Shown here one piece after another: positions 1 to 45,535 of a stretch of 45,535 bases of DNA. Position 1 is the stretch's first letter; every line of letters begins with the position of its first letter. The notes beneath the pieces were generated by a model that did not search any database, was not told where the DNA came from, and saw only the letters and a program-made list of their open reading frames with translations. Position numbers and translations under genes: made by a program. This stretch comes from Lenisia limosa (Eukaryota > Protista > Breviatea): NCBI GenBank assembly GCA_001655205.1, contig LPNZ01005159.1:1-45535 (forward strand), read 5' to 3'.

Positions 1-75
1 TATATATATATTGGACGACCGCCCTAAGTACCGTAGTTACAAACCTTTGACCTATTTTGCCACTCATATTGCCAG

Positions 76-3000
76 GAAAGCCGTTCTTGGAAGGAGATTG
101 GTGCTGCCCTGCATGTGACACCCATGTCAACCATTCGGATGAACAGTGCCAATGTGGCAAGGCAAGGCCTCTTGTTGGCACCCCTGTTGGGGACCGTGCC
201 CATTTATCGTTCCTTCCTTCTTACACTGACAAGGTTCGGGGGGGGGCGGGGGGCGGGCATTTGTATGTATTATTTTGCAAACTGAAAGTTGAAAGATAAG
301 ACTGGTGTTCATTTATGTCCATGTTGCTTTGTTTAGTATTTGATTTTCTTTTAGCTAAGTCCAGTTTTCTATTTGGATTTGCCTCAAAACTGTTCACCCC
401 CCCCCCCCTNNNNNNNNNNNNNNNNNNNNNNNNNNNNNNNNNNNNNNNNNNNNNNNNNNNNNNNNNNNNNNNNNNNNNNNNNNNNNNNNNNNNNNNNNNN
501 NNNNNNNNNNTGGTGGTGCCGTCTCTGCGACTCCCGAAACTTTGGGTCACGTGATAACTGCTTTAACTGCAACGTCTATCGTGCACCAGGCATCCGTCTT
601 CGTTTCGACTGGGATTGTGATATTTGCAAACAGCATAATTTCGGAAGCAAGAGGTGAGGATGGGTGGAAGATTTAGTTAATGACTACCCTTGATTTTCTC
701 TAATTTCTAAAGATCTGACAATTGCTTCCGCTGCGGTAACAATCGCTTTGAACCACCCCCCATGGTCGAAGAGAAGTTCGAGCAGTTCCCTACCCAAAAC
801 AACAGAAGGAGACACGGGTAGGAGGGTGATCTTTGGCTTATATTCTACATTCAATTGTTTCAGAGATATTTTGACTTCTTTTTGGTTCCAAAAAGACGGA
901 AGATACTGGTATTACCAAGGATCTAATTTCAAACGGGAAGCTCTCATGGATAGGCTCATGATTATGACTAATCCCACAGCTCACAATCAAACGAAGGACC
1001 CGACCCCCAGTCCCCACACTTCCGCCAGAAGCCTCGAGATCAGCACGCCAGACATGAACACCCCAGATCACAAGATCAACTTCAAGACCCACGGCTGCTT
1101 GACGCGCGGCTCCAGGGTCCAAGAGGTGGCGATATGAGAATGATTCACGGCCAGAACCAACGCATTGCTCGGCCCCGCGAGCCCATTATGAACCGTAGTG
1201 ACCGGCCCTCTATGGAGGATGGCATTCTTGAAACGCCGACCACCACCAGGATTATCGAGACGAATGTCGATCCGCGACAAGTCACACGACGTGCTGTGTT
1301 TGCAACTAACCCCGGCGCTCCAATCCTCAACGGTCCCATGGCAACCATTCCGGATGAACTAGTGTCACGCCAAGTGCGAGAGGAAGTCGACGCAAGAGGC
1401 GCGCGAGAGATCAGAGATCGTGTATATGAGCGTGAGCGTGAGTATGAACGTAGAAAAGAACGTGAGCGTGAGCGTGAACGTGACAGGACTCGTGACAAAG
1501 ATCATCGCGAGCGTGATAGGAGAGACAGACAGATGAGGGCTGAAAGATTCAGCCGCGAAGATGATGAGCGTTATGAGCGTAGGAGGCGTCAACGTGAGGC
1601 TGAGCGTGAGGCTGAGCGCAAAAAGGCAGGCGATTTTGTTGACCCTCGAGATATGCCAAGAAAAGATGGTGCTCAACCCAAGGGTCGTGGAAAGGCGAAG
1701 GCAAACCTTCCTAAAACGAAGAGGGCAGCTAATGCACCAATCGTAAGTGAGCTGAAACGCCCGCGTTCACCCTCCCCAATCAAATCGAAGAAATCAGAGA
1801 AGAAAGCTAGTCAAGAGAAGGAGGCAGAAAAGGTGGAGAATGATGATGCTGTTGATATGGAGATTGAAGAGGAAGAGGTTAAGCAACTTAAGAAAGAGCA
1901 GAAGAAGGATCAAGAAAAAGAAGACAGCGAAGATGATTATATGAATGAAATTGAAGAATATGAAAAGGAAGAAGAGAAAGATGTTGATAAAACCATTGAA
2001 GATGAAGAAGAGAAGGAAGATGATGAAGAGACTGTTAAAGAGTTGAAGGAAGAGGTGAAAGAAGGTGAAAAAGAAAAGGAAGAGGTTGAAGAAGAGAAGG
2101 AAGAAGATAAGCACGAAAGTGTAGCAGAAGGGGAGGAAGAAAAGAAGGAAGAAGATGAAGAAGATAAGCACGAAAGTGTAGAAGAAGAGGAGGAAGAAAA
2201 GAAGGAAGAGGAAGAAGAGAAGGAGCAAAAGAAGAAACAAGAAAATGAAGAAGATAAGCACGAAAGTGTAGAAGAAGAAGAGGAAGAAAAGAAGGAAGAT
2301 GAAGATGAAGATAAGCATGAAAGTATAGAAGAAGAGGAGGAAGAAAAGAAGGAAGACGAAGAAGAGAAGGAAGAAGAGAGTGTTGAAGGTGAAGAAGAGA
2401 AGGAAAATGTTGATGAAGAAGAAGAAGAGAAGGAAGAAGAGCATGTTGAAGGTGAAGAAGAGAAGGAAGATGAGAGTGTTGAAGAAGAGAAGGAAGATGA
2501 GAGTGTTGAAGAAGAGAAGGAAGATGAGAGTGTTGAAGGAGAGGAGGAAGAAAAGAAAGAAGGTGATGAAGAGAAGAAAGAAGAAGCTGAAAAAGAGAAG
2601 GAAGAGGAAAGGATAGAAGAGGAGAAGGAAGAAAAGAAAGAGCAGAGAGAAGGTGAAGAAGATGAGAATACTGAAGGTGAGGAAGAGAAAGTAGATGAGA
2701 GGGCTGAAGAAGAAAAGGAATATGAGAGTGTTGAAGAAGAGGAAGACGAAAAGGAAAAAGAAGAAGACGAATGTGAAGAAGGTGAGGAAGAGGAGGAAAA
2801 TCAGGAAGAAGAAAAGGAAGAGACAGAGAAGGAGACAATAGAAGATGAAAGGAAAGAAAGTGAAGAAGAAAGTGAAAACGAAGAAGAAAAAGGAGCAATT
2901 TTAGATGAGAGGGAGAAGGAAATAGAAAAGGAAGAAGGAAGTGAAGAAGAGGATGAAGATAGTAAAAATGAAGATGGTGAGTTAGGGCTGAATTTTATTT

Positions 3001-3268
3001 TATTTTCTTTGCGTTACAATCGAAATAACCCTTGTAGGGGATAGTGATCAAACCCCTAGTCCAAGTGGAAGTGAGGTTTGTGCATCTTTCAAAAACTCTT
3101 TGATTTACTCACTCTTTTTCGTTATATCAACATTGAAAGGCACATCAATCCATTTTCGCAACTTTATTCTTACTGTGCCTATCACCCTTTTTTTTTACAA
3201 TTCAAAAAGGGATATTTACTATTTAGGATGAGGGAGATGAAGAGGAGGAAGTGGACTACTCTGATTAA
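76..3268 (+). CDS. RanBP2-type zinc-finger protein with R/E/D-rich middle and very long Glu-rich acidic tail (5' partial, multi-exon)
   Basis: Three W-x-C-x2-C-x3/4-N-x5/7-C-x1/2-C motifs: WCCPACDTHVNHSDEQCQC, WWCRLCDSRNFGSRDNCFNC, and WDCDICKQHNFGSKR|SDNCFRC joined across intron 654-712. Intron 818-979 ends in GACTAAT..CAG. A long exon 980-2976 includes the 636-aa ORF. Probable last exon DEGDEEEEVDYSD* ends at TAA 3266-3268, but I could not resolve the phase of that last junction. The ORF-track start at 57 is TTG in intronic sequence. Confidence 0.7.
2101..2540 (+). repeat. Coding tandem repeats in the Glu-rich tail (EEDKHESVEEEEEEKKE x4; EEEKEDESV x3)
   Basis: AAGATAAGCACGAAAGTGTA-type unit recurs near 2104, 2161, 2251 and 2308. 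The 27-nt unit GAAGAAGAGAAGGAAGATGAGAGTGTT repeats three times at about 2454-2535. Confidence 0.85.
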
Positions 3269-3674
3269 TAATGGTGTGTGGTGGATCTTTGTAGAATACA
3301 AATGACACAGAGCTACCTCCCTCCCTCGCTTATTGTTTTTACAATTTAGGTCCTGGTGGGAGTGTTTCTTTTCGGTTTCTTTTATGTAAAGTATTGATGT
3401 ATTTTTAACAAATGGTGCATTGGTGTTAATAAATAAGTCGCATTATGACGTACAAGGTAAAAAAGGTGGGTTTTGACGTCTCCATTGTCTTGGAGGAATC
3501 CTATCTATATGTAAATTGCTTTTTGTTTCATAATAGATATCTCCCATCATCTACCCTACCTATGCTGACTTCAGGCTTTTGCTTATTACGCTTGCACAAA
3601 TAGAACCCTAAAAAAACACATGGATCACAAGTTGTTGTGGGAAAAATTAATTATTATACAAGTGAAACATCAGC

Positions 3675-3905
3675 TTAGAGCTGTCCGCAGTCCTCAATGA
3701 CGACGCGAGCAGAGCAGCGGCCAGAGTCGGAGCCAACAGCCTCCATAGCCTTGCAGACCTCGACACCCTCAATGACCTTGCCGAAGACGACGTGCTTGCC
3801 ATCGAGCCAGGTAGTCTTGGCGGTGGTGATAAAGAACTGAGAGCCGTTGGTGTTGGGTCCAGCGTTGGCCATGGAGAGGAGGAAGGGGCCGGTGTGCTTG
3901 AGCTG

Positions 3906-3943
<38 letters not shown>

Positions 3944-4329
3944 CACCACCAGTACCGTTTCCACGGGTGAAGTCACCACCTTGGCACATGAACTAAAGAT
4001 ATTAGATTTCAATTCAAGGAATTCAGATCGCCAAGAATGGTAAGCAAAACAAAACACTCTGTCAGCTTACGCCGGGGATGACACGGTGGAAAGCAGAAGA
4101 CTTGAAGTGGAGAGGCTTGCCAGACTGGCCAATACCCTTCTCGCCAGTGCAGAGAGCACGGAAGTTCTCAGCGGTCTTAGGGACAACAGTCTCGAAGAGC
4201 TCGAAGACGATACGGCCGGCAGCACGGCCACCAATAGACATGTCGAAGAAAACCTGAAAAGTCAACCAGTCAAATCGAGCAACACAACAGAGAAATTAAA
4301 AATGTAGCCTTCCCACATACCTTAACCAT
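3675..4329 (-). CDS. Cyclophilin A-type peptidyl-prolyl cis-trans isomerase, 3 exons
   Basis: Exons 4329-4321 (MVK), 4253-4071 ([33 protein letters not shown]) and 3992-3675 ([47 protein letters not shown]). Canonical GT-AG introns at 4320-4254 and 4070-3993. Confidence 0.97.
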
Positions 4330-4598
4330 TTTTGAAACGAATAGGGAGCTTGTTTTTTTTGTTTTTTCCTCAAAAAAGAGGATCTTCTATCATTAGTTTA
4401 AGAGACTATTACTATTCTGTTCCTAAGTTCGTAAATGTCCTTTGATGAATTTTTGGTTACGTGCACCAACCCCTGTCTTCGCCTTCTCTTTTACATTAAA
4501 ATATAGGTAGTTGTATAAAAAAACTTCTTCCCGCATCTCGTTTCCACAAATAGGTACCCTCCACTGCGCTGTACTTTATCTCTTTGGTAGCGCTCAAA

Positions 4599-6253
4599 AT
4601 GGGTTGCAACCAGAGTAAAAAAAAAGGTATGGAGTTTATTTATCTTCAATAAATCTTTTCAGACGATTCTGAGTCTCGCGAGAGGGTTGATGATGGCTCA
4701 ATCAACAACACTAAGTCTTCTGCTCAGCCCATTCAAGGGGGAACTAGATTCGAGTGAGTGAGAATACTCTTCTTAACACCTTTTGGATATCAATTTGATA
4801 ATTTGTTTTCTAATTCCGCTTAGTAATGGTGATTCGGCAGCAAGAAGCTACACTGATGAAAGGCAAAATGAGAAAGAAGTCTATGAACGAATATCTAAGA
4901 AGGCCATACAGTTGGCAACCTGATGTTTTTTTTTTTTGTTGTTGTTGGTTTATTCTTGGAGTTGTGAACATATCAATCTGCGTGTAAAGATACTTAATAA
5001 TATATATGATATGGTATATAATATCAAAATAAAGACCATTAAAGCGAGCCTTTTTGGGATTGCAACCTTCTGCTCAAGACTATTTTTTTTGTGTTTGGTC
5101 ATCTTATGCTAAAATGTGAGATCATTATTCCCCCCCCCCCTCCTAAGAATAATGATCTTATTACCTCGCAGGAATTTGGTGTCAGTCACGGCGGTACCGG
5201 ATCCGCTTGAGGAAGGACCGGAACTTGAGCAAAGACGAAAAGACTATCGGTGGGGTGGCTTCAAATAGGAAAATTGATTGAAATATGTAAGAAATATATT
5301 TGAATATAGCATAGCATATTATATACATGTCATGTTCATGTTAAGGTTAATTCATCTCTTTGTTTTGTAATCTAGAGCCGTCATTTTGCCAGTTTACAGA
5401 ATATCAATATTTAGAGATGAGAGATAAAACAAGGTATCAGAGATATTGGATTATAGTATTAATTTATTCACCCAATTATTGCCTTACAACTCTGCACACA
5501 GCTTTTACAATATAATATTCGACACAAAATAAATTGGGTTTCACACAATAAAGTGCAGTGGTCCTTTTTTGCAGTAAAGTCTCTATTGTATCAAAAAGAT
5601 CCGGCTGTCCATTTTACTATTATAGTGAGGCACTCAAAACAGCACCGCTATCTCAAGGATGTGGTATGCTCTATTGGATTGTGTTTTGACTTAATGTTCT
5701 GTTTTGTTGGTTGACCATTTCAGTGGACGACCTTTTTGCCGTCCCATATTGCTCAATTACAGAACCAAATGTAAGACTAAGTGGCTGTTGTTCATCTCAT
5801 TTTAAACCATACTGGCAGACAAGGCCATCTCAGCATTGAATACCAGAGTTTTATTAACTCCTTAGGGCCCTGCAGTTGAAGGGTTCATTCCTTCAAATAC
5901 ACTTATAGATCTACTAAATAAACCAGTCCAGCCGCGCTCAGAAGATCCTGAGTAAGCACAGAGTCTTTCGAATGTTGTATAGTTATGGCTTCACTCCAGT
6001 TCTAAAAAGATCGGTAATATATCGATACGAAGATTCATCAAAAAATTTCGTCATTTTCTGGATCGGGGTGAAGCCCTAAGGCATAGCATGCGTAGACTAC
6101 ACGAAATTATTGCTCAACCATGAAACAACCGTATTTTACCTTGCTTATGGATGCAGTAAGGCCTTGGATGCAGTCACTTCAGCACTATCGTCATTTTCGA
6201 TTTCCGTAACAGACGCAGAAAGTGCGGTTGCTTATGTCATGATCACTTTCTAA
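4599..6253 (+). CDS. LAMTOR1/p18 (Meh1/Ego1)-like lipid-anchored Ragulator scaffold, about 8 exons
   Basis: Starts MGCNQS, a myristoylation plus palmitoylation pattern. Spliced text EKEVYERISKKAIQ|NLVSVTAVPDPLEEGPELEQRRKDY parallels LAMTOR1 [39 protein letters not shown]. C-terminus ALDAVTSALSSFSISVTDAESAVAYV parallels [24 protein letters not shown]. Comparison is from memory, and the middle exons are less certain. Confidence 0.55.
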
Positions 6254-6729
6254 TTACTTGCTTGTCCTTTCTTTCAACCCACACTTTTTTTTTTGGATAC
6301 AGGAGAGAAACCATGTTCATTTGGGTAACGTTTATGTTGATGTGAGGTGAGTATTCAGTATTCAACAACCAAAATGTTAAGATAACCAGCAACTCAACCT
6401 ACAAACCCGTGATGACATGATGACAACCTGCGTCTAATGAAAAAAATCATGATTAGAAGGATTGGTGCGGAGTCGGCGGAATTTGGGGCCCAAACTGACC
6501 ACAAAAACGTGCAAACGTGCAAAACGCCCCTTTTTTTCCCATTTATCGCTTCTCACTGTGTTGGTGTTTTTTTATTAGCAGTACGAAGTTCAGAAGCTGG
6601 GAGAAGAGCTTGAAGAGGACACAGACTCAGAAATACTCAAAGAGCGTTTGTAGTTTTACCTACGCTCACCTTCTCAAGCTCATTTTGCTAATTTTTTGGC
6701 CAGATTTTTAAGCCTTGATAGTAAATAAA

Positions 6730-9700
6730 ATGACAGAAGCAAGCAGGGTACCTCCAAAATTTGGGACATCAAAGGTTTGCTGCCCTTATCGCTTCACCTC
6801 TCTTACAAACCCAGATCAAAGGAGTTCTCGACAGAAAGAAGACCAAACTAAATCTTCTTGTCTCATCCAACAAACTTGAAAATCAGAAAGAGCAGACAAA
6901 TGTTTGTTTTGATTGAACTCATTCAATTCAAACGGATTGACTTATCGTATCCAGGACATTTTTGGACTAGTCCAGCTGTTGAAGCTTCAAAACACCGTCA
7001 ACAACATCAAAGGGCATAGTGAAGAACAGGAAGATGAAGATGGACTTGCTCAAGGTATCATTTCTGTTATATTTGTTATATATGTGGTTATCCGAGTTAA
7101 TCTTCTCAAATAATACAATTCAAATTGTTTTTACCTCCTAGTTGAAGAGCTTGTAGCTGAACTTTCTGTTTCAATAGATGAGTCCAAAGTTATTGGTAGG
7201 TAGCTGTGCTCAGATGAGCCGCAAACTTACTTGCCTAGCTGGCGATTTAGTTGAATTTTGGGATGACGACTACCAGCAGTCAATCACGGTGGACCAGAAC
7301 GGTAGGCAAATAATTTACATCAGGTAACCCGACTCTTCATGGCGTGTGTCCATCTTTCATCCAAAATGATTGATGCCATCTACTCTTCTCATCTTCACAG
7401 ACGACGATCTTCCGAACATTGCTCCTGAGTTCCGCATCCATGTTGCCTCTCTCAACGGACTGATTCACTTCTTAACACTCTCCGACTGTGGTAAGATAGA
7501 GTTATATATGTATAATATACTGTTATTCAGCTGTTTTGGCTTCTCCTCGGTTCCAAAAAAGAATGAAATAATTGATTAAATCGTTATTCTTCATATCTTT
7601 TTCCGCTGAAGGGACTGAAGGGAAGCCCAAGATTTTGTGACCCTGTAAATAACATCGTAGATAAGGGTTTTGAGAAGGCTTTCTTCATTACTATGAAGAA
7701 TTTCTGTCTCCCCCCCTTGTTCTTGAAAAAGTTGATCCAGAGGTTCCATGTACCAGCAACCGCCAAGCCCCCAAGAGGCAATCGGGACAGGTAGGTTAAC
7801 TCCTTCATCTCCACGTCTCCCTCAACAGGCCTTATTTAGGGACTTTTTTTTCAGGCTTTTTGTGTTTTCTTTTTTTGTTTTGCGGTCTTCACAGCCCAGA
7901 TGGGAGACGGCTATCCAACAGAGAACAATCGCTGTGATGGATAGATGGATAAATACCTGCTACTCTGACTTCCTTGCTGACCCTTCATTAAAGACTGTAA
8001 GTTGAAACCACCACACACACACTCTCTCTCTCTCATGTAGTTCTTGAATGAATAGGCAACTCAATGTTTGACACCGTTTTAGAGAGTTCAAGAGTTCACC
8101 CTTTCCCTGCAACGCCCTGATCACCTTCGCTACCGCACCCTTATTATCAACTCATTGACTCATAAGGTGTGATCAGCCTCCCTGAACAGTCGAAAAGTGT
8201 TGCTTTTATCTTCAATATTTCCAAATCACAGCCTATTTTCTCATCTCGTCTTTAGTCGGCGGGAGCCCTCCGGAAACAGGCACGTGGAATGTCGCTTGCT
8301 GGAAGTACGTCAACCGCCGCCCCTAGGGTAGGTCACTATGCCGTCGGGACAATGAGCTGATCTTTGATAGATTCTTCGCGTCAATTGCCCTGAACACAAT
8401 GGAGCTGTTAAGACCATGATTGTCAGCCCAGTGTCAACAGTTACGGATATGGTCATTAAGCTGAGGTGAGGAGGTGATAACCGTTCACGGACCATAACAC
8501 TGAGATTTAGTTATAGTGTTATTTGTAGCGTAAAGGTTGTGACGTTTCAGGGAGAAGCTCGATATTACGTCGTCAGACAAAAAATACACCATTGTTGAAG
8601 TTCGCGGAGGAGGTGAGCCGCTTGTGTAGAATCCTGTTTCCCAGCATTTTAGCAGTGCGTCATAAGACATTTTCGGCAGTAATTCAGCAGTATTCTAATG
8701 AGATTAGTCGGCAAAGTTCTGGCTCCCGATCTGAAGCTCTATGATTTGCTGGATTCTGAGACTGTAAGGGGAAGGAAGGTACAACAGTTGATATTGGCGA
8801 AAATGTATGAATCATCAATAGATTACATCAAATGATGTTTTTCTTCTCAACCCAAAATTCACCATTTTAGCCTGTTGAAGGAAGAAGCTTTGAGTTCAAG
8901 GCAATCGAAACTTCAAACCAAAAGGTCAGATTACATTTTTGTTTTTATTGGAAATATTATATACCACTCTAAAGCTTCTTTTTTGGATTGAATTGCATTT
9001 GCCCCATAGTGACGTTTCAGATTGTGGTGCGTGTTTACATCCCTGACGTTAAGCAAACCAAGGTTCTTCAAATCCAGTCGGATTCCACGACCAGTGATTT
9101 GATGTCTTCTGTTGGTATGCACTGGGGAGGCACGCAGAACGCTATGTGCACAGAGTTTTAAGGTAAATGATTGGGTGAATTAATATTTTACGATAATCCA
9201 ATTCGTTAATACGCGTGATGTGGACTGCTTCGGCCAGACACAACCTTGTTTTATTTCGAATCTCGATATTACATGTATGTAGGTCGGCATAGTATAATGA
9301 TTTTGGTTATCGAGTGGGGTTCAATGGTTTACATGGGTGAACTTCAGCTCATCACAATAAGTGATTCCGTAATACTATAAATATAACATTTTAGCGTCGA
9401 AAATTCTTCTCTCTGAAGAAGACACTCAGCATTATCAGCTCAGAATCGCTTCTTCCAAATCTGAAAGTTAGTTGCCTACCAACATCATAGTAAAACAAGA
9501 AATATGAGCTTAGGCAATCAACTTAACGCCATTGTTTTCTGTGTAACTCGGATTTTTAGCTTTGAGTTGCTTTACCTTCACTGAAAATTATTAAAAAAAT
9601 ATTTTTAATTGCATTAATTTCTTTAAAAAATAATTGATTATTCGATTCGTTATTAATACCCTAACGCCAAATTCTTCATCAAAATTTTATTCGTTATTAT

Positions 9701-11486
9701 TCACCCCCCCCCNNNNNNNNNNNNNNNNNNNNNNNNNNNNNNNNNNNNNNNNNNNNNNNNNNNNNNNNNNNNNNNNNNNNNNNNNNNNNNNNNNNNNNNN
9801 NNNNNNNNNNNNNNNNNNNNNNNNNNNNNNNNNNNNNNNNNNNNNNNNNNNNNNNNNNNNNNNNNNNNNNNNNNNNNNNNNNNNNNNNNNNNNNNTCTCA
9901 GAGGTATGCTGGTGGAATTCTCAGCTCTTTTCTTTTGTATTATTTCTTCGACAAGGTGGCTCATCTTTGATTCAAACATTCTTAATGATATGAATGCCAA
10001 GAAGCGCCATGTAGCATGGCTCTTCAACCATCTTTTTCTTTTTCATTGTAATGTTCTCACACTCCTTTAGCCGGCCTCTCAAGACATTTCCGTTCTGAGA
10101 TTTGATGAGGAGATTATGGCCGAAGAGCTCACTGTCAAAGCCTTCAGCCTGTTTTCTGCTGTTGAGGTGGGGTTTTGATTTTGCTTCATAATGATTCCAA
10201 AAAGGATGGATGAGTTGGGACTTCGTTTTATCAGACTATTTGCCCTTCATCATGCTCTTTCACGTTTTTCTAATTGTTAGGCTTTTTGCTTCATTAATCC
10301 CCCCCCCCCCCCNNNNNNNNNNAAAACTGTGAGGTTGACGCCCCGAACGTTTTGGCTCTGATTACGCAGTTCAACTTGGTCTCCAACTGGGTGGTGGAGT
10401 ATGAGGGAAAGTGTTGCAAAGGGATGCTTGAATAGATTTAACATTTCATTTAATAATATCATATCATATCATATCATATAAATAACACTTTCATAATGTT
10501 ATTTCTTCCACTTCGTGTTGATATCAAATGTAATTTTCCAGGTCGATTGTGTCCCAAGAAACAATATCCCGACGAGTGGCTGTCATGGTAGGCTGATTTA
10601 CTTTAGCTTTGTACATACATTCCTGTAATGAGTGGGTTTCACGTGTTCAGTCCAAAATGATCCGCTTGGCGGACCATTTGGAAGCGCTGCGGAACTTCAA
10701 CACTTTGATGGCCGTCGTTGCAGGTCTCAACAACTCGTCTGTCATGCGGCTCAAGCACACTTATTCTGAAGTCAAGAAGAAGCTCAGAACTGTAGGTTCC
10801 ATTTTGGCCTACCAACCTCACAATACAACTTCAACCCATGGACTGTGGTAACCCTAGTTGAAGTTTTTTTTAACGGATCAGCGTTTGGCTGCTCTGGAGA
10901 CACTTGTGTCATGCGAGTATTCGTACAAGGAGTACCGTTCGGCTCTCGCTTCAAGCCCGTCCAACCCCACTGTCCCTTATTTCGGTGAGAGGTGAACTAT
11001 ATTATCTAGTAAATGACATCCAAACCTCATTGACTAGGACTTCTTCTCTCCGACCTCACATTTGCTGACGATGGTAACCCCGGAAGAACCAGTCAAGGCT
11101 ATATCAACTTCAGGAAACAGTTCCTTCTCTCCAAAATCATTATGAACATGCTCCAGGCTCAAGTGTGTTTCTGATTATTATTGCTGCCGTTGCTACTATG
11201 TAATTGTTTAATGCGTTTCTTTACATCACTGTTGTTCACTGTTCTTGTTGTTCCTTTAACACTGTAGACAATTTCCTATCATGGTCTCGAGAGCTCCCCT
11301 CAATACACAGCGTATTTGGATACTTTCAAGAGCCTACCCTGCGACGAGGCTGTTCAATACAAGGTATTGTGGAGCCGGTCATACAATTTTTTTATTGTTA
11401 CATTAATATTATTGAAATCAGAATAACGATTTTAGGCGAGTTTGACTCTGGAACCTCGTGGATTTGAGCGAAGCTCTATCGCCTAG
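6730..11486 (+). CDS. Ras-family guanine nucleotide exchange factor: REM + two RA/ubiquitin-like domains + CDC25 domain (more than 20 exons, spans two N-gaps)
   Basis: REM: DKGFEKAFFITMKNF..FLKKLIQRF and IQQRTIAVMDRWINTCYSDF. CDC25: EEIMAEELTVKAFSLFSAV, LADHLEALRNFNTLMAVVAGLNNSSVMRLKHTY, VPYFG|LLLSDLTFADDGNP..GYINFRKQ, ending LTLEPRGFERSSIA* (TAG 11484-11486). Confidence 0.9.
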
Positions 11487-11604
11487 TTTTATGTTATGTT
11501 ATTATTTTTTTTTTCCATTTTTGTAGTTTTGTACTTAAATAGGGGTTTGTTTGTTTTAGTCATGTAGATTATTCTCAACCAAACAGGAGTTTGACATCAT
11601 TACA

Positions 11605-14343
11605 TTACAATTTATGCCTTGTGATGAAAAACACAATATGCTCAGCTGTCGTTTCAGGGTTGTCTTCATGGATGGCATGACCTGAATTGCCATAAATGAA
11701 TATGAATGTTTCTCAGCCTGCAATCAAAACAATCCTTTGATAACCAGAAATAGACACCCCACTGACCAGCGTTATACACCACACAAGTTTGGAATTTCCC
11801 CATCATTTGCGCAATTGTGAGGTCCTGAAGAAGGTCATAGTTATCTTTTGGAAGAAGTAAAAACGATTTCCATAGACTGCTACGCCATGACAACCTTGTC
11901 CAATCTGTCTGTTCCAGCTAAAACAAGAACCTTGGGAACAGATGTGTCCAAGAAGTCCTGAGAGAGTCCTTTGTACCACCCTAGAGGTTAGAAGCAATCG
12001 TCTCAAGCCAGAAGATATGAAGGAGTTCAATGTTTACAATGCAGAGAGAAAAAGAACAACTGTCACTCAAAACAGGCCACAGCAAACCATTCCAGAAAGG
12101 CTGGGACGCCCCAAGGTCTGTTCGCCACGTCAGCATGTTACCTTGGGATTTTTTCGATCTACTCGATCTGTGGAAACAGATAACAAAAAAAGAGAGAAGA
12201 CAGTTCTTCAATCTGATTATCTCATATGGCCGGGCCAAAGTAAAGCACTATGACTCATAGAATTCAAACCTTTGCATCAATCTTTGGCTCAGATTCAACC
12301 CAGGGCGATTTGCTTCAGTGTGAGAAAAATTAAATCAGTTCGTCTGTTGGTCCGAAAAAGTAATCCAAATACTGAAAGAATGAAAGGTATTATTCGATGT
12401 TGTCGAAAGAATGAAAGGTAATTCGATGTATCTGTGTATTATTTGGTCTAGTTCCAAGCATAAGCATTACAGAAATAATAATGCACGGAAGATGAGACAC
12501 AAACCTGAAGGAGACGGGGGGAGAGAGCTCGACGATCTGGGGGCAGGTGGCTTCATTGCTGAAGGTGGGGGTCGTTTCATTGCTAGTGGAGAAGGGGTTT
12601 TCTCAGACCTGAATTGTAAGATAGAAAATGAAGAGAAAAATAAACCAAATACAGCGAAAATAGATTTTCTCATGTCTAAGCAATAGCTCACGAAATACTG
12701 TCGGGTGATGGCGGAAGGTCAAGCGACCCTGTTCCTTCTTCTTCCTCTTCTGCTACGGTGTTGATTCTAAAAAAAATAAGTACACCAAAGAAACCCCATT
12801 AAAAGATTACCCACTCTTTTGGAGCCTCAATTGGGGACATGAAAGCAGGCCTCTTGGGTGAAGGTGACTCCTGGCCCTTTGGAAGGGGGCGGATAGTGGG
12901 GGGAATGGAAACTCGGGCTGACTGCGCGTTACGAATAGTATTGCTCTTTACCCTATAACGTGATGATAGAATGCATGTATACTCACACTATATCTAGATA
13001 GAGTATCATACTAGTATTATATATGATATATATCATATGATATATATTAAAATATCCATATCATATCATATATTATACTACACAATAAATTGATATGGAT
13101 ATTTTTGAGCTTCACTTTCAGTTCCAAAAGACATCTTATCGATATTTATCGAAAATTAAGTCTTAATCCGGAAGAGTAACTTATACATATTTTCAGAGTA
13201 TATATCATATGGTACAATGACCATAAATCTCTTTCTAAACAAAAAGGTCACCATACTCACGCATATTCGATGGCCATTTCGACAGTTCTGAATTTCTGCG
13301 GTCTTTGTGAGAGGAAATACGGCATATGTGGCAAAGCAGACAGCGCAGTACCTTCCACAACTAAAAACCATGACACAGTGCTTGCAACCTGAATACTGTT
13401 CCATATCCACAAATAATGTACTATATAACCAAAATGAGAGTCGGAATAATAAAAGAAGACAACATTAGGGTCATCTCGAGTGTATTACAGTTTCATGAAT
13501 GTCAATTACCCATGAGGACATGAGGGGACATGGTTATCACCGCGTGAAAAAGATAGTTAGAATCTGAGAAAATGGCTCAAAAGTGACATTACTGATCATG
13601 CAGTTCCCACCGTCAATGACAAAGAGTCCCTTGAGGCCTCTGATGACACCCTGATTTGCTGCCCTCACAGCCACTGCACCACCCATGCTGTGCCCAATCA
13701 CAATGACATCCTTGTCTCCTGCGAGGTCAGATCACGGCTCCGGTTGCGTATATCTTACCAGTAACGGCTGTTGCTACTTTGCCGCAATCCTCAACAAGCC
13801 GCTCAATTGATAGGTCACTGTCATCCTCTGTTTGTGAATCACCTATAACAGTCAAAGGGAATATTGTAATCCCAACTAACCGTGACCACGACAATCGTAA
13901 GAAACCACCTGACATACTTCCTTGACGTGTGGCTACTGTGTCACAACGTAGTAGTAGTAAATTAGAATGTAGAACCCATTAATCCTCTTACAGCCAAAGC
14001 AGCGAAAGAAAGACCTGCCATACCCCCTCCATGCAAGCAGAAGAGAATAGGTCCACTTGACTCCTCCGTTTTATACACCATAAATTTCTACAAATTCAGA
14101 TAAAAAAAACACAACTATTTAAAAATGGTACCTTCCATCAACTCCCCTTACATCATTTCCAATTTCAACCATATCTCGAGTTGCAAAAAAATCTGACCAG
14201 GGAAGCGGAGATGAGTCAAAGGGTTCCATTTCGCCTGGTCTAAATTCAAAATAAAACATAGTGTAAGATATGAGAAGGCAAAAGACCCTTATAGCTGAAT
14301 ACCTTATAGGTGGCGCGCCAGTTTTAAAGATTCCCCTTTGCAT
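11605..14343 (-). CDS. PPME1: Protein phosphatase 2A methylesterase 1 (PME-1), multi-exon
   Basis: Spliced motifs SPLPWSDFF, LFCLHGGGMAGLSFA, IVIGHSMGGAVAV (nucleophile elbow), LFVID|VVEGTALSALPHM..RPQKFRTVEMAIEYA|VKSNTIRNAQSARVS, LTWRTDLGASQPFWNGWYKGLS, VLAGTDRLDK|DLTIAQMMGKFQ, GHAIHEDNP. All are collinear with human PME-1 and yeast Ppe1. Confidence 0.93.
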
Positions 14344-14624
14344 ATTTGTATGCAATAATGCAATACTTAAGCAGTTCGGTGTATTATTTTACAATATTGT
14401 CCTTCCACACCCACCCCTGGAACAAGAAACAATATTTAGTAGGGTGACGTAAATCCTGCAAATCAGTTCTCACCTGATTCTCCCGCGCACCCCCACTTTC
14501 CCTCCAGAAATATATTTTCATTAAAAAGAGCTTGAAGAGCTGAAGAATAAAGAGCTCTGCAGCTCCCCCCCCCCTTTTTTTTTTTCACTACACAGGAATA
14601 TAATCAACTACATAATAACACATA

Positions 14625-17095
14625 ATGTTGTTTTTATCATGGATAGTTTTGCTCTTCTTTTCCCATGTTAAAAGGTAAGATTGAAGCGAGGTTTCTTGTC
14701 ACTTTTTCTCAACAGCTCATGTAGTTTGTCCTCGGATACCTCAGGTCTCATTATTGGAGCGCGCTTTTCCAATGAAACCAATGACAACGCGGCAGTCATA
14801 AAAGTATGCTTCAAACTTTTGATTGTCTAAGTTCAATATTGTAAGATAGTAACCACACAGAAAGAATTCAATGAGGCTCTTGCTGAGCAGAGTGCGCTTG
14901 TTCAGGCCCAGGCTCTTTTGATCTCCCAGTTGCAGGTGTGTGTATTTCTTTGGAGCAAAGTGTTGTTAGTTTCGGGATTTGTATAAATCAACAGAATCTG
15001 ATACATACAATATCATATGATATGATATTTCCATGTTGAAAAAAGAGAAAAAAAAAAGGTAGCCAAGCACGCCGCCTATCAGCTTTATGAAGGATATGAT
15101 ATTATACAAAATATTTATCCATTTAGTAATAATACACCTTTCATCCAAATATCATGTAGTTATTTTACTCTCTAAAATAATGAATTTAAACAACCCCTTA
15201 TCATTTCAGGAGAGAACGCGGGATCTTGAATTGGTAGGTACTGGCTGTTTAACTGAACTTAGAATGATTTGTTTAATTTTAAATACTATTATCTGGTTTT
15301 CTGCTTGATTTATTTATGATTCAGAGCACAGGACGAATTATAGTGACAGTAGAAAGGAAGGTAAGCCTTTTTTGCATTTGGTAGATAAAATACAAACACA
15401 TTATAGCACAAGGTTTTGTCATTCCTCAGGCTGTTTCTGGTTCGAGCTACGACTGGGTATTCCCAAAAGTGGATCCCAAATTCGTCACAACTCGGCATGC
15501 TTCATCTCAGGTTGGTCCTCAAGATGGTTGTAAAGAATGGACACTTTTTTTATTCTATTTTTCTGTAAAAAAACAACTCGACCGAGGAGGACAATGGGAA
15601 ACCCTCAACATTCGTGGTAATACTGACCTTCATATTATTGAATTAAAGACAACAAGTGCCTTATGAAAGCTCAAATTTTCCAAGAGTTTTGGAGGTTTCC
15701 TTTTCCTTCCATGTTGGTGCCTTACAGAACTTAGTCTTCTTCTGTTTTCGAAGTCCAAAGCTGCTCTTTCAGTGACAGAACTGATACTTCTCTCAATATT
15801 CGCTTTGTTGAAGTGAATGTGAGCCTTTCCTATGCATTTTATTAGTACTGTTGTGGTAGTATGTCTTATTAGCTTTAATTTACGTCGTAGTATGTGGAAA
15901 AACCGGTGGACTTTGTATCTCTCTTTACGTTTTCAAGAGATCCAAGTTTTGCATCGGCTGTCTTTTTTGTGAGAGGGAAACGTAGCATTTTTCTCTCCCC
16001 CCCCCCCCCNNNNNNNNNNNNNNNNNNNNNNNNNNNNNNNNNNNNNNNNNNCCAGTTACCTACTCTCTGGGTGAGGGAAGGAAGTTTTGAAGTACCTATA
16101 TGATGCCTCCTTTTTTTTATTTCTCTTTAGATGAAATTCCTGTTGTTTTCGGAGCCCCTGAGCGAGAATTCTCATCTGACACAACTATTGATGTGGTAAG
16201 TTGTCTTTTTTGCTTGGGATTGATTATGCTAAACTAATGGTGTTAGATGTGGATTCCTATTGTGCCAACCACAACAAGTACTGAACTCCGCGCTTACCAA
16301 GCCTTAACAACAACGTGGGGAAACTGGGAACTAGGGTGTTGTAATTCTTTGTCGAAACGTATAAAAAGCAAAAATCAGTTCTTAACACCTGAGAATGTGA
16401 GGGTAGGGGGGAGTGGAAGCAACTTGACAATAGATTTTTTTCACTGACGCAGGACGGCTTATCGCTTCGGATTCACAGCTCTTTCTCCATCGCTTGTTGT
16501 CCCTTCTGGCTTTCAGTTTGGTGTTTTCCTAACCGGAGCGGTTTGCTTAATATTTTACCTTCTTGCTTTTGATTGTTCATGAGAATGTTGTAATGCAAAT
16601 AGTATGTGTCTCTAATCACTATGATAACAGTTTTAAAAGCATTACAGTACTTATTTGATGTTTGCTCTGCAACCTTAACTCTTATAGACCAGCGCTAACG
16701 AAGTAGTTTTCCCAACTGCCTTCTCTTCAATCCCAGCTATTGTCTTACAGGTAAGGAAGGATTTAGAGGCAGTTATGATGGAAATGCAATTCCAAGGTAA
16801 TTCTGTAAAGAATGAAAGGATCTCTCACTCAAGCTGATAACTTTAGGTTGTAGATAATGACAGCAACTCTCTGACAGTTTGCAGTAAGTGATAGTCCCAT
16901 AAAACTGTTTTTTTTTTAACGAATTTAGATGTTAATACGGCATCGGCCTCCTCTTTCACTTTCAGTTGCCGTTATCAATGTATGCATTATTATTTACTTA
17001 TCTGACTTCTATATATAGTGACTGCGGAAGAAGGATGCAGTATTTGCTACTCTATCCATTGGATGGCAGCAGAAGAAGGAACGTACACAATTTAA
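14625..17095 (+). CDS. Secreted protein: signal peptide + short coiled coil + at least two tandem H-type-lectin/gp53-C-like beta domains
   Basis: Exon 1 MLFLSWIVLLFFSHVK is a signal peptide. Heptad segment KEFNEALAEQSALVQAQALLISQLQERTRDLEL. Domain A: VTYSLDEIPVVFG..SSDT..VPTTTSTELR..AYRFGFTA. Domain B: GFQFGVFLTG..EVVFPTAFSSIPAIVLQVVDNDSNSLTVCNVNTASASSFTF..YSIHWMAAE. Stop TAA 17093-17095. One N-gap inside. Confidence 0.55.
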
Positions 17096-17572
17096 GTCAG
17101 AGTTTTTTTAAGATTACACGTTTGTCAGCATTACGCAGAAATTTTATATTTATTTACTATTCACAAAAACCTGCATGGAGTTGTAAGGGAAACTAAGTGA
17201 ATGTGACTAGTGATGTGTTATTTCTTCATAGAACTCAACTCTCTTCCGCCTCAAGCTTAAGTGTTAAGTACAGAATATATATTGAAACAAAAATTGATAC
17301 AATAGAAGAAGACCCTAAAAAAGGTCAGGTAAGGTGAACAACAATACAGAGTATATATCTCTAATGATATTATGCTACACCGATCACCAAAAAAAATCTT
17401 GAGAGCAAGAGAAAAGCAATATCAGCTAACGCTCCCACAAACTTAATATCCAGGTACAGCAATAAGCCCAGTTGGGCAAACAGCCAAGGGACGAGGTGGC
17501 TTTACTGAGAGGTCAAGGGGAAGAAGCAAAAAATGGTAAGGGCTTCCCAACGGCTCGATATTAATTGAGAAC

Positions 17573-20500
17573 TTATTGATGTCCTCTTTTTATTTTGAAC
17601 TGGTTTGCATCCCACAAACTAAGTGTCAGCTTGTTCTTCGACCGAGTGATGGAAGAGTCTTTAGAAGAGAGAAGAGAAGAAAGGATGTGTACGAGTGAGG
17701 TGGCACCTCTGATGACACCGAGGTCAGGCTCCGCACTGTCCAAATAGGAATGTGCAAAGTCAATGAGCTTCACTTCAACTGCAAAGTCAATAAGTCATGC
17801 ACAACAAGGACAAAAGAAACACACAATATAGACATGCCCACCATTTTGGGTATCTGGTGCGGCAGCGTCATAAACAAAGAGAATTGAGGCACTGTAAAAT
17901 CTATACTTTTTTGATGACTCCAAAAACGTCTAAAAATGCATCAGAGGGGAACAGTTGTTAACTTTTACAAAAAAAGATAGAGGAACAAGGGCGGAAGAAA
18001 AATCCAAAGTATTCTCACCAGGAGTTCCTTGAGTTTGATGAGGACAGACTCTACAATGGCAACTCTAAGTTCGGAAGATGATGACAGGAAGAACTGGACC
18101 GTGACAAAGGACATGTAGTGAATCTATCAAGTTTCCCTCGCAATCCGAATGACTTTATCTCATTATGTCTTTTTGGGATCTTAAGCCTTAGTGTAAAGGT
18201 AATATATTGTGTTGCTATGAGACTGAATCTTGTCAATATATTGATTTGAATTTCAATCCTGTTGAGGACTTAAAGAGCACTATCTGACATAATATGGTAG
18301 ACTTTTTGACAACAACATCAACATGAAAGTTACGGGAGCATGAAGAGAATGAATAAACAAAAAATCAGGCGCACCTGCATGATAGCATTTGATACGGTGT
18401 CAGGAGTGATCTTTCGGCCCTCGAATTTGTCCATTCGGTACACCTCGGCTGGTCGGTGCACCTGAATTGTTAGTGGAGCGTGGGATGGCAATCGTCAGGG
18501 GTACCGGTAGCATCTTAAAAATGGGTTCAGCCAGCTTAGTTTCTTAACTGCGCAAATGTTGGCGCATGTAGGGTAGTCATCATATTTGTTACCGGCCTTG
18601 ACCTACCTTACCTACCCCTTACCGTACCATACCTATCCAAAATAGTGTATTTATACATATCGATACATAAATACATGTATATATATGCATATACATATAT
18701 ATAATATATATAATATATATAATATAATATGATTTGATATGTATGTATGTATTATGTATGTAGACAAAACCCAAAAACAAAGACCCTTACCACCCGTGCA
18801 TACTTGCATTCCACATATTCGGAACCCTAAGGGGACAGAAGTCGAGTTATGGCACTGGAAAAGTAAGAAAAGTGAAAAAACAAAAAAAACAAGAGATCGC
18901 CAAATGGAAAATTAAACGAACTATGCCCAACTTTTTTGATGAGTCTCTCCCGTTTAGCATCAGAAGCTTCATCACCATATTGACGGCATCCAACCTGGTA
19001 GGGGTAAACGAAGGAAATTTCGATGATTGGCGGAAAGGTAAATCGCGAATCGAATAATCTAACCAGATAAAAAAAAATCTCTCATAGTAAATTGAAACCT
19101 TTAAGAAACAAAAAAACCCTGTATCATGCTGTACGATAAAGCTAGACAATAAAGTATCTTACCTCGCTAACCCCACATATCTGTATTCATGTACAAAATC
19201 GAGTGTTGAATAAAATTATTACAAATAAATCACAATTGAAAAAGGGGGGGAGGGGCTGGGTAACTAGAAAGTTTTTAAGGCAAGGTGCCAAACCAGAAAC
19301 TGGCTTGTGAACTAAAAAAACATAACAGCCTGTGTAATCAAAGAAATATTTGAACATGACAGCAAAAATTATATTGACAATTTTCTGGGTGGCACTCTGC
19401 TTAAAAGAAGCATGTTAATATAACAATATGAATACGACAGAAAATACAGTCCCAAAGGAGGACAGCCCACTTTCAGGTCGATAATGCAAGGCTTGGTCAG
19501 GGAATGTGTCAAGTCCTCGAGACAGGTATACCATCCGATTCCGTCTCCGCCTCCGGGCCAACCACAGCCGCCGGTCCAGTTTGTCCTAAATGACATGATA
19601 CAAGAAGGGTCGTTGTGGCGTATATGTATTGATTTTCAATACAACGAAAAACGAAAGAGAATTTACTACATTTTGCTGATAACAAGGTAAAATATGGTAT
19701 GGGTGAGCTCATAGTATAAGAAGATGAGCACACTTACTTTATGGGGTAGTCAGTTTTGGTACTTTGGATTTTCCTGAGCTTTGAAGGAAGAGGATCTGCG
19801 CTGTCTGCTTCCACCTTGAAGAAATAAAAACGGATAAATGCTGTGACAGTAAAAGTGGATCCAGCTTTGGATTACGGTTAATGGAGGAGTAGCAAATTTA
19901 GAAACCCCATCTTACAGCTCCAATCAACTTGGGTACAAAGGGAAGGAGTGGATCCCTGCTATTCACAAGAGATGTATAGAACATGAATTCCTGTGGGGGT
20001 GGGGGGGTAATATTGGAAAATTTATGAAACAAAAAAAAAAAAGNNNNNNNNNNNNNNNNNNNNNNNNNNNNNNNNNNNNNNNNNNNNNNNNNNNNNNNNN
20101 NNNNNNNNNNNNNNNNNNNNNNNNNNNNNNNNNAGTAATAGCAAAATTAAAAATAGAAATACAATACTCCTTAAAAAGAGAAAATCGATGAAATATTGTA
20201 CAAAAATAAAAAGGAACCTGGTTACCTAAAGTATAACTATCACATGTTTTAAAGGTGATTTGTGAAAATAACATGATTTGATTTGTTAGAGATATTTCAA
20301 TATTAATATCAGGCCAAATAACAGACTTGTGGGATTAAGGGCTTCAGGATTGTGCCCTGGTCCAGGCCAGAAAGCATTAACCCATGACCAGCAACCTGGA
20401 AAAATCAAATAAACCCTGGATGGAAATACCATTGCATTTACAAAAAAAGGCAAAAACGAATATCATCCGCCTACTTGATGGGCAAAAGAGGCAGAGTTTG

Positions 20501-20657
20501 AGGATGATCGTCTCCGCCTGAGGTTCACGGCTGCGTCTCCAACAAAGACCTCACAGGACTTGTCGGCAACAAAGTCACTGGAGGCCTTTTGGGATGAGGG
20601 TCTCGTCAGCTTAGGGCCAGGCTTTTTGATGATCGACGAAGGATTAACATTATTCAT
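17573..20657 (-). CDS. Inositol polyphosphate kinase (IPK family: IPMK/IP6K-like), multi-exon
   Basis: FAHQ|VAGHG..GTILKP, LPFVPKLIG, CLEDLTHSLTKPCIIDLK (PxxxDxKxG signature), TSVPLGFRICGMQ, MDKFEGRKIT, YRFYSASILFVYD (SSLL-type motif), KLIDFAH, DLGVIRG. The exact 3' end is uncertain. Confidence 0.9.
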
Positions 20658-20983
20658 GAAAAGGTGAAATAAAAGAAGATTACTTAAGGAAGTTAACCCA
20701 TAGAAATGGACTTTATTTGCTCTTTCCTAAGTGTTTTTATTGTAAAGTGCAGAAGAAGACTTCTATACGGTTCTAGAAAGACAGATTCTGGAATAGTATG
20801 CTCAGAACAAAAGGTGTTTGACTGACATATAAGTTCACAAGGGAAGAATAACAGAATAACGCCACTTTTAAAGAGGTTAACACATTTCAATTTTTTAATT
20901 TAAAAGGCCCGGGACGGGGAGCTGGGTTGAGTGTTTTTTTGCGCTTCAAAAGAAGCAAGCGGTTGAAACAATTACAACTAGAA

Positions 20984-23900
20984 ATGAGTGAACCATTGGC
21001 AGAGGAGCTACCTCCTCTTTTCCACTCATCATCTCAGAATCTTCCAACTGCAATTCCTCGCCACCTACAGGATGCCAGCCCCCCTAAAGACAGTAATGGG
21101 ACCTCATCAGATCGTCTTAATAGACCACCTGAGGTGTCGACGCTTTCCCTCGCCTCGGACAGTCTAGGCTTCTCTCCTGTAAATGGAATGGGAACTGATT
21201 CTCTCCCAACTCCACCTTCTTCTAATGCTTTTGGACCAACTGACAGATCAGCGTCCCCAACTTACAGGTGTGTTGGATAGATGGTTCATATTTTTACAAT
21301 CTTCTTTTCCTATTGTCGTTTTTTTGCTGTTCTCCAAGTAGTTTTGTGTTCGCGCTATAATATGTGTCTTTTGAAATCATCACTCCCTAATAGTAAATAA
21401 TACCTGGGAATCTGGTAATACAACTCTTTTGCATTGTCTAAGATTCAAAAATTACACAATATATGGAGATATTCCATTAACTCAAGGCCGAGTCATACAA
21501 TCCATTTGGAGCATTGGGTAAGAAGGGACCTCCAGGCACCTATTAACGCCAGCAGGTCACAGTCACCATCCACGGTCCGGCTGAAGGCTCAGGGCCAGAA
21601 TCGCAGGAGAGCCCAGTCTTCCGAGCTCTTTGAGGGTCGCGGCATGGCTCGGTCCGGCAGTATTTCTGGCATCCCTTCTTCGCATGTGGGGCATGCGGAG
21701 GGACCTACAAGGATGCAGCATTCTTCTACATTTGTGATCCAGCAAGATGTGCGTGGGGTCTTTGTTTTAGATCAATTTGAATGACGTGTGTTGTGAATTT
21801 TGATTTGTATTATTACAATAAAAGTTAAATCTCACGATTTAGCAAGAAGAAGATGAGTCTCCTTCAGTTTCCGCCTTAAGACATGCAGTGCGTCCTCTTT
21901 CCGGTTTGTATCTCCATTTCCTAGTGACAATTGATACTGTTTTTGAAGTAAACCTAACTTTCAAGGTGTCTCCATCCCCAACGCTATTATTGCAGCAGTG
22001 TCCGTAATAGTTTTTTGGTCACTTCTTCTTTTATTGGAGACTGCTTCACTGCTCTTTTTCCTCATTTCAGTCCCAATCATTATCTACCTCTCCTTTGTCC
22101 AACTAATGGTGAGACTTTGGTGGATTGGAGGAATTGAACTATGTTCTTCCACCTATGTATTCGATATATTGTATATATTTTATGTGATATAATACAACTA
22201 TATATCGATATGTATATATATGTGTGTAGTTGATGCATATATAGTATATATATGTAGTATATATGTAGTATATATCTATAATGTATTTATGTATGTACTA
22301 TATTATAGTATATAGTATAATGCATGTACATACATATATCATATGTGTTCACCCCAAATAGCTTCTTCACGAATGTGTGCACTTCAACATCTACCGTGGC
22401 CCCATGGCCTCTAACATCAGCATGGTTCTTGCTGCCGTCTTCTCTATTGCGTCTGGCCCCTTCAAGTGGGCCCTGGTGATTTGAAAATTGCATTACTATA
22501 ACGCTAACAATTGCTGTTTATTCGTCAATTGTCTCGTATTTCCAACTGCATCACCACCCTTACCATTTCAGTCTGTTCCAGCNNNNNNNNNNNNNNNNNN
22601 NNNNNNNNNNNNNNNNNNNNNNNNNNNNNNNNNNNNNNNNNNNNNNNNNNNNNNTTCGGACACCAACCACTCAAGGAAGGATCCTCATTGCCGAAACCAG
22701 GCTTGTATGTCTTTTTTTACCATTCACTGGTCTATTTCGATTGATGGAGAATTCGTTTCTACTTTTCTACTCCTTTTCTAATTATCACAGTCGGTAGCAT
22801 GACATCCCGGGTGTACAGATGGGCAACGTCTGACGCAGCTTACTTCAAAAACTACGTTTCTGCGATTGAGCATAGGCCCAACAAGGAAGTGGTATGAAGG
22901 CCCAAAACTACTCAGTTATTGAAACTTGATAATTCACTGTTTTCTTAATGGTATTTACTGTTTACTATTCTCTCCGTTCTTCATCAAAGAGTAGAACAAA
23001 TACATTTGATATAATATCAATCGATATAGATATATATAGTATATATCATAAAAAATTATCTTTTATGTCACCCTTATCAAATTTTTTGTGAATCACAATA
23101 TCTCCATTGGCTTTCTTTTGGGTGATATTATGGTACTAAAGCACACTTTTTACCTTCTGCTGAACCCAGTATTCCTAACTCTTGACTTTTTTTCTGCTTT
23201 CACGATACAGCTGATGTCGGTGTCGCAATTGGCCCTCGCTATCTTCTTTCTTCTCATGCTTCTCGCAACCAATCATATCATGGTTAGATGGGACATTGTT
23301 GATATTATCCGCATGTTTTCTTCTCAACTTCTTACATCTTGATATCTTGTTCTAATCCCTTTAGATTGTGATCACTCTCCTATTTTGTGGCAGAATGGCG
23401 ATTCTGATGTACAGCATTGGTATGGAAGCCATCCCCCACACCAAAGTACGCGGCTTATTCTCCAAACCTGAGAGCGATACAAAAACTCCACAAAATTCCA
23501 AAAGAACTAAATTTTTCAATCTATTATTGTTTTTCCTTCTCTGTCACATCCTAGACTCCTTTCTCACACTCTGTCCGCTACCAAATCACACGGTTTATCT
23601 CGTATCCAAGGTGAGTCATTCTACTTTTGGAGTTTTAATGGTCAATTATTTAACACAATTAACGTTCCTTAGCGGACTTGGCGTTATTATGTATTATTTA
23701 TCTTTGGGTGCAACTGAGCACCCCCTCCATCATCAGTTCCCTTCTGTCCCCTGGTATAGACTTAGGTTGGTTACCCTAAGTTTCATTTATCTGTTGATTA
23801 CTCAAATGAGTGTCAAAATCAAGACCACTTTGCTTATTCTTGATGCTTCTTTTCGTATCATATTGTTATTGTGATGTTGTGGACGGCTTCGGTCAGATAC

Positions 23901-24100
23901 AACCTTGTTTTTTATTTCTCATTTCTATATTATATCATATGTATACAAATTCAAAATATTGAGCTTTTTCATCTTTCTGTTATTAACGTGATGAAGAGCT
24001 TTACCACTGACTATGTAGGGCTCTCCACCAATATAACAACTGGAACACTAAGTACTCCAGTGTCCCAGTGGAGAAGGCTCTCAGTGAGTTGTTGAATTAG
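20984..24100 (+). CDS. Membrane-bound His-box fatty-acid-desaturase-superfamily enzyme, CrtR (beta-carotene hydroxylase)-like, with long Ser/Pro-rich N-terminus
   Basis: TM exon ..LISVPIIIYLSFVQLM|LLHECVH (box 1, 22368-22382). After the gap, SDTNHSRKDPH is the TN..DP motif that normally follows box 2, so box 2 presumably lies in N-gap 22583-22654. Then MEAIPHTK|TPF..ITRFISYP|SGLG.. and box 3 HPLHHQFPSVPWYRL (23719-23733). No HPGG cytochrome b5 domain seen. The 3' end is approximate. Confidence 0.75.
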
Positions 24101-24306
24101 GTTAGGTTTCTTTTTTGATATCCGGTAATATACAGTTTTTTTTAGGAAATTATATTGCAATAATAGTCATGAAAAATAACCTTGTTTATACTTATAACCA
24201 CTCAGTCATACATAACAAAACCAAATTTTACTTTCAGGGGAAAACAAGGACCATTAATTACCATGTTCAAGTTAGACAGCAAGTGGTCCACTTGACTGTT
24301 GAAGAA

Positions 24307-27300
24307 TCACACCATTGACTTGATAAAAGGGGTTGTGATGAAGGCGATGATACGTTGTATTATTGTAAGGGGCTGTGAGACCCTTGAAGTGTCTTTGAGA
24401 AGGGAGTCATATTCCTGGTTCATCAAAAGTAGAACACCACGTTGACATGGAAAATTATCAGATTGCATTGTGTTGTCTTTGCTCTCTCAAATCCCACCAA
24501 CCTCTTTAAACATGAGCTTCACTTTGGGGTTAGACGTCAACACTGCGAAGTCCAACTCAATGTCTCGGGAAGTGCTTCGTTCTCCTTAACTGTAAGTCCA
24601 AAAACATGCAATGTAAACTGAGAAATTCCCTGCTTTCCACATTATAATAAAAAAAAGCTATCGAAAAGGACCGAAAAACATCGAAATTAATCAAGACATT
24701 CACGATGAGGGTCGTCCCAAGGTAAGAGTGCATACCGTAGTTTGAACTCCCGATGATGAAGGCGGAAGTTCTATTCTTACGCTCTTCTGCCCAAATACCC
24801 TTACAGTGAAAACTCCTGATGAATAAGAGCAAACAAAAGTTGTGTTTGTGAAGACAAATATTCAATGTAGAAGGAAATCTCCTTATTAATAATAATAATA
24901 TTGCATCCCACCCATACAATTTCCATCAGAATCCCCATACCAATCCTTCTTATGCCAAGAGTTGACACTCTTTGCCTTGAGTACATCCACAGCTTTTCTT
25001 AGAATGCCATCATGCACATAAGGAACAAGCCCCAGAAGATGAGGGGCAGTGAAAAATCCATGGCTCTAGAATTTGTTATGAACATGGATGCGGTTCAAGA
25101 CAAGAAATACGATTTGGAAACCTATTAAAACTGCCATTTTGCTTTTCAAATCACAGAAAAGCAAAAGGTATTCAATATTCCTTTTACAATCTATTCGTAA
25201 TATAAAAACCCACTTTGATACTAGGCGCCAAGAAATCAAGGCGCCCACACCCTAGGGTCTTGAGAGAGGCAACGAATGACTTGGGGAAACTGCAGTAGGC
25301 CGAAGAAATCTAAAGATAATTGCCCCATTTCATATCTTTCACAAAACCACAATTCAGCTTACCTTCAGATCCACAGTCGAGGAACACACCATCGTAGAAA
25401 TAAAGGATGACGATCGAGAAACTCCAAATCCTGGAACTAAAGAATAAAAGAAGTCGGCAAAAGGAAAGGCAATGGTTTTAAAAAGTATACCTTGGAGAAG
25501 AGGGGCAATGATGGTGTCAGAAGTGACGTCGGTAGGATATTGATTCACCAAAGCGTGAATCGAATTTGAAGAACTAGCAGAATCTAGCAAAAGTGTTAAT
25601 ACAAGGATTTTTTATTTGATTATTATTCAAAAACTATGATAAATAAGACTAATACGGATGAAGAACTGTTTCAAAAATACGAGTCATAATTGACAACGAA
25701 CCTGTATTTGGAACGTCAAGCTGTCCGGCTTCTAAGAGGGTGTACGAAATGGGTTTGACGGCAATGGCCTAAAGATTCAGGAAATTAGGTCTGGTACATG
25801 ACTCTCCACCACTCGTGAGGAATGCCTACCAAATCTTCCATCCAATTTGCCAATTCAGGACAATTTGAGATTGACAAATAGCGATCTATTCGATCGGTGA
25901 AGTATGACGTAGCCAGGTTTGCTCTGAAACTGGTGACATATGACACTACAAATTCAGTTTCTAAGCAGAGGGTATTTAAAAGTTGCTCTATCCCTGTAAT
26001 CATCAGTAATCCTGAGCCTACCCTGTGACAAGAACATCGTCATCAGACACAATGCCCTTGACATGCCACACTGTTTCTAACTCCCCAAGTCGGCCGGAAA
26101 TAATGGGCCAAAAGAGCGACCGCAAGAAGGGTGATGATGGTGCCGGCGGCAACACAAATTGAACCTGCGACATAAGATGTTAACCCATATGATATGATAT
26201 CCACGAGTGATATGATCTATATGACCGAATTTCGAGTCGAAATGATGAACGAAGATAACATGAGGGTTCATCCCGAGTGTATCAGGGTATCATTGACACT
26301 TGTCGGCAATTACCATCCGAGTGGATATGAGGTGTCATATCAATGCGTGGAAAAAGATAGTGTGATAATAACTCAAAAAGTGATGTGATAAACTGAGACA
26401 GCTCACCCTCTTCAGTTCAAATCAAGGACTCGAACAAATAGCAAATAAGGAACACTCACTTTAAGTCTTTCTCCGTGACGGTCTTTGAGTGGTGCCAAAA
26501 GAGAGTATGCAGATGTAACCTTTGATTTATTCGGTAATTGGGGGCAAAACTTGTCAATAATACGATGGTACCTGTTTTGTGAAATTTGAACTTGTGAATA
26601 GCGCAGAAATATTTGAGTAAAATACTAGTAGCATCTAACGAACCAAAAGGTTTTACTCGGACGAGCAAGAACTCCAGAACTTCCCCGGGTGCCTCTTCTA
26701 GCGTCAAGCATAATGGTAGCTTCCAAGTCAGGCCGTGTTGTGAGAGCTGTGTCAATATGCTGGACCTAACTGTGTTAACAAAGTTTATCAACAAAATAAA
26801 AAAGACAAACTGTCATAGGAATACCAATTACATTCTCATCTTTTTATTGTTCAACATTTTATCAAATTTCAAAACAAAACGTGTATTCCCTGTGCCTATA
26901 GTAGCAGCTTTTATAATACTTCTACATTATGAAGGTATTGATAAATTTCGGTTCTATTTGTACTTTTTTTTTTTGATATGGTATTCTACTTCTGATTTAG
27001 GATACTGAGTTTTTATTTTAATCGCCAGGAGTCTTCCACTATATTTAAATATCATGCCCCACAAACTAATTTGACTTCCTCATGCTCAGCAAGGTAAAGT
27101 GCCGATATCACGAGTCGATTTCTGCATTGTCATAAGTGACATTTATGAGAACAGGTTTTTACTCAATGGAAGATATTTCAAGAAAACAACAACCAATAAT
27201 GTATACTTACAAACTTTATCAATGCAACAAAAACTTACTTTGCCGTTGCTATCATCCGAAGAACTTGGGTGCAAAACTCTGATGGTGCCCCCAATAACTG

Positions 27301-27439
27301 GAGCTAAAGAGGATTGTTAGATCAAATTTAGGGGGAGGGAAGCTGGCTAAGATGAAATGGGTGAATAAAATATTGGTTTCTATCATACTTGAGCATTGTG
27401 AACGGCAAAGCCTTTGAGGGAGCGAGCTAGGAGATCCAT
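24307..27439 (-). CDS. PGS1: CDP-diacylglycerol--glycerol-3-phosphate 3-phosphatidyltransferase (PLD-type phosphatidylglycerophosphate synthase), multi-exon
   Basis: NRLVISALYLAE, VWHVKGIVSDDDVLVTG|ANLATSYFTDRIDRY (first HKD-like motif), DTIIAPLLQ, HGFFTAPHLLGLVP, SFHCKGIW..IIGSSNYG|ERSTSRDIELDFAVLTSNP (second motif). Collinear with eukaryotic PGS1. Confidence 0.9.
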
Positions 27440-27701
27440 TGAGAGAGGAATCAAGGAAAGCTAGCGCAACTTATACGCTCGAACACATATAAAAGTTCGT
27501 TACTGGATATTAGATTTGGCTTCTAATCCACTAACACCTCTCCCCCTTGCTCTCCCCNNNNNNNNNNNNNNNNNNNNNNNNNNNNNNNNNNNNNNNNNNN
27601 NNNNNNNNNNNNNNNNNNGGGACAAATGCTTCACTCAGAAGGACTAGTAACAAATCTTTTGATACATAGTAATAAATTGCATCTAATAAACTTATTTTAC
27701 C

Positions 27702-30700
27702 ATGTGGGAGCCTCGTCCTGATGAATACACATTTAGTGAACCTGACTCGATTCCTTCTACAAAGGAAATGAAAAATATTTTCAATGAAATGACTGATAAA
27801 CTCATTAATACACAAGAAGACAATGGATCTTGGAGGTAAGGTGACTTTCTTTCAACTTTGAAAGAGCTTATATTTCACTTACATTCTTTAGATATCTGCT
27901 AGAGGGATCTGCTATTGCTGAATCATACTTATTACTTGCTTGTGCCTTGTTTCCAGACTATGTTCCGGATTCGTCCTTGATCACCAAAATACTTGAAGCG
28001 CTCCAAACGATGCAGGTCTGTTTTTCCTTCATCAATTATATAACAGAATCGAAATGATTATAACTGATGGATGAATGCACGTTAACTCTTATCCTGCACA
28101 GCAAAGTGATGGTGGCTACGCCCTTTACCCGACAGCTACCTCGGATTACTCCACATCCCTCGAGGTAGATCATAATGTTACAACTTACTTCAGAAAATCA
28201 AATTGAATAATATTATAATTATTAAATAATAAGAAATTAAAATTAATCTAATTATCAACACTTTGGACATTTGGACGAAATGTAACGGAATAAATTGTTA
28301 TTGTAACGATTTTCTTGACCTCCTGAGGTGTACATTGCCTTCCGAGTATCCGGGCTGAAAACCGACCATCCAAGTGTTCTTCGTCTTCTCGACTTCCTGA
28401 CTATGGCCAGAGACTCAAAACAGGCTCGGTGGGAGCAAAACCAAGACCCATGTAAATTGAAATTCATGAATCATAAAAGCCTCTTAATTGTGATCCCTTT
28501 TATTCTGTATTTTTTATTCTTTTAGGCTAACAAACCTTACCCGCTTGGCACTAGCCACTCTCGGTATTATGTCTTGGAGTGACATTCCCATTCCTCTCCC
28601 TGAACTGGTTTTGTTACCCACGCCGGTTCCGCTCTCTCTCTACTCTTTTGCGGCCTTCACAAGAGCTCACTTGTAGGCAAGATTGGAGTGTATTAGAAAA
28701 CAAAACATTGTTCATCCATTCAGGGTACCATTTATGGTTGTCGCACATTATAAACCAAAACCTGCTGTAAGCTAAATGGAATATTGAAATTGTTCAAAGT
28801 TCAATCTCAAAGTTCTTTTCATATCTCCAGTTTCCATACTTGATTGATGAAGTCAAACCGTTCATCACAGAGGATATGAAGACTCTTACTGCCGGCCTGC
28901 CCTTCAGAATGTTGTACAAATCGGGGACTCTTCCGCTTTGGGCTATTGGTGAGTTGGAATTGGCCATGTTTAACATATAAATTAAGGAAAATCAGCTGTG
29001 AGGACCAAAGCACTGGATTTCTGTCGACAATACATCCTACAGGTTGGTAAAACGCCCATTCCTACTTCTCTTTTTCAGTACGGTGTTCTCCTGAGTTATC
29101 AATACTATTTTGTCGTTATTTTATGCCAAAATAACAGTTTAGCGTCTTGAAAGTGACCACAGTATTGGGTCGTATATCTTGTCAACAATTTACGCGATGA
29201 TTGGTCTCAACGAAATGGGTCATGAGGTCAGAAGTAGCGTCCTGTTTTTGTATTATTTACATATTTTTTCGAGAATTACGGATCAGGAAGATCGAGTGTT
29301 ATTGCCCCGAATGCTTGAAGGAATGATCTCATGGACAATGGAACACAACGGACAAACCAGAATGCAAGTTGGTTCACGTTATCTGGGAACTTTTATGTCA
29401 AATGTGACTTCTAAGGTATGTACATCAACCCTCTGGGATACTGCCCTCAACTCAGTACTTCTTCGACAATTGGGTATGGACCACTCCAGTGAAACACTCA
29501 AAAAATCTGTGGAATACCTCATGGCAAGACAATGTTCAGTATGTGTTTCGTATTTTGTCCTCGTCACAAAATTCAGCTTCGAGAACTCAAGACAATTACG
29601 CCCAACATGTCGGGTGCTGCTTGGGGATTCATGGATGTTAACAAGTACTACCCCGATGTTGACGATACCATCTCCGTTCTCGAGACCATCCGAGGTAAGA
29701 GAACGATGTCTGCTGGGATTACCACAAATAGGTCACAATGATGGTCTCTTCAAGCGCGGTCTGTCATGGATTCTTCAAATGCAAAATGCTGATGGCGGGT
29801 ACGCGGCGTTTGACGTCAACTGCGACTCAAAAGTAGGCGTTATTTATAAAACAAATGGCACTGTGAATCAAAGGAGTATGACAGTCCAGCTTGTGGAGTC
29901 AATTCCGTTCAACGATGTGATAAGGTCAATGACGGACCCCAGTGTTCCGGATATGACAGCCCGCGCATCACGTTTCCTTCTTCATGAGATGTTTGCAGCT
30001 GGTATTTATTGCTAAACGCATCAATTGCATCAATTGCATCAATTGTATGACTTTTGTAGTGTCGACAAGCGAGAGACCTTGGACAGTCCAACAGGTGTTG
30101 CTGTAAAGAAAGCCCTAAAATGGCTTGTGAACGAGCAGCGAGAAGATGGAAGGTGAGTCATATTGAAACATTGGCTCTTAATGTCCAGCTGGTTTGGCAG
30201 ATGGGGCATCTGCTTTATCTTTGGAACCTGGAGCGCCCTGTGTGCACTGGCTGAAACTGGCGTCAAGGAAAACACCGCTGAAATGTGAGATAAAGAGTTA
30301 TTGTCTTGACCGTCCAGTCCTGAAACAAACGCAAGCAGTGCGTTAGCTCCTCCAAATGCCAACGACGCGGTAACCAAAGGAGCAGCATTCCTTAGGGACA
30401 CTCAGAACCCTGATGGAGGATGGGGGGAGGCTTGTTTAGTAGGCTCAAAGCTCAGGGCATTCCACTCCAAAAATAGTCGTAATGAGCAATAATGGGATAC
30501 TGACCATACAGTCCGACCAAGTGACCCGCTTTGTGCCGCGCCGGACTAGTCAGCCTTCAACCTCAGCCTGGGCCCTTGAGGCCCTTGTCATGGTGTCACG
30601 TGACCCTCTCAACGGTACGTGGTATTGCTTTTCGCAGCTGTTCATTGTATCAGACCCTGCAATTCAGAAGGGTCTGGCGTACCTACTGAAGAACTACGAT

Positions 30701-30874
30701 CATGGATGGAAGGACACATATCCAACCATGAGTGGATTTGCTGGGGTAAGTTCAACGTTAACAATTCTGACCACCCAGAAATTATACCTTCTCTATCACA
30801 ATTATGCTGATTTATGGCCAACCACTACACTTTTGCGCTATGTCAATCACCCAATGGTGAAAGCGCAACTCTAA
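27702..30874 (+). CDS. Class II triterpene cyclase, squalene-hopene cyclase family (SqhC-like); about 20 exons, about 650-670 aa
   Basis: QW repeats (TQEDNGSW, MQQSDGGY, MQNADGGY, EQREDGSW, TQNPDGGW). RMQ|VCTSTLWDTAL. WGFMDVNKYYPDVDDT with the DXDD protonation motif at 29655-29666, rather than the OSC DCTAE motif. DPSVPDMTAR, WFGRWGICFIFGTW, STSAWALEAL, SGFAG|KLYLLYHNY..WP. About 19 GT-AG introns with consistent phases. ATG 27702 is probable, but an upstream exon could be hidden in gap 27558-27618. Confidence 0.93.
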
Positions 30875-31122
30875 TTCATGCACATCATCCATCATGTTTT
30901 TTCTTTCATCATGTTATTTTGATAGTTTCTGATTTTACAATATATCCTCGAATTCCAGTCCACTCACCCGTATGGCCTGCCTATTGATACTAAAATACAA
31001 TAAATACATTAACCAAGATCAGGGTCTACTACCGACTGCCCGCTAATCACTCTGAAAAGTCAGCTTCCTTTACTCCCATCGAAACTATAATCAAGAGTCT
31101 CTCTCAGACCCCACCCCACTCC

Positions 31123-34100
31123 CTACAAATCTGGGGAATCAACTTCATCCTCATCCTCCATTTGCCCGAATTGCCCTGACTTCAGCTCAGAGTATAGGGA
31201 AAAGAGCCTACATCAGTATTAACTGGGTTGAAACAGTTTGATTGAAATAGTCCCCTCTCCTACAAATGAAGTGGGTGAATTCGTTCCCCTCCATAGACAG
31301 GAATATCTGTGAGCGCTAATGCAACATCCGCATATTGCTCCGTGGTCAGGCTGATGTCACTAGAAATGTCAAAAATGATGAAGACAGAGCACTTCAATCT
31401 TAGATTAGATAATGTTTACTTCTACACTTGTATCAATACCTGGGAGGTGGGAACTCCAACTCGTCTAAGGCAGCCTCGAAGTCTTCAGGCCACACTTGCA
31501 TCCTATCAGGATTAGTTATGTGGTTATTATTCGAAAAAAACTTCACTTTAAACCCAAAAAAAAAAAAAAAAAAAAAAANNNNNNNNNNNNNNNNNNNNNN
31601 NNNNNNNNNNNNNNNNNNNNNNNNNNNNNTAGAGGATTGACGGTTCAAAAAGTAGAAGTAAAGGCATTTGGTCAAAAAGAATGAACATCTCGATTTAGTC
31701 AATAATATCATATGCACATATGATACCGCTTACAGTTGCTCAATATCTGGCATGTTTTTACGGTACTGCACTTGAGGAGGAGGGTTGTTCCGGTGTAAGT
31801 CCTAACAAATTAGAAACAAAGCTCAATATCCGCTAATTGGAAGGTAAAGAAGCCGGAGTCACCTGGATGCTTTGGATCCAGCCTGTGACCAGCGACGGGT
31901 TTGCCTCGGGGTCCTGAATGGATCGAATGGCCACGTCGCCGACTGGAACATGTTTGGATGCAGCTCGGAGCTGAAGTTCAAGAACTAAAGGGTCAGCAAC
32001 CAAATTACACCACTTCTTCACATGCAAAAACTATCACGTAAAAAACGCTACACCAAGCCACAGACTAGAAGGGTCACTTGACGCAAGCGAAGGCTCATCC
32101 ACACGCACTAAACCCGAGCCGTCTTCCTTTCCGTCCGGTCGCGGTATCTACGAGTCAAATAATACCACAAAGAAAAGACAAAAAATTGATGAAAGCCTGA
32201 AACTTCATATCACTGTTATTAAGGCGGCTATTAGAGGTTCCCTCCAACTCAAGCCAAACACGTGTACCTTAAGGAAACCGTCACATTCGCCGACAGCAGG
32301 GATGTATTCGGGAATGAATGGTCGTTGTCGGATCTCAATTGAAACGCTCTGGGGCTGATACCGACCAATGTGCATAAAAAGGTCTCGGACCTATCCAGGA
32401 TTAAATCTGAGATTGGCAAGGCGACAATCTTCAAGTGGGCTTCACTGCGGTCCCGAAAAGACCGGTAAAATACCAATAGTTATTGAGGATTTATCGAGAA
32501 TTCAGTCTTTTTTTGTAACCAAATGAGCCCTAGTTGTATGTAGTAGTAATATATCATATAACACATTGAACAATGATATAAAATACATTCAATCCCAACT
32601 TTTTATGCTTTCCATATCCAGTGTAACCTACCTCTTCGTCAACATTCAGCGCTTCATACTCCTCAGCTTTATATCCACTGAACTATGAACAAAGCTTGTG
32701 GAAAGAAAAGATTTCATGGATTATAAACTATAATATTCAAAAGGGTAAATGATCAACAACCAAAAGAGTGAACTCCTTGACCAAATACAAAAGGAAAAAA
32801 CGGAATTGTAGGAAAATCACTCGCACTCGCCGGAAAAGCGCAGTGTTTTTCCGGGGAAACACTCAAGATCCATTCAAAATTAGACAAATTAGACAATCTA
32901 TCTAACTCCAGATCAAAGAAAGAAAGTCAGAAACTAAATTTAAATACACATTATTAACTAATGAAACTATAATTTAAATACACATTATTAGCTAAAAGAA
33001 TACACATAAAGAAAATGACTGATCATCAAAAAAGTAGAGATCCCTGGATGAATGGTGGTTGGTCAAAGAATATTTTGAATGGAAGGTGGAAGGGGACTTG
33101 CTCCTCCCAAAGAGCACTTTCCCTTTTTGCTGCCCTCTTAAATTATTTTTCCTGAGTTGTTTCCAACCGAAAATGTTTCGGGTTTTTTACGTAGCCTACC
33201 CTGGTTTCACCGGGGAGTGGTCCATCTGATCTAATTGATCATAGTTGTTTCCAGCAGCCTAAGTAGTCAGTAACACTGGAGGGGATTGGATGATGGAATA
33301 CAGCCCGCATTTTCTCACCAAAAAGGTGTGTTCAGGATCTTCAATATCCTCACTATCAACCACCATTGGTCCTGAGGGAGCAGGGGGAATTTCACCTAAA
33401 AAATAAAAAACAATCGCGAGACGCTGAGAACCATAACAACACATCTGGTCGTTTGGAACGTCATAATTAAAACAAATTTAGCAATAACAAACATCAAGAC
33501 AAGGTTATGATGAAAAAGGTAACTCCACCCACTTCCATATTCGCGCATCATTGTGTCTTCACCTGTTTTAATAAGAGTGAGCTATGGTAAAGAAAATGAT
33601 AAAAAAAAAAAAAAAACTGAGCAATGCCCACCTCCATAATCCCTAAGCATAGCATCCTCATCGGAAGTGTTGTGATGATCTTCATGAGCTGAACTGTATT
33701 AACAGGCATCGACAACGACGCTCAAACAATATAATCGAACAACTAAGGAAGATAACCCATACAAACCCATTCCTGGGGGGCTGTCCTGGCCGACTTCACT
33801 GGAAAGGCCCTCATCTCCTGGGTGTGTGACATATAAAATAAACACACCATTTATTTTTTTGATATGAGCATCGAGAAGTGAGTATTTCTTTTTTGATATG
33901 AGCATCGAGAAGTGAGTATTTCTTTTTGATATGAGCATCGAGAAGTGAGTATTTCTTTTTGATATGAGCATCGAGAAGTGAACATTATCATGAACAACAA
34001 AGCTTGCCATTCCTAACCACCTACTCTGAGGGGCGATATCACTGTCGTCGTGTCCTGAAGATTCTGAAGAGGAAACGTCAATTGCTTCGTCAAAAGGCTG

Positions 34101-34240
34101 ATCTTTCACAAGCTGAGACTAAAAGTGGGGAAAAGATAAGAGAAGGAGAGAAAGGATGTCAACTGTACCTCTCTGAGCCCTGCATTGTTTCCGTAAGGCT
34201 GGTTTGAACCACCTCCGAAATCAAATTCGTCGTCACTCAT
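31123..34240 (-). CDS. IFT46: Intraflagellar transport protein 46 (IFT-B core), multi-exon
   Basis: MSDDEFDF..KDQPFDEAIDVS, ADPLVLELQLR..IRSIQDPEANPSLVTGWIQSIQ|DLHRNNPPPQVQYRKNMPDIEQL|MQVWPEDFEAAL, QYADVALALTDIPVY, FSLYSELKS. These match the IFT46 C-terminal domain pattern. Confidence 0.9.
33861..33981. repeat. Intronic minisatellite, 33-34 bp unit x about 3.6
   Basis: GATATGAGCATCGAGAAGTGAGTATTTCTTTTT(T) starts at 33861, 33895, 33928 and 33961 (partial). It lies inside the IFT46 intron at about 33818-34024. No spacers. Confidence 0.9.
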
Positions 34241-34756
34241 AGGCCTGTAGGGTTACAGAGAAGATCCAACGCCTAGATTAGGGAAACGGTCTGATTTCTC
34301 ACCATTCAAGTGCTTATATCGTTCTTCTACCAATTATTTTAAAGTAGTAAACTTTGATAGATTAAGTGAGGGTTGACGTTTTGACTTTCTGACACTACTT
34401 TTCTGACTTCGGAGAACTATTTTCCTTATAGAATCGCGCCGACGTGACGTAATTTGGATAACATATCAATAATCACATTATCATGATGGCATATCATCAA
34501 CTGATCATCAATCTTATAACTTAAAACCAAGCGGCTTGAAGAGAGCAAGAGAGACACCTAACAGCCCCCTGTTGCCATGTTGCAGCCTAAGAGGAGGGGG
34601 GGGCATAACTGTTCACCTTCCATCCATCTCAGTTCCATCCCAAAATGAAAGAAAATTCAACATAACAAAAAATACCATGAAAGAAGTCAACAACAATCTA
34701 CACCATGCCTTTGCAACTGTCCACAACTTGGCGTTATGCTCAAAAAAATTTATAAT

Positions 34757-35623
34757 TTAAACTTCATCGGAAGGTCGTGTTTTGTCGTTTAAGGCTAAGT
34801 TATGAGCATAGTATGGCAATGCTACATGTCAGAAGCCATGTAAGAGATACAATAAAATTTGATGACAAGCTTCGTAGCAATTCAATTTCCACTTACAGTG
34901 GTCCTCAAATCTTTGCAGCACATGTTCTCCGTCAGTCTCAATCACTACCTTCTGTGGAGGTGAAGTTAGAACGCAGACGTGAACTCTTGTTATTGGGACA
35001 AATATGAACAGGCAAACTAAGTACAAATGCTTAACAACAGACATACAGCGTTAGGGATCCAACAATAAGTTCCACAATCCTTGGTACATCACTAAAGAAC
35101 AACACCCTCAAAGCAAACCTTGACGCAATTGACATAAGGAATAAAAACATGACTGCAAGCTTTTCTCACGTCTGGCACGTTTTCATCTGTTGTCGACCAG
35201 TTCTCATACCAAGACCTGAAGTCATGATCACAGCAAATAATTAATGAGTGCGATCCTTACATCCTGCTTGCACCATACCAACAGCAAAAATATATGAAGG
35301 GTATTTGCAAATGAGTCAGTGGGTTAATTTAGCGAAGTTCACTCCCCCCCCCCCCNNNNNNNNNNNNNNNNNNNNNNNNNNNNNNNNNNNNNNNNNNNNN
35401 NNNNNNNNNNNNNNNNNNNNNNNNNNNNNNNNNNNNNNNNNNNNNNNNNNNNNNNNNNNNNNNNNNNNNNNNNNNNGTGTATTAAAATTAAAAAAGGACG
35501 ACATACCCACACACACACAAACCTGAAGCACTTCATAAATGCCTCTTTTTCTTCACTACAAGCACCTCGCATTTCTTCGGCTCGCGGATCAACCTCGAGA
35601 ATATCTTCTGTTGGGGCGCTCAT
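34757..35623 (-). CDS. TRIAP1: TRIAP1/Mdm35 twin-CX9C mitochondrial intermembrane-space lipid-transfer cofactor, about 4 exons
   Basis: Spliced MSAPTEDILEVDPRAEEMRGACSEEKEAFMKCFR|SWYENW..KACSHVFIPYVNCVK|KVV..: two exact CX9C motifs plus the CF.+W(F/Y) pattern of Mdm35. An N-gap lies in intron 1. Confidence 0.8.
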
Positions 35624-36179
35624 AGTGAAATTAAAAAATAACTGAACTGTAACTGAATGGGCTGTTGAAAGGACTGCAAATTCGTTTTTTTTTTCTTCCC
35701 CCACCCCGCGATATCCATGAGCCCACTGACACGAGGGTTTTAAGGACACTTCGGTCTCTTGTTTCGATCCTCTTTTGATCCCACTATCAGCCCACCCAAG
35801 GTACAACTCTGTAGACGACGACTCACGATTCTCAATTATAATCTCACAAAATAAAATACATCCAAATACAATAACAATACAATAACCTCAAAAATACCTA
35901 AATGTCGTCAATACCAACACCTTAGGCCGTCTGCAATGATTACACCTGTGTTGAACTTTCGAAATCCACTGTAAAGGGGACTATTCTCAACAATAGGTGC
36001 CAAATGTCAAACAAGGGATAGTATTTTCAGAATATGATAATCTGATGAGCCCACCTAGTCACTCTTCTTCGAGACGATATCAATGTTAGGAAACTCCTAC
36101 AGTTATTAGTGCTCCTTGAAACAAAGGATTCATTCTATCATTCTAGAATACAAAAAATCCCTTAATAATCAATGATGAA

Positions 36180-39100
36180 TCACGATGAAGGATCCTTTCC
36201 TACAGCTTGTTTGGCCATGGTTCTCTGTCGCATCCTTGTAACTGTGGGGGTGTACTTTGCCGGGAGGTTGTCTCGACTTCGCAGCTTGGTTCTATTGAGG
36301 ACCGGGATGACAGACTTTGACGGGACAACGGAAGGTTTCAGCTGGGGAAATGAGAATGTGAGGAGCAAAATAGAGTTGAAAATATCTGTAATCATCATGA
36401 GTTGATATAATGCATAATGCATAATGATGATAATAAAACCTCAAAAACTAACCATTGGAACAGATAATAGGGAGTCAAAAGTCTTTTGAGGAACAATGTA
36501 CTAAGGAGTTATTGAGGTTACAAAGAGGAAACCTAAATAAACCGCTTCAACATACTGGAGCAAATTGTGGCACAGAGGGAGGAGGGGGCAGGGTCGTGGA
36601 CGGTATGCTGTTTGAAACGTTTACACTTGGGTTCTCCTGAAAAAAGTAAATCATTACAACGGCCACGGATTTGAAGCAGTACAATTGTCATTAATCTCAC
36701 TATTTTTGGTTTCGAAGGGGACGGCGGAGAAGGCCTGCAAATATATCAGAAAAAAAAAGTAAACGAGAGGTAGCTACCATGCATACACAAGCTTTAATAT
36801 AAAATGTTTGTCAGCAAGTCTCTTTTGGCTCCGAGTCATTGGCATTTCTGTTTCAACCTTGGGAACAACAAAGCTGGGGTTTCCTCCATTTTCCTTGTGC
36901 TCTTGCCGAAGTGAAGGGGGCTGAATCTTTTTCTTGTGGCTTTTCTTGGCTACTTTCTCAATTTGACCAACATTGGCACCTTCCAAAACCTCTCCTGGTA
37001 CCTTTTTCTTGTGGCTTTTCTTCGGGACCTTTTCAACCTCTTCTTTTACCTTTTTCTTGTAGGACTTCTTGGCAACTTTCTCAATATTCATATCGTTTTC
37101 TTTTCCCACAACCTCTTCCGGCACCTTTTTCTTGTGGGACTTCTTGGCAACTGTCTCAATATTCATTTCGTTTTCTTGACCCACAACCTCTTCTGGCACC
37201 TTTTTCTTGTGGGACTTCTTCGAGATGTTCTTCTGAACAGGATCTTTCTTGTCAACACTTTGCGCCTTTGAATTCTTTGGAGTACTTGGGCTGGGTTGCA
37301 GGCTGGGACTTTCAGCTACCACCGAAGGCAGGAGCGCAATCTTGTCATTCTCTTGAACTTGGCTCAGTTCATCCTTCTTAGCAGGTGTGTTATCCACGCT
37401 TTCTCCCAACTAAAAGGTCAGGATATGGGTTATGGTGTAAAACTGAAATGAAAGCAGAACTAAAAATCCCCCCACAAGAGCTCTTTTTGCTTTTTCAGCT
37501 CTTGAACGCTCTTGAAGAAGCTTTGAGTCGTGTGCTTCCTTCTCAAGAATAGCTCTGTCCAGCTCCGCAGCGGCATCATCATCCTGTCTCTGCTTCTCCT
37601 TGGCAAGGCGCAAGGAATTGACTTCCATGATAAACGCCGCTGAGAAGAGGGTCTCATGATGCGGTACTGGGTTCGGAATCATCATTTTCCCCCAAGTTCT
37701 GAGGGTTGGTCCAATTCCCTTTCTTTGAAGGGTATCCATGTGCACCATTCGAGGGGTAGTGGCAGATTTTGGAATCTCAGCTTTAAGTGAAAATTTCCTG
37801 GGTACCCAGGAAAGAGAACGAATCTGCGGTTGTCTTGCTCTGTTGAAATAAGAAGTGTGGACGGACGTATTGAAAAACCCCATACACTTACTCTTCATTT
37901 GTCATCTGCGGAATAGAGGGATGCAAAGCTTGAGTTTTCTCTAATACGACTTTTCGCGGGTCAATAAGGGTGTTGATGGGGGGTAGTCTACTGAGCGGTC
38001 TAAATTGCGAGTTAGTACTACACTGAAGTCAATAAAGAGACTCACTCAGATGCTATGGGTTTGAGGTCACTTTGAAGGTTGTCAGGAGTAATCAGCATGT
38101 GTTCTTCTTCATTCAGGGTGTCATTGTAGCAGCAAATATGATCATGAAGGAATCTGTGAATATTAACAGAGGAACAATAAAATATACACATGATATATTA
38201 TAAACAATCTACTACCCGGTTTTCTTCTGTCAAGGGACCCCCCCCCCCNNNNNNNNNNNNNNNNNNNNNNNNNNNNNNNNNNNNNNNNNNNNNNNNNNNN
38301 NNNNNNNNNNNNNNNNNNNNNNNNNNNNNNNNNNNNNNNTGTGTTGCTCCCATATTTTGTGGAATCGACCTACAAATTAGAAGAGAAGAAAACAAGATAA
38401 GAGACAGAGATATGTGAAGGAGGAGAGGATTGAGAAGCATGGTGTTATTGCATATTCATGTAGTACTCCTAGATTGATGTATTTATAAACACAGATATCA
38501 CCATTTCCAGCTAAAAACAACTTCTTACCAAGAAAATGGAAGACATGTACCCAATTTAGCCGTTTTGATTGTCTAATAGGAGTTAAAAGAAAACGATGTG
38601 CGCAAAACTTGGGTGAAAAGTGCAGTGAAAAACCAAGCAATTGAACCTGAATCATACCTTGAAGATTTTTTGAATTTACACTGCTCAATGTCAAAGAAGC
38701 CGACAAATGTATCCGCTAAAAAATGAGGGTTTGCTTTTCATGATTATTAGGGAATAAACTAACCATCAAATTCATCCAGATAGTCAACAAGAGTTGTGAG
38801 GATCTCCTTTCGACTAAAGAGTAATATATTTGAAAAGTTCCAGAAAGACGTAAAAAAGCTATTTCCATAGATTGTCAGGCATACGCTGGAAATAGCACCA
38901 TCAAGTAATTCGCAAACGCATTAGCAGAGAAATCATCGCGAGGTGTGGGGCTCTACAAATGATGAGAGTTAGTAAGAATGTCCTTGATTCGCCATGCTCT
39001 GCCCCCCCCCCCCCAAGAACTTACTGCGAAAGTAGAGATAGTATCACTCTCGATGAACTCCTGGAATGTTAAAATATTTATTCCCGAGGGAAGTGATTGA

Positions 39101-39891
39101 GGTCCATCCTGCTTACAACAAGAGAAGGAGTGAGGACAATGCGACAGTGACGCGACATAGGTACGGCAGCTGCGAGGTATGACAAAGAAGTGTCAAAACA
39201 CTTGAAAAAATCTTACTGCTGAAACAACACTAGGAAGAATTTAACATACCAGGAGTGAAAACATTTGTCTTGACGAACTTCTGGTTTTCGTTCATTGTGT
39301 TAATAGCGGAGAGACACAGGTCAAAGTACTTCTACAAAATGGTGAGAAGTACCATTCGAAATATATGCAGAAATTTGATTTGCATTTTTTTGGACCCAAA
39401 GAGAACAATGCCAAAAATCAATGAAATATCAAAGCAAACCAGGACAGCGTCAGCATTCGTCTTCTTAGTCAAAACAAGGATGTCAGCAAAGGGGGCATCG
39501 GACACTCTATAAAATGATAAAATGTCTCTCATAAACCAAAGTAGTAAACTCATGATGAAATAACAGAAACATATATTTGAAAATGGTATGGGAGGAAAAA
39601 GCGCGCGGGAAACGATTAGCATATTGAACCAGAAGCTTACTTAGAGCCATGATAACGAATAGTCGCCATTTCTACAGATTCTTTCATGTCTCTAATCTAA
39701 TATATTAAAATGAAATTTGAAGGCTACGGAGACAAAATGCAATATTCATGAACTGATATGATGATCCTCACCTCTCCAGCAAATAACTGTTTTTCATGAG
39801 CATGAAAAACGACGTCCCCCTTCTTTGGAATGTATGGTAATGAAAAGCATCTCCTTGAAGCGGTGCAGATGTCTCTTGTAAGTGTGTCCAT
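36180..39891 (-). CDS. Hypothetical multi-exon protein: possible BRWD/PHIP ancillary (Tudor-like) domain N-terminally, coiled coil, Lys-rich repeats and low-complexity C-terminus
   Basis: Exons PYIPKKGDVVFH, ATIRYHGSK|VSDAPFADILVL and HICCYNDTLNEEEHMLITPDNL weakly recall PHIP/BRWD PFVPQMGDEVYY, MKYHDMPDVIDFLVL and [21 protein letters not shown]. Large exons correspond to ORFs 37410-37898 and 36774-37409. It may be more than one gene. Confidence 0.45.
36928..37220 (-). repeat. Coding tandem repeat, about 75 bp / 25 aa, KKSHKKKVPEEV.. (five KKS(H/Y)KKK cores)
   Basis: Visible in ORF 36774-37409: KKSHKKKVPEEVVGQENEMNIETVA / KKSHKKKVPEEVVGKENDMNIEKVA / KKSYKKKVKEEVEKVP / KKSHKKKVPGEVLEGANVGQIEKVA / KKSHKKKI. 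Confidence 0.85.
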
Positions 39892-39990
39892 CTCAATTCT
39901 CGTCAAACTTGAATCATCAAGTTAACTGGTCTTCTTTCTCTGTACCAAACTAAGCATTCACTACCACTATTTACTATTTAAACTATCTTA

Positions 39991-41020
39991 ATGAAAAAGG
40001 GCGCTTTTGACCTTAGCATTTTCATATCAAAGATCCGGCACCGTGTCGAAACAAATCAAGGAAAGGTAGTGTGGGTAAGGTAGTAGAGATAGTGAAGATT
40101 TATTGTTTTATTGTTTTATTCTGTGGATATTTACTCTCTTTAGCGACTTATAATGGTATGTACTTTCCCCGTGATTACCCCTCTAACACTCTTTAGGACC
40201 CCAAAGAACTTGAAGACCTTGTAAGGAAGGGTTTTGAAGATGGGTTTTACATTTGCAGAACTTTTCTTCACTCACCGAATCACATCTTGCTTACATATGT
40301 AGTGTGAGCAGATGCGTCACCTTCAAGGAGGAGATAAAGATCGCCTCAGAGTTCTTGGTGTAGGTTGAGGGGGGAATGGAGTCAGGCAATATAACACATT
40401 ATTACCGTTTGGGGAATACTAAATGCTTCTTACTACTACCTCTCAGGTTGCTCTTGAAGACAGCAAGATTTCCAGCGAACAGAGCTGTGTCATTGCCAAG
40501 GAACTTCTTTTTGAGGATCCTCTTCATGTAAGAAGGGTCTCCTTTTCGTTGTCTGTTTTTGACTGTTTTTTTTTACTTTGATTCCGTTTCTCATTCATGA
40601 TCCGATCCAGGATGGACTGGTAATGTGCTATAAGTCGTGTTCAGATCCTAAGAACTTTGAAGAAAAGTGCATCAACGTTGTCATGAAATTTGCAGGAGGT
40701 GGAGGGGGAATGTTAGCTGAGACTTGTTATTTAGTAGTAGACAGCATAAACTTACATGTAAATATTTACTATTTAGAACGCAAGAGAATCAAGACTACCC
40801 TCAAGCTCTAAAAGAACTTGGAAATTGGGTTATGTATTTCTCTGGGTTTTTGTTTCCAACACAAATTTAGATAAAGGATAATATGCATCACAGTTTCCTT
40901 TACATGACTTCGACATTGGTGTACATGGATTTCAGCTTATTTGCAGCTTGAAGTCAAAAAAATGCCAAGGCTAAGCTCAAGCAAGTTCCAACTTTCAAAG
41001 AGGCATACATGACACTCTGA
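39991..41020 (+). CDS. Hypothetical small multi-exon protein
   Basis: Phase-compatible GT-AG exons MKKGAFDLSIFISKIRHRVETNQGK | DPKELEDL | MRHLQGGDKDRLRVLG | VALEDSKISSEQSCVIAKELLFEDPLH | DGLVMCYKSCSDPKNFEEKCINVVMKFAG | TQENQDYPQALKELGNW. Last exon and stop are uncertain. No family recognised. Confidence 0.5.
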
Positions 41021-41947
41021 TTGGCATGTCTCCATATTTATGGATATAGGCCAGGGCAGCAGCCATTTTCGTGTATTCGCTAAAGTATCAAATATCAGTC
41101 GAGATTTCAGTAAGAAATGTTAGCATGAGAGAATAGTCAAATTCCAAAATAATAATTCCCTCAGTTGTCCAACGCACTCACTCTGATTTCCTCACCAGAT
41201 TTCTTGCAAGGATTATTCAATAATATTTGAAGTAAGTAACAACCCCTGTTAGCCCAACAATTGAAAAAACCCATGACAGTACACTCAATTTCGACCCCTT
41301 CTCCGCAAGAGATACTTTCAAATATGAAGGGAAACGAGAATCGTGATTAACCTCATACTCTTTCCTGCAAATGCATTCTGCCACAATGTCTCCTTGGAAT
41401 ACTCTACAAATTCGAACCTGTAGTGTGAAACCTGCAAACCTTTACTAAAAACATAGATTTAGAATGTAGGCTTCCAAATTAATCTCTCAATCAAAGCTGA
41501 ATTACTTTCCAAACTGTGAGAGAACAAACTTTTTGTAATAATATATTATGAAAGCGGGATCATAATATTATCAAGATTCACGAAAGAAGAAATAATAAAA
41601 ATGATAATTTCAGGAGACGAGTAATGGAGGAAAGATTAAGTTTGAAATAATATACAATCTCAAGTGAGTGCGTGCGTGATAGTAAAAAAATCGACCGTAA
41701 ATTATCAATCCTTTTCGACTCTTACATAAAACAAACCTCGTTGACTGAGTCAAGAGCCCCATATATAGAGCGCATTGCAAGGTCCACAATCGCTTGTGCC
41801 ATTTCGGAAGTGAAAATCTTCGGTTTTGACTGGAACTCACTGAGGATATTATTTCAAAAGTTACAAATTCACCCTCAAAGAGATTAACTCCCATTACATT
41901 GCCATTCTGAACTTCAATTCTTCTTCATAGTTCATTGTGACCGACAT
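40995..41947 (-). CDS. Hypothetical small multi-exon protein
   Basis: Exons MSVTMNYEEELKFRMA(I) | EFQSKPKIFTSEMAQAIVDLAMRSIYGALDSVNE | VRICRVFQGDIVAECICRKEYE. The terminal exon frame is ambiguous (EYTKMAAALAYIHKYGDMPIRVSCMPL* or RIHENGCCPGLYP*). Confidence 0.45.
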
Positions 41948-42267
41948 TATTGAGTGCTGGGTATTGGGAATTGGGGGTGGGGGCGGATGCAAGCTGTTAA
42001 GCTGTTGTTGGGTTGCTGGTTGGTGCGGTGGCTGCGGTGGTGTGTTGTGGGTGTGTTGTAGTGTTGCAGTCTTGGGCTTGCATATGTGTTTTTGTTTGTG
42101 TTTTGCCCGTGGCAGGGGGGTGAGTTGACCACCTAGGAAATATAAGTATTTAACTTGAAAATTACAGTCCCTCTACTATTCCTTTCATCCTCTGATTTAT
42201 CCACTGTTTGACTGCTTGTTTGAAAGAAGAGTAAAATACACCCACGTGATACGTCAATAGGTGCAAT

Positions 42268-43982
42268 ATGGACGGAGATTCCTCAATGTCAAAGGCGGAG
42301 GGCAATGTTAATGGCTTCATGAACTCGATTGAGTGTAAGACACGATTTGAAATATTTATTGATGCCATTAGACCCACTCTTTTCGATTGTTCTTGCTGTC
42401 GCTCTTGGAAAGGTCTTCTTTGAGTGGTTTAAGAAGGTTCCCATAACCCAGCCTTGTCAGTCTTCATCGTCGATTGCCATGCTGAGATTTACCATCTTGG
42501 TTCAATTTGTGAGTTTCCCTCAATTATTCTCTCACCACACAAATATTTGCCCCATCATTCCNNNNNNNNNNNNNNNNNNNNNNNNNNNNNNNNNNNNNNN
42601 NNNNNNNNNNNNNNNNNNNNNNNNNNNNNNNNNNNNNNNNNNNNNNNNNNNNNNNNNNNNNNNNNNNNNNNNNNNNNNNNNNNNNNNNNNNNNNNNNNNN
42701 NNNNNNNNNNNNNNNNNNNNNNNNNCCTTTGTCCTGGGTAAGAGGCCTCATCCCTGTTTTCACGGCTTTTCAAGTCGATGACAATCATCTTTTACTTTTT
42801 AGTCTACAACTTTCAAATTCACCACCTTCGAGTTGTAAGTTGGGATCTGATAACCATTATGGAGTTGTAAATTTTGCACTATTTACTATACAGGTGGCTG
42901 GTGCTCAGCTCTTCATGCTCTTTGTCATTCTTGGGGCCAACCTCTTTACCATGTCCGGAACTGCCATGTTTGATCGTGGGTTGGGTTGCACAGTTCATGT
43001 GTATTTATTTTCTTTCAGCTCTTTTTTCCTTACCCAACAGAAATCAACGACACGCGCGCTTGCAAGGAACGCTTTGATTGGCATAAGGGTGCTGGATTCC
43101 GTGGGGGGGGGGGTCTCAATTGTGACTATTTATTACCAAAACTCAATATATTATTCTTCATTTAATAAGGTTGTTTTTTTCTTCTTCTTTTTTCTTTTTC
43201 GTCTCATGGTATATAGTTTGTCACAGCAGCCGTCTTCCCTTCCTCTTTGTTTTCCTTTTCCCCTTTTACCAGGCCACTTTTGTAAGTTGGGAGAAAATGA
43301 TTCTGCATTTCTTTTCTTCTGATGAACATAGGTTGCTATTGCTGGTATGGCTTACATGACCACTCTCACCCCCGACATGCCTACTCTTGACCAGCGTAGG
43401 GAATGATTATCAGATGCAATCCATCATTATAGCACTATTGTTGTTGTTTTTTACGCTTGGGTTATGAAGTATCCCTTTTCTACTTAGCTTTTGTAATTTT
43501 TTAAATTCCTATTATTGTGTAGTGAAGCCTCAGCGCCCTGCCAGCCAACACCAACCAGTTGCTGTGAGGGGGGTTGAGAACTATGTTGTATTTTGTTTAT
43601 TAGGAGAACGTTTGACTGATCGCATGGTATCATATGATGTTACATGAATCACATTTGCTGTACCGGCNNNNNNNNNNNNNNNNNNNNNNNNNNNNNNNNN
43701 NNNNNNNNNNNNNNNNNNNNNNNNNNNNNNNNNNNNNNNNNNNNNNNNNNNNNNNNNNNNNNNNNNNNNNNNNNNNNNNNNNNNNNNNNNNNNNNNNNNN
43801 TAGAACGTTTACGGTGGTAACACTGAATACACTGCCGGCTATCAGGTTGCACCTTCGGATACTTCTCCAGCCCAGGCCGTGAGGGGTTGTGAAAAGGCTA
43901 ATGTTCTTCTTTTAGGAAATGACTTTGTTTTTGACATTCTTAGGCGCCTGTTGAAACTGCTTCTGAGCCTCAAGTGGTCTAA
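42268..43982 (+). CDS. Hypothetical multi-pass membrane protein with polar C-terminal tail (two N-gaps inside)
   Basis: Exons MDGDSSMSKAEGNVNGFMNSIE(Y) | PLFSIVLAVALGKVFFEWF..AMLRFTILVQF | VAGAQLFMLFVILGANLFTMSGTAMFD | VAIAGMAYMTTLTPDMPTLDQ | NVYGGNTEYTAGYQVAPSDTSPAQA | APVETASEPQVV* (TAA 43980-43982). At least three hydrophobic segments. Confidence 0.55.
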
Positions 43983-44349
43983 GACTGTTTCTAAACCCCA
44001 ATCATTCATATCCTCTCTTGTCTTGTTTTATTGTAATATATATGGACGAGGTACCTCAATTCTTATCATATTTCCATGTTTCCAGTATGCTAATATGGTG
44101 ATACGAAGACGCAAATACAACGCAAAGATTTGGCAAAGATAGCTTAAGTGAGAACCAAAAAAACAACGTGGCGCAAGAGGCGTAAGTATAAACTTAACAA
44201 TGCAGTTACAGCAACCAATCCGAAGCAGGGGGTGGTTATATGGTATAAAATCTTTTTTTCGGAAAATTCTTAAGCCTGTTTCACACTTCAACTTACAGTA
44301 CCTAAGTAATTTGGACAAGAGAAGCAGATTAGCCAAAATGCTGGGTAAA

Positions 44350-45535
44350 ATGATACCGATGCTCTCAATCTTTCTTTTGCTTGTCTCTTTGGTAAGCCAT
44401 GGGTAAGATATATCCTTTTAAAGTACTGGAGGAACAGATTTACTTTAATGATCCGCAGGGATTGGCAGATAGGATTCCCCTCACTCCTGGTGTCCCTAAG
44501 AAAGACCTCCAAGGGCGCCATTCGTTTTCTTTGATTAGTACTACCTTCACTGGACACTCTGTTATGGTTAAGCTCAACAGTGACCAAGGTTTGACTCCAC
44601 TCTTCACTGTTTAGGCCTTCTAACGCCTTCCAGGACAGCTTTTGGTTACCTATGAGGACCAAAGATTCCAGCTTGGTTGCGATGATTGTAAGTTGTTTTC
44701 CCGTATTTCAATGTTGACAAATTCTAGGTCCTCGTCAAATGCGCTTCTACGATCCCGACCCGTATGTTGGGGATTTTGGACGGAACCTACGGGGTTTTAA
44801 AGAAGATAAATAAAGCTAGCAAGTGGTGGGAATTGACTTCTCTGGAATTCCAATCCTGGTGCTTGTGACCGATTTTTATCAGAGCTGTCAGTGTTGTGCA
44901 TCATTGTTTATTAAAATGGTGCTTGAATTGGAGCTATATACATACTGATCATGGTTTTTGGACTATCTTTAGGAAATTATTATTTTTAAGGATAAATTAT
45001 CTTCTTCTGTGATAACAGTGTTAGAACTGCCTATTTTGAGGTTGCCCCCATGCTCTCCATGAACGTCATCAAGTACGATGTCATCCCCAACAAAGTTATC
45101 AAGAAAGACTACAGTGAGTGTAATGATCCAACTGGGTCTTCTTTTTGCTGCGCTATCGTGATCAGGCTTATCATTTCTCAAACTTCTTCTAACGCTGTCA
45201 GCCAAGGGGCTCATGAACAAGTATGAGATGGACTCCTACACCTCCATCCTCGTCGACTTGCCTTATGGTCCCGAGCTTGCTCAGGTTTGTTATCTGTGGG
45301 TATTTTCTCGTTTATGTTTTGAATCAGAGTATTTTTTGTAACTATTATCAAACAAATAGGCTTCAAAAGGGATTCAAAGTTTAAAATCTGGGCTTCTTAT
45401 TCAGAGCTCTATGTATACATATAGTATTTTACTTTGACTAGAATTTATAACCGACTTTTGAAATGAAGTAAAACAAATCACCCCGAAAATGAAGGGTAAC
45501 CAAAGGCAAGATCATTTTACTTCTAATTTGGTGAA
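44350..45535 (+). CDS. Hypothetical secreted protein (3' partial, continues past window)
   Basis: AAAATG context. Signal peptide MIPMLSIFLLLVSL|GLA, then phase-compatible exons DRIPLTPGVPKKDLQGRHSFSLIS.. | GQLLVTYEDQRFQLGCDD | CPRQMRFYDPD | PVRTAYFEVAPML..KKDY | TKGLMNKYEMDSYTSILVDLPYGPELAQ. The last exon seen ends at 45284. Confidence 0.55.

Follow-up and report, generated by a model that had tools for sequence, protein, structure and literature searches.

A predicted squalene cyclase of the SHC family in the protist Lenisia limosa, with relatives in Pygsuia biforma and uncultured bacteria

Eukaryotes living without oxygen must replace sterols. Sterol surrogates made without O2 have precedents in eukaryotes, and the established replacement routes are tetrahymanol, formed by STCs, and hopanoids, formed by crown SHCs in Schizosaccharomyces japonicus and likely in Anaeramoeba (PMC3317845, PMC8364164, PMC11550330). 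Here we describe a cyclase gene in a 45,535-nucleotide stretch of Lenisia limosa DNA, the whole of which is referred to as the window. STCs, found in ciliates, Stygiella, Sawyeria, and Neocallimastigomycota, are like the window gene in being bacteria-derived members of the SHC family that are scattered among eukaryotes and would permit sterol-free membranes in the absence of O2. In STCs, a diagnostic His is strictly conserved at Nostoc position 608, which corresponds to F601 in the SHC of Alicyclobacillus acidocaldarius (AaSHC) and at which Bacillus and Geobacillus are exceptions (PMC3317845 additional file 1), whereas the window protein has Phe there; the two are set apart by this residue and by database ranking. 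Shc1 of S. japonicus and the SHCs of Anaeramoeba are also comparable to the window gene, as independent bacteria-to-eukaryote SHC transfers tied to low oxygen (PMC8364164, PMC11550330). Shc1 differs in its hopanoid products and in its descent from the crown SHCs of acetic acid bacteria, whereas the window gene would come from an uncharacterised stem clade; Shc1 is 27% identical to the counterpart of the window protein in Pygsuia biforma. With two protists now carrying it, the window gene suggests that eukaryotes acquired an SHC-family cyclase independently once more, this time from another bacterial clade that is uncharacterised.

Three groups of bacterial enzymes also bear comparison. AaSHC (PDB 1GSZ, 2SQC) has the same fold, judging by a model of the Pygsuia counterpart, and has in common with the window protein the DVDD motif and the equivalents of W312, F365, F601, Y609, and Y612, but E45, Q262, P263, W133, R127, F605, W169, and Y495 are all changed in the window protein. 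SqhC of Bacillus subtilis (sporulenol synthase) and of other Bacillota lies, as the window protein does, in a stem group beside the crown SHCs (support 100/100), with DxDD and QW repeats, Tyr for I261 and Thr for W265 in an SY.xST segment, and replacements at E45 and W169, at an identity of ~30%. SqhC nonetheless forms a separate clade, with Leu or Met at F601 where the window protein has Phe, Phe at F605 where it has Leu, and a Ser at Q366 and an Ala or Gly at F437 that it does not have; the window gene is moreover eukaryotic and intron-rich. The cyclases of Syntrophobacteraceae/'delta' MAGs carry the active-site signature of the window protein except at position Y495, but they are intronless, are without two eukaryote-specific inserts, and are usually linked to B12 radical-SAM and MMPL genes.

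Gene model, transcription and neighbouring genes

The cyclase gene was modelled by hand as 20 exons encoding 661 aa at 27702-30874 on the plus strand, stop codon included. Its frame starts with the ATG at 27702 and stays open as far as the TAA at 30872-30874, in-frame stop codons lie directly 5' of the ATG, and all 19 introns are GT..AG and 33-163 nt long. The spliced protein aligns over its whole length with P0002 and P0003. An earlier, sequence-only reading of the window had placed a complete cyclase with a DVDD motif at 27702-30874, and the spliced model gives exactly these coordinates. As judged from its translation, the product is a complete class II triterpene cyclase with an intact DVDD proton-donor motif and intact QW repeats.

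Exon 1 (27702-27835) holds the start codon and a first QW-like motif, Q..DNGSW, and is placed by the upstream in-frame stops and by homology to the N-termini of the clade. GT..AG boundaries together with homology define exon 2 (27892-28015), which carries Tyr at the AaSHC E45 position, as well as exons 3 (28102-28164), 4 (28328-28428), 6 (28724-28766), and 8 (28996-29042). Exon 5 (28526-28672), with Phe at the AaSHC W169 position, matches Pfam PF13249 (SQHop_cyclase_N) at 37.7 bits and was assigned by residue mapping. Exon 7 (28831-28948) covers a variable loop region that is ~20 aa shorter than in relatives and is the least certain exon, being set by GT..AG boundaries only. Alignment and residue mapping place in exon 9 (29143-29226) a GSYILSTIY segment that stands in place of the crown-SHC GIQPPWFY. 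The introns on either side of exon 10 (29287-29367) are in frame and free of stops, and their removal restores the spacing of AaSHC. Exon 11 (29416-29538), aligned to AaSHC 307-348, encodes TSTLWDTAL with the W312 equivalent, and exon 12 (29577-29694) encodes WGF, with the F365 equivalent, and the catalytic DVDD; the latter exon scores 22.2 bits against SQHop_cyclase_C, below the gathering score of 26.1, and both were assigned by residue mapping. An alternative acceptor for intron 11 at 29591/29592 was rejected because the loop before WGF would be 5 aa shorter than in all relatives. A QW motif, RGLSWILQMQNADGGY, lies in exon 13 (29732-29832; Pfam/alignment, residue mapping). Exon 14 (29890-29990), with IPFND..DPSVPDMTAR and Arg at H451, is the sole frame-keeping GT..AG solution and lies outside the RNA cover. 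The donor of intron 14 is an untypical GTTTGC, and this donor and exon 7 are the weakest points of the gene model.

A polyA RNA contig covers the 3' third of the gene, exons 15-20, with three joints seen directly and two more through loose ends. One loose end matches the last 13 bases of exon 15 (30060-30152), which has a QW motif. Exon 16 (30189-30284) contains GRWGICFIFGTW, in which W489 is kept and Y495 is replaced by Phe, and is covered by the RNA contig and by a Pfam C-domain match of 33.9 bits. Exon 17 (30318-30438), with a eukaryote-specific insert and a QW motif, is bounded by the RNA joints 30284>30318 and 30438>30512, the first of which refutes an acceptor of intron 16 at 30335/30336 that would have started the exon at 30336. 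RNA joints likewise define exon 18 (30512-30614), and a joint 30613>30653 together with residue mapping defines exon 19 (30654-30745), where F601 is kept within SGFAG. The loose end at 30745 corresponds to the start of exon 20 (30779-30874), to which residue mapping assigns KLYLLYHNY, with F605 replaced by Leu and Y609 and Y612 kept, ahead of the stop codon. RNA depth at the gene is low and the assembled part is its 3' end only; when RNA runs covering exons 1-14 were sought a second time, none turned up. Since the RNA cover is limited to exons 15-20, exons 1-14 are based on homology and GT..AG rules.

Both neighbours of the cyclase gene are spliced eukaryotic genes, and one DNA contig spans all three. 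Upstream and head to head lies PGS1 (24185-27506, minus strand), which corresponds to a 1566-nt polyA RNA contig showing 14 or more CT..AC joints; its spliced frame encodes a phosphatidylglycerophosphate synthase of the PLD type in which both HKD motifs are present, and the Pfam PLDc match on one of its exons is weak. Downstream and tail to tail lies IFT46 (31039-32375, minus strand, part seen), which shows CT..AC RNA joints and matches Pfam IFT46_B_C in three minus-strand ORF pieces at 31260-32375, two of them above the gathering score and one below. The sequence-only reading had named these same two neighbours and had taken the cyclase for a eukaryotic gene; the introns, the spliced polyA RNA, and the eukaryotic flanks bear this out. 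The cyclase gene is a true nuclear eukaryotic gene that is transcribed and spliced.

A fatty-acid-desaturase-like gene, of an O2-using family, is found 4 kb upstream of the cyclase gene and was counted against an O2-free reading of the locus.

Family membership and phylogenetic placement

Profile and database queries for the cyclase used single exons and a 290-aa read-through ORF at 29143-30012, and trees used the spliced model. Besides the N-terminal match, Pfam PF13243 (SQHop_cyclase_C) matched cyclase exons at 43.7 and 33.9 bits, with the two further scores of 25.0 and 22.2 bits falling under the 26.1-bit cut-off. The DVDD aligns with D374-V-D376-D377 of AaSHC and is invariant in 67 of 67 aligned sequences, the window protein included, which also has three QW motifs of the strict form and two more that read Q..G.W. 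Among curated models, the best match of each exon was either TIGR01507 (hopene_cyclase) or the broader squalene/oxidosqualene cyclase subfamily TIGR01787, and the top score of any single piece belonged to TIGR01507. Summed over five separate exon pieces, TIGR01507 reached ~135 bits, where the whole-protein cut-off is 431.1; the Pygsuia counterpart scored 382.5 bits, below this cut-off, and bacterial clade members scored 490-502, above it. The model of the Pygsuia counterpart had a pTM of 0.93 and a TM of 0.81-0.86 to the AlphaFold model P33247 (AaSHC).

The OSC catalytic motif differs from the DVDD type. The OSC model TIGR03463 gave 13-16 bits per cyclase exon against a cut-off of 851, and human OSC was a far more distant match to the clade than AaSHC (141 versus 343 bits). 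By motif and profile, the window cyclase is an SHC-family enzyme of the squalene-protonating (DxDD) kind and not an OSC, as had been proposed from the DVDD motif in the sequence-only reading.

In mixture-model ML trees, whose taxa did not include eukaryotic STC sequences, the window protein paired with a transcript of the anaerobic breviate Pygsuia biforma (support 99/97), and this pair lay inside a 100/100 clade with 11-21 proteins from uncultured, sulfate-reducer-like Syntrophobacteraceae/'delta' MAGs. The MAG clade, a planctomycete-type clade, and Bacillota SqhC together made up a 100/100 stem group apart from crown SHC, and the Bacillota SqhC clade and the crown SHC clade (each 100/100) both left out the window protein. 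Forcing the pair together with SqhC was rejected by the AU test (p 1.9e-64, at a cost of 134 log-likelihood units). The ML-tree check proposed earlier against canonical hopene cyclases likewise ended in rejection of that placement (AU p 1.8e-5 for the pair forced with crown SHC). Long-branch attraction between the two eukaryotes was checked by leaving out one or the other, and the one that stayed still placed in the MAG clade alone (support 100). Two inserts in the alignment are common to the window protein and Pygsuia only, as is Y495F. The closest relatives of the window protein are the MAG cyclases (P0098, P0003, and others), at 40-45% identity with P0098 nearest at 45%, and the bacterial clade has 10 genome loci at species level, every one of them from an uncultured MAG.

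When the Pygsuia protein and a profile of the clade were each searched against 5.8 billion proteins, Pygsuia biforma was the sole other eukaryote among the matches listed (best 120 each), and for this reason the rarity claimed earlier for the eukaryotic lineage stands. No STC appeared among these best 120 matches of either query, nor among 61 matches of a window fragment to 1.84 billion representatives, as judged by the 20 matches that were named and the full-length ones placed in trees, nor in ESM Atlas, Swiss-Prot, and AFDB-cluster fold searches with the Pygsuia protein or model. A literature search linking Pygsuia or breviates to tetrahymanol, hopanoids, or sterols returned nothing relevant, and an earlier mention of the Pygsuia gene in print is possible. 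Together with the Pygsuia protein and the MAG proteins, the window protein appears to belong to an uncharacterised cyclase branch, of which the two protists supply the only eukaryotic members among the matches listed.

Active-site residues and candidate products

In AaSHC numbering, W312, F365, W489, F601, L607, Y609, Y612, and the DVDD motif are kept in the window protein; at the F601 position both it (SGFAG) and Pygsuia (TGFAN) have Phe. The whole clade has Tyr for E45, Ile-Leu for Q262-P263, Ala for W133, and Asn for R127. We take these residues to be the termination-site water network that ends the hopene reaction in AaSHC, and among crown SHCs E45 is found in 11/16, Q262 in 9/16, and P263 in 15/16. 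With the termination site rebuilt from hydrophobic residues, the product may differ from hopene and diplopterol, and sequence alone does not identify it. Further changes in the window protein are F605 to Leu, a state also seen in 2/16 crown SHCs, W169 to Phe, H451 to Arg, and Y495 to Phe. The last occurs in both eukaryotes; in Alicyclobacillus SHC, Y495 is part of the acid-activating network, and Y495F could lower the activity of both eukaryotic enzymes.

The sequence-only reading had called the protein Bacillus SqhC-like. All six segments that it quoted (FAAFTRAHLVP, YILQRLESDHSIGSYILSTIY, TSTLWDTAL, WGFMDVN..PDVDDT, RWGICFIFGTW, LYHNY) are present, and the SqhC strings that it gave for comparison closely match an actual Bacillus SqhC, P0025. 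The protein does prove nearer to SqhC than to crown SHC, by the 100/100 group and by the SY.xST segment, which replaces crown GIQPPW in SqhC, the window clade, and the planctomycete-type clade. It is not of SqhC type, however, as SqhC has its own clade, the joint clade is rejected, and the residues differ: SqhC has Leu (11 sequences) or Met (3 sequences) at F601, Ser at Q366, and Ala or Gly at F437, all absent from the window protein, and the state at F434 is also unshared. For the sesquarterpene or onoceroid product suggested earlier we found no support.

On balance, we favour a reading in which an old bacterial transfer gave an O2-independent squalene cyclase, now a working nuclear gene of a flagellated and probably low-oxygen protist, whose product replaces sterols. 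The donor would have been a bacterial relative of the present-day uncultured Syntrophobacteraceae/'delta' MAG lineages, and the transfer would be old enough for the gain of 19 spliceosomal introns. The encoded enzyme would be a monotopic member of the SHC family, a class II triterpene cyclase of the proton-initiated DxDD kind, acting on squalene from the host mevalonate pathway. The Asp equivalent to D376 would protonate the terminal double bond of squalene, with the chain folded against the aromatic equivalents of W312, F365, F601, Y609, Y612, and W489, and termination would take place at a site where E45, Q262, P263, W133, and R127 have given way to hydrophobic residues and F605 to Leu. The result would be a polycyclic C30 lipid made without O2, which may serve as a membrane sterol substitute.

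The competing readings differ mainly in the product. There is a modest chance that the enzyme is an ordinary hopene- or diplopterol-forming cyclase whose sequence differences have no effect on the product. The TIGR01507 and TIGR01787 matches, with the highest single piece going to TIGR01507, the scores of bacterial clade members above the TIGR01507 cut-off, the retention of F601, L607, Y609, Y612, W312, F365, and DVDD, and the occurrence of Leu605 in crown SHCs are all in keeping with this, but the clade-wide loss of the hopene-ending water network, the score of the Pygsuia counterpart below the cut-off, and the AU rejection of a union with crown SHC argue for something else. Were the product plain hopene, the gene would be one more case of a known adaptation. 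It is improbable that the enzyme is a true SqhC type, acting on a C35 tetraprenyl-beta-curcumene-like substrate or giving bicyclic or onoceroid products from squalene. The stem group, the SY.xST segment, and a non-Trp aromatic residue at W169 are common to both, clade members carry the automatic IMG name 'sporulenol synthase', and in the ESM Atlas the clusters nearest to the Pygsuia counterpart bear this name too, but the AU test and the absent SqhC-specific residues at F601, Q366, F434, and F437 oppose it, the prenyl synthase encoded next to P0098 has its best score as a short-chain type, and we know of no curcumene synthase in eukaryotes.

Equally small is the chance of a tetrahymanol maker, be it a divergent relative of STCs or an enzyme that converged on their product, since the position at which STCs have His (PMC3317845 additional file 1) is Phe in both the window protein and Pygsuia and STCs were lacking from the best 120 matches of the Pygsuia protein and the clade profile and from the window-fragment matches that were named or tree-placed; what recommends it is a host that is likely a low-oxygen protist, like STC hosts, and published trees that put STCs near Firmicute-type/stem SHCs, in the same tree region (PMC7306690, PMC12414744). 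A decaying relic or a bacterial contaminant without function, to which the low RNA depth limited to the 3' part and Y495F might point, is very hard to reconcile with a frame open over 20 exons, introns that are all GT..AG, RNA that is polyA-selected and spliced, conserved catalytic and cavity residues, and neighbours on either side that are spliced eukaryotic genes of the same DNA contig.

A bolder extension of the favoured reading, which we put forward only tentatively, is that the window protein, Pygsuia, and the Syntrophobacteraceae-type clade represent a biochemically new squalene cyclase class whose skeleton is neither hopane nor gammacerane, serving as a sterol surrogate in the protists and, in the bacteria, methylated by a B12 radical-SAM enzyme and exported by an MMPL pump. 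Such a class would be a so far unassigned biomarker source for anoxic sediments. Given the rebuilt termination pocket, expressing the gene could bring a new sterol surrogate to light and might also show what a whole cyclase clade of uncultured anaerobic bacteria does, which bears on the reading of triterpane biomarkers.

Neither a B12 radical-SAM gene nor an MMPL exporter gene was found beside the window cyclase within the window, and no squalene synthase gene was seen adjoining any bacterial relative. At 8 of the 10 bacterial loci, genes for a B12 radical-SAM enzyme and an MMPL lipid exporter come after the cyclase gene, and P0098 sits within a cluster comprising the mevalonate pathway, IDI2, HMG-CoA reductase, and a prenyl-diphosphate synthase. 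This cluster and the B12 radical-SAM/MMPL linkage are consistent with an isoprenoid-lipid role for the bacterial relatives.

Gene structure and genomic setting

The DxDD cyclase is encoded by a nuclear gene that is transcribed and rich in introns. Its coding region (27702-30874, + strand) is split into 20 exons by 19 introns, all with GT..AG borders and 33-163 nt in length (33-39 nt for six of them), and holds no long bacterial-style ORF on that strand. The spliced frame is open over 661 aa, from the first ATG 3' of in-frame stops to a TAA at 30872-30874. Three of the 19 introns (29227-29286, 29368-29415, and 29833-29889, + strand) are in frame and stop-free, and for this reason the public protein entry P0001, predicted in prokaryote style, is a 266-aa read-through ORF running across exons, introns, and one out-of-frame exon. 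Calls of this kind conceal the real protein from database searches. Single exons match Pfam SQHop_cyclase_N and SQHop_cyclase_C, and the top NCBIfam model for every matching exon is a hopene-cyclase or broader squalene/oxidosqualene cyclase subfamily, with far lower exon scores for the OSC and bacterial tetrahymanol-synthase models. All peptides quoted in the sequence-only reading, which had proposed a Bacillus SqhC-like cyclase, occur in the spliced protein, and the DVDD motif is confirmed in exon 12.

One DNA contig from run X1 of a 2016 data set spans the whole cyclase stretch. In X2, the polyA RNA-seq assembly of that study, a 438-nt contig joins exons 15-20 through GT..AG joints at 30284>30318, 30438>30512, and 30613>30653 (+ strand), and its loose ends agree with where exon 15 ends and exon 20 begins. 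The joint at 30284>30318 shifts a predicted exon boundary by 18 nt. A second RNA search found no RNA over exons 1-14, which rest on splice rules and collinear alignment to relatives.

The flanking genes named from the sequence were borne out. Upstream, PGS1 (24185-27506, - strand) yields a polyA transcript with at least 14 introns, whose translation is a phosphatidylglycerophosphate synthase of the PLD type in which both HKD motifs are present, and downstream, spliced pieces on the - strand match IFT46_B_C. PGS1 and the cyclase gene stand head to head and may share a bidirectional promoter. The two genes are transcribed divergently, with 5' ends less than ~200 bp apart, and the interval between them (27506-27702) contains an assembly gap of N (27558-27618). 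Elsewhere in the window, a 900-bp imperfect GAA/GAG-rich repeat with nested periods from 12 to 225 (2060-2960) accounts for the very strong GC and AT skew seen in its kilobase. Were it coding, the protein would contain a low-complexity stretch rich in Glu and Lys.

Relatives and phylogenetic placement

A search of 1.84 billion representative proteins with the stop-free read-through piece, followed by blastp with the spliced model, placed among the best full-length relatives a EukProt transcript of Pygsuia biforma (P0002; 39% identical over 668 aa) and a Syntrophobacteraceae MAG protein (P0003; 40%). Bacillus SqhC, a Paenibacillus sporulenol synthase, and an Alicyclobacillus protein showed 29-31% identity. 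We also searched 5.8 billion proteins with a clade profile including the window exons and with the Pygsuia protein alone, taking the best 120 matches for each. The matches listed included about two dozen uncultured delta/Syntrophobacteraceae MAG proteins at 40-45% identity, followed by a planctomycete-type group and then by Bacillota and crown SHCs; no further eukaryote was among these best 120 matches per query. With one genome per GTDB species, the bacterial clade comprises 10 loci, all in uncultured MAGs. We found no description of a breviate cyclase or of this MAG clade in the literature searched.

Three trees, none with STC sequences, agree in topology: FastTree with 181 sequences, a quick PMSF tree with 67, and a careful LG+C20+F+G4 PMSF tree with 44. 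Crown SHCs form a single clade (100/100), and all other sequences form a stem group (100/100) of Bacillota SqhC (itself 100/100), a planctomycete-type grade, and a clade uniting the MAG proteins with the Lenisia and Pygsuia proteins (100/100). The two eukaryotes are sisters (99/97) and branch beside the MAG proteins, not among them (82/84); removing either leaves the other in the MAG-containing clade. AU tests, whose groups were fixed ahead of testing yet once a first tree was known, rejected joining the pair to SqhC (log-likelihood difference 134, p 2e-64) or to crown SHC (difference 90, p 2e-5). At the protein level, the Lenisia and Pygsuia cyclases share two inserts, after the GVK segment (30271-30366) and after LLHE (29985-30085), both absent from all bacterial clade members.

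Active site and known cyclase families

To map residues, we aligned P0003 with HMMER to the sequence of the Alicyclobacillus structure and used the 67-row alignment. The Lenisia protein retains the residues for initiation and cation-pi stabilization (AaSHC numbering D374-V-D376-D377, W312, F365, W489, F601, L607, Y609, and Y612). At E45, Q262, P263, R127, and W133, the polar network ending the hopene reaction, it has Tyr, Ile, Leu, Asn, and Ala. Unlike the crown, the whole stem group carries Tyr at I261, Thr at W265, an aromatic residue or His at E45, and Phe or Tyr at W169, and it also differs from the crown at P263 (Leu in Lenisia, Ser/Thr in SqhC). Because this signature is common to the whole stem group, it accounts for the SqhC-like segments picked out in the sequence-only reading. 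That likeness stands as a shared stem-group signature, but a union with SqhC is rejected and five positions set this clade apart from SqhC: Lenisia has Phe versus Leu/Met at F601, Leu versus Phe at F605, and Phe versus Ile/Leu at F434, as well as Met at Q366 (Gln in other clade members, Ser in SqhC) and Val at F437 (Met in the clade, Ala/Gly in SqhC). Phe at Y495 is confined to the two eukaryotes.

SqhC and STC are small groups beside SHC in published trees (PMC12414744, PMC7306690). In the literature, STCs are recognized by a His at the position equivalent to F601 (PMC3317845, additional file 1), where both eukaryotic proteins instead have Phe. Among matches named or placed in trees, STCs were absent from all hit lists. 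Together with the missing diagnostic His, this would separate the Lenisia protein from STC.

Bacterial gene context and possible role

Among the bacterial cyclases, P0098 is the nearest to the two eukaryotic proteins (45% identity). Its gene is flanked by three GHMP-kinase-type mevalonate genes and by genes for type 2 IPP isomerase, HMG-CoA reductase, and a prenyl diphosphate synthase of short-chain type. This full pathway cluster enclosing the cyclase (L004 / L006, 2155-10761) is an uncommon setting in a delta-type bacterium. At 8 of the 10 species-level loci, a gene for a B12-binding radical-SAM protein and a convergent MMPL transporter gene come next after the cyclase. An MMPL neighbor is also present beside one planctomycete-type relative. 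The conserved three-gene module of stem-group cyclase, B12-binding radical-SAM enzyme, and MMPL transporter in uncultured Syntrophobacteraceae-type MAGs (L007-L013 and L015, ~8000-13900 each; L001, 10001-15869; L003, 10001-15917) looks like a pathway that makes, modifies, and exports a cyclic-terpenoid lipid. The bacterial context is consistent with a cyclic isoprenoid lipid modified and sent out to the envelope, and not with a C35 pathway tied to spores. The radical-SAM protein is related to, and distinct from, HpnP/HpnR/HpnJ, as is the MMPL protein with respect to HpnN. A GT28-family glycosyltransferase lies upstream of the module in two loci.

No squalene synthase gene was seen near the bacterial clade cyclases, so squalene is only an inferred substrate for the Lenisia enzyme. 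By analogy to STC (PMC3317845, PMC7440791), S. japonicus Shc1 (PMC8364164, PMC11976957), and Anaeramoeba (PMC11550330), the enzyme would cyclize squalene without O2 to yield a membrane sterol surrogate. Pygsuia, a breviate, is anaerobic, a habit that agrees with low-oxygen life. A spliced, transcribed gene piece at 22700-24100 (+ strand; ORF 23368-23874) matches Pfam FA_desaturase at 24.1 bits, below the 29.7 gathering score, and carries a third His box, HPLHH..P..PWY. This family comprises O2-dependent di-iron enzymes, and a desaturase-like gene, odd for a supposed anaerobe, suggests some oxygen exposure; the gene could encode a desaturase or an enzyme of the ketolase/hydroxylase type.
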